The notes under the pieces: generated by a model
What the model was told of the DNA's origin: nothing
Databases searched by the model: none
What the model saw: the letters and a program-made list of their open reading frames with translations, nothing else
DNA from: Candidatus Enterocola sp.
Lineage (GTDB): Bacteria; Bacteroidota; Bacteroidia; Bacteroidales; Paludibacteraceae
Direction of reading: 5' to 3'
NCBI GenBank assembly: GCA_045643245.1
Contig: JAZUKL010000066.1
Span: forward strand, 5,815 to 69,814
DNA: 64,000 nt
Made by a program: the position numbers and the translations under genes
Shown here: piece after piece, positions 1 to 64,000 of the stretch
Layout of the letters: each line of letters starts with the position of its first letter
Position numbering within the stretch: position 1 is the stretch's first letter

Positions 1-2
1 CC

Positions 3-326
3 GCGGCTGAGGCTGGCAACGAGCGTGCCGCACTTGCCATAGATATGTATATGTATCGCTGGATTAAGTACATTGGTGCATTTACCGCTGCTCTTGGAGG
101 TGTTGATGTAATAGTTCTTACAGGTGGTGTAGGAGAGAATCAGGCTCCACTTAGAAAAATCTTATGTGATAATCTTGGATTCCTTGGTATAAAACTTGAT
201 GAGGAGGCAAACAAGTGCCGTGGCATTGAGCGTGTGATATCAACGCCTGACTCTAAGGTTAAGGTAGTTATAATTCCTACAGATGAGGAACTTATGATTG
301 CACAAGATACTATAAATCTAATTTAG
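3..326 (+). CDS. ackA: acetate kinase, C-terminal fragment (5' end outside window)
   Basis: The frame is open from the window edge. Translation ...ERAALAIDMYMYRWIKYIGAFTAALGGVDVIVLTGGVGENQAPLRK...VIIPTDEELMIAQDT matches the conserved AckA C-terminus. Confidence 0.85.
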   Translation, partial: AAEAGNERAALAIDMYMYRWIKYIGAFTAALGGVDVIVLTGGVGENQAPLRKILCDNLGFLGIKLDEEANKCRGIERVISTPDSKVKVVIIPTDEELMIAQDTINLI

Positions 327-450
327 TGGATAGTGGACAATGGACAGTGGACAATGACCTCAATCCGTCATCTCGAACGAAGCGAGAGATCTTTCACTGT
401 CAACTATCAACTGTCAACTATCAACTGTCAACTATCAACTGTCCACTATC
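326..450. repeat. word-like repeat block in the ackA / PAP2-gene spacer
   Basis: GTGGACA-type words lie at 326-358. The 14-mer caactatcaactgt is repeated in tandem about 3.5 times at 396-446. An 11-bp perfect inverted repeat GATAGTGGACA (329-339) / TGTCCACTATC (440-450) encloses a small hairpin TCTCG-n7-CGAGA (371-387). Confidence 0.6.
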
Positions 451-452
451 TT

Positions 453-1055
453 ATGAATAATAAGATTGCAAATATTCTGACCATAGTGTTTCAGCCCTTA
501 CTTGTTCCTATGTATGGGCTGACACTGCTTTTGGCTGTACCTCAGTTCTATGGCTACAATATGTGGGCAAAGATTGGAATAATAGCGGCATGTGTTGCCA
601 TTATGGTTATGCTGCCAGTAATTTGGTATCTGGTACTTGTCAAACTTAAGGTTATAACAACGCCACAGGCTTCTGACAGGAAAGAGCGGTTATGGGCGTA
701 TGTGTTTACGCTTATTTGTTATATCTGTACTGCGTTGTTCCTTTATAATATTGATGCTTTTGTTATTGCAAAGGTTGTATATATGGCTTTTTGGGCTCTG
801 TTTGCAGTAACAATAATAAACTTCTTTTGGAAAATCTCTGCACATGCCACGGGCATCAGCGGACTGCTTGGAGCATCGGTGTACATATCTTTTGCATACG
901 GAGTGTATAATCCGCCACTACTTGTTACTCTTATATTCTGTTGTGGATTTGTATGTTCTGCAAGGCTTCAACTTAAAGCCCACACACCAATGCAGTTAAT
1001 TGCAGGAACATTGTTGGGATTCACATTTATGTTTGTACTCCCAATTTTAATTTAG
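453..1055 (+). CDS. PAP2-like phosphatase family membrane protein
   Basis: The protein is a polytopic hydrophobic ORF. SAHATG and SARLQLKAHTPMQLIAG resemble PAP2 motifs 2 and 3. I place the start at ATG 453 (MNNKIANIL) because the upstream part of the tracked ORF translates the repeat block. Confidence 0.6.
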   Translation: MNNKIANILTIVFQPLLVPMYGLTLLLAVPQFYGYNMWAKIGIIAACVAIMVMLPVIWYLVLVKLKVITTPQASDRKERLWAYVFTLICYICTALFLYNIDAFVIAKVVYMAFWALFAVTIINFFWKISAHATGISGLLGASVYISFAYGVYNPPLLVTLIFCCGFVCSARLQLKAHTPMQLIAGTLLGFTFMFVLPILI

Positions 1056-1062
1056 TTGAAGA

Positions 1063-1110
1063 CCTTCACTAACTCTTCACTCTTCACTCTTCACTATTCA
1101 CTATTCATTC
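1063..1110. repeat. degenerate heptamer tandem repeat (cttcact / attcact)
   Basis: The sequence ccttcactaactcttcactcttcactcttcactattcactattcattc lies directly after the stop codon and abuts the 3' end of tRNA-Arg. Confidence 0.6.
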
Positions 1111-1117
1111 TATCAAG

Positions 1118-1189
1118 TACCCTCACCGGGAATCGAACCCGAATCTAAGGTTTAGGAAACCCGTATTCTATCCATTGAACTATGAGGGC
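1118..1189 (-). tRNA. tRNA-Arg (anticodon CCU)
   Basis: The reverse complement GCCCTCATAGTTCAATGGATAGAATACGGGTTTCCTAAACCTTAGATTCGGGTTCGATTCCCGGTGAGGGTA folds as a cloverleaf. The T-loop is GGTTCGATTCC and the anticodon loop is TTCCTAA. CCA is not encoded. Confidence 0.8.
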
Positions 1190-1195
1190 AAATAT

Positions 1196-2551
1196 TTATT
1201 TAATGGCATCACGAGCGTCTTCTATTGAATGAAACTCAAGACATGACGCGTATTTGTATATTCTTTCAATAGGTGTATCCCATCCGTACCATTTTCCTGT
1301 GTTTGACAGAACCTCATTACTGATACTTGCACAAAATTGTCCGTTCACTGCCTTCACTCTATTCATGTAAGGTATAACAGCAGATTCAATTTCACTATGA
1401 TGAATTCCCATACCTTTCAAACTTGTGGCGGAAATTATGAGAGAATGAACCATAAGTCTGGTTTTGCATTCATGCTTTAGGTCATAAAATCTGAAAGGCG
1501 TGCAAGTGCCTGCCCTGAATCCAATCATATTAGGGTAGGACATTGAGTAGTCATCTGTTATACCAATCTTCATAAGAGACTCGTAACTCTTTGGAATTGA
1601 AAATCTGCACAGATGAAACATGTTCATTCGCACTCTTTGCATTACAATTTTCTTCTCCAATGTCTTTAATTCCTTTCTCAATTTCTTTGTATCAGAATTT
1701 GACTGTAAAGAGGGGTGAAGTCCTGTATTGTAATTTCTTCTGAGAGCCTTTCTTAAGGCATGGAAATTTGAATAGAGGTTGTGGCACTCATTATAACCTT
1801 TCTTTATCAGCACATAAAAAGACGGAGTCAGATTGGTGTGTTTGTGAAGTTGGATTATTTTGTCAAAATTTGCGTATGGGTCAGCCTCAAGGAATAGTCT
1901 TACTCTAAGTTGATGCTTGAAACTCTTAAAATCTCCCGTCATCAATTTCTTGAATAGTTTCCATATTGAAATTGCAACGGAGTTATATCTATATTTATAG
2001 TAGTTGTCAATAACAACCGATGAGTGCATCATAAAGTTCTTCTTTTTTTCTGGAACGTATGAACACTTTTTAACCAACAGGTCTTCAAGCATATATGCCC
2101 ACTCATCTACAATAGGGCGGTCAAGAAATCCGTTTTTGAATGCTAAACTATCTTCTGCTCTAAAACATCCGTACTCATTTTTTGCACCGTAATACTCTTC
2201 GTATCGGCTTAGCAGGAAGAATGATGCTGAAAAAATATCAAACGGTAAATCATATTTGGTATCGGTTGTCTGATAAAATATTTTTGTACCGTTCCAATCT
2301 GAAACTTTTATGTCCTGTGCTCTTACATCGTCTTGAAAAACCAATCCTTCAGGGCAGATATTCAGTGCGTTAGACAAAGTTTCAACTCTTGAATAGCAAA
2401 TAATAGGTCCGTCACCTTGTTCCTTCTTTGCTTCCTCCACCTCTTCCATTTTGTGAACAATAGTTACGCTTGTACGCAAAATACGCTTGAATATATGCTC
2501 TGCAATATACTTGAACCTGGGAGTGTATTTTTCTGTAATAATGTAAACCAT
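1196..2551 (-). CDS. conserved hypothetical protein (possibly polysaccharide-deacetylase-like; product uncertain)
   Basis: This is a long uninterrupted 451-aa ORF packed tightly against radC. I recognised no catalytic motif with certainty. Confidence 0.7.
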   Translation of the reverse strand: MVYIITEKYTPRFKYIAEHIFKRILRTSVTIVHKMEEVEEAKKEQGDGPIICYSRVETLSNALNICPEGLVFQDDVRAQDIKVSDWNGTKIFYQTTDTKYDLPFDIFSASFFLLSRYEEYYGAKNEYGCFRAEDSLAFKNGFLDRPIVDEWAYMLEDLLVKKCSYVPEKKKNFMMHSSVVIDNYYKYRYNSVAISIWKLFKKLMTGDFKSFKHQLRVRLFLEADPYANFDKIIQLHKHTNLTPSFYVLIKKGYNECHNLYSNFHALRKALRRNYNTGLHPSLQSNSDTKKLRKELKTLEKKIVMQRVRMNMFHLCRFSIPKSYESLMKIGITDDYSMSYPNMIGFRAGTCTPFRFYDLKHECKTRLMVHSLIISATSLKGMGIHHSEIESAVIPYMNRVKAVNGQFCASISNEVLSNTGKWYGWDTPIERIYKYASCLEFHSIEDARDAIK

Positions 2552-2553
2552 TT

Positions 2554-3249
2554 CTAAATTTTGTGAGAATCGGCAAAACTGTAATAGCCTTTTCCGCTCA
2601 CTATTATATGATCAATAATTCTAATTTCCAATGCTTGTGCCGTTGCCGCAAGCCTTTCAGTAAGTTCAATGTCAGAATCGCTGGGCGAAGTGCTTCCACC
2701 TGGGTGATTATGACAAAGTACAATGCCTGTGGCAAGGTGTTGCAACGCAACCTTAAACACAATTTTAGGGTCAACCAATATTCTATTAACTCCTCCCGAT
2801 GCCAACCTTATTTTGTCAATAACCTTATTTGACTGATTGAGAAGCATAATCCAAAACTCCTCATGTGTCAAATCAGACAGCATTGGCATAAAAATTTCCG
2901 CTGCCTGACGGCTTGACAGAATATGGACATCAGTGTCACTGTTTTCCATTTGCCGTCTCCGGCTTATTTCAAATGCGGCAAGCAATGTTACTGCTTTTGC
3001 CGTTCCTACTCCGTTAATCCTGCAGAGGTCTTTGCAGTCAATTCTGCCAAGTTCTGCAAGGCTGTTTCCGGCTTTTTTCAAAATCTCCCTGCCAAGTTCA
3101 ACCGCTGACATACTTCTGGTTCCTGAACCTAAAAGAATTGCAACAAGTTCCGCATCGGACAAGTAAGATACGCCATGTTTCAGGCATTTTTCTCTTGGGC
3201 GGTCGTCTTCTTTCCAACCTTTGATGCCCTTAATCTCATTTTCAGTCAT
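2554..3249 (-). CDS. radC: RadC-family JAB/MPN domain protein
   Basis: It carries the JAMM motif HNHPGGSTSPSDSD and an HhH-like INGVGTAKA segment. The start is set at MTENEIKG; the 16-aa upstream extension is hydrophobic read-through. Confidence 0.85.
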   Translation of the reverse strand: MTENEIKGIKGWKEDDRPREKCLKHGVSYLSDAELVAILLGSGTRSMSAVELGREILKKAGNSLAELGRIDCKDLCRINGVGTAKAVTLLAAFEISRRRQMENSDTDVHILSSRQAAEIFMPMLSDLTHEEFWIMLLNQSNKVIDKIRLASGGVNRILVDPKIVFKVALQHLATGIVLCHNHPGGSTSPSDSDIELTERLAATAQALEIRIIDHIIVSGKGYYSFADSHKI

Positions 3250-3362
3250 AATGAAAAAAGGTAAGTAAAGTAAAAAGACGGCACTTTGCAACTGCAAAAT
3301 TAATAAATTTAGTCAATAAGACAAGCATCGGAGAAGAGATTTTGAAAATTATTATAAAAAAA

Positions 3363-3394
3363 TTTGTATGGTTGGAAAATAAATACTACTTTTG
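3363..3394 (+). promoter_or_regulatory. Bacteroidetes sigma-A type promoter for tRNA-Glu
   Basis: A -33 TTTG (3363-3366) and a -7 TACTTTTG (3387-3394, TAnnTTTG) are 20 nt apart, about 22 nt upstream of the tRNA. Confidence 0.6.
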
Positions 3395-3415
3395 CACTCG
3401 CTAAAAAAAGTGCTT

Positions 3416-3487
3416 GGCCCATTCGTCTATCGGTTAGGACGTAAGATTTTCATTCTTGAAAGAGCAGTTCGATTCTGCTATGGGCTA
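3416..3487 (+). tRNA. tRNA-Glu (anticodon UUC)
   Basis: GGCCCATTCGTCTATCGGTTAGGACGTAAGATTTTCATTCTTGAAAGAGCAGTTCGATTCTGCTATGGGCTA folds as a cloverleaf with anticodon loop TTTTCAT. Confidence 0.85.
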
Positions 3488-3510
3488 CGATAAACAAAAA
3501 ACTAATAGAA

Positions 3511-3765
3511 ATGGCGAATCACAAATCGTCTGAGAAGAGAATCAGACAAACAGAAACAAAAAGACTGCATAATCGTTACTATGCAAAAACAATGCGTAAC
3601 GCAGTAAGAGACCTTCGTGCAACAAAAGACAAAGCAGCAGCAGAAGCAATGCTTCCAAAAGTATCTGCAATGCTTGACAAACTTGCTAAGATTAATGTAA
3701 TCCACAGCAACAAGGCAAGCAACCTTAATTCTAAACTTGCTCTTTATATCAACAAGTTGAAATAA
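3511..3765 (+). CDS. rpsT: 30S ribosomal protein S20
   Basis: [33 protein letters not shown]... is a typical S20 N-terminus, and the protein is 84 aa. Confidence 0.95.
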
Positions 3766-3787
3766 GGTCTTACAGTCAAAAAACAGT

Positions 3788-3817
3788 CCGCTCCATCTCA
3801 GATGGGGCGGATTTTTT
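3788..3817. terminator. bidirectional intrinsic terminator (rpsT / aroB)
   Basis: A 10-bp stem CCGCTCCATC-tca-GATGGGGCGG is followed by ATTTTTTAT on the plus strand and by a T-run (ctgttttttg) on the minus strand. Confidence 0.8.
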
Positions 3818-4877
3818 ATAATCCTACTGTATCTCTGTAAAAGTCAAGTGATTGGAATATAGTTTCCTGGTCTGCGGTGCAGTTTAGGACAGGGGAGCCT
3901 ACACCACTAAGCAGAGTGAAATTAACCTCTGTGGCAGAGATGTTCTTCTTATCATGGAGCATAAGGTTGAAAAGCGTAGGGTAGTCATCGCACCCTATAT
4001 TGTACGCTCCGTAATATTCCTTTATGTATCGTGATACGCTTACAAGTGTATCTTTTGGAAAGTTGTACATCTTGTAAGAGAGGTATATTTCTGCTATCAG
4101 TCCGTAGGCAACGGCATAGCCATGAGGGAGTGCGTTCCCTTTTTTCAGTGAGAAACTTTCAAGGGCGTGTCCTATGGTGTGTCCAAGGTTAAGTGTCTTG
4201 CGTACCCCTTTTTCTGTGGGGTCTTGCTCCACTATTTTAGACTTTATATCTATAGATTCCTTAATAATGTCTTGTAAACCCTTAATATCAGGGTTTGATA
4301 AGTCAAAATTTAGAATTATATTCAGATAGTTGCTGTTGCTTATAAGTCCGTGCTTTATTACCTCTGCGTAGCCGGATAACAATTCTGTTATAGGCAGTGT
4401 TTTTAAAAATTCAGCACTTATAATTACGTCTGAGGGTTGGTTTATAACTCCAATCTCATTTTTAAGTCCGTTAAAGTTAAAGCCTGTCTTGCCTCCTATG
4501 GCGGCATCAACCATGCTTAGAAGGGTTGTAGGTATGTTTATGAAACGTATGCCGCGCTTGAATGTGGAGGCGGCAAAACCTCCCATGTCTGTAATTACAC
4601 CGCCGCCCAGATTCAGCATTACAGAGTGTCTGGTGCCTCCGTTGTTACAAAGAAAAGTCCATATTTGTTCTATGGTCTGCAGGTTCTTTGCAGAGTCTCC
4701 GTTAGGAACCTCTATTATTTTTGCATCGTCTGTCAGTGTGCCAAGTATAGGCAGACAATGTTTTGCTGAATTGTGGTCTGTAAGTATAAACAATTGTTCC
4801 GGCGAAACGCCTTTTAGTAAAGCGTTTACATCGGAACAAAGGTTCTGAGAGAAGTGTATATTACTTTTTAATGTCAC
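3816..4877 (-). CDS. aroB: 3-dehydroquinate synthase
   Basis: [44 protein letters not shown] and [12 protein letters not shown] match AroB signatures. Confidence 0.9.
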
Positions 4878-5874
4878 CTTCCTTAATTAAATATTCTGCA
4901 ATTTGTACAGCGTTAAGTGCGGCACCCTTCTTGATTTGGTCTCCTACGCACCAGAAAGTCATGCCGTTCTCGTTTGCCAAATCCTTGCGGACACGACCTA
5001 CATAAACAGGGTCAAGCCCGGACTTGAAAAGTGGCATCGGGTAAACTTTTTCAGCAGGATTGTCTTCAAGTACAAGCCCCTCTGCTTTAGCAAAGGCATC
5101 TTGAACCTCCTGTACGCTAAGTGGTCTTTCTGTCTCAACCCAAATTGCTTCAGAGTGAGCCCTAAGTGATGGTACACGAATGCAGGTAGCACTGACAGCA
5201 ATATCGGAGTGCATAATCTTGCGGGTCTCATTGTACATCTTCATTTCCTCTTTAGTGTATCCGTTATCAGTGAAAACATCTATTTGAGGAATAAGGTTGA
5301 ATGCAAGTTGGTATGCGAATTTATTTACTGTTACAGGCTCATTATTAAGTACCTGACGATACTGAAGTTCAAGTTCAGCCATAGCGGCTGCTCCAGCGCC
5401 CGATGCTGCCTGATAAGTTGATACGTGAACTCTCTTAATATGTGAAAGTTGCTCAATAGCCTTCAGTGCCACAACCATAATAATGGTGGTGCAGTTAGGG
5501 TTTGCAATTACACCGCGAGGACGTATTTTGGCATCGGGGGCATTCATTTCAGGAACCACAAGGGGAACCTCAGGGTCCATACGGAATGCACTTGAATTGT
5601 CAATCATAACCGCCCCAAACTTTGTAATATCCTTTTCAAACTCTTTTGAAATGCCTGCTCCAGCCGATGTAAACGCTATATCTATGCCTTTGAAATCATC
5701 GCCGTGCTTCAACTCCTTTACTGTATATTTCTTTCCCTTGAACTCATATTCAGTTCCTGCACTGCGTGAAGAACCAAAAAGGAACAACTCTGTGATGGGG
5801 AAATTTCTCTCCGCCAACACTCTTAAAAACTCTTGACCTACGGCACCGCTGGCACCAACAATTGCTACATTCAT
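4861..5874 (-). CDS. asd: aspartate-semialdehyde dehydrogenase
   Basis: It has [16 protein letters not shown] (NAD-binding) and IANPNCTTI (active-site Cys). It overlaps aroB by 17 nt. Confidence 0.92.
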
Positions 5875-5897
5875 AATGTGTTTTCAAATTTGGGGTA

Positions 5898-6083
5898 CAA
5901 AGTTACACAAACGAGAGCAAAAATCAAAAAATGCGAGCATTTTTTGAAAAAAAAGATATAAGGTGGGAGTTGGGAGCTTGCTCACAAAATTCCACCTTAT
6001 GTCTTTTTCAAAAACGGAACGTTTTTGTTTTTGCCGAGTGCAGGTTAACTTCACGAGTGGCGAAGCCACGAGTAAAGTTATAC
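5898..6083 (-). repeat. promoter-bearing dispersed repeat, copy 1 (long form, drives asd)
   Basis: It shares more than 60 nt of near-identity with 15035-15340 and 16886-16948. The rc of CAAAGTTA (5898-5905) is the -7 box TAACTTTG, 24 nt upstream of the asd ATG. It contains the palindrome AAAAAATGCGAGCATTTTTT, an inserted hairpin ATAAGGTGG (5958-5966) / CCACCTTAT (5992-6000), and a GTGGC-gaa-GCCAC hairpin. Confidence 0.75.
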
Positions 6084-6140
6084 GAGAAAACAAGCAACAT
6101 ATTTATATACAGAAGCGTCCTACATGTTATAAACATAAAG

Positions 6141-6200
6141 AAATGTCCTAAAAGTGCAAAAATTACACTAAAAGTGCAAAAAATGTCTTAAAAGTGCAAC
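6141..6200 (+). promoter_or_regulatory. three tandem 20-mers (core TAAAAGTGCAA) upstream of the RM promoter
   Basis: The units are aaatgtccTAAAAGTGCAAa / aattacacTAAAAGTGCAAa / aaatgtctTAAAAGTGCAAc. A partial inverted copy TGCACTT lies just after the -7 box. Confidence 0.5.
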
Positions 6201-6208
6201 AGTTTTTG

Positions 6209-6216
6209 TATATTTG
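6209..6216 (+). promoter_or_regulatory. -7 box TATATTTG for the RM operon
   Basis: It matches TAnnTTTG and lies 26 nt upstream of ATG 6242, inside the GTG-extended version of the ORF. Confidence 0.55.
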
Positions 6217-6241
6217 TCGTGCACTTAATAAATATGAAACT

Positions 6242-8161
6242 ATGGCAAATGAACGACAAACGGATCTATTGGTAGCCTCACTGTTAAATAGTGCTGGTAT
6301 AGATGCAACGCCCAATGGCAGTAATATATTAGAAATTCAAGCTGCACTAAAAACAGCTTCTAAAAGAGGAACTGGTCATAAAGGTTTCCCTGAGTATGTT
6401 GCACAAGTTGGCGATTTCATAATGGTAATTGAAGATAAAGCAGACAGATCAAAACAAGCCAAATATCTTGATGCCAATAATCAAAATTTATTGATGGATG
6501 ATACATCTATTTCAAATTATGCTGAAAACGGTGCGTTACACTATGCTCAAAAGATTGTAGCAAACACACACTTTAACAAAGTTTTTGCGTTTGGTTGCTC
6601 TGGTACTGAAAGTGAAAATTTGATAATTCGTCCAATTTTTGTATCCCCAACTAGCTACAAACTATTAGATAAAATAAAAGATTTTAGTAACTTTTCAGTT
6701 GATAAAATATCATCCTATTATACTACTGTAGTCTGTCAGGAGAAAACGGCAGATCAGATAGAATTGGAGAACATTTTAGCAAAAGCATCATCGTTGCATG
6801 AAGATTTACACATATATGGTTCTCTTTCCAATGAGCAAAAACCTATTGCAGTTTCCGCAATATTATTGGCTATAGAAAATCCGCATTTTTCCACAGAAGA
6901 CTTGACTGGAGATCAGAATCATACAGATGGACAAAAAGTTTATGACGCATTAGAGTCTTATATGGAACAAGTGGAGGTCGCACCTCAAGAAAAAAAGGAA
7001 CGCGTACTAGATGAATTTAGATTTATTAAAACAAGCCCTAAGTTGTCTCAATATGAAGAAAGATTGGGCAAATCCCCTATACGTTTTTTTGCAGAATACC
7101 TTTATTCCAATGTTTCAACTGCTTTTCACTTTAATACACCTGAAGACATTTTAGGTCGCTTTTATGGAGAATTCATGAGTTATAGCGGTGGCGATGGTCA
7201 GTCACTTGGAATAATATTAACTCCAAAGCACATTACTCAATTGTTTTGTGATTTAGTTAATCTAAAACCCTCAGATGTAGTTTTTGATCCTACATGTGGT
7301 ACAGGTGGTTTTCTCGTAGCAGCTATGCATAATATGTTAAATAAAGCACGAACTAACCAACAACGCAAAGATATACGAAGACAACAATTATATGGGATAG
7401 AACAAAATGTGCGTATGTACTCTATTGCAACAACAAATATGATTCTAAGAGGTGATGGCAAGAGTAATTTAGTATGTGCGGATTTCCTAAAACAAGATAC
7501 TAACGATTTAAGACAGAGACATTTCACGGTAGGACTGATGAATCCTCCGTATTCGTTGGCAATAAATGGAGAAACAAGACATTTAAGTGAATTGCACTTT
7601 ATTAAGCATTTGTTGGATTCTTTAGATGATGGCGCACGTTGTGCTGTTATTGTACCTCAATCTACGATGGTAGGGAAAACGACAAAGGACAAAGAAATAA
7701 AATACTATTTATTGGAGCATCATACATTAGAGGGTGTTGTCACTCTAAATCCTGACACTTTTTATCGTGTTGGCACTAACCCAGTTATTGCTATTTTTAC
7801 GGCACACCAACCGCAACCATCTAACTATTACTCAAAGTTTATCAATTTTAAGGACGACGGTTATGAAACCAAACCACATATAGGTTTTGTTCCAACAAAT
7901 AGAGCAAAAGAACGACGAGAGTTTCTTTTGGAATGTTGGAATAAAAACAGACCAGCACCTAATGATTTTATGGTTCGCTCTACAGTTACCGCAGAGGACG
8001 AATGGTTACATTCATTCTACTATTTTAATGAGGATATTCCCACTGATGCAGACTTTGAAAAAACAATGGCAGATTATCTTACATTTGAATTTAATATGAT
8101 TGCACACAGACGTGGATATTTATTTGAAAACACAAACGAGGAGAAGGAGGTAACACTATGA
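6242..8161 (+). CDS. Type IIB (BcgI-like) restriction-modification subunit: N-terminal PD-(D/E)XK-like nuclease fused to a gamma-class N6-adenine methyltransferase
   Basis: The protein is 639 aa from MANERQ. The N-terminus carries FPE(51)-x12-IE(64)DK(66). MTase motif I is VFDPTCGTGGFLV and motif IV is LMNPPYS. An S-subunit gene follows with an ATGA overlap, and no HsdR helicase gene is present. Confidence 0.75.
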   Translation: MANERQTDLLVASLLNSAGIDATPNGSNILEIQAALKTASKRGTGHKGFPEYVAQVGDFIMVIEDKADRSKQAKYLDANNQNLLMDDTSISNYAENGALHYAQKIVANTHFNKVFAFGCSGTESENLIIRPIFVSPTSYKLLDKIKDFSNFSVDKISSYYTTVVCQEKTADQIELENILAKASSLHEDLHIYGSLSNEQKPIAVSAILLAIENPHFSTEDLTGDQNHTDGQKVYDALESYMEQVEVAPQEKKERVLDEFRFIKTSPKLSQYEERLGKSPIRFFAEYLYSNVSTAFHFNTPEDILGRFYGEFMSYSGGDGQSLGIILTPKHITQLFCDLVNLKPSDVVFDPTCGTGGFLVAAMHNMLNKARTNQQRKDIRRQQLYGIEQNVRMYSIATTNMILRGDGKSNLVCADFLKQDTNDLRQRHFTVGLMNPPYSLAINGETRHLSELHFIKHLLDSLDDGARCAVIVPQSTMVGKTTKDKEIKYYLLEHHTLEGVVTLNPDTFYRVGTNPVIAIFTAHQPQPSNYYSKFINFKDDGYETKPHIGFVPTNRAKERREFLLECWNKNRPAPNDFMVRSTVTAEDEWLHSFYYFNEDIPTDADFEKTMADYLTFEFNMIAHRRGYLFENTNEEKEVTL

Positions 8162-9193
8162 AAACTTTAGACCAATGCAAATGGAAAGCATTTAATATAA
8201 GTGAAATAGCAAGTATAGGAACTGGTGCAAATATAGCTAAACAGCAGCTAACTGAAGGTAATACACCACGTATTTCAGCAACAGATGCAAATAATGGTAT
8301 TGAATCCTTTACAGCAAAGCATTCATCAATTCGCAATTACAGAACATATAAAAATTGTATTTCTATATCTTTTTTAGGTTCTTGCTTCTATCAACCATAC
8401 GAAGCCAGTTATGACATGAAAATTCATAATATTCAACTGAAAGAAAAAAAACTAAATAAATATCTTGCATTATTTATAACAACACAGTGCAAACGATTCT
8501 GCGAGCATATAAATTATGGTAATCAATTATCCTCATCTGATTTGCCTAAGCAAAAAATTATGCTCCCCGTAACAGAACAAGGCAATCCAGATTGGGCCTT
8601 TATGGAGGAGTATATGAAAGCAAAAGAGCATCAATTACTTGCACAATATCAAAAATATATTACACAAATTATTGATAATCAGCAAATTACCCCCCATTAG
8701 CAGTAAGCAATGGCGAGCATTTAGAATAGAGGATATATTTTCAATACAACGTGGTAAACGTTTGAAAAATGGCGACCATATTACAGGAAAAACACCTTAT
8801 GCTTCATCATCTGCGATGGATAATGGAATAGATGATTTTATAAGCAACACGAAGAATGTACGTATATTTGCAAATTGTTTAACAATAGCAAATAGTGGCA
8901 GTGTTGGTTCTACTTTTTATCATCCATACTCATTTGTAGCGAGCGACCATGTAACTAAATTAGAGAATAATCTAATGAGCAAATATGCATATTTATTTAT
9001 AGCACAGATAGTTGAAAAAATAAGAGAAAAGTATAGCTTTAATAGAGAAATTAACGATGACCGCATTAGGCGAGAAATAATTATGCTCCCAATCACCCCT
9101 GAAGGAACACCAGATTACGAATATATGGCAGGCTATATGAAAAACATAGAAAATCGTATTATACAAAAATACATTAACGTCAAATTACTATAA
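8158..9193 (+). pseudogene. HsdS-like specificity subunit (two TRDs), split by a frameshift at a C6 tract
   Basis: ORFs 8158-8700 (frame 1) and 8639-9193 (frame 2) each encode one TRD plus the conserved IMLP(V/I)T..G.PD(W/Y).(F/Y)M..YMK segment. The C-run at 8690-8695 sits at the switch point. Losing one C would give an in-frame product of about 344 aa (...DNQQITPISSKQWRAF...). Confidence 0.8.
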
Positions 9194-9229
9194 CCCGTCA
9201 ATATACCTATAATAATTTCTGTAAAACCG

Positions 9230-9601
9230 TTACTGTATATACATATATGATTGTGGCGGATATTTAATACCAAAATCACTTAACAATAACGGCTCAGGAT
9301 ATTTGGTCATTCTACCTACTGCAATGGCGTTTGCTTCTCTCTTCTGTGAAAAGTATTCATCGTAAAACATTTTGCTAATACCTGAATATTGTGAGGTTTT
9401 CTGCCATAAACTTTCTACATCGTCTGTTATAATTTCAGAAATCTTGAATTCTCCAATTACTTTTTGCACTGGAGAAGAAGCATATACTACTACTGTGTCA
9501 ACACTTGGATTTTTGAAGACACTTTTACGAAATTCAAATTTTTTGGAACCATCAAATATCTTGTTGGCAAACTCTGGTTTAATTGACAATAAAACTTTCA
9601 T
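9230..9601 (-). CDS. ASCH (PUA-like) domain protein
   Basis: The 123-aa protein begins MKVLLSIKPEFANKIFDGSKKFEFRKS, a typical ASCH N-terminal strand-helix. It overlaps the upstream gene by 23 nt. Confidence 0.75.
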   Translation of the reverse strand: MKVLLSIKPEFANKIFDGSKKFEFRKSVFKNPSVDTVVVYASSPVQKVIGEFKISEIITDDVESLWQKTSQYSGISKMFYDEYFSQKREANAIAVGRMTKYPEPLLLSDFGIKYPPQSYMYIQ

Positions 9602-11084
9602 TTGATTGTGTTGCTTTTAGTATTGTGTTGAGTTTATCGGTAGTAATTTTTTTAAAACCACGTGGTGCGTCATCTATGCCGGAAAGAACCCCCAAACGTA
9701 TAAGTTCTGACATATTTATCCTGTGTGGAAATGAATAGGTGTATAAAAATTTAGTTGCAACTGGAGAACCTTTTGAATACTCCCACAATTCAACTAATTC
9801 CTCATTTGAATAAACGCTACTTTTTCTACAATAAGATAAAAATTCATCTTTTGAGGAAAATCTATCCCTAACTTCTTCCACTATACACAATGAGGTGACA
9901 ACACCCTTGTAATACCCTCCTGTTCTATAGAAGATTATTAAGTCACCTTTGTTTGGATAAGGTTTTAAAAATCTTGACACATAGACCTTCCCAATACAAT
10001 TTCTGTGAGGAAAGTTTTCTACAAAATTTAATGGTGATTCCGTATTTAAAATTGAATCAGGCAATAATTCCGTATGATATTTAGAGTAAATAGATACAAT
10101 AAAACAGTTTTGTACCCGTGATACATAAGGGAAACAACCCCTTATATTGTTAATATTAAAATTTGGACTGAAATTACGGACATAGACTTTTTCTTCTCCA
10201 TTTTTTGTACCCCAATACACAAATCCCCATTGCTCTAAAAGTGTTATAAGTCTGCGTTGTTCGTCTCTTTTGTCAAAAATTGTAACATAGATTTCTTGAA
10301 CTTTGTTTTTTAACGCATTATCAAAAATTATTTTCAGGAAACGTTCCCCTAACCTGAATCCATTACTTATAATTTTTAGTGTACCTATCTTCAGCCTTCT
10401 TTTGGGTACAAACAATGGTGAAATATCAGAATAATTTTCTGTTGTATCTTCTATTTTTAAATATAGAAATGATAGTAACTTCTTATTGTCAGCATTTTCT
10501 GTAATATAGGCTTCTTCATCATATTTTGAAACGAACCACTTGTCAAAACCGGAATAATCTGTTCTAAGGCTATCAAAAAACGGGTCCATTAAATTGATTT
10601 CACCAAACTTTCTCTTTCTAACGTTTAATATTTTATAATCAACTAAATTAGGGTTGTCTGCAAAGGCTTTTTCCAAAAAAGAGTCAATATTATACACCTT
10701 GTCTTGAATTTTAAGATGCTTGGCTTTAGTATGGATTTTTTTATCTTCTGTTACCAATATATCAACACGTCCGACATATACTTCATTTAAAAGTTGGGTA
10801 TCTATTTTGTCATTTGGAGTACTGTCCAGTAATGACGAGACCCTGAGCACTTCATCGTGGATGGGTGATGGAATGGTTATTTGCTCGTAACTGCTTAGTT
10901 TTATAAGAAAACTGTCAACAGTTGACTTATTAGGATTCTTTTTGATTTCCTCAATAGTTGCAGAATGCACACATTTGATGTAATGGCATTTTTCTAACCA
11001 TTTAAATAACAACCCTATATCTTGAGAAATAACTTTTGTTGTCTCCCGATGTATAATTATATTTGTATCTAAAAGTGCCTTCAT
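9579..11084 (-). CDS. multidomain protein: PIN-like RNase / GNAT-like / ASCH-like (PUA-fold) domains
   Basis: The protein is 501 aa. PIN acidic positions are seen in LLDTNIIIH (D6), IEE (44-45), NDKID (91-95) and ILVTED (109-114). The central segment LKIGTLKIISNGFRLGERFLKIIFDNA is GNAT-like. By eye, aa ~325-470 parallels the downstream ASCH ORF. Confidence 0.6.
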   Translation of the reverse strand: MKALLDTNIIIHRETTKVISQDIGLLFKWLEKCHYIKCVHSATIEEIKKNPNKSTVDSFLIKLSSYEQITIPSPIHDEVLRVSSLLDSTPNDKIDTQLLNEVYVGRVDILVTEDKKIHTKAKHLKIQDKVYNIDSFLEKAFADNPNLVDYKILNVRKRKFGEINLMDPFFDSLRTDYSGFDKWFVSKYDEEAYITENADNKKLLSFLYLKIEDTTENYSDISPLFVPKRRLKIGTLKIISNGFRLGERFLKIIFDNALKNKVQEIYVTIFDKRDEQRRLITLLEQWGFVYWGTKNGEEKVYVRNFSPNFNINNIRGCFPYVSRVQNCFIVSIYSKYHTELLPDSILNTESPLNFVENFPHRNCIGKVYVSRFLKPYPNKGDLIIFYRTGGYYKGVVTSLCIVEEVRDRFSSKDEFLSYCRKSSVYSNEELVELWEYSKGSPVATKFLYTYSFPHRINMSELIRLGVLSGIDDAPRGFKKITTDKLNTILKATQSNESFIVN

Positions 11085-11095
11085 ATAAACTTCTA

Positions 11096-11103
11096 CAAAG
11101 ATA
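11096..11103 (-). promoter_or_regulatory. -7 box (TATCTTTG on the minus strand) for the PIN-fusion/ASCH operon
   Basis: The rc of CAAAGATA matches TAnnTTTG. Only 11 nt separate it from the ATG, so the mRNA has a very short leader or none. Confidence 0.5.
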
Positions 11104-11132
11104 ATAGATTTTTTTGATTTACAAAATAAATT

Positions 11133-11552
11133 TCAGATAACCGCCAGACATTTTTGCCCTATGGTGTGCAATCCAGTGATTATTTTTTCTCTTTGTTTGG
11201 GGCGTGGTATGCTTACCGCATTGGCGTAATGCGATAATTGAGCGTGTTTCATACCAGTAACATTACTTAATGCTGTTAAAGTTGTATATTGCAATGCTTG
11301 CTGAAGCATAGCGGACACCGTTGAAACAAACTCTAATTCATAGTTTCCCGCTTCAGCCCACAATGGTAATTTATCTCCATCGTTTTTCATTCCCTCGATA
11401 TGAAAAGCCATCGCTTCGGCAAATTTCTGTTTTATTCCACTTTCTGTTTTGTCTGTAACAATAACAGCCCCGAAATCTGGCATCGCAAATGCCGCACTAA
11501 AATTTTTATCCTCCCAATTAAGTTTGATTTTTAAGACTTCTTTTTGTTCCAT
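11133..11552 (-). CDS. hicB: HicB-family antitoxin (N-terminal HicB fold plus C-terminal HTH)
   Basis: The 139-aa ORF lies directly downstream of hicA. The C-terminal LSNVTGMKHAQLSHYANAVSIPRPKQREKI is HTH-like. Confidence 0.75.
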   Translation of the reverse strand: MEQKEVLKIKLNWEDKNFSAAFAMPDFGAVIVTDKTESGIKQKFAEAMAFHIEGMKNDGDKLPLWAEAGNYELEFVSTVSAMLQQALQYTTLTALSNVTGMKHAQLSHYANAVSIPRPKQREKIITGLHTIGQKCLAVI

Positions 11553-11566
11553 ATTATTTTCCTATT

Positions 11567-11761
11567 TTATTTCCAACCTGCCTGTTTCCATATACTGAAT
11601 AATAAATCCTGACTTAATGTATCACTTGGTTTTCCATTAACGGTAACCTTACCCTTTAACATAGGATGCTTTAATTGCCTATGGTCTCCCTTTATGGTCA
11701 TTATATACCATCCCTTTTCTTTAAGTAAGTCTAATACTTCTTTTACTTTGTACCTTTTCAT
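11567..11761 (-). CDS. hicA: HicA-family mRNA interferase toxin
   Basis: The 64-aa protein carries KGDHRQLKHP...VTVNGKPSDTL...KQAG, the G-[SD]-H HicA/YcfA pattern. Confidence 0.8.
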   Translation of the reverse strand: MKRYKVKEVLDLLKEKGWYIMTIKGDHRQLKHPMLKGKVTVNGKPSDTLSQDLLFSIWKQAGWK

Positions 11762-11775
11762 TATGTATGATGTTG

Positions 11776-11802
11776 CAAAAATAGTATTATTTTTAATACT
11801 AT
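11776..11802 (-). promoter_or_regulatory. hicAB promoter (-7 TATTTTTG) overlapping a 9-bp perfect palindrome
   Basis: The rc of CAAAAATA (11776-11783) matches TAnnTTTG. The palindrome ATAGTATTA-tttt-TAATACTAT (11781-11802) abuts it. Confidence 0.5.
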
Positions 11803-11823
11803 CAAAATTTACACTAAATTATT

Positions 11824-13242
11824 TTACCTCCCCAACACAAACGGGACTCTCTTTTTCATTATGACTTTTGAGTTGTTGAACACCTCAAATATCACCACAT
11901 AAATTCCAAACGGCATAAGCATGTTCCTGTCAGAAAAGCCATTCCACATAATAACACCTGACGGTGCAAGAAACATTCTATTGCAAAGCACTTTAACCAA
12001 CACACCATCTGTGTTATACACAGCAATATTTGCTACCGCACTCTCATCTATTTTGTAGTAAATCATAGCCAAATCATCCCTGCCGTCTCCGTTTGGAGTG
12101 AATGTGGCAGGTTCAACCCATATAGTTTTATCGGTTTTATCAATAGGTTTTATTGGTTTGTATTGTGAATTTTCATATCCTGGTGTTGCAAATCCTACAT
12201 TTTCAGCCGCCGATGCCCATACATCAATATTTGGGTTTACACGCTCAAAACTAACCCCTTGCACATCGCTGAGCATGGGGCTGTGCATTGTTTTGGCATT
12301 ATAGTAGACTGAGTCAACAAGAACGGTTCCGCACCTCAAAACCACACAGCCTGAGTCCTTTACATAAGATGGAATCTTTAGTTCAATTATTGCATTATCA
12401 GTACAATTATAAAACTCCTCCAACGATGCCGAATCTTGCGTAAAAACCTTATACTCACCACTGTAGAACTTTTTTGATGGTAGAGTAACTTCGGTCTTCC
12501 CGTTTCCCAAAGTAATGTCCGCCAAATTAAATGTTGAGTCTGAGTTATTGAATATCTCAATAAAATCATACCCTTCTGTATACGGATAAGAGAGAATTTC
12601 ATTTATGACAATCTCCCTATATTTTGGTTTAGGGTACTCTTTGTATGGCTCTCCCTTACAAGACAGCCCCCACATTGAGTATCCTTTGGAACGTGTGGAG
12701 GAGTATTTCAAGTAAAAGCCAGAGAACTTTGCCCGTTCAAAGGTGTTGTCTGTTACAGTGAACTCAAGCAAAGTGTCTTGTTCTGTTTCTATACCGGAAT
12801 ACACGCTCCACACCCCAAATTCATCTCTACTTACCTTTATATATATAGGTGCATTTTCCTGCACTCTCTTTTCATTGCCTTGTGCCAAAACTGAGATTGA
12901 AGTTCCGCTCTGCCTGCAGAGAGAAATGTTTTTATCAGTATAACCAATTCTTATGAAGTAGCCACACAGTTCTCCCTTTAAGCTGGCAGAATCAGAAAAG
13001 AGATACCATTTTATATAATTTGAAGAAGATGAGGCAAAATCAAATTTGAAATTGCATTGCCAAACGGCAGTATAAACAACTGACGATGTGTCAGAAATGT
13101 AGGCATCGGAAGTTTCAGAAGGGGCATTAAGATGTATGGTATCGGCGTTAAAGCTGAACTTTGACAAATCACCCGTCCAGGCAAATGCCGCCTGAAACAT
13201 AAAAACAAAGGTCACTGACCACAAAAAAATTCTCATATCCAC
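11824..13242 (-). CDS. secreted lamin-tail-domain protein with a CHU_C / T9SS type-B-like C-terminal domain
   Basis: It has a signal peptide MDMRIFLWSVTFVFMFQAAFA, an LTD-like VINEILSYPYTEGYDFIEIFNNSDSTFNLADITL segment, and a C-terminal FTPNGDGRDD motif. Confidence 0.7.
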   Translation of the reverse strand: MDMRIFLWSVTFVFMFQAAFAWTGDLSKFSFNADTIHLNAPSETSDAYISDTSSVVYTAVWQCNFKFDFASSSSNYIKWYLFSDSASLKGELCGYFIRIGYTDKNISLCRQSGTSISVLAQGNEKRVQENAPIYIKVSRDEFGVWSVYSGIETEQDTLLEFTVTDNTFERAKFSGFYLKYSSTRSKGYSMWGLSCKGEPYKEYPKPKYREIVINEILSYPYTEGYDFIEIFNNSDSTFNLADITLGNGKTEVTLPSKKFYSGEYKVFTQDSASLEEFYNCTDNAIIELKIPSYVKDSGCVVLRCGTVLVDSVYYNAKTMHSPMLSDVQGVSFERVNPNIDVWASAAENVGFATPGYENSQYKPIKPIDKTDKTIWVEPATFTPNGDGRDDLAMIYYKIDESAVANIAVYNTDGVLVKVLCNRMFLAPSGVIMWNGFSDRNMLMPFGIYVVIFEVFNNSKVIMKKRVPFVLGR

Positions 13243-13325
13243 AAAATTTTGCAGATACTAATGAAGAAGTAAAGAAAAGTCTAAAGGAAATACAGATGCA
13301 AAGGTACAAAAATATTTTGAAACAC

Positions 13326-15011
13326 CTACTTTTTTATGGCACCCTTTACAGTTTTTCCAACATTGATTAAGTGGTCAGAAATACGCTCACTATTGCTTGC
13401 CAATTCCAAAAATTGTGCACCCACTAACGGAGTGCATAACCCCTTGGTCATACGCTCAATATGGTTTGCAGACATCTTTTCACACAAATCATCCACTTGG
13501 TCCTCATAAATGTGTGCTTGATTATAGGCTTCAATATCGGTGTCCATATAGGCCTTCATAACGTTTTGATATACAGAGAATATCAATTCCCTCATTTGCT
13601 CAATCTCCTCTATGGCATCTTTTGAAAAACGCACTTTGTTGTCCTCCATCAATGCCGCATATTCTGTAATGTTTTCTGCATAATCACCTATGCGTTCCAA
13701 ATCTGATATGGTTCTAATGGCACCTGTCAAATATCTGTGGTCTTCTTCTGTCATTGATTTCTCATTTAGGCGTATAATATATGAAACCAAGGAATGATTC
13801 AGGAAATTCAATTGGTTCTCATTCTGCTTAAACTCCTCCATTTTTGAAAAATCCATTTCACATATTGTTTGCAGTGATATGTCATAATTTCTGAGTGCAA
13901 CGGATGCCATATTCTCTATCTCTAATTTAGTTTGACGCACTGCAATGATAGGTGTTCTTAACATGTTCTCGTCCAAAAAGAAATAATGAGGCTGTGCAGA
14001 TTGTGGTATATCGGCAGTCTTGTCAGGAATCATTTTGCATACCACTTTTACCAAGATGTTGGTCAGCGGCATCATAATCAGCACTGTACAAACATTAAAA
14101 ACAGTGTGGAACATTGCAAGTTGTAATTGAGGGGCAGATGGGAACATATTCTCAAACAACACCCCGAAATTCAGACTGTTACCTGTTGTAACATTCATTA
14201 TCATAGCTAAAAGCATAAACACAACCACACCGGAGCAGTTAAACAGCAGGTGTATCAGTGATGTTCTTTTTGCGTTTATACCCGATGTCATTCCGGCAAT
14301 AATAGCCACAACGCAGGAACCTATATTGGAACCCAATGTCAAATAAATACCCTGTTCCAAATTGATTAGTCCTGCTACAACCATGGTCAATGCTATGGAA
14401 GTTGTAACGGAAGATGATTGGATGATGGCGGTTATAACCGTTCCCAACAGAACCAATAAGACAGGATTTGATATTTTTGCCAGGAAAAACTTAACCTCTT
14501 CCATCGCAGCAAAGTCTCCCATTGCGCTGCTCATCATGCTCAATCCCACAAACAACATTCCAAAACCTGTAATTATGCCGCCAATGGTCTTAAACTTATC
14601 TGTCTTGGCAAACAATGCCATAAATGCACCTATTCCAGCAAGTGATGCAAATAAGGTTGTAGTGGAGATGCCGCCGCTGCCAAACATACCCAATGCAACT
14701 ATTTGTGCGGTAATGGTAGTACCTATGTTTGCTCCATAGATTATGGTGGCGGCTTGTGTAAGTGACATGATTCCAACATTCACAAAACCAATCACCATAA
14801 CGGTAGTGGCACCTGATGATTGAATTGCCGCCGTACCCAATGCCCCTATTCCAACTCCAAGCCAACGGCTGTGAGCGGCTTTTGAAAACATTGCTTTAAG
14901 TCTGTCACTGCTGGCGGTCTCAAGGTTAGTTGACATCATTTGGCATGCCACCAAAAAAATGCCGATACCAGCCATTAAGGTCAGCACGGCAATGAGTAGA
15001 GTGGAAATCAT
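13326..15011 (-). CDS. Na/Pi cotransporter family protein with C-terminal PhoU-like repeats
   Basis: The two QSS(G/S)xTT motifs are IQSSGATTVM and IIQSSSVTTSI. The C-terminal helical PhoU-like region carries ISDLERIGDYAENI and SERISDHLINV. The start is at MISTLLIAVL, because the upstream 22 aa translate the repeat. Confidence 0.85.
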   Translation of the reverse strand: MISTLLIAVLTLMAGIGIFLVACQMMSTNLETASSDRLKAMFSKAAHSRWLGVGIGALGTAAIQSSGATTVMVIGFVNVGIMSLTQAATIIYGANIGTTITAQIVALGMFGSGGISTTTLFASLAGIGAFMALFAKTDKFKTIGGIITGFGMLFVGLSMMSSAMGDFAAMEEVKFFLAKISNPVLLVLLGTVITAIIQSSSVTTSIALTMVVAGLINLEQGIYLTLGSNIGSCVVAIIAGMTSGINAKRTSLIHLLFNCSGVVVFMLLAMIMNVTTGNSLNFGVLFENMFPSAPQLQLAMFHTVFNVCTVLIMMPLTNILVKVVCKMIPDKTADIPQSAQPHYFFLDENMLRTPIIAVRQTKLEIENMASVALRNYDISLQTICEMDFSKMEEFKQNENQLNFLNHSLVSYIIRLNEKSMTEEDHRYLTGAIRTISDLERIGDYAENITEYAALMEDNKVRFSKDAIEEIEQMRELIFSVYQNVMKAYMDTDIEAYNQAHIYEDQVDDLCEKMSANHIERMTKGLCTPLVGAQFLELASNSERISDHLINVGKTVKGAIKK

Positions 15012-15034
15012 AATAATCCTATGTAATTGTTTGG

Positions 15035-15340
15035 CAAAGTTACAAAATCGAGAGAAAAAATCAAAAAATGCAAGCATTTTTTGAAAAAAAGTTGGGAGGT
15101 ATCACGTGGGAATTTATTCACATAGTGATACCGCTCAACTTTTTCAAAAACGTAACGTTTTTGTTTTTGCCGAGTGCAAGTTACCTTCACCGAGCGAAGC
15201 GAGGTAAAGTTACACTGGAGCAAAGCGAAAGTGCAAGTTACCTTCACCGAGCGAAGCGAGGTAAAGGTACACTTACAAAGTAAGTTGTTTTTACCTTCAC
15301 GACGACTGAAAGGAGGAGTAAAGGTAACCTGTAGCAAAAT
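15035..15340 (-). repeat. promoter-bearing dispersed repeat, copy 2 (long form with tandem 57-nt units)
   Basis: The rc of CAAAGTTA (15035-15042) is the -7 box, 24 nt from the nptA-like ATG. It has the same core as copy 1. Its inserted hairpin is GGTATCAC (15098-15105) / GTGATACC (15125-15132). The 42-nt unit gtgcaagttaccttcaccgagcgaagcgaggtaaag[tg]tacac occurs at 15175 and 15232, and a partial third unit lies at 15291-15329. Confidence 0.75.
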
Positions 15341-15418
15341 TCGGTCTAATATGGCAAATATTTTGGAATACAATCCAAAAATATAGCAATAATTTTGGAT
15401 TATGATGTTTATATCAAT

Positions 15419-15441
15419 AAAAAAATCTGGCATAAGCCAGA
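15419..15441 (-). terminator. intrinsic terminator of the DUF3791/DUF3990/lipoprotein cassette
   Basis: In minus sense, TCTGGC-ttat-GCCAGA is followed by TTTTTTTATT, immediately after the stop at 15445. Confidence 0.75.
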
Positions 15442-15444
15442 ATA

Positions 15445-15885
15445 TTATCTTTGTTTTTGATTTATTGTCCAACCGTGTTGTACATACCATGTACTATCTT
15501 GGTTCGCTTGTTCAGCCTTGAGGGCTTCACCCGGCACAAAACAAAAGTTCCCTCTACCACGCACTTTTGTGGGGTTAACATTAATACGAACTGTGAGATA
15601 GTTACGTAAAATGTGGATGTTACCTTTTGTATAAGTGTTCCATTCTCTTTCATCTTTGGGTATTATGTAAATATAACGAACATCTGACATGTCAGCATAT
15701 TTTTTTACATCTTCTTCTTCTATTTCATCTGCTCGGGTTAAAAATAATTCTACATCACGTGTTGGGGTGATGGGTTCTTGGGGTTCGTTGGCGTGGTTAT
15801 CGCATGCGGTTAATGTACTGCCGGCGATTGCGCCAATCGTTAAAGCACAACGTAATTTATACGGTAAAATTTGTTTGAAGTTCAT
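15445..15885 (-). CDS. hypothetical lipoprotein
   Basis: The signal peptide ends with the lipobox LTAC (MNFKQILPYKLRCALTIGAIAGSTLTAC). The protein is 146 aa. Confidence 0.7.
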   Translation of the reverse strand: MNFKQILPYKLRCALTIGAIAGSTLTACDNHANEPQEPITPTRDVELFLTRADEIEEEDVKKYADMSDVRYIYIIPKDEREWNTYTKGNIHILRNYLTVRINVNPTKVRGRGNFCFVPGEALKAEQANQDSTWYVQHGWTINQKQR

Positions 15886-15914
15886 AATAAGTCCTTTCTC
15901 TTAATTCATGATGA

Positions 15915-24367: not shown

Positions 24368-25255
24368 ATGCGAGTACTTGTTGCACCACTAAATTGGGGA
24401 TTGGGTCACGCCACACGGTGTATTCCAATAATAAATGACCTGCTAAAGGAGGGTCAGGAGGTGGTTATTGGCGGTGACGGAGAGTCTCTTGAACTGCTAC
24501 GCAGTGAGTTTCCCACACTTTGGTGCAGGTATATACCCTCTTTTAAGATAAGATACTCCAAATCAAACACTCAGGTATTTGCAATGCTTAGATGCCTGCC
24601 TTCTATTGTGCATAATTCCATTAAGGAACATCGTGAGATAAAGCGTATTGTCAAAGATTTGCAGATAGATAAGGTTATTTCTGATAACCGTTTCGGGCTT
24701 TATGGCAGCGGAGTGCAGAGCATATATATAACTCACCAGATAATGGTAAAGATGCCTAAAGGGCTTAAATGGCTTGAACCGCTTGTATATAGGATTCACA
24801 AGCATATTATTGAGAAGTTTGATGAGTGCCTTGTGCCTGATTATGAAAACCCCGATGACTCACTTGCAGGAGACCTCACGCACAAATATCCGCTGCCTGT
24901 CAACGCCAGGTTTATCGGACCGCTCTCACGCTTTACATATCTAAAACCTTTTGTGCAGCCCAAAAAGTGTGATGTGTTGGTTATTTCATCAGGAGTTGAA
25001 CCTCAGCGTACAATGTTTGAGAACCACGTCAGAGAGCGTTTCTCAGGCGAAAATCTTAATGTTATTATTGCAAAAAAATATAGGGCAACTGAGTTGTTAC
25101 CCTATATTTTTGGTGCTGATAAAATAATCTGTCGTTCAGGTTATACCAGCGTTATGGATATGCACCTGCTTGGCGTATCTGACAAAGTGGAGTGGAGTGC
25201 CACTCCAGGTCAGACAGAGCAGGAATACCTACTTACATTACTTACTGCACTTTAA
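24368..25255 (+). CDS. glycosyltransferase (GT1/GT28-like, MGT-type N-terminus)
   Basis: MRVLVAPLNWGLGHATRCIPIINDL is the typical G-rich N-terminal loop of this family. Confidence 0.65.
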   Translation: MRVLVAPLNWGLGHATRCIPIINDLLKEGQEVVIGGDGESLELLRSEFPTLWCRYIPSFKIRYSKSNTQVFAMLRCLPSIVHNSIKEHREIKRIVKDLQIDKVISDNRFGLYGSGVQSIYITHQIMVKMPKGLKWLEPLVYRIHKHIIEKFDECLVPDYENPDDSLAGDLTHKYPLPVNARFIGPLSRFTYLKPFVQPKKCDVLVISSGVEPQRTMFENHVRERFSGENLNVIIAKKYRATELLPYIFGADKIICRSGYTSVMDMHLLGVSDKVEWSATPGQTEQEYLLTLLTAL

Positions 25256-27398
25256 TAGTGCTTTTCTTTCCTTCAAAATCAACAGTCTCAACTATATAGG
25301 CTTGACCTTTAGCCAATGCTATTGAATGACCTTGACCTTTAATCACTGTTTTGCCAATCAATGTTGATACTACAATAGATGCGTAATCTTCATTAAATTC
25401 AAGCACTCCATTGTTGAATGATTTTACTTTTGAAGTTGATTTTAGTTCAGCTACATTTGTATGAGTAGATACTTTAGCTATTACAGATACGTATGCGTTA
25501 TCTGCATCTTCTGCACTAAAAGTAATGGTTGCACTATAATCGCCCTCTAAATTGAAGTATGAGAACAGTTCAAATTCTGTAGGACCTGCAGCCTCTATTG
25601 TCAATGTTTTTGTAGTTACAGGATTGCCGTCAGCATCCTTGAAATAGAATTCAGCATCACCTTCAATAGTTGCTGTAACTTCTGTTACATTTACAGCGGT
25701 TAGCAGTACGCTCATATAACCCTCAATGTCAGTATCTGAAAGGAGTGTGTACTCATCTTGAACAGGTGTTATAACAGGTTTTTCCAATGTTGTAACCTCA
25801 ATAGTGTTAGAAGCATCGCTTGTAACTTCGCTTACTGTAGCATAAACAACGTATGTGTAGGTGGACTCTGGTTCTAAATTTGAAACAGTGTATGATGTCT
25901 CTTCCAAACCTGAAGCAGAGGCAATGGTCTCATCAGCACCATTCTTAACCTCTATACTATATGTAGCACCCTCCAAATCAGAAGCCACCCAATTAGCAAC
26001 AAAAGATTTATAAGTAACGTCTGTAGCATCAAGTGCTTTAGTGGCTGGAACTACGAATGTAGCGGTTGCTGTTACAGATACGATGGCATCGTCAGCATCA
26101 GCGGCACTGATAGTTACGGTAGCACTATATTCACCACCTTCTGTAAACATAGAGTATAGTTCAAACTCTGTAGGACCTTCAGCCTCTATAGGCAATGTTT
26201 TTGTAGTTACATGGTTGCCGTCAGCATCTTTGAAATAGAACTCAGCATCACCTGTGACAGTTGCGGTAGCCTCTGTAACATTTACAGCGGTTATAATTAT
26301 GCTTGTATAACCTTCTATACCAGTGTCAGAGTTAAGTTTATACTCATATTGAGCAGGTGTAATGGCAGGTTTGGCAAGTGTTGTAACACTAATAGTATTA
26401 GAAGCCTCACTTGTAGCATCGCCTACAGAAACGTATATAACGTATGTATAAGTGGATTCTATGTCAAGTTCTGAAACTGCGTATGATGTTTCTTCCAAAC
26501 CAGAAGCAAATGCGATGCTCTCATCATCGGCATTCTTTACATCTATGGTATATGTAGCACCCTCCAAATCAGAAGCCTCCCAATTAGCAACAAAAGATTT
26601 ATGAGTAACATCTGTAGCATCAAGGGCAGTAGTTGGTGCAAGTAATGTTGTAACCTCTATTGCGTTAGAGGCATCACTTGTTGTAGTGCCATTTGCAACC
26701 ACATATACAACGTATGAGTATGCTGTGAAAGAATTCAATTCTTCTACCGTGTATGATGTTCCTGTTAAATTATCAATGGTTTTTACAACTCCGTTAGCAT
26801 CACTAACCTCCAATGTGTATGTAATGTTAGTTCCTTTAGCGGCGTTCCAGTTAGCGGTAAATGAATTTGCAGTTACAGCGGTGGCGGCTGTTGCTACAGG
26901 GGTGTATTTTGAAACTGCAAAATTTGTAATAGTTCCGTTTAAGTTACCTGTATAGCAAAGTTTAATATACTTTGTTGTTTTGGATAACTCAATATTTTGT
27001 TTGTTTTTTTGTTCTATGCTAGTCCAAATAGGGCTGCCAAAATCTTGGGTCTCACTTTCACTAATATACCAGAAATAATCTGTCTCAGAAGGAACAAGTG
27101 CTCTTGTGGCACTCCAAACTGTGGTGGTTTCAAAGCTTAATAAGTCTGCTATACCGTCAATAGCAATGATAATATATTTGTCTTCCCAATTAAAACCATC
27201 TTGCATTGTGTTACTACCTCCAAAATAAATACCACTACTCCATTTTGCAGGAGTATCTTCCTTGCCTTCATTAACATTGGCAATCACAACGCTTCCGTCA
27301 TTAAAATTGTCTTGCGTAAATGTAAACGGCACCGCAAGTTGTGCAAAAGCACTTAGTGCAAATGTTGCACTTAAAAGTGTAAAAATTATCTTTTTCAT
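25242..27398 (-). CDS. T9SS-sorted surface protein with fibronectin-III-like repeats
   Basis: It has a signal peptide (MKKIIFTLLSATFALSAFA), three FN3-like modules (SFTANW / SFVANW), and a C-terminal beta-rich ~80 aa resembling a type-A sorting domain. Confidence 0.75.
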   Translation of the reverse strand: MKKIIFTLLSATFALSAFAQLAVPFTFTQDNFNDGSVVIANVNEGKEDTPAKWSSGIYFGGSNTMQDGFNWEDKYIIIAIDGIADLLSFETTTVWSATRALVPSETDYFWYISESETQDFGSPIWTSIEQKNKQNIELSKTTKYIKLCYTGNLNGTITNFAVSKYTPVATAATAVTANSFTANWNAAKGTNITYTLEVSDANGVVKTIDNLTGTSYTVEELNSFTAYSYVVYVVANGTTTSDASNAIEVTTLLAPTTALDATDVTHKSFVANWEASDLEGATYTIDVKNADDESIAFASGLEETSYAVSELDIESTYTYVIYVSVGDATSEASNTISVTTLAKPAITPAQYEYKLNSDTGIEGYTSIIITAVNVTEATATVTGDAEFYFKDADGNHVTTKTLPIEAEGPTEFELYSMFTEGGEYSATVTISAADADDAIVSVTATATFVVPATKALDATDVTYKSFVANWVASDLEGATYSIEVKNGADETIASASGLEETSYTVSNLEPESTYTYVVYATVSEVTSDASNTIEVTTLEKPVITPVQDEYTLLSDTDIEGYMSVLLTAVNVTEVTATIEGDAEFYFKDADGNPVTTKTLTIEAAGPTEFELFSYFNLEGDYSATITFSAEDADNAYVSVIAKVSTHTNVAELKSTSKVKSFNNGVLEFNEDYASIVVSTLIGKTVIKGQGHSIALAKGQAYIVETVDFEGKKSTIKVQ
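25455..26627 (-). repeat. intragenic tandem duplication, 2 x 591 bp (197 aa)
   Basis: Residues 258-454 and 455-648 align colinearly from ALDATDVT(H/Y)KSFVANW through to ...SATVTISAADADDA / SATITFSAEDADNA. Confidence 0.85.
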
Positions 27399-27543
27399 AA
27401 TTGTAAAAATTATTTTGTTTTGTTTTATTTTAATCGCACAAAGTTATAACATTATTAACAAATATTATAATATTTTGTAAAAAAGTTAAACATTTTAACA
27501 TTTGATGTTACAAAAGAGTGATTTTTTTTAGTAATTTTGCAAT

Positions 27544-29733
27544 ATGAAACATTGTCTATGCATAATTGTTTTCTGCCTGACGGCAATAGTGTCACTTGCT
27601 CAAATAAGCAGTGGCGGTATGCCTGTCCCATTTTTGCAGGACAACGGAAAAATACCCATACTTAAAAGCAGTGGAACAGTTTTTTATACCAATATTGCCG
27701 CAGATACAGTATATCGTCCGGCAGATGCCTCTGAAAAAATAATAGTTGCAGGTAATGTATGTCCTGTAAACCTGACACCGTACAATAGCGGAACAGTTTT
27801 CAGTAATAACGGTTACAGAATATGGCGTGCCGGCATTGTTTCAAAAGGTGCCGCATCCATAGGTGTAGTGTTTACTGAGTTTGATATTCCTGACGGTGCA
27901 AAACTGTTTCTGTACAATCCTTCTCAAACTAATGTAATAGGTTCATTTTCAAGTGTTAATAATAATGAACAAAATATATTGCCCGTTCAGCCTTTGAACT
28001 CCGATACTGTAATAGTGGAGTATCAGGAGCCTATTGAGGCATCGGAGTATGGATTTAAAGGGAAACTGAAAATAGGCAAGGCAAGTCATAACTTCATGTC
28101 TGCTAACGGAGTGTTAAAAAGGTCACAGCCATGGAAAGGCATAACTTGTGCTGAACACATTGAACTCAGAGACCCTGAAAATCTGCTGAAGAATGCCGTT
28201 TGTATGATTTATACAACTGGAGATAATGTTTCTTGGTTTAGTACAGGTGTGCTTATAAACAATCCTGATAAAAAACCATACATACTATCATCATATCATT
28301 GTTTTAGAGGTAGTTACGCAAAAACAAGCGTATTCTATTTTCAAAATCATATTCCAATGAAAGATGTTCAAGGCAGTTTGGAGTTGTCAATTGCCGGTGG
28401 AAATATATTGGCTCAGGCTCAGGAACTTGACTTTGCTCTTGTTCAACTTAATGAAATGCCTCCAAAAGATTATCGTCCGTATTTGGCAGGGTGGGATGCA
28501 AATGAACAGGCAGGATACAATGCACCATACAAATGTGTGCAGCACCCTAACGGTGATTTTACAAAAATTGCATTTGCTACACAAACGGTTACAAAATCAA
28601 AGGTAAATTTTGGCGATTACAAATATCAAACGTTCTGGAGAGTTGGAGTTTGGTCAGAAGGAGCCACTCAGGGCGGTTCTTCAGGTTGTCCTCTAACAAA
28701 TGCAAACGGCAAGATAATAGGGTGTCTGACAGGTGGCTCTTCAACTTGTGATTATAAAAAGGATGACTACTTTTGGCAATTGTCAGAGGCTTGGTATTTT
28801 TTTCAGGACCCTAATAAGTCATTACGCAGTTGGCTTGACCCTCATCAAACAAGTATAAACTATATGAGCGGGGCAGACCCATACGCTGATGACAATCCAT
28901 GTTACAGGGCAACAAATATTGATTCTGACGATACTATGGGGGCTGTTCATTTGTCAGATGGAGCAACAGGGTATCAGTCAGGGCATAATTCTCTTGGCAA
29001 CACTGCATACGCAGAGCATTACACTTTTGATGATGACAAAACTCTTTACGGAGTGTATGTTGTAACATATAAAGGCAAGTACAACGCCTCACATCCTGTT
29101 TATGTAAATATTTATGAAGGTGGCGGTTATACTCCTGGCAGTGTAATTGCCTCTGCCGTTCTCAAACCTACTGACCGATACTATAATTATGCTGGAGAAT
29201 TTGTTTATTCCACAACAGTAAAATGGGATAAGAGAGAGAATTATGTTAGGTTTGACACTCCTGTAAACATTGGTAAAGATTGTTTTGTAGGTGTGTCATT
29301 TGATAATTATGCATCGCCCGATACTTTGGCTGTTTTTCAAACAACCAACAGAGCATCAGGTAATTATGCCTATTATTATAACAGTGGTTGGAAATCTTTT
29401 GAAAATTATCCTAACTCTCCTATGGCGGCATCGCTTTGGATAGAGCCTGTAGTGTCTCCTGCTTGCGGTACAAAGTCTGATGATGTTTCCGCTCAGAATT
29501 TGTCATTGTTCCCAAATCCAGTGGATTTGTATATTAATGTGATATGTGCTGACTGCCCTAATGGAAATGCCAAGTATATGATTGAAGATGAGGCTGGTAG
29601 AGTTGTATCTACAGGAAAAGCGCTGATAACTGACGGCTATACGGTAATAGGTGCTCCAATTTCAAAAGGTTTCTATACGCTTATACTTCAAACTGAGACA
29701 TTGTCACATTCATATAAATTCATTAAGAAATAG
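27544..29733 (+). CDS. T9SS-sorted trypsin-like serine endopeptidase
   Basis: It has a signal peptide, a His context ILSSYHCF, a Ser context QGGSSGCPL, and a C-terminal LSLFPNPVDLYINV type-A sorting domain. Confidence 0.7.
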   Translation: MKHCLCIIVFCLTAIVSLAQISSGGMPVPFLQDNGKIPILKSSGTVFYTNIAADTVYRPADASEKIIVAGNVCPVNLTPYNSGTVFSNNGYRIWRAGIVSKGAASIGVVFTEFDIPDGAKLFLYNPSQTNVIGSFSSVNNNEQNILPVQPLNSDTVIVEYQEPIEASEYGFKGKLKIGKASHNFMSANGVLKRSQPWKGITCAEHIELRDPENLLKNAVCMIYTTGDNVSWFSTGVLINNPDKKPYILSSYHCFRGSYAKTSVFYFQNHIPMKDVQGSLELSIAGGNILAQAQELDFALVQLNEMPPKDYRPYLAGWDANEQAGYNAPYKCVQHPNGDFTKIAFATQTVTKSKVNFGDYKYQTFWRVGVWSEGATQGGSSGCPLTNANGKIIGCLTGGSSTCDYKKDDYFWQLSEAWYFFQDPNKSLRSWLDPHQTSINYMSGADPYADDNPCYRATNIDSDDTMGAVHLSDGATGYQSGHNSLGNTAYAEHYTFDDDKTLYGVYVVTYKGKYNASHPVYVNIYEGGGYTPGSVIASAVLKPTDRYYNYAGEFVYSTTVKWDKRENYVRFDTPVNIGKDCFVGVSFDNYASPDTLAVFQTTNRASGNYAYYYNSGWKSFENYPNSPMAASLWIEPVVSPACGTKSDDVSAQNLSLFPNPVDLYINVICADCPNGNAKYMIEDEAGRVVSTGKALITDGYTVIGAPISKGFYTLILQTETLSHSYKFIKK

Positions 29734-29735
29734 TT

Positions 29736-30416
29736 ATGGATGCCAAGACACAAGGAGTAGTTTTAAGGTGTGGAAAATACTCAGAAAATCAATGTATTGT
29801 ACAAATTCTTACAAAAGATTTCGGTAAGGTTTCATACATGGTTTATGCTCCTCAAAGCAAACGTGCCCGTGTGCGTTCCACTATGCTTCAGCCCCTAACG
29901 CTTCTTGAAATAGACACCGATAGCAAGCCAAGCCGTGAAATCCAGCACATTAAGGATGCCAAACCGTTAATGCCCGCAAATTTTTCTCCCGCTAAAATTG
30001 CAGTTGCAATGTTTGTGGCAGATGTTGTTAACGCCTGTACGGTTGAAGGCTCGCCTGATTTGCTTATATTTAATAAGGTGTTTGATACTATTAAAATTCT
30101 CAACACCGATGCCGCCATTGACGCTCATTTTGCCATAAGGTTTCTGCTTGAATTTGCTGAGGCTCTTGGTTTTAATCCAGTGCAGGATTTTGAGAATGTT
30201 TTGATTCAGGAATTTCTTGGCACTCTTGTTGAGCAAAGTGAAAAAGATTTGTTTTTGCGGTTGATAAATGCCGCCTCACAAGGCAATATTGCCGTATTCT
30301 CCCACCCGGAACGCCGCACTTTAGTACGCACACTCCTTTTATACTACAAACTCAACCTCCCCGATATGCCCCATATCAAAACCTTAGATGTTTTAGAAGA
30401 AATATACACCCCGTAA
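29736..30416 (+). CDS. recO: DNA repair protein RecO
   Basis: The 226-aa protein has the OB-fold N-terminus TQGVVLRCGKYSENQCIVQILTKDFGKVSYM and a size typical of Bacteroidetes RecO. Confidence 0.8.
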   Translation: MDAKTQGVVLRCGKYSENQCIVQILTKDFGKVSYMVYAPQSKRARVRSTMLQPLTLLEIDTDSKPSREIQHIKDAKPLMPANFSPAKIAVAMFVADVVNACTVEGSPDLLIFNKVFDTIKILNTDAAIDAHFAIRFLLEFAEALGFNPVQDFENVLIQEFLGTLVEQSEKDLFLRLINAASQGNIAVFSHPERRTLVRTLLLYYKLNLPDMPHIKTLDVLEEIYTP

Positions 30417-30445
30417 ACAAGGATATGATTCAGAGCAAGGCTAAA

Positions 30446-30477
30446 ACAAAAAAGAGTGGAAAATCCACTCTTTTTTG
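30446..30477. terminator. bidirectional intrinsic terminator (recO / tRNA operon)
   Basis: An A-run, GAGTGGA-aaa-TCCACTC and a T-run (acaaaaaaGAGTGGAaaaTCCACTCtttttt) form the terminator. Confidence 0.8.
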
Positions 30478-30549
30478 TTGCCTTGCTCTGAATCGAACAG
30501 AGATAGCCAGAACCAAAATCTGATGTAATAACCGTTATACGACAAGGCA
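30478..30549 (-). tRNA. tRNA-Gln (anticodon UUG)
   Basis: The rc is TGCCTTGTCGTATAACGGTTATTACATCAGATTTTGGTTCTGGCTATCTCTGTTCGATTCAGAGCAAGGCAA. It has the U1:A72 pair typical of bacterial tRNA-Gln and the anticodon loop TTTTGGT. Confidence 0.8.
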
Positions 30550-30553
30550 ATTA

Positions 30554-30630
30554 TGGTGAGCCTACTTGGACTTGAACCAAGGACCTGCGGGTTATGAGTT
30601 CGATGCTCTAACCGACTGAGCTATGAGCCC
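30554..30630 (-). tRNA. tRNA-Met-like gene (anticodon CAU) with mismatched acceptor and anticodon stems; possible chimera or pseudogene
   Basis: The rc is GGGCTCATAGCTCAGTCGGTTAGAGCATCGAACTCATAACCCGCAGGTCCTTGGTTCAAGTCCAAGTAGGCTCACCA. The D and T arms and the CCA end are canonical. The anticodon stem TCGAA/CCCGC pairs at only 2 of 5 positions. The acceptor stem GGGCTCA/TAGGCTC has one mismatch and two G.U pairs. Confidence 0.55.
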
Positions 30631-30659
30631 ATCATTGTCCGCTTTTTTCAAAGCGGTTG

Positions 30660-30667
30660 CAAAAATA
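30660..30667 (-). promoter_or_regulatory. -7 box (TATTTTTG on the minus strand) upstream of the tRNA pair
   Basis: The rc of CAAAAATA matches TAnnTTTG, 30 nt upstream of the tRNA 5' end. Confidence 0.45.
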
Positions 30668-30710
30668 CAACAAATTTATTCTTTCCGCAAATTTTTTTTC
30701 AAAAACATTA

Positions 30711-31304
30711 TCATTTCAGCAACAGAATGCTCTCAGGTCCCATGTTCATAAGCAAATCAATTATGCTTAGATTAGGAGTGAAACCAAATTTCTCTTTGAA
30801 AACCTGATAATATGGAGTAGGTGCTGTATCGGTGCTCTTTTTATTTACAAGATGTCTAAAATCAATGTTTTCAGAGTATTGCTTGTATGATTCAGTCAAA
30901 TCACCTTTAAAAGTGATTCCTAAAAGGGAGCAGATTTCAGTTTGCAGAAGCAGATTAAAATCATACAGGAATCTGAACTGTTTTGTGTAGAACGGCATAA
31001 TGGCATCGGCGTAAAATTCAAGAAAAGGACTTGAATTGTAGGCAGCCTCAATAGTACGCCAATGCTGCGTCTGCCAAGTGGTGCCGTCAATCATAATATC
31101 CTTGACCAATGTTTTTTCCTGTGGTTTTATTACGGGAATGGTTAGGGTCTCAACCCCGTTTGGACCAAGAATCTGACACCTGTTACGGAAAGTCTGACGG
31201 TTATAGTTGTCATGCACCTCTGTAATAACCTTGTCAGCACTTGCCAGAACCTTGTAATAGGCAATGTTCCCAAGATAGGTGGATGATACAATAACCTCTT
31301 TCAT
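30711..31304 (-). CDS. WbqC-family protein
   Basis: STYLGNIAYYKVLASADKVITEVHDNYNRQTFRNRCQILGPNG is a typical WbqC N-terminus. Confidence 0.8.
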   Translation of the reverse strand: MKEVIVSSTYLGNIAYYKVLASADKVITEVHDNYNRQTFRNRCQILGPNGVETLTIPVIKPQEKTLVKDIMIDGTTWQTQHWRTIEAAYNSSPFLEFYADAIMPFYTKQFRFLYDFNLLLQTEICSLLGITFKGDLTESYKQYSENIDFRHLVNKKSTDTAPTPYYQVFKEKFGFTPNLSIIDLLMNMGPESILLLK

Positions 31305-32770
31305 TATTTTATGTCATCAACCAGTGTAAACAGACGGCTGAATCTGATTTTCTTCAGTAGCGATGCGTCCTTATCCCACGATAGCCAAATAAATATCGGC
31401 TTGCCAACTATATGGTCTTCAGGTACATAGCCCCAATAGCGTGAGTCCGCTGAATTGTGGCGGTTGTCACCCATCATCCAGTAGTAGTTCATTTTGAAGG
31501 TGTAAGTGTCAGACTGTGTGCCGTTTATGTAAATGACACTGTCCTTTACCTCAAGTGTATTGCCCTCATAATTCTTGATAATACGCTCATACAGAGGTAG
31601 ATTCTCCACCGATACACTGACAGTTGCCCCTTTTCTTGGAATGTATATAGGTCCGTAGTTATCTCTTGTCCAACCTTTGTATGATGAAGGGAAATACTCT
31701 CCTGCAGGGAACACCTGACCGGCAAATACACCTGGGTCAACTGTAACCTTTTTTACATTTGGGAATTTCTTGATATTCTCAAGCATCTCATTTGTTAGCG
31801 GAAGATAATATACAGGGCTGTAAAATCCTGCACTTGAAGGTGTGACACCTAAGAATGCAAAAATCTGAGGTGCGTTGTAAGTGTCATTTATAGTGAATCT
31901 GTCATCTACACTTACTCCCAATCCGTCAAGTTGGGTATCGGAGAGACGGCGGCCGTCAGTCTCAACAAAATAGTTCAACTGCTTGTTTTTAGGCTCCTTT
32001 ATGGCTTTACCATTAATATATATGTTATTGTCAATTATTTGGAGAGAATCTCCAGGCAGTCCTACACACCTTTTTACATAGTTCTCACGGCGGTCAACAG
32101 GACGGCAAATGACTCTGCCAAACTGCTCGTGGTTTGTGGTAATAATGTTTCTGCCTTCCGCCATGCACAATTCCTGTGGAAACGGCATTGAATATCCTTT
32201 TTTTGCAAGGGAGTTGGCACCTATTTGGGCACATAATGAGTAGTAGTCAGGGTTCTGTTGGTAGGTGGCTACCGTATCGCCGGCAGGAAAATTAAAAACC
32301 ACAATGTCCATTGCCTTAATGGTGTCAAGCCCTGAAAGACGCTTGTAATCCCACTTTGGCCACTCAATATATGATTTTGTATCCTTTGTTCCGGGCATTG
32401 TATGCTGTGTAAGAGGCATTGAAAGTGGTGTCATTGGAACACGTGGTCCGTAACTTACTTTGCTCACCATCAGAAAATCTCCTACAAGCAGCGATTTTTC
32501 AAGACTTGATGACGGAATCTGATAGTTTTGGAACAGGTATAGGTTTATGAAATATACTGCAACAAGTGCAAATATTATGGCATCAATCCAACTGCAAAGT
32601 GTGTATAGGTGTTTGTTCTTTGTCTTTTTCCAAAATGTCCATGGAATGAATTTTGTAATGTAAATATCAAAGATAGGTATAAGAAGAAACAACCACCAAT
32701 AGTTTCCCACCCATACAATAAACAGCACATACAGCACTGCCACTATAGAGAATTTAATCCACTGCTTCAT
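31304..32770 (-). CDS. lepB: signal peptidase I
   Basis: It has the S26 motifs SSLEKSLLVGDFLMVSKVSYG and GDNRHNSADSRYWGYVPEDHIVGKP. Confidence 0.92.
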   Translation of the reverse strand: MKQWIKFSIVAVLYVLFIVWVGNYWWLFLLIPIFDIYITKFIPWTFWKKTKNKHLYTLCSWIDAIIFALVAVYFINLYLFQNYQIPSSSLEKSLLVGDFLMVSKVSYGPRVPMTPLSMPLTQHTMPGTKDTKSYIEWPKWDYKRLSGLDTIKAMDIVVFNFPAGDTVATYQQNPDYYSLCAQIGANSLAKKGYSMPFPQELCMAEGRNIITTNHEQFGRVICRPVDRRENYVKRCVGLPGDSLQIIDNNIYINGKAIKEPKNKQLNYFVETDGRRLSDTQLDGLGVSVDDRFTINDTYNAPQIFAFLGVTPSSAGFYSPVYYLPLTNEMLENIKKFPNVKKVTVDPGVFAGQVFPAGEYFPSSYKGWTRDNYGPIYIPRKGATVSVSVENLPLYERIIKNYEGNTLEVKDSVIYINGTQSDTYTFKMNYYWMMGDNRHNSADSRYWGYVPEDHIVGKPIFIWLSWDKDASLLKKIRFSRLFTLVDDIK

Positions 32771-32853
32771 AAGAGTTTAGGAGTTTAGGAGTTAAGGAGT
32801 TTAGGAGTTTAGGAGTATTACTTGTCCCTTGACTCTTGTCCCTTGACCCGTTA
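32771..32853. repeat. word-like tandem repeats in the dapB / lepB spacer
   Basis: The 9-mer gagtttagg occurs x4 plus a variant (32773-32815), followed by cttgtcccttgac x2 (32821-32849). It shares the 15-mer cttgtcccttgaccc with 54035-54049. Confidence 0.65.
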
Positions 32854-33570
32854 TTAAAATTTCAGCATATCCTGCATTCCAAGTATCCCTTTCTTGCCTT
32901 TGGTAAATTCTGCGGCAAGTACGGCGCCAAGTGCAAATCCCTCACGGCTTTTGGCACTATGGGTTATGGTTATGCTATCTACCGATGAATCATAGTTTAT
33001 GGTGTGAATACCTGCAACCTCACCCTCTCTAATGGCTTCAATGCCTATTTGAGAATCATTCTGTTGCTTGCCAAGAACCCAACTCTGCTTGCGGTCAATG
33101 TTTTCTAGCAAACCCTCTGCAAGTGTTACGGCTGTACCGCTTGGAGCGTCAAGCTTATGAATATGGTGGGTCTCTGTCATATCAACATTGTAGTTTTCAA
33201 AACCATTCATAATCCTTGCAAGATACTTGTTAAGTGCAAAGAATATGTTTACGCCAAGAGAGAAGTTTGAAGTCCAAAAGAATGCAAGCCCTTTCTCTTT
33301 GCAAAGTGCCTGCACCTCAGGCATTTTATCTGTCCAGCCTGTAGTTCCTGACACTACGCTCACTCCCTCTGCAAAAGCCTTCTTATAGTTCTCTACAGCA
33401 ACACTTGGAGCAGTAAACTCTATTGCCACATCTGCACTGCGAAAGGCATCGGTGTGAAAATCCTCCTGATTATCTATATCAATGCGGGCTACAATCTCAT
33501 GCCCTCTACTCAGGGCAATGTTCTCAATAATATGCCCCATCTTACCATAACCTATTAATGCTATCTTCAT
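32854..33570 (-). CDS. dapB: 4-hydroxy-tetrahydrodipicolinate reductase
   Basis: It has MKIALIGYGKMG (the NAD(P) loop) and ETHHIHKLDAPSGTA. Confidence 0.92.
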   Translation of the reverse strand: MKIALIGYGKMGHIIENIALSRGHEIVARIDIDNQEDFHTDAFRSADVAIEFTAPSVAVENYKKAFAEGVSVVSGTTGWTDKMPEVQALCKEKGLAFFWTSNFSLGVNIFFALNKYLARIMNGFENYNVDMTETHHIHKLDAPSGTAVTLAEGLLENIDRKQSWVLGKQQNDSQIGIEAIREGEVAGIHTINYDSSVDSITITHSAKSREGFALGAVLAAEFTKGKKGILGMQDMLKF

Positions 33571-33640
33571 AAATTTTTATTCTATAAATTTATGCATGTT
33601 TGTTCGTGACTCGGCATAAATTCCAATTAATACCTTGTTT

Positions 33641-34009
33641 CTATCTGACAGGACTCATGAATGCGTCCTCTATGTGTTCTATCTTAAATGTGCCGTCCGC
33701 TTTGCTTATTATTGACATAATGTCAAACCTTACCGGCATATCAAGTTTGTAAAACCTTATGTAACCGTCAGTGGCGTTAATGATTCTGCGTATTTTTCTG
33801 TCATTGACAGCCTCTTCCGGCTCTCCAAAATCTTCAGAACTGCGTGTCTTAACCTCAACCACAATCAGCATTCCGTCTTTTTCTGCAACTATATCAAGTT
33901 CCAAATGACCGCAATGCCATCGTGTGTCACGCACTTTATATCCGGCATTTTTCAACCAACTGACAGCTGTATTCTCGCCTTTTTTACCAAGTATTGTGTT
34001 ATCAAACAT
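33641..34009 (-). CDS. yraN: YraN-family (UPF0102) endonuclease-like protein
   Basis: GENTAVSWLKNAGYKVRDTRWHCGHLELDIVAEKDGMLIVVEVKTR shows the PD-(D/E)XK pattern of this family. Confidence 0.85.
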   Translation of the reverse strand: MFDNTILGKKGENTAVSWLKNAGYKVRDTRWHCGHLELDIVAEKDGMLIVVEVKTRSSEDFGEPEEAVNDRKIRRIINATDGYIRFYKLDMPVRFDIMSIISKADGTFKIEHIEDAFMSPVR

Positions 34010-34058
34010 TTTTAGTAACTTTGCAAATCATTAGCGAGCCTACAAAGGTAGTAAAAAT

Positions 34059-34280
34059 TTGGCGTTAAAAGCAAAAAAAATAGTGAAACCTGTTGATGGG
34101 TATAATCCTTACCTGCGGCGTAACAGACTTACTGTTATGCTCAACGATAAGGAATTTGCTATGCTGGAGCGTTTTCTTACTAAATACAAGGTGAAAAACA
34201 AGTCAAAATTCATAAGGGAATCAATAATGAAGGCTGTCATGAAACGCCTTAATGAAGATTACCCAAGCCTGTTTGATTAA
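34059..34280 (+). CDS. small ribbon-helix-helix-like protein (start codon uncertain, TTG in track)
   Basis: LTVMLNDKEFAMLERFLTKYKVKNKSKFIRESIMKAV is RHH/CopG-like. Its stop overlaps the tadA ATG by 1 nt. Confidence 0.5.
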   Translation: MALKAKKIVKPVDGYNPYLRRNRLTVMLNDKEFAMLERFLTKYKVKNKSKFIRESIMKAVMKRLNEDYPSLFD

Positions 34281-34720
34281 TGAGCGTAAATGATGATATA
34301 AGGTTTATGAAACTTGCTTTGGATGAGGCTCAGAAGGCGTACGATGCTGATGAGGTTCCTATAGGGGCGGTGATAACACTTGACGGACAGATAATAGGGC
34401 GTGGACATAATCTGACTGAGAGACTTGCTGATGTTACGGCACATGCTGAAATACAGGCAATTACGGCGGCATCGGAGACTTTAGGCTCAAAATATCTTGA
34501 AGGCTGTACAGTATATGTAACCGTTGAACCTTGCGTAATGTGTGCAGGGGCTATGTATTGGGCAAAGATAGCAAGACTTGTTTATGGAGCACCTGATGAG
34601 AAATACGGATACACTATAATAGCACCAAACGCTTTGCACCCTAAGACAACAGTTGAAAGCGGTGTACTTGCAGATGAGTGTGCTGATTTAATGAAAAAAT
34701 TTTTTAAGAACAAAAGATAA
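34280..34720 (+). CDS. tadA: tRNA adenosine(34) deaminase
   Basis: It has the CDA zinc motifs HAEIQAI and PCVMCAGA. Confidence 0.92.
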
Positions 34721-34725
34721 TAATT

Positions 34726-36018
34726 ATGGACTTTGTAGATGAATTAAAGTGGCGTGGAATGTTGCACAGTATGATGCCAGGCACGCAGGAACAGTTGCAA
34801 AAAGAGATGACCGTTGCGTATCTTGGTATTGACCCAACGGCAGATTCCCTTCATATAGGTCACCTATGTGGAGTTATGATGTTACGTCATTTCCAACGAT
34901 GCGGACATAAACCTATTGCACTGATTGGTGGTGCTACAGGTATGATTGGTGACCCTTCAGGCAAGAGTCTTGAACGCAATTTGCTTGATGAGGCCACGTT
35001 AAGGCACAATCAAGAGGCTATCAAGAAACAACTTGAGCATTTCCTTGATTTTAACAGCAATCAACCTAATGCCGCTGAAATGGTCAACAACTATGATTGG
35101 ACCAAAAACGTAACATTCCTTGATTTTGCCCGTGAAATAGGCAAGCACATAACCGTTAATTATATGATGGCAAAGGAGTCCGTTCAAAAACGTCTTAACG
35201 GAGAGGCTCGTGACGGATTGTCATTTACAGAGTTTACCTATCAGCTTCTTCAAGGCTTTGACTTCATGACCCTTTATCAGACAAAAGGTTGCAGACTTCA
35301 ACTTGGAGGCTCAGACCAATGGGGTAACATCACTACAGGTACAGAATTAATCCGCCGTAAACTTGGCGGTGAGGCATTTGCCCTTACCTGCCCCCTTATA
35401 ACTAAGGCTGACGGTACTAAATTTGGCAAGACAGAGAGTGGTAATGTTTGGCTTGACCGCCGATATACATCGCCTTACAAATTCTATCAGTTCTGGCTTA
35501 ATGTGGCAGACAACGATGCTGAACGCTATATAAAGATATTCACATCACTTTCTAAAGAAGAGATTGACGCACTTATTGCAGAGCACCAGCAGGCACCACA
35601 TTTAAGAGCCCTGCAAAAGAAACTTGCAGAAGAGGTGACCGTTATGGTACACTCACGTGAAGATTATGACAAGGCTGTGGAGGCATCGGGTATTCTGTTT
35701 GGAAACGGTACTGCCGATTCCCTGAAATCACTTGATGAAGCCACTCTGCTTGATGTTTTTACAGGAGTTCCAAGTTTTGAGTTTTCAATTTCAGAAAATG
35801 AGGGGGCAAGACTTGCTGACCTTATGGTTGACAAAACGCAGGTGTTCCCATCAAAGGGAGAGATGAGAAAACTTGTACAAAACAACGGATTCTCTGTAAA
35901 TAAGGTGAAAATCACTGACCCTAACGCAACATTCAGCAAAGATATGCTTCTTGACGGCAAGTATCTGCTGGTACAGAAAGGCAAAAAGAATTATGTACTG
36001 CTGATTGGTAAGGCATAA
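34726..36018 (+). CDS. tyrS: tyrosine--tRNA ligase
   Basis: It has the HIGH motif (LHIGHL), KFGKT (the KMSKS equivalent) and a C-terminal S4-like domain. Confidence 0.95.
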
Positions 36019-36087
36019 TACGGGAGTTTCACTATAAACTATTGGTTTGGCTTGAGACAACGGTGAGAGATAAATTTAATTGACAAT

Positions 36088-36126
36088 CGGGTCAAGGTTT
36101 CATTGGAAACTTTGACCCGTTTTTTG
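36088..36126 (+). terminator. intrinsic terminator after tyrS
   Basis: A 14-bp stem CGGGTCAAGGTTTC-attg-GAAACTTTGACCCG is followed by TTTTTTG. Confidence 0.85.
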
Positions 36127-36188
36127 CATTCATCCGCTTTCGTTAATAAAAAAGCAGGTATAAATTTTGCAGTTTATTCACTAAGTTG

Positions 36189-36196
36189 TACATTTG
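36189..36196 (+). promoter_or_regulatory. -7 box TACATTTG for ribF
   Basis: It matches TAnnTTTG, 28 nt upstream of ATG 36224. Confidence 0.5.
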
Positions 36197-36223
36197 CAAA
36201 ATTTTTGATGTAACGCAGATATC

Positions 36224-37138
36224 ATGACAGTTATTGAAGATTTCAATTTGGTGGACAAAGAGTGTGGCTACGCATGTACCATTGGCTTTTTTGACGGTTT
36301 GCATATAGGTCACAAGTCTCTTATTGAGCGCTTGAAGGAGGCTGCAGAGCAAAGAGGTTTAAGGACACTTATTGTAACTTTTGCACAGCACCCAAGAGAA
36401 CTGATGAAAGTCAGTTATGTGCCAAAACTTCTTACAACCACATCAGAGAGGCTTGAAATGCTTGAAAGCCTTGGCATTGATGCCTGCTATGTAATAAAGG
36501 ACAGACAAACCTTTGAATTTTCAAGTTCTTATTTCCTAAATCATGTGTTGGCTGAAAAACTGAATGTAAAGTATCTGCTTGTGGGATATGACCACCATTT
36601 TGGCAGTGACAGAGAGCATGGAATAGACTACTATAAGGAGTGTGGTGCAAAGTTTGGAGTTGAGGTGGAGCAGGAGAGTGCTGTATCGGCAGGAAAGATT
36701 ATGGTAAGCTCATCTGAGATACGCAGGCAACTGCAAGCCGGCAAGCTGGACAATATTACCAAACTATTAGGCTATAACTATTTTCTTGAGGGTACTGTGG
36801 TGCATGGCAGAAGCGTTGGTAAAGAGATTGGTTTCCCAACGGCAAATGTGGCACTTAATGATGTAAGAAAGTTGATACCAAAAGAGGGTGTATATTCCAC
36901 AAAGGTTAAGATTGAGGACGAGTCTCATATTTTTAAGGGAGTTTTGAATATTGGTGTCAGACCAACTTTCATACAACTTGGCTCGGAAAAGACCATAGAG
37001 GTGCATATCCTTGACTTTACCGGAGACATCTATGGTAAGAAAATAAAAATAGAACTTCTCAAATACCTGCGTGCGGAGGAGAAGTTTGAAAATGCTTCCC
37101 AACTTACAAAACAGATTCAAAAGGACATTACGCTTTAA
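36224..37138 (+). CDS. ribF: bifunctional riboflavin kinase / FAD synthetase
   Basis: It has GFFDGLHIGH (the FMN adenylyltransferase part) and GRSVGKEIGFPTANV (the kinase part). Confidence 0.92.
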   Translation: MTVIEDFNLVDKECGYACTIGFFDGLHIGHKSLIERLKEAAEQRGLRTLIVTFAQHPRELMKVSYVPKLLTTTSERLEMLESLGIDACYVIKDRQTFEFSSSYFLNHVLAEKLNVKYLLVGYDHHFGSDREHGIDYYKECGAKFGVEVEQESAVSAGKIMVSSSEIRRQLQAGKLDNITKLLGYNYFLEGTVVHGRSVGKEIGFPTANVALNDVRKLIPKEGVYSTKVKIEDESHIFKGVLNIGVRPTFIQLGSEKTIEVHILDFTGDIYGKKIKIELLKYLRAEEKFENASQLTKQIQKDITL

Positions 37139-38852
37139 TGTCCTTTACCATCAGTTGTATTGATTTATTGCCATTGAAGTTGTTTTCTTCAATGGTATAG
37201 CAAATGCTTATTGGTTTCAGACCTTTTATGTGGTCATTGAACTGCTTGCCCATTCCAAATGCAATGCCGTTCATTACATTCTCACTATCAGGTTCTGTAA
37301 GCTCAAGTTTCATGTGTTCCAACTCCTTGCCTACCAAGCGGCTTGTGCCAAAATCAACCACATTGTCCGTTGCAAACACAGGTTTCAGATTGTCAGGTCC
37401 GAAAGGAGCAAACTTTTGAAGTATCTTAAAGAATTTAGGGGTTATCTCACTGAAATGGATAACTGCATCAACGTCAATCTGAGGGGTTTTTTGCTCATCA
37501 GTAATGTTAGCGGATACGTATTCATCAAATCTGCGTTGGAACTCAGGCACATTCTCCTCTTTCATTGTAAGACCTGCCGCATAAATATGACCTCCAAAAT
37601 TTTCAAGCAAATCTCTGCATGAGTCAATTGCCTTGTAAATGTCAAATCCGCTTATTGAACGGGCTGAGCCTGTTGCAAAGCCGTTAGACAGTGTAAGAAC
37701 CACTGACGGACGGTAAAATTTCTCACTTAAACGTGATGCAACTATACCAATAACACCTTTACTCCACTTTGGATTATATATCACAATAGAGTTTCTGTTT
37801 GCAAACTCCCCGTCATTGTCAATGCTCCCAAGTGCATCTTCAGTTGTCTTCTTATCCAAATCCTTGCGTTCCTGATTGTAAGAGTCAATTTGTGTGCTCA
37901 TTTTCTTTGCAAAATGAAGGTCTTTGGTAATAAGCAGTTCCACCGCTTCACCGGCAGAGTGCATTCTGCCTGATGCATTTATTCTTGGTCCTATCTTAAA
38001 TACAATGTCACTTACGGTGACTTCTTTCCCCTTTAGTCCGCAAACGTCCATTATGCCTTGCAGTCCAATGCACGGATTTTGGTTGAGTTGCTCAAGACCG
38101 AAAGACATAAGCACACGGTTCTCTCCTGTAATAGGCACAATATCAGATGCAATGCTTACGGCAAGCAAATCCATAAGTGATGTAAGTTTTTCAAACGGAA
38201 TGCTATTGCTTATGGCAAAAGCCTGCATCAACTTGAATCCTACGCCACAGCCTGAAAGATGTGGGTAAGGATATGTGGAATCAACTCTTTTAGGGTCAAG
38301 AACAGCCACTGCGGGAGGTAGTGTGTCATCAGGATTATGATGGTCACAAATTATTATGTCAACATTACGCTGTGTGGCATATTTCACCTTTTCTATAGCC
38401 TTGATACCGCAGTCAAGTACAATAATCAGGGAGAATCCGTTTTCAAATGCGTAGTCAATGCCTTTATATGAGATTCCGTAGCCTTCATCATTGCGGTCTG
38501 GAATATAAAAACCTATGTTTGAGGCAGATGTATAAGGTTGAAGGAACTTGTATACAAGCGTTACCGCTGTAGTTCCGTCAACATCGTAGTCTCCATAAAC
38601 AAGAATTTTCTCTTTATTGCTTAACGCCTTATTTATTCTGTCAACAGCCTTATCCATATCATTCATAAGAAAGGGGTCATGAATATGGTCAAGTTGCGGG
38701 TGGAAGAAACGGCTTGCGTCATCCATAGTTTTTATTCCGCGTTGTACCAGCAGCTGACAAAGCGTAGGGCTGATTTTCAGTTGCTCAACAAGTTGCCTCT
38801 TGCACTCCTCATCTTCAGGCGATAGATTATTTATTATCCAACGATTTTCCAT
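37128..38852 (-). CDS. recJ: single-stranded-DNA-specific exonuclease RecJ
   Basis: It has the DHH motifs YGDYDVDGTT, DCG and DHH (ICDHHNP), plus GGH. The start is at MENRWIINNL, 20 nt downstream of a -7 box. Confidence 0.92.
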   Translation of the reverse strand: MENRWIINNLSPEDEECKRQLVEQLKISPTLCQLLVQRGIKTMDDASRFFHPQLDHIHDPFLMNDMDKAVDRINKALSNKEKILVYGDYDVDGTTAVTLVYKFLQPYTSASNIGFYIPDRNDEGYGISYKGIDYAFENGFSLIIVLDCGIKAIEKVKYATQRNVDIIICDHHNPDDTLPPAVAVLDPKRVDSTYPYPHLSGCGVGFKLMQAFAISNSIPFEKLTSLMDLLAVSIASDIVPITGENRVLMSFGLEQLNQNPCIGLQGIMDVCGLKGKEVTVSDIVFKIGPRINASGRMHSAGEAVELLITKDLHFAKKMSTQIDSYNQERKDLDKKTTEDALGSIDNDGEFANRNSIVIYNPKWSKGVIGIVASRLSEKFYRPSVVLTLSNGFATGSARSISGFDIYKAIDSCRDLLENFGGHIYAAGLTMKEENVPEFQRRFDEYVSANITDEQKTPQIDVDAVIHFSEITPKFFKILQKFAPFGPDNLKPVFATDNVVDFGTSRLVGKELEHMKLELTEPDSENVMNGIAFGMGKQFNDHIKGLKPISICYTIEENNFNGNKSIQLMVKDIKA

Positions 38853-38861
38853 AAAAAATAT

Positions 38862-38879
38862 TAACTTTGCACAAAGATA
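38862..38879. promoter_or_regulatory. face-to-face divergent -7 boxes (recJ / tsaC)
   Basis: TAACTTTG-ca-CAAAGATA is an 18-nt near-palindrome that supplies a TAnnTTTG box on each strand. Confidence 0.55.
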
Positions 38880-38898
38880 ATGAATTAGAGTGAAAAAG

Positions 38899-39483
38899 AT
38901 GGAAAATGATGACAAATTATTAGTTGAAGAGGTAAAAAAGGCTGTTGAGGTTATGAAGAATGGGGGTATAATTCTTTATCCCACCGATACGGTATGGGGT
39001 ATAGGTTGTGATGCCACCAACGCTCAGGCGGTCTCAAAAATCTACAAGTTAAAGCAGCGTGAAGACTCTAAATCAATGCTTTGCCTGGTTGATTCAATGG
39101 CAAGAGTTGCCATGTATGTGGAGCAGGTGCCTGAAATGGCGTATGATTTGACTGAGATAAGTGAAAAGCCTATAACGGTAATATACCCTGCCGCCAAAGG
39201 GGTTGCACCAAACCTTATAGCAGAGGACGGAAGTCTTGGAATAAGAATTTCAGGAGAAAAATTTTCAAAATATTTATGTGGGGCATTGGGTAAGCCCGTA
39301 GTTTCCACATCGGCAAACATAAGCGGAGAGCCTACGGCGGCAACTTTTTCTGAAATTTCAGACACCATAAAGAGTGGTGTTGACCATATTGTCAACTACA
39401 GACGCTCCGATAATGAAAAAAAACAGCCGTCATCAATAATAAAGTTGGAAAAAAACGGTATCTTTGTAATTTTAAGGAAATAG
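38899..39483 (+). CDS. tsaC: L-threonylcarbamoyladenylate synthase (YrdC/Sua5 family)
   Basis: It has ILYPTDTVWGIGCDATN and STSANISGEP. The start is at the ATG (MENDDK) rather than the upstream GTG. Confidence 0.88.
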   Translation: MENDDKLLVEEVKKAVEVMKNGGIILYPTDTVWGIGCDATNAQAVSKIYKLKQREDSKSMLCLVDSMARVAMYVEQVPEMAYDLTEISEKPITVIYPAAKGVAPNLIAEDGSLGIRISGEKFSKYLCGALGKPVVSTSANISGEPTAATFSEISDTIKSGVDHIVNYRRSDNEKKQPSSIIKLEKNGIFVILRK

Positions 39484-40890
39484 TTGACTTTGAAAAAGAG
39501 AAGCATATTATATGAATACGTTATATGTGATGCTGTAATGGCATTGCTTGCCTGGGCAATATTGAACGGCATCAGAACTATGGCGGCATTGAGAACTGAT
39601 GAGTTCAGTTACTTGTTCATGCTTCCTGAGTATAACGCAAAGATTGTATATCCGTTAATTCCTTTTTTTTGGCTTTTTCTAAATTGGATGTCAGGCTATT
39701 ACAATGATGTGTGGTTCAAGTCAAGAGTGTCTGAATTGGTTACAACCACACTTACAACCATAATAGGCTCTACAATACTTTTCTTCTTTATTATTGTTGA
39801 TGATTCTGTCTCTGATTATTCAGTATATCTACAGTCATACTTTACCCTGATAGGATTGCAGTTTACCCTTACATACGTAGCAAGGCTTGCAATAACGGTA
39901 AAGAGTGCAGAGCGAATTAACAAAGGTGAAATAGGATTCAATACATTGATTCTTGGAGTTGGGGGGAAAGCGGCAAAACTATATAAAGACTTGTTATCCA
40001 CTCCAAAATCAACAGGCTACATAGTAAAGGGATTTGTGCATATGGAGTCATCTACAGAGATAAGGGTTCCGAATGATATGGTTTTAGGTACAGGAAAAGA
40101 GTTGTCAGAGATTATAGATGAGTTTTCTGTATCGCAAGTCATTATTGCCGTTGAAAACATAACAGAGGAGAAAATCTACTCCATAATGGGAACTATAGGG
40201 CAGACAGGCGTGGGTATAAAGTTTATTCCGTCAAAGTATCAGTTGGTGACGGGAAGTGTAAAACTTGACACCATTTACGGCATACCTATGATTGACCTTT
40301 CCGCCATAAAAATGAGTGATTGGGAGGTTAACTTCAAACGCTTTTTTGATATTGTACTTTCAATTTTTGCCATAATCCTGCTTTCTCCGCTATATGTATT
40401 CCTTTTCATCGCTGTTGGAAAAAAGCCTATCTATTCACAGGAGAGGGTTGGACAGCATGGCAGGATTTTCCGCATTTACAAGTTCCGTAGCATGATTCTG
40501 AATGCTGAAACGGACACTCCGATGCTATCATCATATGATGACCCAAGAATTACAGGATTAGGCAGGTTTATGCGTAAATATCGTTTGGATGAGTTGCCTC
40601 AGTTCTATAATGTAATTAAGGGGAATATGTCACTTGTAGGTCCAAGACCTGAGCGTCAATATTATGTGGAACAGATAGTTAAGGCGGCTCCGTATTACTA
40701 CATGCTACAGAATGTAAAGCCTGGAATAACATCGTGGGGAATGGTAAAGTTCGGGTATGCAAATACTGTGGAGCAGATGGTTGAGAGGGCATCGTATGAT
40801 ATGCTTTATCTTGAAAACGCTTCATTGTTGCTTGACCTTAAGATTATGATATACACAGTTAAGACAATTTGTACAGGAAGGGGAATGTAA
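39484..40890 (+). CDS. polyprenyl glycosylphosphotransferase (WbaP-like sugar transferase)
   Basis: An N-terminal TM region is followed by the C-terminal KFRSM...DELPQFYNVIKGNMSLVGPRP signature. The TTG start is taken from the track and is uncertain. Confidence 0.85.
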   Translation: MTLKKRSILYEYVICDAVMALLAWAILNGIRTMAALRTDEFSYLFMLPEYNAKIVYPLIPFFWLFLNWMSGYYNDVWFKSRVSELVTTTLTTIIGSTILFFFIIVDDSVSDYSVYLQSYFTLIGLQFTLTYVARLAITVKSAERINKGEIGFNTLILGVGGKAAKLYKDLLSTPKSTGYIVKGFVHMESSTEIRVPNDMVLGTGKELSEIIDEFSVSQVIIAVENITEEKIYSIMGTIGQTGVGIKFIPSKYQLVTGSVKLDTIYGIPMIDLSAIKMSDWEVNFKRFFDIVLSIFAIILLSPLYVFLFIAVGKKPIYSQERVGQHGRIFRIYKFRSMILNAETDTPMLSSYDDPRITGLGRFMRKYRLDELPQFYNVIKGNMSLVGPRPERQYYVEQIVKAAPYYYMLQNVKPGITSWGMVKFGYANTVEQMVERASYDMLYLENASLLLDLKIMIYTVKTICTGRGM

Positions 40891-42662
40891 TGACAAAGTG
40901 GGAAGGCAGATATGACAGACTTATAAACTGGAGGGAGAAGTCAATTCCTAATGACAGGTTTGTACTTATCCTCAGTTTTATTGTCGGGGTGCTGACCTCT
41001 TTTGCGGCATGTATTCTAAAGCAACTGATACACCTTTTCCAATATCTGCTTACTCTTAATTTCTCTATTTATAATGTAAATTTTCTCTATTTGCTTTACC
41101 CTGCCGTGGGTATTCTACTGACGGCTCTTTTTGTAAAGTATGTAGTAAAGGACGATATAAGCCACGGTGTTACAAAGATTCTTTTTGCCATATCGCAACG
41201 GAAAAGTATTATAAAACCACACAATATGTGGTCATCTGTTGTGGCAAGTTCCGTTACAATAGGTTTTGGTGGTTCTGTTGGTGCTGAGGCTCCTGTTGTG
41301 CTTACAGGTTCTGCCATTGGCTCTAATCTTGGCAGATTCTTCAAACTTGACCAAAAGACCCTAATGCTGATGGTTGGATGTGGTGCTGCAGGTGCCATAG
41401 GAGGCATATTCAAGGCTCCAATTGCAGGAATTGTGTTTACTGTTGAGGTGCTTATGCTTGACATGACATTCTCTTCAATAATTCCTCTGCTTATATCTTC
41501 TGTAACCGCCACTACCATAGCGTATATATTTACAGGTACTGAATCCCAATTTGCAATGCAGGAGGATGCCTTTATGATTTCAAGAATACCGTATTACCTT
41601 ATTCTTGGACTTGTGTGCGGATTCATATCGCTCTATTTCACCCGCGGAATGAATTGGGTAGAGAACCTCTTTGCCAAAATAACCAATTTTTGGGTTAAGT
41701 TTGCTGTGGGTGCAGTAATTCTTAGTGCCTTGATTTTCCTGTTTCCTCCATTTTACGGTGAAGGTTATGATTCGATATCTTATCTTTTGAATCTGAACCA
41801 TGGTGCCATATTTGAGCATAGTCTTTTCTATGGTCTTAAAAACAGCACTTTTTGGCTGGTGGCATATCTTTTAATGATAATTCTGTTTAAGATTTTTGCT
41901 TCTGCCGCCACCAACGCCGCCGGCGGATGCGGTGGTATCTTTGCTCCATCGCTGTTTGTGGGGTGCTTTACAGGGTTTTTAGTTGCAGTTGTACTTGAAC
42001 TGCTTGGTGTAAATGTGCCTGCCCAAAACTTTGCTTTGGCTGGCATGGCGGGGCTTATGTCAGGTGTGATGCACGCTCCTCTTACAGGTGTGTTCCTAAT
42101 TGCTGAACTTACGGGCGGATATTCTCTGTTTATTCCTTTGATGATAGTCAGTGTAATTTCATACTGCACCATATATGTGTTTGAACCTCACAGCCTTTAC
42201 TCAATGCGTCTTGCAAAGAAGGGTGAACTTATGACTCACAATAAGGACAAGGCTGTGCTTACACTTCTTAAGACTGATGATTTGATTGAGACTGATATTC
42301 AAACCATAAGCCCTAATGCAATGTTTGGTGACTTAATCAAACTTATTTCATCTTCAAACAGAAATATTTTTGCTGTAGTTGACAGGCACGGGGTGTTCTT
42401 GGGTATTGTATCGCTTGAGGAGGTCAGAAACATTATGTTCCGACCTGAACTTTATAACAGATTCAGTGTCCGCAGACTTATGGTATCACCGCCTGAAAAG
42501 ATTTATGTAGGTGAATCTATGGAGTCTGTTGTAAAGAAATTTGACGATTCTCACGCATGGAATCTTCCTGTTTTGAACGGAGACAAGTATGTGGGCTTTG
42601 TCTCAAAATCAAGAATCCTTGCCGCATACAGGGATATGCTTGTTGAAATTTCAGCGGAGTAG
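40890..42662 (+). CDS. ClC-family chloride channel/antiporter with C-terminal CBS pair
   Basis: It has GGSVGAEAP and GGIFAPSLFVG selectivity-filter-like motifs and a CBS-like C-terminus. The start MTKWEGRY overlaps the upstream stop by 1 nt. Confidence 0.88.
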   Translation: MTKWEGRYDRLINWREKSIPNDRFVLILSFIVGVLTSFAACILKQLIHLFQYLLTLNFSIYNVNFLYLLYPAVGILLTALFVKYVVKDDISHGVTKILFAISQRKSIIKPHNMWSSVVASSVTIGFGGSVGAEAPVVLTGSAIGSNLGRFFKLDQKTLMLMVGCGAAGAIGGIFKAPIAGIVFTVEVLMLDMTFSSIIPLLISSVTATTIAYIFTGTESQFAMQEDAFMISRIPYYLILGLVCGFISLYFTRGMNWVENLFAKITNFWVKFAVGAVILSALIFLFPPFYGEGYDSISYLLNLNHGAIFEHSLFYGLKNSTFWLVAYLLMIILFKIFASAATNAAGGCGGIFAPSLFVGCFTGFLVAVVLELLGVNVPAQNFALAGMAGLMSGVMHAPLTGVFLIAELTGGYSLFIPLMIVSVISYCTIYVFEPHSLYSMRLAKKGELMTHNKDKAVLTLLKTDDLIETDIQTISPNAMFGDLIKLISSSNRNIFAVVDRHGVFLGIVSLEEVRNIMFRPELYNRFSVRRLMVSPPEKIYVGESMESVVKKFDDSHAWNLPVLNGDKYVGFVSKSRILAAYRDMLVEISAE

Positions 42663-42663
42663 A

Positions 42664-43245
42664 TTAACTGACACTCTGCTTTTTCCACTTTATATAACCT
42701 GCTATTGCAATTACTGAGTATATGGCATAAAGCCCTGCGGTAATGTCTATTCCCTTGTAGATGTACAGCCCTACGGTAACTACATCAACTATAAGCCAAA
42801 CAAGCCATTGCTCTGTGTATTTGCGTGAAAGCATCCACAACGCCACTATTGAGAGGGCTGTTGTAAAGCTGTCACAAATGGGTACTGTGCTGTTTGTAAA
42901 GTTTATAAGCAATAGGTAGATGGCAATATGAAGTACTGCGTACGATGCTACAAGTACAGGTATAAGTCTTTTGTCTGAATCAAGTATAGAGTGAGGAATG
43001 CTGTTTTTTGTTTGAGTGTCAGGTTTACGTATAATCCAACATACAAATCCGTAAATTCCGGCAAGTATGTAATATACATTTATGGCAGCATCAGCGTAAA
43101 GTCCTGAGTTATAGTATAGAATACCATGAACAATTGGCATGACTATGCCTACTGCCCACATCCAGACATTTACTTTGTATTCTAACCATAGGTAGAGTAA
43201 TCCAAGTACAACTCCTGCTATTTGTAAAAACATGTTAAAGTCCAT
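42664..43245 (-). CDS. pnuC: PnuC-family transporter (probably the thiamine-specific PnuT, given the upstream TPP riboswitch)
   Basis: This is a 193-aa polytopic protein with W-rich helices typical of PnuC. It is the second gene behind a TPP riboswitch and a TonB receptor. Confidence 0.8.
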   Translation of the reverse strand: MDFNMFLQIAGVVLGLLYLWLEYKVNVWMWAVGIVMPIVHGILYYNSGLYADAAINVYYILAGIYGFVCWIIRKPDTQTKNSIPHSILDSDKRLIPVLVASYAVLHIAIYLLLINFTNSTVPICDSFTTALSIVALWMLSRKYTEQWLVWLIVDVVTVGLYIYKGIDITAGLYAIYSVIAIAGYIKWKKQSVS

Positions 43246-43258
43246 ATGTTAAAAAATG

Positions 43259-45415
43259 TTAAAATTCTACTGAAATCTTCCCTGTGGCATTGAATTTGGC
43301 TTGTGGGAAATAGTATGCTTCATCGTATGCAAAAGCGTTTGCACAGTATTCTGCATTGAACAAATTATTTAGAGATACTCCAAAGTTTATTATGCAGGCA
43401 TTCTTGACATTCAGGGCGTAACCTAACTGAAGGTCTGTAACCCAATAGGGGTCAAGTGTAAAATTCTCATCTGATGTGTTGGTTATGTATTGTTTGCCAA
43501 CATATCTTGTCAGCCAACTAACTGTAAATCCGTGAGTTTCAACACCTGCTTTTATCAGAGCAGTAACTGACGGAGAATAAGAGAGGTCTGTATCACCTGA
43601 GTTGGCATTTACAGCCTTATTCTGACTTAGTGTAACATTTCCTCCAAGCCATAGCCATTTAAGAGGGGTGACGGTAGCCTCCAGTTCAATGCCTCGGCGG
43701 TAGCTGTCTGGTATGTTGGTGTAAAGAGCCTCGTATGTATCGGGGTTTTGAGCCCCTGTAAGAATAAGTTGGTCTTTATAAATCATATAATAGAGGTTAA
43801 GAGAACCTTTCACCCATTTGGAGTTAACTTGATAGCCTGCCTCAACATCATACAGTCTTTCAGGTTTTGGTTCATCACCTTTTACGGCATTCACAAAATC
43901 CCTTCTTGTAGGTTCATGATTAGCCATTGACCCCGATGCGTAAACCTTATGCAGTTTGCAGAAATTATAACTCAGTCCGATTTTAGGATTAATGAAATCG
44001 TATGTCTTGTTTACATTAATGTCCTGCATGCCGCCTTTTGTATAGTCATAAACATCATTTAGTCCGTCAATTTTATGGTTTACATATCTGTATTGAATGT
44101 CAGCATACACAAACAGATCTTTGTACGCTTCCCAATCAACCTTTGCAAAAACGCTCACATCATTTTTCAGAGAGTTGTTTCTGTAATACTCAGAGTTGCC
44201 CTTGAAATTTACTGCATCAGCCACGCTTGTAACATATCCGTTATGAAAACTTCCGTACATATTCCACGATGCTCCAAAATCAGTTGTAACACTTCTGTTT
44301 TTGAATGCCGCGTATGCAATAATGCCACCAAAGTGGCTCTTCTGCTTTTTCTGCCTTGTAAGGTTACTCTTTTTCAGAAGTTGTCCTGAGGCATCATATA
44401 GGTCAGAGAGCATATACTCTGACAGTGTGCGTGAGTTTTTGTATTGGTCATACCAGCCGTCTCCGTAAGTGTAGTGTGCAGTTGCGTTAAGTGTCCAAAA
44501 ACCATTGAATTGGTGCTTGAATATCAGATGGTTGTTTGTTTGAAAATAGTTGTCTTTCTGGTTGTCATAAAATCCTGTAACATTTCCGTTCTTGTCCAGT
44601 ATCTCTCCGCAAGGGTTGTATCGGCGGTTTTTTGCCATCTGCTCCTTTGTAATTCCGTCCCAAGCGTTATATGTGCTTTCAAAACCGCCGAATGACAGCA
44701 GTTTTACTGATGTGTATGTGCCAAGGTATCCTGTCTGTAACATATACGAGTGAAGTTGAGAGGTTGCCCTTTCCATATAACCGTCAGAGCCTGTGTGTGA
44801 TAGCGTTCCTTCTATAGCCCATTTCCCTTTTAGTGACCCCGATGTTACATTTATTACCTCTTTGTTAGTGTTGTAACTGCCGTACATCACTTCCACTTTG
44901 CCTCCAAACTTTTCTGAAAATTTCTTTGGTTCCATATTTATTGAACCGCCAAAGGCACCTGTACCTATGGTTGATGAGCCTGCACCTCTGCCTATCTGCA
45001 CATTCTCTGCGGTTTGGAGCAGGTCAGGAGTATCAACCCAATATACTTTATGGCTTTCTGCATCGTTCAGGGGAACATCGCCAACGGTTACATTTATTCT
45101 TGTGCCGTCATAGCCACGCATGCGCAAGTCTGTGTAACCCACACCGTTGCCTGCATCGGAGGTGGCAATTACAGAAACTGTGTTTTGAAGCAGGTATGGA
45201 ACATCGTCCGCATTGTTTTGTTTTTGAAATTCGCTTTTGTCAATAATGCTTAATGCAACAGGGGCATTGTCAGCGGTACGTAACGCGCTAACCTCTATCT
45301 GTTCCAATACTTTTGTGTAAGTGGAGTCATTCTCCTGCTCAAGCAGGTTAAGCCTTTGTGCCATACATAATGCAGGCATTAAGGCAATAATAATCAGTGT
45401 TTTAATTCTTGACAT
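43259..45415 (-). CDS. TonB-dependent receptor
   Basis: It has a signal peptide, a plug region, beta-barrel periodicity and a C-terminal terminal Phe (...GKISVEF). Confidence 0.88.
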   Translation of the reverse strand: MSRIKTLIIIALMPALCMAQRLNLLEQENDSTYTKVLEQIEVSALRTADNAPVALSIIDKSEFQKQNNADDVPYLLQNTVSVIATSDAGNGVGYTDLRMRGYDGTRINVTVGDVPLNDAESHKVYWVDTPDLLQTAENVQIGRGAGSSTIGTGAFGGSINMEPKKFSEKFGGKVEVMYGSYNTNKEVINVTSGSLKGKWAIEGTLSHTGSDGYMERATSQLHSYMLQTGYLGTYTSVKLLSFGGFESTYNAWDGITKEQMAKNRRYNPCGEILDKNGNVTGFYDNQKDNYFQTNNHLIFKHQFNGFWTLNATAHYTYGDGWYDQYKNSRTLSEYMLSDLYDASGQLLKKSNLTRQKKQKSHFGGIIAYAAFKNRSVTTDFGASWNMYGSFHNGYVTSVADAVNFKGNSEYYRNNSLKNDVSVFAKVDWEAYKDLFVYADIQYRYVNHKIDGLNDVYDYTKGGMQDINVNKTYDFINPKIGLSYNFCKLHKVYASGSMANHEPTRRDFVNAVKGDEPKPERLYDVEAGYQVNSKWVKGSLNLYYMIYKDQLILTGAQNPDTYEALYTNIPDSYRRGIELEATVTPLKWLWLGGNVTLSQNKAVNANSGDTDLSYSPSVTALIKAGVETHGFTVSWLTRYVGKQYITNTSDENFTLDPYWVTDLQLGYALNVKNACIINFGVSLNNLFNAEYCANAFAYDEAYYFPQAKFNATGKISVEF

Positions 45416-45444
45416 ATTCAGCAGAATTTATGAGGTGCCAATTC

Positions 45445-45525
45445 TGCCGCATCCCGGTATCAGCATTATCTGTGTCCGGTACAATGGGTATAATCTCAGC
45501 CACAAAACGTAGCACCCCCTTAAAA
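45445..45525 (-). promoter_or_regulatory. TPP (THI-box) riboswitch
   Basis: In minus sense the sequence reads GGGGGTGC-tacgttttgtg-GCTGAGA-ttat-ACCC-attgt-ACCGGAcacAGATAATGCTGatACC-GGGA. These are the conserved GGGGUGC / CUGAGA / ACCC / ...AUAAUGC...GGGA blocks in the correct order. Confidence 0.75.
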
Positions 45526-45542
45526 TAGTGAAAAGTTAATTG

Positions 45543-46022
45543 TTAATTATTAATTGTTTCTTCCTCTTTAATGGTTGGAGTGTTCTCAACGCCAAGGTAA
45601 AGAGGCTTGACTATATCTTCCTTAACTACAAAAATTTCAGTTGCACGGTCAGGAAAAGCATCCTTAACGGTGTTACTGAACTCCAATGCCTCATAATATG
45701 AAACAAAGTCTCCCACTCTCACTTTCCAAAAAGGAGCGGAATAGGTAACGTATGCGTGTGATTCAGGAAATGCCTCAGTATAGGTTTTTTCCATTTCAAA
45801 CGCCGCATTCTTGGCGTTCTGACCTCTGTTGCTTGAGAAAATCTGTACTCTGAATCCGCTACATGAAACAACTTGATTTGCAGGCTGCACTGTGGCTCCT
45901 GTGTTTTTATATACAAGGGAGTCAAGTCCTGCAGGTTGGTTCAATGAAACAGAACCTATACGCTCTGCGTATGTTGCAAGGCATAATAACAGGGTTGTTG
46001 TCAATACAAGAATTTGTTTCAT
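45543..46022 (-). CDS. SPOR-domain protein
   Basis: The C-terminal FRVQIFSSNRGQNAKNAAFEMEK...YSAPFWKVRVGDFVSYYEALEF is SPOR-like. The start is at MKQILVL (a signal peptide). Confidence 0.75.
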   Translation of the reverse strand: MKQILVLTTTLLLCLATYAERIGSVSLNQPAGLDSLVYKNTGATVQPANQVVSCSGFRVQIFSSNRGQNAKNAAFEMEKTYTEAFPESHAYVTYSAPFWKVRVGDFVSYYEALEFSNTVKDAFPDRATEIFVVKEDIVKPLYLGVENTPTIKEEETINN

Positions 46023-46104
46023 GACTGCGAAGATACAAAAAAAATCTCTGATTTTTGACAAATAATACTATTTTTATTAAATTTGTAAGATAATACATTG
46101 CATT

Positions 46105-46749
46105 ATGGTTAACAGATATGTAATAATTACGGCTGCAGGCAGCGGCAAAAGAATGGGAACGGATATTCCAAAACAGTTTCTGCCCATTGACGGCAAACCC
46201 ATACTTATGCGTACAATAGAGGCATTCCACTCTGTGCCAAACAAAATATTGGTATTGTCAGGCAGGGATATTGAGTATTGGAATCAGTTGTGTGAGAGGT
46301 ATGATTTCAAAGTGCCATGCAAGATGGTTGAAGGTGGAGAGGAAAGGTTTCATTCAGTAAAGAACGCCTTAGAGTTTGTACCCGATGACGCCATTGTGGC
46401 AATACATGATGGTGTACGCCCATTTGTATCGGAAGTTGTTATAGAAGAGGCTTTCAGAGTGGCAGAGGAAAAAGGCAGTGCAGTTCCTGTAATTGATTGT
46501 GTTGATTCTGTCAGAATAATAGCGGAGAATGGCAATAACGCCCCAATTAACAGGGATTTGGTAAAGTTGGTTCAGACACCGCAGGTGTTCAGGTCTTCGA
46601 TACTGAAAAAGGCGTACAAGGTGGATTATTCCCCTGCCTTTACTGACGATGCTTCAGTAGTGGAGTGTGCCGGCTATTCCATAACCCTTACCAAAGGCAA
46701 TGTAGAGAACAAGAAAATAACAGTTAAGAATGATTTGAATCTCAACTGA
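46105..46749 (+). CDS. ispD: 2-C-methyl-D-erythritol 4-phosphate cytidylyltransferase
   Basis: It has VIITAAGSGKRMG and VAIHDGVRPF. Confidence 0.92.
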   Translation: MVNRYVIITAAGSGKRMGTDIPKQFLPIDGKPILMRTIEAFHSVPNKILVLSGRDIEYWNQLCERYDFKVPCKMVEGGEERFHSVKNALEFVPDDAIVAIHDGVRPFVSEVVIEEAFRVAEEKGSAVPVIDCVDSVRIIAENGNNAPINRDLVKLVQTPQVFRSSILKKAYKVDYSPAFTDDASVVECAGYSITLTKGNVENKKITVKNDLNLN

Positions 46750-46750
46750 T

Positions 46751-48838
46751 ATGCAATTAAGCTCCCCAATAAAATATTTGCCCGGAGTAGGTCCTAAGAA
46801 GGCTGAAATCTTGGAGAAGGAACTGGATGTGAAAACAGTTTCAGACCTGATTCATTGCTTCCCATACAGATATATTGACCGCAGTAAGTTCTATAAAATC
46901 AGAGAGATAGAAACGGCTACGGCATATATTCAAATAAGAGGTGTTATTACGGGCTTCAGACAAGTGGGAGAGGGCAGGGCAAAGCGGCTTGTGGCAACCT
47001 TTACTGACGGAGATGATTTTATTGAAATAATATTCTTTAAGGGTCTTAATTATATTCTTGACGCTTATCTGCTTGATACAGAGTATATTGTATTTGGAAA
47101 GCCAAACCTTTTTAACGGCAAGTTCAGTTTCATTCACCCTGAAATAGAGAAGCCTTCACCTGACCGTGTAACAGGCTTTATGCCACTATATCACACAACA
47201 GAGAAGATGAAGAACCATTTTCTCAATTCTAAGGCTTTGCAGAAACTTATTCTTACAGCATTAAAAAGTATTGACAGAAATACAGTGCCGGAGACCTTGC
47301 CAAAATATATTCTTGACAAATATCATTTTCCTAATGCCTCTGATTCCCTTGTAAGGGCGCATTTCCCACAAGACATGGCATCGCTTGACAAGGCACTTGC
47401 CAGACTGAAATTTGAAGAGTTGTTCTATATTCAACTTGCCATTTTAAGACAGGCAAACCAGTTTAAGAGCAAGGCAATGGGGCATCCGTTCCCCGTAATA
47501 GGGCATTATTTCAACACTTTTTACAAGGAGTGCCTGCCGTTTGACCTTACAAATGCCCAAAAAAGGGTTTTGCGTGAAATAAGGAACGATGTAAGAGGTC
47601 CCGGACAAATGAACCGTCTGCTCCAAGGCGATGTTGGCAGCGGAAAAACCATTGTGGCTCTGCTAAGTATGCTTATGGCGGTTGACAATGATTACCAAAC
47701 CTGTATTGTTGCTCCAACGGAAATTCTTGCTACACAGCACTTTGAGAGTATGAGTAAGATGTTGCTGCCTTTAGGGTTGGAGGTCAGGTTGCTTACAGGT
47801 TCAACCAAGAAAAAAGAGAGGGAAATCATAGCAGAAGGGTTGGAATCGGGTTCACTGAAAATACTTATAGGAACACATGCAGTATTTGAAGATAAGGTGC
47901 AGTTTGCCAAATTAGGGCTTGTAATAATTGATGAGCAACATAGATTTGGAGTGGAACAGAGGTCAAAACTGTGGGGCAAGAACATTCGTCCGCCACATGT
48001 TATGGTAATGACAGCCACACCTATTCCCCGTACACTTGCAATGACACTTTACGGAGATTTGGACGTAAGCGTTATTGATGAACTTCCACCTGGTAGAAAA
48101 GAGATTCATACAGAGCATATTTTTGACGAGAAACGTCCTGCCCTTAATAATTTCTTGAGAAAACAGATGGCTGATGGCAGACAGGTATATGTGGTTTATC
48201 CGCTTATAAAGGAGTCAGAAAAAGCCGATATGAAGGATTTGGAGAACGGATTTGAGGCAATGAAGCAGGTGTTCCCTGAGTTTAAGGTGTGCATGGTTCA
48301 CGGCAAAATGAAACCCGCTGAAAAAGAGGCACAGATGCAGGAGTTTGTAAGCGGAAGGGCAAATATGCTTGTCTCAACCACAGTAATTGAGGTGGGGGTA
48401 AATGTGCCTAACGCCACAGTAATGGTCATAGAGAACGCAGAAAGATTCGGACTTTCACAGTTGCATCAGTTGCGTGGCAGAGTGGGCAGAGGCGGCAATC
48501 AGTCATATTGTCTGCTTATAACAAAATATCAGATATCGTCCGATACAAGAAAGAGAGTTGAAATAATGACACAAACTACAAACGGCTTTGAGATTGCTGA
48601 GGCCGACCTACGACTTCGTGGACCTGGTGATATGGAAGGCACACTTCAAAGCGGACTTCCGTTTACACTCCGTGTTGCAGACTTGAGCCGTGACGGACAA
48701 ATCCTAACCCTTGCACGTGATGAGGCTTCAGAAATTCTGAAGTCAGACCCAATGCTCTCTTCTGCAGATAATGCTCTGCTTTTAGACCAACTACATCAAA
48801 AAACTCAGAATGTTGTTAATTGGAGTTTCATAAGTTAA
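46751..48838 (+). CDS. recG: ATP-dependent DNA helicase RecG
   Basis: It has a wedge/OB N-terminus, Walker A GDVGSGKT, DEQHRFG, and the TATPIPRT and QLRGRVGRG motifs. Confidence 0.95.
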   Translation: MQLSSPIKYLPGVGPKKAEILEKELDVKTVSDLIHCFPYRYIDRSKFYKIREIETATAYIQIRGVITGFRQVGEGRAKRLVATFTDGDDFIEIIFFKGLNYILDAYLLDTEYIVFGKPNLFNGKFSFIHPEIEKPSPDRVTGFMPLYHTTEKMKNHFLNSKALQKLILTALKSIDRNTVPETLPKYILDKYHFPNASDSLVRAHFPQDMASLDKALARLKFEELFYIQLAILRQANQFKSKAMGHPFPVIGHYFNTFYKECLPFDLTNAQKRVLREIRNDVRGPGQMNRLLQGDVGSGKTIVALLSMLMAVDNDYQTCIVAPTEILATQHFESMSKMLLPLGLEVRLLTGSTKKKEREIIAEGLESGSLKILIGTHAVFEDKVQFAKLGLVIIDEQHRFGVEQRSKLWGKNIRPPHVMVMTATPIPRTLAMTLYGDLDVSVIDELPPGRKEIHTEHIFDEKRPALNNFLRKQMADGRQVYVVYPLIKESEKADMKDLENGFEAMKQVFPEFKVCMVHGKMKPAEKEAQMQEFVSGRANMLVSTTVIEVGVNVPNATVMVIENAERFGLSQLHQLRGRVGRGGNQSYCLLITKYQISSDTRKRVEIMTQTTNGFEIAEADLRLRGPGDMEGTLQSGLPFTLRVADLSRDGQILTLARDEASEILKSDPMLSSADNALLLDQLHQKTQNVVNWSFIS

Positions 48839-48882
48839 TAGTTTTGTGACCACAAAACTATTAATTTTTGGTGAAATTTTAT

Positions 48883-48890
48883 TATATTTG
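48883..48890 (+). promoter_or_regulatory. -7 box TATATTTG for the M23 peptidase gene
   Basis: It matches TAnnTTTG, 25 nt upstream of ATG 48915 and inside the GTG-extended ORF. Confidence 0.45.
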
Positions 48891-48914
48891 CAGTTTATTA
48901 CCACAGCAGTGCAA

Positions 48915-49838
48915 ATGAAGAGATTTTTGTTGATATTTTTGATGTTAGGCACGGTTTTTGCCGTACAAAGTAAGGAGATAGACAATATCTTTGGAATTGA
49001 GAATGTTGTTTTTGAAGAGACCGGAGCAAACACAGAGTATGAAAATGACGATGATGACGATGATGAAAGCGATGTTGATAACCCTGAAACAGACTCATTG
49101 GCTATAAATAATTCAGCCGACTCAACACAGATGGTTCATACCCAATGGTTTGATGAAAACTCATACGAAGGGGTATATAACCATGTATGGACAAATTTTG
49201 ATGTTAATCCCTACAATATCAATCTGTATAAAATGAAGGATACTATAAAGATTGATATGAGTGGATATACACATCCGTTTCTTGGCAGAATAACATCAAA
49301 TTTTGGAATGAGGACATATCGTTGGCATTATGGAACAGATGTAAAACTCCTTATCGGCGATACAATAAGGTCAGCCTTTGACGGATTGGTGCGTATATCA
49401 AAGTGGGGTACAGGTTATGGTTATTATGTATTGGTGCGTCATGATAACGGATTGGAAACAATTTACGGACATTGCAGTCAGTTGCTTGTTGAACCGGGAA
49501 CATACGTCAGAAGCGGAGACCCTATAGCATTGGGCGGAAACACGGGGCGTAGTACAGGTTCACATCTTCATTATGAAATAAGATATGTGGGAAATGCCAT
49601 AAATCCTGTTGATGTGGTTGATTTTGAAACAGGACTTGTTAAGGATTCAGTTTTGGTGATATGTGACAAAACATTCAAATACAAGGGTGTCAACTTGTCA
49701 TATTATACAATTAAGAAGGGAGACAACCTTTCAAGCATAGCAAAAAGGCGTGGCACAACAGTGTCAAAACTGTGTAAGTTAAATAATATAACCCCTAAGA
49801 CAGTATTGAAAATAGGGCGTAAAATAAGAGTGAGTTAA
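48915..49838 (+). CDS. M23-family metallopeptidase with C-terminal LysM domain
   Basis: It has the signal peptide MKRFLLIFLMLGTVFA, HYGTDV, GNTGRSTGSHLHYEI, and a LysM segment YYTIKKGDNLSSIAKRRG. Confidence 0.88.
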   Translation: MKRFLLIFLMLGTVFAVQSKEIDNIFGIENVVFEETGANTEYENDDDDDDESDVDNPETDSLAINNSADSTQMVHTQWFDENSYEGVYNHVWTNFDVNPYNINLYKMKDTIKIDMSGYTHPFLGRITSNFGMRTYRWHYGTDVKLLIGDTIRSAFDGLVRISKWGTGYGYYVLVRHDNGLETIYGHCSQLLVEPGTYVRSGDPIALGGNTGRSTGSHLHYEIRYVGNAINPVDVVDFETGLVKDSVLVICDKTFKYKGVNLSYYTIKKGDNLSSIAKRRGTTVSKLCKLNNITPKTVLKIGRKIRVS

Positions 49839-49883
49839 AAACTGGTGAATCGTGGAACCGATTAACCGATTAAACAACAAATT

Positions 49884-52800
49884 ATGGGATTTAATGAAAT
49901 TTTAGCAAAGTTGTTCGGTACAAAAGCCGACAGGGATATGAGAGAGGTGACTCCGTATCTTGATAAAATCAAGGCGGTATATCCTCAAGTGGAAAAACTC
50001 TCAAATGATGAATTGCGTAATCGTTCTGCAGAGATAAGAGAGGCAGTCCGTTCAGTTGCAAAGGAAAGTCTTGCAAAGATAGATGAAATAAAGGCAACTA
50101 TTGAACAAACTGATTTTCAGGAGCGTGCGGCACTATATGCAGAAGTTGACAAGCTTGATAAGAAGGCACTTGATGCCATGGATGAGAAGCTTGACTATTT
50201 CTTGCCAGAGGTGTTTGCCATTATCCGTGAAACCGCCAAGCGATTCAAGGAAAATGAAACCATAACCGTTAAAGCCACTGACTTTGACCGCAAACTTGCA
50301 GTCAAGTTTGACTTTGTAACCATTGATGGAGACAATGCCGTTTATAAGAATGAGTGGATGGCAGGTGGCAATATGGTAAAATGGGATATGGCTCACTATG
50401 ATGTTCAGTTTATTGGAGGTGTTGTTTTGCATAAAGGTAAGATTGCTGAGATGGCAACCGGTGAGGGTAAAACCCTTGTTGCCACACTTCCTGTATTCCT
50501 TAATGCCCTTACAGGTAACGGAGTGCATGTTGTTACCGTCAATGATTATTTGGCAAAACGTGACTCTGAGTGGATGGGACCTATGTATATGTTCCACGGG
50601 CTTAGCGTTGACTGTATAGATAAATACAAGCCAAATTCAGATGAACGCCGTCAGGCATACAATGCTGACATTACATTTGGTACCAATAATGAGTTTGGTT
50701 TTGACTACTTACGTGATAATATGGCATCGGCGCCTGAGGATTTAGTGCAACGCCGTCATAACTATGCCATTGTTGATGAGGTTGACTCCGTTTTGATAGA
50801 TGATGCCCGTACACCACTTATCATATCAGGTCCTGTTCCAAAGGGAGAAGACCAGATGTTTGATGAGTATTGTCCTAAGGTTGAAAAGGTTGTAGCCGCC
50901 CAAAAGGCACTTGTAACGCGTCTGCTTATTGATGCCAAGAAACTTATGGCTTCATCAAATCCTGAAGAGCAGGCACAAGGTGTAATCTATTTGTATCGTG
51001 CGTTTAAGGGATTGCCTAAATATCAGCCACTTATAAAGTACTTGAGTGAGCCGGGAGTAAAAGCCGCAATGCTTAAGACTGAGGCTGTGTATATGGAGCA
51101 GAACAACAAGCGTATGCCTGAAATTACTGATGACCTATTCTTTGTAATTGAAGAACAGCACAATAGCATTGAACTTACCGATAAAGGTATTGACCTTATT
51201 TCTGCCGATACCGGTGATTCCAAGTTCTTTGTGTTGCCTGACATAGGTTCTGAACTTTCAGAACTTGAAAATATGCAACTTTCTGAAGATGAAAAACTTA
51301 CACGCCACGATGCCCTAATGTCAGACTACGCTGTCAAATCAGAGCGTGTACACACTGTAACCCAACTTCTTAAGGCATACACTCTGTTTGAAAAAGATGA
51401 CCAATATGTAATTGATGACGGACAGGTTAAGATAGTTGATGAGCAGACAGGCCGTATTATGGAGGGCAGACGGTATTCAGACGGTTTGCATCAGGCTATT
51501 GAGGCAAAGGAGAGAGTGAAAGTTGAGGCTGCCACACAAACATTTGCAACCATCACCTTGCAGAACTACTTCCGTATGTATCGTAAGCTTGCAGGTATGA
51601 CAGGTACCGCTGAAACTGAAGCAGGTGAGTTTTGGGATATCTATAAACTTGATGTGGTTACAATTCCTACAAACCGTCCTGTAATACGTGACGATATGAA
51701 TGACCGCATCTACAAAACAAAACGTGCAAAATACAATGCAGTCATTGCTGAAATAGAAAGACTTATTGGAGAAGGCAGACCTGTGCTTGTAGGTACAACG
51801 GCAGTTGAAACATCTGAACTTTTGAGCAAGATGCTCAGCATGCGTAAAATCAAGCATAATGTCCTAAATGCCAAGTTGCACCAAAAAGAGGCTGAGATTG
51901 TGGCACTTGCAGGCCGTCCGGGAACTGTTACCATTGCCACCAACATGGCAGGTCGTGGTACCGATATCAAACTTACTCCAGAGTCAAAAGCGGCAGGCGG
52001 TCTTGCTATCATAGGTACAGAACGTCATGAGAGCCGTCGTATTGACCGCCAGTTGCGTGGTCGTTCAGGTCGTCAGGGAGACCCGGGTTCTTCAGTGTTC
52101 TATGTGTCATTTGAAGACAATCTGATGCGTGTCTTTGGTTCAGACCGTATTGTAAAGGTTATGGATGCTCTTGGACTACAGGAAGATGAGATGATGGAGC
52201 ATAACCAAATCTCAAAATCAATAGAGCGTGCGCAGAAGAAGGTTGAGGAGAACAACTTTGGCATACGTAAGCGTCTGCTTGAGTATGATGATGTTATGAA
52301 CAAGCAGCGTACAAATATCTATGCCCGCCGTCACCACGCACTTATGGGAGAGCGTATTGGTATTGATATTGTAAATATGATTTATGACGGAGTTGCCGTA
52401 ATAGTTGATACCTATTATGACTCCGCCGATGCAGAATCAATGCGTATGGATATTCTCCGTCAGTTTGCTGCTGATATTGATATAAATCCTGATACAATCC
52501 GTCACACAAAGATACAGGATTTGACAGACCAGATATACAATAAGGTGTATGAGTCGTTCTCACGCAAGTGTGAACTTACAGCAAAAATTGCCTATCCGGT
52601 AATTAAGAAAGTGTATGAGGAACAAGGTCAGATGTATGAGCGCATAATAATTCCGTTTACAGACGGTAAGGCTATGTATAACATACCTGTAAATCTAAAA
52701 GAAGCGTACGATACTGAGGCTAAGGCAGTTGTCAAGGAATTCCAAAAGGCTGTTCTTCTACATACCATAGATGAGGCTTGGAAAGAGCATCTAAGAGATT

Positions 52801-53174
52801 TGGATGAATTGCGTACAAGCGTTCAGAACGCATCGTATGAACAGAAAGACCCACTTGTAATCTACAAAATAGAGGCTCACGGATTGTTTATGAGCATGAT
52901 AGAAACCATAAACAAGAAGGCCATAACCATCCTGATGCGTGCCCAAATCCCTGTAAGAGAAGGCGATTCAGTGCGTGAGGCACAACAACGCCAACGTAAT
53001 GATTACAGCAAGTATCAGGCACACAAGAGTGACATTATGAAGGCTGGAGAGCAAGATACACGTGAAAAACAGAAACCACAGCCTGTTCATGTTGAAAAGA
53101 CAGTAGGCAGAAATGACCCGTGTCCTTGCGGTAGCGGTAAGAAGTATAAGAACTGCTGCGGCAGAGGATTATAA
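49884..53174 (+). CDS. secA: preprotein translocase ATPase SecA
   Basis: It has [14 protein letters not shown], the DEAD-like [19 protein letters not shown], and the C-terminal zinc finger [14 protein letters not shown]. Confidence 0.97.
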
Positions 53175-53185
53175 AAAAAAGAAAA

Positions 53186-53215
53186 ATCGGGCAAATATGA
53201 TGTCCGATTTTTTAT
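53186..53215 (+). terminator. intrinsic terminator after secA
   Basis: ATCGGGCA-aatatga-TGTCCGAT is followed by TTTTTTATTTTT. Confidence 0.7.
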
Positions 53216-53340
53216 TTTTAATCGTGAATCCTTGTTTTAGTTACAAATTAGCAACTTTTAATTATAGAAATTAAACTAAGATAGTCATTAACTTTACAAT
53301 CGTTATGTTTATTTTATTTTTAATCTATAATTAATAAGTT

Positions 53341-53739
53341 ATGAAAAGAAAATTTTACAATTTCAAGAGCAAAGTAAGTAAGGCGGATTATGAAGACAGA
53401 GTTGCATTCGGTCAAAGTTTAAGAACAAGACGCAGAATACTTGATTTAACACAAGAGGCCGTTGCAGACAAAATGGGAATAACAACTACTGCATATTCCA
53501 AGATTGAGAGAGGAGAGAGTGGCATATCTACCACAAGATTAAAACAATTAGCGGATATTCTTGGCATTAACGCACCTGATTTGTTGTCAGAGATACCTGT
53601 CAACAATATGCTTATGCGTGATATTTTTCTTGAAATAATATCAATGAACAAGAAAATAGACACGCTTTCTCATTATATAGCGGCTGAAAAACCTGCTGAA
53701 TATCAAACGGTAACAGATAGTGAGAAAAATGATAAGTAA
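53341..53739 (+). CDS. XRE-family helix-turn-helix transcriptional regulator
   Basis: LRTRRRILDLTQEAVADKMGITTTAYSKIERGESGISTTRLKQLADILG is a classic Cro/CI-type HTH. Confidence 0.85.
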   Translation: MKRKFYNFKSKVSKADYEDRVAFGQSLRTRRRILDLTQEAVADKMGITTTAYSKIERGESGISTTRLKQLADILGINAPDLLSEIPVNNMLMRDIFLEIISMNKKIDTLSHYIAAEKPAEYQTVTDSEKNDK

Positions 53740-53898
53740 CCCCTAAAAATAACAAAAGGTGTTCACGCTTGAACACCTATTTGCTAACCTTAAAATCAAA
53801 TACTATGAAAAAATCACAATGCAAAAGTAACGCTTTTTAAATATGCAACAATAGGCATTGATAATTATTTTCAATATTTGATTAAATTTTCTTTAGTT

Positions 53899-53938
53899 GT
53901 TACAAACCCCTTACAGACGTGTTACAGATATGTTACAA
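53899..53938. promoter_or_regulatory. four TTACA repeats phased at exactly 11 bp
   Basis: In gTTACAaacccc TTACAgacgtg TTACAgatatg TTACAaa the repeats start at 53900, 53911, 53922 and 53933. Confidence 0.45.
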
Positions 53939-53971
53939 AGGAGCGTTTTTGGAGATTCAAATAATAATTTA

Positions 53972-53979
53972 TACCTTTG
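53972..53979 (+). promoter_or_regulatory. -7 box TACCTTTG for the DUF2461 gene
   Basis: It matches TAnnTTTG, 80 nt upstream of ATG 54059, which implies a structured leader. Confidence 0.45.
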
Positions 53980-53983
53980 CAAC

Positions 53984-54051
53984 AGGGACAGGGGACAAGG
54001 AAAAAGGGTCAAGAATAAACCTTGTCCCCTTACCCTTGTCCCTTGACCCTT
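53984..54051 (+). repeat. GC-rich word repeats forming crossing (pseudoknot-compatible) helices in the 5' leader
   Basis: GGGGACAAGG (53991-54000) pairs with CCTTGTCCCC (54020-54029). GGGTCAAG (54006-54013) pairs with CTTGACCC (54042-54049). An alternative partner CCCTTGTCCC lies at 54033-54042. Confidence 0.55.
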
Positions 54052-54058
54052 TATAATT

Positions 54059-54733
54059 ATGAAGAACATTGTAACATTTATAAACGACCTTGCCGATAAC
54101 AATAATAAGGCTTGGTTTGACGCTAACCGTAACCGTTGGAATGAGGTTAAGGCGGAATGGGCTGAATTTACTGAAAGGCTTATTATAGGGGTTTCAAAAA
54201 TAGACCCTCTTGTTAGTGGCTTAAGAGTACAGGATTGTACATATAGAATAAACAGGGATATACGCTTCTCTAATGATAAACGCCCTTACAAATCCCATAT
54301 AGGTGCATACGTATGCCCCAACGGCAAAAAATCAGGATTTGCAGGATACTATTTTCATATTGAATCACATTTATGTGATTATATCGGCCGTAATATGATA
54401 GCGGCAGGGGCATACATGTTGCCACCAAAAGAACTTGAAAGTGTAAGAGAAGAGATTTATGACAATCCTGAAGCGTTTTTATCGGCACTTAATAAAGCGG
54501 AAGGCTTTGACCTTAATGACAATGCCCAGCTTACCAAATGTCCAAAAGGGTTTCCAAAAGATTTCAAATACGCTGATTTACTTAAATACAAGTCCTATTC
54601 AATAGGAAAGGACACCCCTTGGGATGTCCTCTATTCTGACGGCTTGTTTGATTGGGTTATGGAGAACTTTACAAACTGTGTTGAAATAAACACTCTTCTT
54701 AACCGTGCCATTGCTTACGCAAGGGAAAATTAG
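54059..54733 (+). CDS. DUF2461 (TIGR02453) family protein
   Basis: [21 protein letters not shown] and [16 protein letters not shown] are typical of the family. Confidence 0.8.
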
Positions 54734-56787
54734 CAGACCTTTACACCGTTATGTACATTTGCTGACGGTGATATCACTACAAGTCTGCCGTCTGCATCTT
54801 GGGCAGAGAGTATCATGCCCTGACTTTCAACCCCTTTAAGTTTACGAGGTGCAAAATTTGCAACAAAGCAAACCTGTTTGCCTACCAAATCTTCCGGATT
54901 ATAGTATGCTGCAATGCCTGATACAATGGTACGGCAGCCCATACCGTCATCTATCTTGAATTGGAGCAACTTGTCTGCCTTTGGTACTCTGGAGCATTCA
55001 AGTACAGTGCCTACACGCACATCAAGTTTTTCAAAATCTTCAAAAGGTATGTTTTCTGCAACCTGTGCAGGTTTGAAATTCTTTAGTTCCTCCAAACGCT
55101 TTGCCTCCTCATTCTTTTTCTTGATTTCCTCTAATCTGTTTATTTGAGCCTCAATAGGAGCATCTTCAATCTTTTCAAACAAAAGTTCAGGCTTGTTTAT
55201 TGAAGCACCTGTGGCAAGCAAATCAAGACTGCCAAGTTTATTCCATGACCACTCCTTAAGATTTATCATTTCACGCAGTTTCCTGCTGCTGAACGGCAGG
55301 AACGGCTCAAACGCAATGGCAAGATTGGCAGTAATCTGCAATGCAAGGTTAAGAATGGTGGCAACTCTGCCCATATCCTCTTTTGCAACCTTCCAAGGTT
55401 CAGTGTCAGCAAGGTATTTGTTGCCTATGCGGGCAAGATTCATTGCCTCTTTTTGTGCATCGCGGAACTTGAAGTTATCAAGCAGTTTTTCAACTTCAGC
55501 CTTAACATCAGCAAACTCCTTAAGTGTAGCCTTGTCATAGTCTGTCAGTTCACCCGATGCAGGAACCTTACCGTCAAAGAACTTGTGTGTAAGCACAAGA
55601 GTACGGTTTACAAAGTTACCATATATGGCAACAAGTTCATTATTATTGCGGGCTTGAAAATCACGCCAGGTAAAGTCATTATCCTTAGTTTCAGGAGCGT
55701 TGGCGGTAAGAACATAACGTAGCACGTCCTGTTTGCCAGGAAAATCAGCCAAATATTCATGAAGCCATACAGCCCAATTCCTTGATGTTGAAATTTTGTC
55801 TCCTTCAAGGTTCAGAAACTCATTTGAAGGCACATTGTCAGGCAAAATGAATGAACCTTCAGCCTTCAACATAGCAGGAAAGACTATACAGTGGAAAACA
55901 ATGTTATCCTTACCAATAAAGTGGACAAGACGTGTTTCAGGGTCTTTCCACCACTTCTCCCAATCATTAGGCAATAACTCCTTAGTGTTTGATATATAGC
56001 CTATCGGTGCGTCAAACCAAACATAAAGAACCTTGCCCTTTGCATTATCTATAGGAAGTGGAATACCCCAATCCAAATCACGGCTTACTGCACGTGGTTG
56101 AAGATGCATATCAAGCCAACTCTTGCATTGCCCATATACATTTGGTCTCCACTCCTTATGGTCCTCAAGAATCCACTTTCGTAGCCACTCTTCATGCTTG
56201 TCAAGAGGAAGATACCAATGCTTTGTCATTCTCTTTACAGGCTTACTGCCACTGATTGTTGATTTTGGATTTATAAGTTCATCAGGCGACAAGGCGGTAC
56301 CGCACTTTTCACATTGGTCTCCGTATGCACCCTGCTCATGGCAATGAGGGCATTCACCTGTAATGTACCTATCAGCAAGAAAAACTCCTGCCTCCTCATC
56401 AAAGTACTGCTCGCTCTCTTTAGTTATGAACCCGTCCTTGTCATAAATGGTCTTGAAAAAGTCAGATGCCACTTGGGTATGAGTGTCAGATGTTGTACGT
56501 GAATATATGTCAAACGATATGCCAAACTCCTCAAAAGACTTTTTTATAAGATTATGGTATCTGTCTACAATATCTTGCGGCGATACTCCCTCTCTGCGTG
56601 CCTTAATTGTAATAGGCACACCATGTTCATCTGAACCGCCTATGAAGATTACATCTTCACCTTTTAGCCTTAAATAACGAGCATAGATGTCAGCAGGTAC
56701 ATATACTCCTGCCAAATGTCCTATGTGAACAGGACCATTTGCGTATGGTAGCGCTGATGTAATGGTAGTACGTTTATAATTCTGCAT
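54730..56787 (-). CDS. metG: methionine--tRNA ligase
   Basis: It has HIGH (PVHIGHLAG), the zinc knuckle CPHC...CEKC, KISTSR (the KMSKS equivalent) and a C-terminal tRNA-binding domain. Confidence 0.96.
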
Positions 56788-56803
56788 ATTATGTAAACAA
56801 TAT

Positions 56804-57640
56804 TTATTTTTTAACTTTTAACTTTTCACTTCTCATCGCCCTAATAATAATCCAAATACCGAATATTATGAACGGAATACTTAGTAACTGTCCCATATTC
56901 AATACCATACCAGCCTCAAAATCAGACTGGTCATTCTTTATGAACTCTATAAAGAATCTTGCAATGAACGTCCATGCAAAACCTATACCTGCCAACAATC
57001 CTTCATGTTTACGGGCATCAGTCTTCCAATATAGCCAAAGTAGGAAGAAAAACATAAGAAAGTATGCTCCAGCCTCATAAAGTTGCGTAGGATGGCATTC
57101 AGGAATTGATTCAATAGGTATTCCAGGATAATCCCTCACAAACTTGAAAGCCCACGGAACGGTGGTCTCACAACCATAAATTTCAGAGTTCATAAGATTT
57201 CCTATTCTTATTATACCCGCAACAGGAGCGCATATTACGTACATTCTGTCTGCAAGCCAAAAGAAACTCTTATGACACATATATTTAGCCATAAGCCATA
57301 CACACAGGATTATGGCTATTGCACCGCCGTGGCTTGCCAATCCGCCACGCCATACCATAGGAATCTCACTTAAATGGTCTTTATAGTATGCCCAATCATA
57401 AAAAAACACATGACCTAACCTTGAACCTACTATTACGGCTATTACCATGTAAATGAAAACCTTGTCAGCCCATTCATCAGGACAGCCTTCACTCTTGAAC
57501 ATCTTGCCAAGCAGCCATATTGCAAAAAGGAATCCTGTAGCATACAACAGACCATACCAACGCACCTCAACAGGACCTATTGAAAAAGCCACAGGGTCAA
57601 CATTCCATATTACTGACAACAAATCCATAATATAACGCAT
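56804..57640 (-). CDS. lgt: prolipoprotein diacylglyceryl transferase
   Basis: It has [20 protein letters not shown] and HPTQLYE, all conserved Lgt motifs. Confidence 0.92.
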
Positions 57641-57668
57641 TTTTCAGGTTGCAAATGTACAAAAAAAA

Positions 57669-58358
57669 TCAATGTCCTGCAATTGCAAAAGCGACACAAT
57701 TAACCTTGACACCTTCAATCTTTAGCAATTCCCTTACACAAGCCTCAAGAGTGGCACCTGTTGTAATGACATCATCAACAAGCATAACCCTGCAACCTTT
57801 CAATTTCTCTGTATTTGCCAAAGAGAACAAATCAAGGGAATTTTGGTATCTCTCATTTATATTTTTTTTGGTTTGAGTGGTATTCTCATGTGTTCTGACA
57901 AGAGATGATGTGTCAATGGGAATACATAGGACAGAACTTATGCCTTGAGCCAAAACCTCTGCCTGATTATACCTCCTTTTTTTAAGTTTAGAGGGGTGCA
58001 GAGGAACCGGAACTATATAATCAACACTAGCAACCTCACTGCCTTTTATCTCCTCACCTAATAGTTTGCCCATTTCAAAACCAAGGGATTTATAGCCTTT
58101 ATATTTCAAATTGTGCAACATTCTTTGTGCAATGCCGCCCTTGTGAAAATAGCAATATGCGGTGGCGTATTCAACGGGAACCTTGTTCCAGAATAGTTTT
58201 TCAGCATCGTTGTCAGGAATGTTATGAAAACCTGTACGGCTTAAATTGCATAGGCAGTTGGTGCAAATCTCATTTTCACCTTGTACCAAATAACCGCCAC
58301 AACCTCCGCAACTCTTTGGGTATAAGAGAGATATAAGTCCTTTAATGTATTTGTTCAT
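57669..58358 (-). CDS. comF: ComF-family phosphoribosyltransferase-like protein
   Basis: It has N-terminal Cys pairs (CGGCG...CTNC) and the C-terminal PRT loop VMLVDDVITTGATL. Confidence 0.85.
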   Translation of the reverse strand: MNKYIKGLISLLYPKSCGGCGGYLVQGENEICTNCLCNLSRTGFHNIPDNDAEKLFWNKVPVEYATAYCYFHKGGIAQRMLHNLKYKGYKSLGFEMGKLLGEEIKGSEVASVDYIVPVPLHPSKLKKRRYNQAEVLAQGISSVLCIPIDTSSLVRTHENTTQTKKNINERYQNSLDLFSLANTEKLKGCRVMLVDDVITTGATLEACVRELLKIEGVKVNCVAFAIAGH

Positions 58359-59082
58359 ACTTTACCTCCTTAAAAGCATATACTCTGTCAATACCCTTAT
58401 CATCAGTTATATGCAGATGCCCGTCTGCATCAACATTGGAAATTTCACCTAAGAAAGTGCCGTTGGTATCGGAGTAGGGGGATTGTACGCCAAATCTATA
58501 TAGAAAAGATATGTAACGTTTATGAAGTTCACTCCTATTCTGCTCTCCCATAGCGTAAAACTCATTAAACAAGCCCAAAATTCTTTTCAATATAGGTTCT
58601 ATATCATATTCTTTATGCGTAATGGCACTGAGTGATATGGGATTCAGGGCATCGCTCACAAAAGTTTTCTGATTAAGGTTAAGCCCTATGCCTATTACAC
58701 AATCAGCAATGTATGAGCCACTTACATTGTTTTCAATCAAAATGCCGGCTATTTTCTTGTCATTCCAATAGACATCATTAGGCCATTTAATGCTAATGCC
58801 TTCTGTTTCAGCTGATAATACATTTGATATGGCAAGCGATACGGCTTCCGATATAAAAAACTGCTCTGTTGCCTTAACCCTGTTAGGGTGCAACAATATT
58901 GAGCATAGCAGATTCTTTCCTCTCTCTGACTCCCATTTGTTACCTATCTGCCCGTAACCGCCACTTTGAAACGCTGTATATAAAGTATATCCGTCAGCGT
59001 ATTGTATGCCACTTGCAAGCCTGTCAAGTAACATTTTGTTAGTTGATACACATTCAGGCAAAAATTCAAAGGTGAAATCCAT
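58342..59082 (-). CDS. birA: biotin--[acetyl-CoA-carboxylase] ligase (group I, no HTH)
   Basis: It has GGYGQIGNKWES (GRGRxGR-like) and KWPNDVY. Confidence 0.88.
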   Translation of the reverse strand: MDFTFEFLPECVSTNKMLLDRLASGIQYADGYTLYTAFQSGGYGQIGNKWESERGKNLLCSILLHPNRVKATEQFFISEAVSLAISNVLSAETEGISIKWPNDVYWNDKKIAGILIENNVSGSYIADCVIGIGLNLNQKTFVSDALNPISLSAITHKEYDIEPILKRILGLFNEFYAMGEQNRSELHKRYISFLYRFGVQSPYSDTNGTFLGEISNVDADGHLHITDDKGIDRVYAFKEVKYEQIH

Positions 59083-59085
59083 ACG

Positions 59086-59853
59086 CTATTGGAACAGGAG
59101 TGTAAGGTTAATAAAGTCTGCAACGCTCAGTTGCTCAGGACGTTTGTTCCAAATGGCATCGGTTGTTGAAAAACCTTCGGACATCATTGGCTTTAGGGAG
59201 TTTCTCAAAGTCTTGCGTCTTTGATTAAATGCGGTTTTGACTACGGTTTTGAAAAGTTTTTCATTACAAGGCAACTCCTTTACGCCATTGCGTTTCATAA
59301 TAATGACCGCTGAGTCAACCTTTGGTGGCGGAGCAAACACCCCAGGCGGCACGGTAAAAAGATATTCTATATCATAATAGGCTTGAAGAAGCACACTCAG
59401 AATGCCGTAATCCTTATTTCCCGGACCCGATGCCAACCTTTTTGCAACCTCCTTCTGTATCATGCCTGACACAAACGGAATACGCTCCTTATTATCAAGT
59501 ACCTTAAAGAATATTTGGCTTGAAATGTTGTAAGGATAGTTTCCTATGAGTGCAAATTTTTCTCCGTTAAATACTTCCCCGATGTCAAATTTTAGGAAAT
59601 CATCAAAAATTATGCGGTCAGCAAGTTCTGTCTTGAAGTTCTGTTTCAGATAATCAACCGATTCCCCGTCTATCTCAATAACTTGCAGGTTCCTATCCTT
59701 CTTAAGCAGGAATTGGGTAAGCACTCCCATACCTGGACCAATCTCAAGCACATTACGCTCAGCGGACACATCTATTGTGTCCGCTATACGCTTTGCAACA
59801 TTTAAATCCGTAAGGAAATGCTGCCCTAAATATTTTTTAGCCTTAACCTGCAA
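59086..59853 (-). CDS. rsmA: 16S rRNA (adenine1518/1519-N6)-dimethyltransferase
   Basis: It has KKYLGQHFL, VLEIGPGMGVLT and GNYPYNISS. Confidence 0.95.
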   Translation of the reverse strand: MQVKAKKYLGQHFLTDLNVAKRIADTIDVSAERNVLEIGPGMGVLTQFLLKKDRNLQVIEIDGESVDYLKQNFKTELADRIIFDDFLKFDIGEVFNGEKFALIGNYPYNISSQIFFKVLDNKERIPFVSGMIQKEVAKRLASGPGNKDYGILSVLLQAYYDIEYLFTVPPGVFAPPPKVDSAVIIMKRNGVKELPCNEKLFKTVVKTAFNQRRKTLRNSLKPMMSEGFSTTDAIWNKRPEQLSVADFINLTLLFQ

Positions 59854-59866
59854 TATTGGAAATATA

Positions 59867-61111
59867 TTATCCTAAGAATGATATAAGAATTCCTGCCGCC
59901 ACCGCAGAACCAATTACACCTGCCACATTACTTGACATACAGTAGTTCAACACATGGTTCTTTGGGTCATACTTAAGTGCTATGTCATTAGCCACGCGTG
60001 ATGCCATAGGAACGGCACTCAAGCCAGTAGCTCCAACAAGCGGATTAATCTTCTTCTTAGTAAAGAGGTTCATTATCTTGACAAGCATAATGCCACCGAA
60101 TATTGAGAACCCGAATGCAAGAAATCCTCCTGCAACAATGCCAAGTGTGGTCCAGTTAAGGAATGCATCTACAGTCATGGTTGCACCTACTGACAGACCT
60201 AAGAATACTGTAGCGGCATTCATAATGCCGTTAGAGACAGTATCAAACAAACGGAATGTATTTGCACCAATCTCCTTCAAAAGATTACCGAACATAAGCA
60301 TTCCTACAAGAGCCACCGCATCGGGTACAATAATTGCAACAATAGTTGTAACCGCTATAGGGAATACAATTTTCAGAACCCTCATATTCTTAAACTCCAT
60401 TTTGTTAGGGTAGAGCTTATCCTGTTCCTTCATGTTAATCATAAGTTCCTTTTTAGAACAGGTGAGTTTAACCACTAAAGGAATTATTACAGGCACAAGA
60501 GCCATATAAGAGTATGCTGCAATGGCAATAGGTGCAAGTAGATGCGGAGCAAGTTTAAGAGTGGTGAAAATTGCCGTAGGACCGTCTGCACCACCTATGA
60601 TTGCAAGAGATGCAGCCTCTTTCATTGTAAAGAATTGTGATGCTACAAGCAGCACGGCAAATATACCGAATTGTGCGCCTGCACCAAAAATTGCAAGTTT
60701 CAGGTTGCGTAGCATAGGACCAAAGTCAGTCAACGCACCTACACCCATAAATATGATAGGCGGCAGCAGACCTGACTTAATCAGGGCATAGTAAATGTAA
60801 TTCATAAGCCCTAAATCATGAGCAATTTCAGGGAGTGTCATTGAATAAACATTCTTTGACACCTCAACTCCGTCTTTTACATAATGAACAAGACCTTCTC
60901 CGTCTGCACCAAGAACTCCCATTCCACCTCCGGGAAAGTTTGCAATAAGCACACCAAATGCAATAGGTACAAGCAGAAGAGGCTCAAACTCCTTCTTAAT
61001 GCCAAGATAAAGCAGTAAGAAAGCAAGGCAGTACATTATAAGGAATCGTGGGTCAGCAATAATATCGCTGAGAGCAGTCATTCCGTATATCTTTTCCCAA
61101 ATATTCTCCAT
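59867..61111 (-). CDS. oadB: Na+-translocating decarboxylase beta subunit
   Basis: This is a 414-aa polytopic protein whose conserved segments (IGGADGPT, SAVPMA-RV) match the OadB/GcdB family. Confidence 0.88.
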   Translation of the reverse strand: MENIWEKIYGMTALSDIIADPRFLIMYCLAFLLLYLGIKKEFEPLLLVPIAFGVLIANFPGGGMGVLGADGEGLVHYVKDGVEVSKNVYSMTLPEIAHDLGLMNYIYYALIKSGLLPPIIFMGVGALTDFGPMLRNLKLAIFGAGAQFGIFAVLLVASQFFTMKEAASLAIIGGADGPTAIFTTLKLAPHLLAPIAIAAYSYMALVPVIIPLVVKLTCSKKELMINMKEQDKLYPNKMEFKNMRVLKIVFPIAVTTIVAIIVPDAVALVGMLMFGNLLKEIGANTFRLFDTVSNGIMNAATVFLGLSVGATMTVDAFLNWTTLGIVAGGFLAFGFSIFGGIMLVKIMNLFTKKKINPLVGATGLSAVPMASRVANDIALKYDPKNHVLNYCMSSNVAGVIGSAVAAGILISFLG

Positions 61112-61116
61112 ACCGC

Positions 61117-62970
61117 TTATTCTTTAATTTTCATAAGTACATCGTCCTCCGATACAGAATCACCGCTTTTGAAGCAGATTTCCGTAATGACACCGTCACA
61201 CTCTGCGGCAATGGCGTTAAAGGTCTTCATAGCCTCTATGTAGCACACTGTCTGACCTTTCTTTACTGTATCTCCAACCTTTGCCGCTGTATCTCCGGCA
61301 GATTTTACAAGGTAGAATTTGCCTTCAAGAGGTGATTGCAGTTCCTTACCTTCACCAGGTGCGGCAGTTGATGTAGCCGTTGTGGCGGCGGCAGGTGTTG
61401 CAACACCGTCATTTGCACCAATTGTAACAGAATATTTCACTCCGTTTACATCAACGGTAACTGTTTGCGGAAGAGCTATGCCACCTTTTGCTCCTGCCTT
61501 TTCAGCTTTACGTTTTGCAAGGTCAGCCTCAAAATCAGCCTTTGCCTTACCTGACTTATATAGGCGGTATTGCTGTGGGTGCATTGCAAGTTCAAATAGT
61601 TCCTCATCATCCTCTCCCAAATCCCAGTTGTTCTCTGCCATCTCCTTGCGGAAGGTGTCAAGAGCATCGGGGTAATTTGATTGAGGGTCTTCATTGTGAA
61701 ATTCACGTCCTTCAGCCTTTGCCTTTTCAATAAGTTCAGGAGCAAGAGGACCAGGTAGGGCACCAGCCTTACCAAGCATCATATCCCATATATCGTCAGC
61801 AATCATAGACCAACGCTCCTTGCCTTTCTCCATCTGCATTACATTCATAAGAGCCATGTTCTTAACATATTGGCTAAACGGAGTTACCAAGCAAGGATAG
61901 CCCATCTTAGGCCAGATATAGGCAACCTCATTGAATAGTTTTATAAGCAGCTCATCCTGTGTCATGGCTGGTTTGTTATTCTTTGACTTATACTTGTTGA
62001 TGCTCTCAAGGTTGGTCTCAAGGTCTGTCATAAGTGAACCCATCATACCGCCAGGAAGTCCGGGGGCAATAAGCAGAGAGTTCATCAAACGGTTACGTGA
62101 AGGTATGTAATAACCAAGGAAGTCATCTATCATACCCTGAACAAGTGTTCTAACCTCCATGTAAGCCTCCATGTTTATTTCAGGAACGCTGAAACCGGCA
62201 TCTTTAAGCATTGCCTGAACGGCAAGCACATCAGCGTGTCCTGTACCCCAAGAGAGAGGTTCCATACCTACATCTATATAGTCGCAACCTGCCTTGCACA
62301 CTTCAAGAATTGAAGCCATGCTGAAACCAGGACCTGCATGAGAGTGGTATTGAATAGGAATATCAGGGTATTTAGCCTTTATTCCTGCAACAATGGCACC
62401 CAATGTTACAGGTCTGCCTATGCCAGCCATATCCTTCAAACAAATTTCATCAGCACCTGCCTCAATAAGTTTGAATGCCATGTTTGTATAGTATTCAACT
62501 GTATGTAGCGGAGAGAAGGTAATACAAAGGCTGCATTGTGAAATCATACCACCTGCCTTTGCATATCCTATTGAGGGAATTATGTTTCTAAGGTCATTAA
62601 GTCCGCAAAATGTACGGGTTATGTCAGTACCTTGCTTTTTCTTAACTACATAGAAAAGTTTTCTGACATCGCTTGGCACAGGGCTCATTCTAAGTCCGTT
62701 TAGTCCACGGTCAAGCATTTGGGTCTGAATGCCAGCCTCCTTGAAAGGTTTTGTCCATTCACGTACCGCTTTGTTAGGATTCTCACCAAATAGCAGATTA
62801 ACCTGTTCAAAACCACCACCGTTTGTTTCAACACGTGCAAAACATCCCATCTTGACAATTGCCGGGGCAACCTTTACAAGTTGGTCAACGCGTGGAACAT
62901 ACTTGCCTGCGGCTTGCCACATATCACGGAAAAGCAGGCAGAATTTTACTTCTTTCTTTTTGTTTGCCAT
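61117..62970 (-). CDS. oadA: oxaloacetate decarboxylase alpha subunit (carboxyltransferase plus biotinyl domain)
   Basis: It has a PYC_OADA-type TIM barrel (FRDMWQA, HSHAGPG), an Ala/Pro-rich linker, and a C-terminal biotinylation site IEAMKT. Confidence 0.88.
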   Translation of the reverse strand: MANKKKEVKFCLLFRDMWQAAGKYVPRVDQLVKVAPAIVKMGCFARVETNGGGFEQVNLLFGENPNKAVREWTKPFKEAGIQTQMLDRGLNGLRMSPVPSDVRKLFYVVKKKQGTDITRTFCGLNDLRNIIPSIGYAKAGGMISQCSLCITFSPLHTVEYYTNMAFKLIEAGADEICLKDMAGIGRPVTLGAIVAGIKAKYPDIPIQYHSHAGPGFSMASILEVCKAGCDYIDVGMEPLSWGTGHADVLAVQAMLKDAGFSVPEINMEAYMEVRTLVQGMIDDFLGYYIPSRNRLMNSLLIAPGLPGGMMGSLMTDLETNLESINKYKSKNNKPAMTQDELLIKLFNEVAYIWPKMGYPCLVTPFSQYVKNMALMNVMQMEKGKERWSMIADDIWDMMLGKAGALPGPLAPELIEKAKAEGREFHNEDPQSNYPDALDTFRKEMAENNWDLGEDDEELFELAMHPQQYRLYKSGKAKADFEADLAKRKAEKAGAKGGIALPQTVTVDVNGVKYSVTIGANDGVATPAAATTATSTAAPGEGKELQSPLEGKFYLVKSAGDTAAKVGDTVKKGQTVCYIEAMKTFNAIAAECDGVITEICFKSGDSVSEDDVLMKIKE

Positions 62971-62973
62971 ATC

Positions 62974-63222
62974 TTATTTTTTTTCAATTTTTTCTACTTT
63001 ACCTTTACCCCCTGTAATAATATTCACTGCCTGTGAAATTGCTTGTGCTATGTTTGCAGGTACTGCTGCAGTAGCGGTTGCCTGTGGCTTCTCTTCTGCA
63101 GGAGCAAACTTGTTAACTAACAGAATTAGTAGCTTGCCAAGTTCAATAACCAGAATAAGCACTACAAATACAGTTCCCATTCCAATTCCCATCAATTCTA
63201 AAGCGTAGATGAAGTTCTCCAT
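62974..63222 (-). CDS. oadG: decarboxylase gamma subunit (OadG-like)
   Basis: The start at MENFIYALELMGIGMGTVFVVLILV gives a single TM helix plus an Ala-rich tail, typical of OadG. The longer tracked ORF is read-through. Confidence 0.75.
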   Translation of the reverse strand: MENFIYALELMGIGMGTVFVVLILVIELGKLLILLVNKFAPAEEKPQATATAAVPANIAQAISQAVNIITGGKGKVEKIEKK

Positions 63223-63361
63223 ATTTTTATAATCTTTTTGGTCTATATTTCTTTTTTTTTGCATAAATTGTGTATATATGCAGTCTTTAAGCAAAAATTC
63301 TCCCAAAGTTATGAAAAAATTTTCACTTTTGAAAATGAATTTTCCCAAAAGTAATCAAATA

Positions 63362-64000
63362 TCAAGAAAGTTGATTCTTTACCGCCACAACAGAGCAGCT
63401 GTAGAGTGCCGCTGTCTCAACGCGTAACCGCATATTGCCAAGTGATATAGGAGTAAAACCATTTTTAATGGCTTCCGATACCTCTTCTTCGCTGAAATCG
63501 CCTTCAGGTCCAATCATAATAAGGTATTTGCCATTAGGTTGAACCGCTTTTGCAAGCATCTCTTTTTCTCCGCTATGGCAGTGACCTATGAATTTTTGCC
63601 CGTCAAACGCTGAGGCTCTTTTAATGAACTCTTTGAATGAGCAGGGCTCATTAAGTTTTGTAAGATATGGCTGCATTGACTGTTTCATAGCTGATACAAG
63701 AATCTTTTCAATGCGGTTATTTTTCAGCACCTTACGCTCTGAGAATGTGCAGAATATGGGAGAAATCTCATCAATGCCAATCTCAGCAGCCTTTTCTACA
63801 AACCATTCCAACCTGTCCATATTCTTAGTAGGTGCAATGGCAATATGAAGATGGTAGTTGCGGGTGCGTGGTGCATCAACTTTCTCCAAACTGTTAAGCA
63901 CGCAATGTTTTGGGTGTGCCACCGCAATTGTGGCGTGGTACATAGTGCCTTGACCGTCCATAACAAGCACACTGTCTCCTGCCTGAAGACGCAATACTTT
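63362..64000 (-). CDS. rsmE: 16S rRNA (uracil1498-N3)-methyltransferase, N-terminus outside window
   Basis: It has LRLQAGDSV, the SPOUT C-terminus IGPEGDFSEEEV and LGNMRLRVETA. The frame is open to the window edge. Confidence 0.88.
   Translation of the reverse strand, partial: KVLRLQAGDSVLVMDGQGTMYHATIAVAHPKHCVLNSLEKVDAPRTRNYHLHIAIAPTKNMDRLEWFVEKAAEIGIDEISPIFCTFSERKVLKNNRIEKILVSAMKQSMQPYLTKLNEPCSFKEFIKRASAFDGQKFIGHCHSGEKEMLAKAVQPNGKYLIMIGPEGDFSEEEVSEAIKNGFTPISLGNMRLRVETAALYSCSVVAVKNQLS

Follow-up and report, generated by a model that had tools for sequence, protein, structure and literature searches.

Closest described systems

Proteins combining PIN, GNAT and EVE domains were originally pointed out by Iyer et al. 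(NAR 2013, as cited in PMC7641849), and their occurrence with an ASCH partner near RM systems was described by Bell, Wolf and Koonin (BMC Biol 2020, PMC7641849). PDC-M11, one of 145 guilt-by-embedding candidates put forward on bioinformatic grounds only, corresponds to the cassette CAS_00069 (FAM_00697>>FAM_00247), for which the main text gives no domain description (Payne et al., bioRxiv 10.1101/2024.01.29.577857). A third record is the GenBank annotation of Escherichia phage PhiR47_2 (PV340567.1), where a toxin GevT and an antitoxin GevA, so designated by annotation, lie directly downstream of cI as prophage cargo of a lambdoid phage; no paper behind this annotation was found in the literature searched. 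DefensePredictor, which treats PDC systems as unvalidated and leaves them out, makes no mention of this architecture, nor is it discussed in the 2025 EcoSal RM review or the 2026 BREX paper.

The locus described here lies in a window of 64,000 nucleotides (the whole stretch of DNA that was analysed) and is a minimal two-gene member of this (PIN-)GNAT-EVE + ASCH family, comprising the following features.

9579..11084, minus strand: gene A, a 501-aa PIN-GNAT-PUA(EVE-like) fusion, PADLOC PDC-M11A (ORF, PDLC04422, AlphaFold, Foldseek)
10650..11084, minus strand: PIN domain of gene A, aa 1-145 (Pfam PIN_3, Foldseek 7og5, acidic-residue conservation)
10134..10649, minus strand: GNAT acyltransferase domain of gene A, aa 146-317 (model topology, Foldseek, Acetyltransf_1, conservation)
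9579..10133, minus strand: PUA-like (EVE/ASCH-like) putative reader domain of gene A, aa 318-501 (Foldseek, Pfam EVE, hhalign)
9230..9601, minus strand: gene B, a 123-aa stand-alone ASCH protein, PADLOC PDC-M11B (Pfam ASCH, PDLC04425, ZmASCH, GevA, model)
9579..9601, minus strand: dual-coding A/B overlap of 23 nt, ATGAAAGTTTTATTGTCAATTAA, running from B's start codon to A's stop codon
11096..11125, minus strand: Bacteroidota-type promoter-like motif, TTTG-N18-TATCTTTG (motif scan of the window)

A PADLOC comparison, suggested as a check in the preliminary description of this DNA and carried out with the PADLOC profiles, matched both proteins end to end, gene A to PDC-M11A (PDLC04422, E 5.2e-208, positions 1-500 of 501) and gene B to PDC-M11B (PDLC04425, E 2.9e-50, 1-123). 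Gene order and strand are also those of PDC-M11, from which no difference was found; embedding inside defence systems was the basis of its discovery, and the window pair adjoins an RM system. The operons of Bell et al. share with the locus the PIN-GNAT-EVE fusion, the ASCH gene in operon and the proximity of RM genes, but include relatives with an AAA_17 accessory gene that is missing here, and occur in association with RM systems of type I, whereas the neighbour in the window is a BcgI-like type IIG enzyme. Gene A is 37% identical to GevT over all of GevT (E 2e-62) and gene B 56% identical to GevA over all of GevA (E 3e-53), and the two pairs have the same 23-nt overlap and junction sequence; however, GevT is a 357-aa GNAT-PUA protein, and gene A carries an extra 145-aa PIN domain. 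Because of these profile matches, the operon of Bell et al. and the GevT/GevA annotation, the architecture has to be considered already described. The preliminary description had taken it to be undescribed and unnamed, a view it would have given up for a match to a named and characterised system. The name exists, yet the literature searched contained no published experiment, biochemistry or phage assay on any PIN-GNAT-EVE family member, large and broad as the family is. The pair is real, widely conserved and of a known kind, being both a catalogued phage-defence candidate and a putative toxin-antitoxin pair, and the window adds only one more member, from a Paludibacteraceae-like genome, to that candidate system. 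With moderate confidence we read it as a toxin-antitoxin-type conflict module, in which A is a GNAT acyl-transfer effector with a PUA reader and a PIN RNase, and B its antidote, possibly a deacylase.

Gene layout and promoter

ORF calling reproduced the coordinates first given for the two overlapping ORFs, with A running from 11084 to 9579 and B, directly downstream on the same strand (A>>B), from 9601 to 9230. Their 23-nt overlap probably brings about translational coupling. The -7 box TATCTTTG that had been noticed close to the start of gene A, ending 11 nt upstream of its ATG (11084), turned out to be one half of a full bipartite motif, TTTG-N18-TATCTTTG, which supports an independent promoter for the pair. 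This pattern is matched 20 times in the window against an expected 3.3 +/- 1.7, and a separate copy is found upstream of hicA. A scan of the region for sigma-70-type promoters, with 5 sites against 13.6 expected, was uninformative.

Domain structure of gene A

A single-sequence search of gene A against the PDB gave a spurious match only, so that assignment of its domains needed structure prediction. The AlphaFold model (pLDDT 92.5, pTM 0.79), Foldseek and a Pfam census over the family together confirmed the three domains that had been recognised by eye. At the N-terminus, Foldseek matches the model to the PIN-type RNase P HARP (7og5, E 3.5e-4, TM 0.62), and Pfam PIN_3, sub-threshold on gene A itself (E 0.011), is matched in 15 of 65 family members (best 8.9e-7). 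The acidic tetrad D6, E46, D95 and D114 is intact in gene A; all four residues are present in ~42 of the 56 PIN-bearing members, about a fifth of which have substitutions at these positions. A PIN-like domain is thereby upheld, as is the acidic site originally placed at IEE44-45, albeit with amended numbering, the IEE run occupying 44-46 and the conserved residue being E46. VapC-type PIN toxins have the PIN fold and the four acidic residues in common with gene A, a predicted RNase, but they come with a VapB-like partner that the gene A locus lacks. In gene A, moreover, the domain is an accessory at the N-terminus of a larger enzyme; it is dispensable, being absent from family forms of ~350 aa, and its Pfam support is sub-threshold.

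The following region (aa 146-317) displays in the model a canonical GNAT topology, b1-a1-a2-b2-b3-b4-a3-b5-a4-b6-b7, and is matched by Foldseek to NatD, PaiA and further GNATs (E of roughly 2e-5 to 1e-4). Pfam gave no GNAT-family match on gene A, and Acetyltransf_1 was matched in 4 of 65 family members (best 4e-5). The segment LKIGTLKIISNGFRLGERFLKIIFDNA, picked from the sequence as a GNAT-like beta4-alpha3 element, coincides exactly with b4 (230-238) and a3 (243-259) of this fold. GNAT is the most conserved part of gene A (mean identity of 60%, vs 45% for the PUA-like domain), and its core is invariant across 65 diverse members, including residues F170, Y177, W183, K232, K237, T268, F288 and E298. 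In canonical GNATs the acyl-CoA pyrophosphate-binding motif between b4 and a3 reads Q/RxxGxG/A. The corresponding loop in gene A is conserved but non-canonical, G242-x-[RK]244-x-G246-E247-R248 (G242-x3-G246), and the use of acyl-CoA is for this reason putative. GNAT-type toxins of type II systems (TacT, AtaT, ItaT and KacT) are growth-arresting acyltransferases that act on the translation apparatus. They share with gene A the predicted GNAT-fold acyltransferase, yet they are single-domain proteins without a PUA reader or PIN, controlled by RHH/DUF1778 DNA-binding antitoxins rather than an ASCH partner, and have no sequence-level relationship to the three-domain gene A.

In the predicted model the PUA-like fold of the third domain (aa 318-501) is certain. 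The best PDB match in Foldseek to the whole gene A model is ZmASCH (E 1e-5, TM 0.77), and it is to ZmASCH, not to canonical EVE structures, that this domain is structurally nearest, although in the literature it is named EVE (Bell et al. 2020, PMC7641849). Pfam EVE is sub-threshold on gene A (E 0.12) and is matched in 13 of 65 family members. The domain is the most variable part of gene A and is devoid of the GxKxxExR motif; hhalign aligns it with the gene B family (E 0.0057, colinear over 118 columns), reproducing the parallel with the small ORF that had been drawn by eye.

Gene B, an ASCH protein with an invariant octapeptide

That the small ORF is an ASCH protein, as first proposed, is borne out by Pfam (PF04266, 26.3 bits, above the gathering cut-off of 21.2), by a PDB match to ZmASCH (E 5.5e-11) and by the model (pLDDT 94.5), which Foldseek aligns with ZmASCH (TM 0.90), TthASCH (TM 0.70) and YqfB (TM 0.72), proteins of the same fold. 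ZmASCH (ZMO0922; PDB 5GUQ/5GUS) itself matches the PDC-M11B profile (E 3e-29), and its GxKxxExR 'GKER' motif, Tyr47 and Ser128 have equivalents in gene B, while Lys53 is replaced by Gln. In two alignments the octapeptide residues G18, K20, E23 and R25 are invariant (77/77 and 44/44 sequences), as is Y40, and S118 is invariant or nearly so. Invariant positions number 14-18 in all; they take in the GKER octapeptide and the residue that corresponds to ZmASCH Tyr47, and the counterpart of Ser128 is fully invariant in one of the two alignments and almost so in the second. Across phyla, gene B retains ~55% identity where gene A has dropped to 37-50%. YqfB-type N4-acylcytidine amidohydrolases have Thr or Ser in the octapeptide (GK[T/S]R), whereas gene B has Glu (E23), and despite the similar fold it does not classify as YqfB-type by this motif.

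Removal of ac4C from tRNA in vitro has been reported for ASCH proteins, ZmASCH among them, with the octapeptide Lys and Glu being essential; free ac4C was no substrate for ZmASCH, and in vivo the protein showed no significant effect (bioRxiv 10.64898/2026.02.27.708502); ZmASCH was also found to bind and cleave ssRNA (PMC5615036). Contrary to gene B, which is paired with gene A, ZmASCH is an orphan in Z. mobilis. Its membership in a GNAT-EVE operon was considered and rejected, the upstream 375-aa gene encoding an unrelated secreted-type protein that gave no BLASTP, PADLOC or hhalign signal. Other ASCH genes of the ZmASCH clade overlap large GNAT+PUA proteins beside RM enzymes.

Proposed mode of action

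As the effector of a toxin-antitoxin-type module, gene A would employ its GNAT core to move an acyl group from acyl-CoA onto a nucleic-acid amine, most likely of RNA or tRNA. Target choice may fall to the variable PUA-like domain at the C-terminus, as a reader of bases or modified bases, and the N-terminal PIN would add metal-dependent RNA cleavage. Gene B, which the conserved 23-nt overlap would keep in fixed proportion to A, would act as the antidote, most likely hydrolysing the acyl mark via the Lys/Glu dyad of GxKxxExR, or alternatively occupying the same nucleic-acid ligand as A. On infection, or if the module is lost, A would come to predominate and translation would be shut down. Gene structure, domain folds, intact catalytic-type residues, A-B linkage and fusions, carriage by phages and plasmids and RM association are observed; the substrate, the toxicity of the gene A protein, the antidote mechanism and anti-phage activity are inferred. 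In DarT/DarG, the toxin writes a covalent mark on nucleic acid that the antitoxin enzymatically erases. The A/B pair would follow an analogous writer/eraser logic, and this proposed logic is the only common ground, as the ADP-ribosylation and macrodomain of DarT/DarG are unrelated to it in fold and chemistry. Such a writer/eraser pair, if real, would mean a new covalent modification of nucleic acids for toxin-antitoxin and defence biology, and would provide the widespread ASCH domain with a physiological partner.

A module of the same toxin-antitoxin type with a non-enzymatic gene B is an unlikely, if serious, alternative. Here B would bind A, or serve as a DNA/RNA-binding regulator of the operon, or sense infection and release A. 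ASCH has been proposed to bind modified DNA and regulate expression, and HTH-ASCH fusions occur in alpha-proteobacteria (Bell et al. 2020, PMC7641849), as do HTH-domain partners in annotations of rhizobial plasmids, but gene B of the window is without an HTH. TRIP4 ASCH structures were solved with dsDNA, and the lack of a significant effect of ZmASCH on ac4C in vivo points the same way; on the other hand, enzymatic activities are reported for proteins of the ZmASCH clade. Natural A-B fusions would suit an autoinhibitory sensor domain. However, the invariance of so many positions, the GKER dyad among them, and the high identity of B across phyla would be unusual for a binding-only antitoxin.

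Also unlikely is a fuller version of the enzymatic reading, a writer/eraser immune module in which GNAT would mark bases of RNA (tRNA) or DNA with an acyl group, the fast-evolving PUA choosing the sites, PIN would cleave marked or bound RNA, and the ASCH deacylase would erase the mark continuously until infection disturbs the balance. If true, this would constitute a new toxin-antitoxin chemistry, and would tie the 'ac4C eraser' enzymology of ASCH to phage defence. To this version also belongs a third component, membrane-anchored and hitherto unannotated, that roughly one in four related loci contributes.

Linkage, distribution and genomic context

The linkage of the two genes is strict. Gene B lies directly downstream of gene A in 76 of 80 related loci, the remaining four ending at a contig edge, so that A without B was not seen among these 80 (four of them cut by contig ends), and the pair proves to be a conserved neighbourhood elsewhere, a point that the preliminary description had left to be checked. 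Fused forms bear out the linkage as well, with a natural A-B fusion (P0125), the ASCH part of which is 42% identical to gene B, and family forms of ~615 aa that have an N-terminal DUF3850/ASCH-like domain. ASCH of the gene B type does occur without A, as with ZmASCH in Z. mobilis, and an asymmetry in which B is found without A but not A without B is typical of an antidote. Record annotation of the archaeal virus psiM100 indicates that psiM2 shares ORF5 (ASCH) with it, and that fragment IFa, an insertion in psiM100, spans most of ORFD. The 23-nt overlap, with a near-identical junction, recurs from archaeal virus to bacteria, in GevT/GevA of the E. coli phage, orf12/13 of Salmonella SopEPhi, ORFD/ORF5 of psiM100, Pontibacter and Pontiella. 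At the 50% cluster level the family has 1,791 representatives, ranging over Bacteroidota, Proteobacteria, Firmicutes phages, archaeal viruses and plasmids. Homologues were found in 16 phage and 33 plasmid records, and a pair near-identical to GevT/GevA, in all copies chromosomal, in 275 of 5,426 complete E. coli genomes (5%). The conserved pair, its RM neighbours and its carriage by phages and plasmids support the toxin- or defence-type reading put forward initially.

In the window, positions 6000-12000 form an islet of 31-35% GC against 38-43% in the flanks, in agreement with the AT-rich island reported earlier, and this islet houses the RM system and HicAB. The RM system is not of type I; it consists of a BcgI-like type IIG enzyme, its S gene is split and HsdR is missing. 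Among recognisable neighbour families those of RM genes are the most frequent, present at about a fifth of 25 dereplicated loci; the same BcgI-like family lies near the pair in 6 loci in two different arrangements, and type I genes at other loci. Most related loci have no recognisable defence neighbour within 3 genes. HicAB is an independent neighbour. It was considered as a module part and rejected, since among 80 loci it stands beside the pair only in L001 and partly in L002, the nearest relatives, and has its own promoter-like motif.

The recurrent RM neighbours, with the BcgI-like family and type I genes among them, bear on a different proposal, in which GNAT would acylate DNA bases, either to mark self epigenetically or to counter restriction, and EVE and ASCH would read the mark beside RM. 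The Mom protein of phage Mu modifies DNA bases and has an acyltransferase fold. DNA-base acetylation was proposed by Iyer et al. 2013 (as cited in PMC7641849), an ASCH-HsdS fusion is known from Methanohalophilus (Bell et al. 2020, PMC7641849), and carriage of the pair by phages would also fit. This proposal is nonetheless improbable, for PIN domains usually act as RNases, the phage form carries a toxin/antitoxin annotation, most loci are without an RM or nuclease partner, and the pair is not accompanied by any conserved, dedicated modification-dependent nuclease.

A purely housekeeping or stress-responsive writer/eraser of RNA modification (e.g., in tRNA N4-acetylcytidine turnover), free of any role in genetic conflict, would account for the ASCH proteins reported as tRNA ac4C erasers, for the lack of recognisable defence genes in most neighbourhoods, and for 13 Flavobacterium genomes in which the pair keeps one conserved site beside the suf operon. 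It is very improbable in view of the patchy distribution among E. coli genomes, the carriage by phages and plasmids, the position of the window copy in a low-GC islet with RM and HicAB, and the derivation of the PADLOC system from embedding inside defence systems, and routine modification would hardly call for a PIN nuclease in addition. A conflict module of toxin-antitoxin type is the reading that we retain.

The composition of the locus also varies within the family. The AAA_17 accessory gene is found in 22 of 80 related loci.

Gene pair, overlap and promoter

Three features define the pair:

11084..9579, minus strand: gene A, 501-aa ORF, encoding a PIN-GNAT-PUA(EVE-like) fusion
9601..9230, minus strand: gene B, 123-aa ORF, encoding an ASCH protein
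11096-11125, upstream of gene A: Bacteroidota-type promoter motif TTTG-N18-TATCTTTG

The preliminary description of two minus-strand ORFs overlapping by 23 nt and preceded by their own -7 box is borne out on both points, as genes A and B overlap by 23 nt on the same strand, and TATCTTTG, 11 nt upstream of the first ATG of gene A, is the -7 half of a full bipartite motif. The window contains 20 matches to this pattern, where 3.3 +/- 1.7 would be expected, and a separate copy precedes hicA, so that the pair appears to own a promoter. Both genes are real, and the gene A protein, which has thousands of homologues, is also represented by an identical entry in a public protein collection. Overlaps of the same 23 nt join the genes of an E. 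coli phage pair, Salmonella SopEPhi orf12/13 and archaeal virus psiM100 ORFD/ORF5, and the junction ATGAAAGTTTTATTnTCnATTAA is almost invariant among these, Pontibacter and Pontiella, implying dual coding; we infer that A and B are translationally coupled through it.

Domains and constraint in the large protein

By itself the gene A protein gave weak Pfam matches to PIN_3 (E 0.011) and EVE (E 0.12), and none to GNAT. In view of these weak single-protein results diverse relatives were gathered, giving a family of 1,791 representatives after clustering at 50%, with three architectures of about 500, 350 and 615 aa, the second devoid of PIN altogether and the third carrying an N-terminal DUF3850/ASCH-like domain. 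Single-member Pfam scans of an aligned set of 65 representatives found PIN_3 in 15, EVE in 13 and Acetyltransf_1 in four, and an AlphaFold model built on this alignment (pLDDT 92.5, pTM 0.79) exhibits three domains. Residues 155-304 are predicted to follow the canonical GNAT order b1-a1-a2-b2-b3-b4-a3-b5-a4-b6-b7. Foldseek comparison of the modelled domains with the PDB matched the N-terminus to PIN-type RNase P HARP (E 3.5e-4, TM 0.62), the middle domain to numerous GNATs, NatD and PaiA among them (about E 2e-5 to 1e-4), and the C-terminal domain, as top match, to the Zymomonas ASCH protein ZmASCH (E 1e-5, TM 0.77). Model, Foldseek and family Pfam scans thus agree with the PIN, GNAT and ASCH/PUA-like domains originally assigned by eye, including a GNAT 'b4-a3 segment' that coincides exactly with b4 (230-238) and a3 (243-259) of the model. 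The parallel once drawn between the third domain and the small ORF is supported by a profile-profile comparison that, though weak (E 0.0057), is colinear over 118 columns and recovers the same pairing.

The GNAT core is the most conserved part of the protein, with F170, Y177, W183, K232, K237, T268, F288 and E298 invariant (65/65 sequences) and Y266 conserved in 64/65; its G242/G246/E247 loop is strongly conserved, yet differs from the canonical Q/RxxGxG/A motif. Among loci whose gene A product shares <60% identity with that of the window, GNAT averages 60% identity, the ASCH partner 55%, PIN 54% and the PUA-like domain 45%; the catalytic core is thus under constraint and the reader (PUA-like) domain variable. 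PIN acidic residues D6, E46, D95 and D114 are found in the window protein and in about three quarters of PIN-bearing members. In an alignment of gene A relatives, 11-13 of the 56 PIN-bearing members form a subfamily with G6/D8 replacing D6/N8, and N at 113/114, in which the PIN domain may lack activity or use a displaced active site.

The ASCH partner

The small ORF encodes an ASCH protein: it scores above the Pfam ASCH cut-off, it matches ZmASCH at E 5.5e-11, and its predicted structure (pLDDT 94.5) resembles ZmASCH (TM 0.90), TthASCH (0.70) and YqfB (0.72). Between 14 and 18 positions are invariant, including the octapeptide G18-x-K20-x-x-E23-x-R25. Also invariant is Y40, equivalent to ZmASCH Tyr47, and S118 (ZmASCH Ser128) is invariant in one alignment (77/77) and nearly so in the other, while ZmASCH Lys53 is replaced by Gln in the window protein. 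Mutagenesis of ZmASCH established that Tyr47 and Ser128 matter (PMC5615036). A 2026 preprint reported that 19 ASCH proteins, ZmASCH among them, took ac4C34 off E. coli tRNA in vitro, that GKER-type members cannot do without the Lys and Glu of their octapeptide, and that ZmASCH did not act on the free nucleoside and showed no significant in vivo effect (bioRxiv 10.64898/2026.02.27.708502).

Linkage and proposed mechanism

Of 80 loci drawn from contigs of one genome per species, 76 have the ASCH gene immediately downstream of the large gene, and the other four have at most 836 nt of contig remaining past gene A; the two are therefore conserved neighbours elsewhere, as an earlier proposed test had asked. 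The nearest relatives are Paludibacteraceae MAGs from horse faeces (96-97% identity). Natural fusions occur: one family member (P0125, 632 aa) ends in a B-type ASCH (42% identity, E 3e-25), and the ~615-aa forms begin with the DUF3850/ASCH-like domain noted above. Stand-alone ASCH genes of the gene B type exist, the gene upstream of ZmASCH being unrelated, and the psiM100 record annotates ORF5 (ASCH) as common to psiM2 and inserted fragment IFa as specific to psiM100. No large protein without an ASCH partner was seen among the relatives examined. This asymmetry is what an antidote would be expected to show.

IFa spans most of ORFD and not ORF5, so by annotation psiM2 carries ASCH and lacks the portion of ORFD that lies in IFa.

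We read the pair as a probable toxin-antitoxin-type conflict module, inferring from fold, residues, linkage and context what lies beyond them. The large protein would be the effector, its GNAT core acylating an amine on nucleic acid, most likely RNA or tRNA, its PUA-like domain picking the target and its PIN domain cutting RNA, and the ASCH protein would be the antidote. The most attractive form of this module, given the catalytic-type dyad of the ASCH protein and its relatives' reported deacetylase activity, is a writer/eraser pair analogous to DarT/DarG, a version we consider possible and rather unlikely. Alternatively, the ASCH protein could be a non-enzymatic antidote, regulator or sensor, a reading that the lack of a significant in vivo effect of ZmASCH would suit and the invariant octapeptide would not.

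Further genes accompany the module in some relatives. A 310-350-aa protein whose C-terminus bears one or two transmembrane helices (e.g., L004:6988-8016, L030:9497-10432) occurs in 21/80 loci, directly upstream of A in 10 and mostly between A and B (9) in the other 11. By hhalign the upstream and the other form are homologous (probability 83%, E 8.6e-6); the protein matches nothing in Pfam or PADLOC, goes unmentioned in the literature searched, and has no copy in the window. A 173-aa AAA_17 P-loop protein (e.g., L045:7480-8001; Pfam E 1.2e-12, weak PADLOC VakA match), corresponding to the accessory ATPase of Bell et al., is found in 22 loci, directly upstream of A in 18, and is likewise absent from the window. 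ZmASCH-clade ASCH genes (L087:1852-4474, L088:1950-4474) overlap the 3' end of genes for 683-725-aa proteins that combine a GNAT domain with a PUA domain at the C-terminus, the latter matching PDC-M11A (E 5e-13); adjoining type ISP / MmeI-like RM enzymes, they form a further architecture of the same theme.

Earlier descriptions and phage homologues

The original interpretation is partly supported and its domain calls are accurate, but its claim of an undescribed architecture fails, descriptions dating from 2013 and 2020. The gene A protein matches PADLOC-DB PDC-M11A over its full length (E 5.2e-208) and the gene B protein PDC-M11B (E 2.9e-50). PDC-M11 (cassette CAS_00069) belongs to a set of 145 'phage defence candidates', all untested, derived from genes that lie inside BREX, DISARM and type I RM systems (bioRxiv 10.1101/2024.01.29.577857), and has been reported in an E. 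coli O157:H7 strain. The same (PIN)-GNAT-EVE + ASCH arrangement was described in words by Bell, Wolf and Koonin in 2020, who stated that the PIN form frequently adjoins type I RM systems and that the modules were not characterised at that time; they credit Iyer et al. (2013) with the first description and with proposing DNA-base acetylation (PMC7641849).

Searched by tblastn, phage genomes yielded homologues without PIN in lambdoid phages of E. coli; GenBank PV340567.1 labels them 'GevT toxin' and 'GevA antitoxin' and places them directly downstream of cI. GevT, lacking PIN, is 37% identical to the window protein (E 2e-62) and GevA 56% identical to the window ASCH protein (E 3e-53), each over its whole length. 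Neither a publication under the GevT/GevA name nor an experimental characterisation of the architecture was found in the literature searched, so that the system is already named, as PDC-M11, with no published characterisation located there. Viral pairs include:

L084, 4995-6423: Escherichia phage PhiR47_2, directly downstream of cI
L085, 3929-5393: SopEPhi (P2-like), between the replication gene A region and the portal gene
L086, 3501-5346: Methanothermobacter phage psiM100, full-length PIN-GNAT-EVE ORFD and ASCH ORF5 with the same 23-nt overlap

The site downstream of cI corresponds to the rexAB position in lambda, and the PhiR47_2 and SopEPhi sites are both places where prophages carry defence cargo.

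Genomic context

Within a stretch of 31-35% GC (flanks 38-43%), the pair is bordered on one side by a BcgI-like type IIG restriction-methylase and the accompanying S gene, and on the other by a HicAB pair:

6194-8161: 655-aa BcgI-like type IIG restriction-methyltransferase (PADLOC REase_MTase_IIG, E 2.7e-160, 637-position profile)
8158-8700 and 8639-9193: RM S gene, two overlapping ORFs split at C6 homopolymer 'attaccccccatta' (junction 8690-8695)
11133-11761, minus strand as the pair, directly upstream: HicA toxin (Pfam E 5.6e-14) and weak HicB-like antitoxin (E 0.029)

The RM system lacks HsdR and is therefore not type I; the same RM family, in two different arrangements, stands alongside the pair in its six closest relatives. 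A neighbourhood survey of 150 proteins within three genes of the pair in 25 dereplicated loci gave, as its most frequent families, Methylase_S (6), AAA_17 (6), N6_Mtase (5), ResIII (3), HSDR_N (2) and integrases (2). The RM association is thus real, though limited to about a fifth of loci; RM families are among the commonest neighbours, and 13 Flavobacterium pairs adjoin the suf operon. An unlikely rival, a DNA-base acylation system tied to RM, would draw on this association and be constrained by its limited extent; a still less likely one, a housekeeping RNA-modification pair, would suit the suf placement, and less so the homologues in 16 phage and 33 plasmid records or the GevTA-like pair (at least 99% identity) in 275 of 5,426 complete E. 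coli genomes. HicAB, next to the pair in L001 only and partly in L002 (both related loci), is a separate module, and its membership in the A-B module is ruled out as it is not conserved with the pair.

Several minor observations concern these surroundings. The type IIG protein has a PD-ExK-like motif (VGDFIMVIEDK) in its N-terminal region. The S gene is intact in L001 and L002 (one 345-346-aa ORF), and its split here may reflect a pseudogene made by frameshift, phase variation or misassembly; compared with L002, its first target-recognition domain differs and the second is nearly identical. HicAB has its own promoter-like motif at 11776-11806. A PADLOC PDC-S01 candidate, an AAA_14/DUF4143 ATPase (L001:4084-5457, E 1.7e-114), lies three genes from the pair in L001, the closest relative, and adds to the defence-islet character of this region in the lineage. 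Finally, an intergenic element of 50-160 nt with a promoter-like core TTTG...TAACTTTG is repeated at:

5894-6054, 15035-15190 and 16902-16952

Two copies are direct (75-93% identical) and one inverted (94-96%), upstream of an asd-like ORF, a 583-aa transporter-like ORF and a plus-strand gene, and two 44-nt units stand in tandem at 15173-15216 and 15230-15273.
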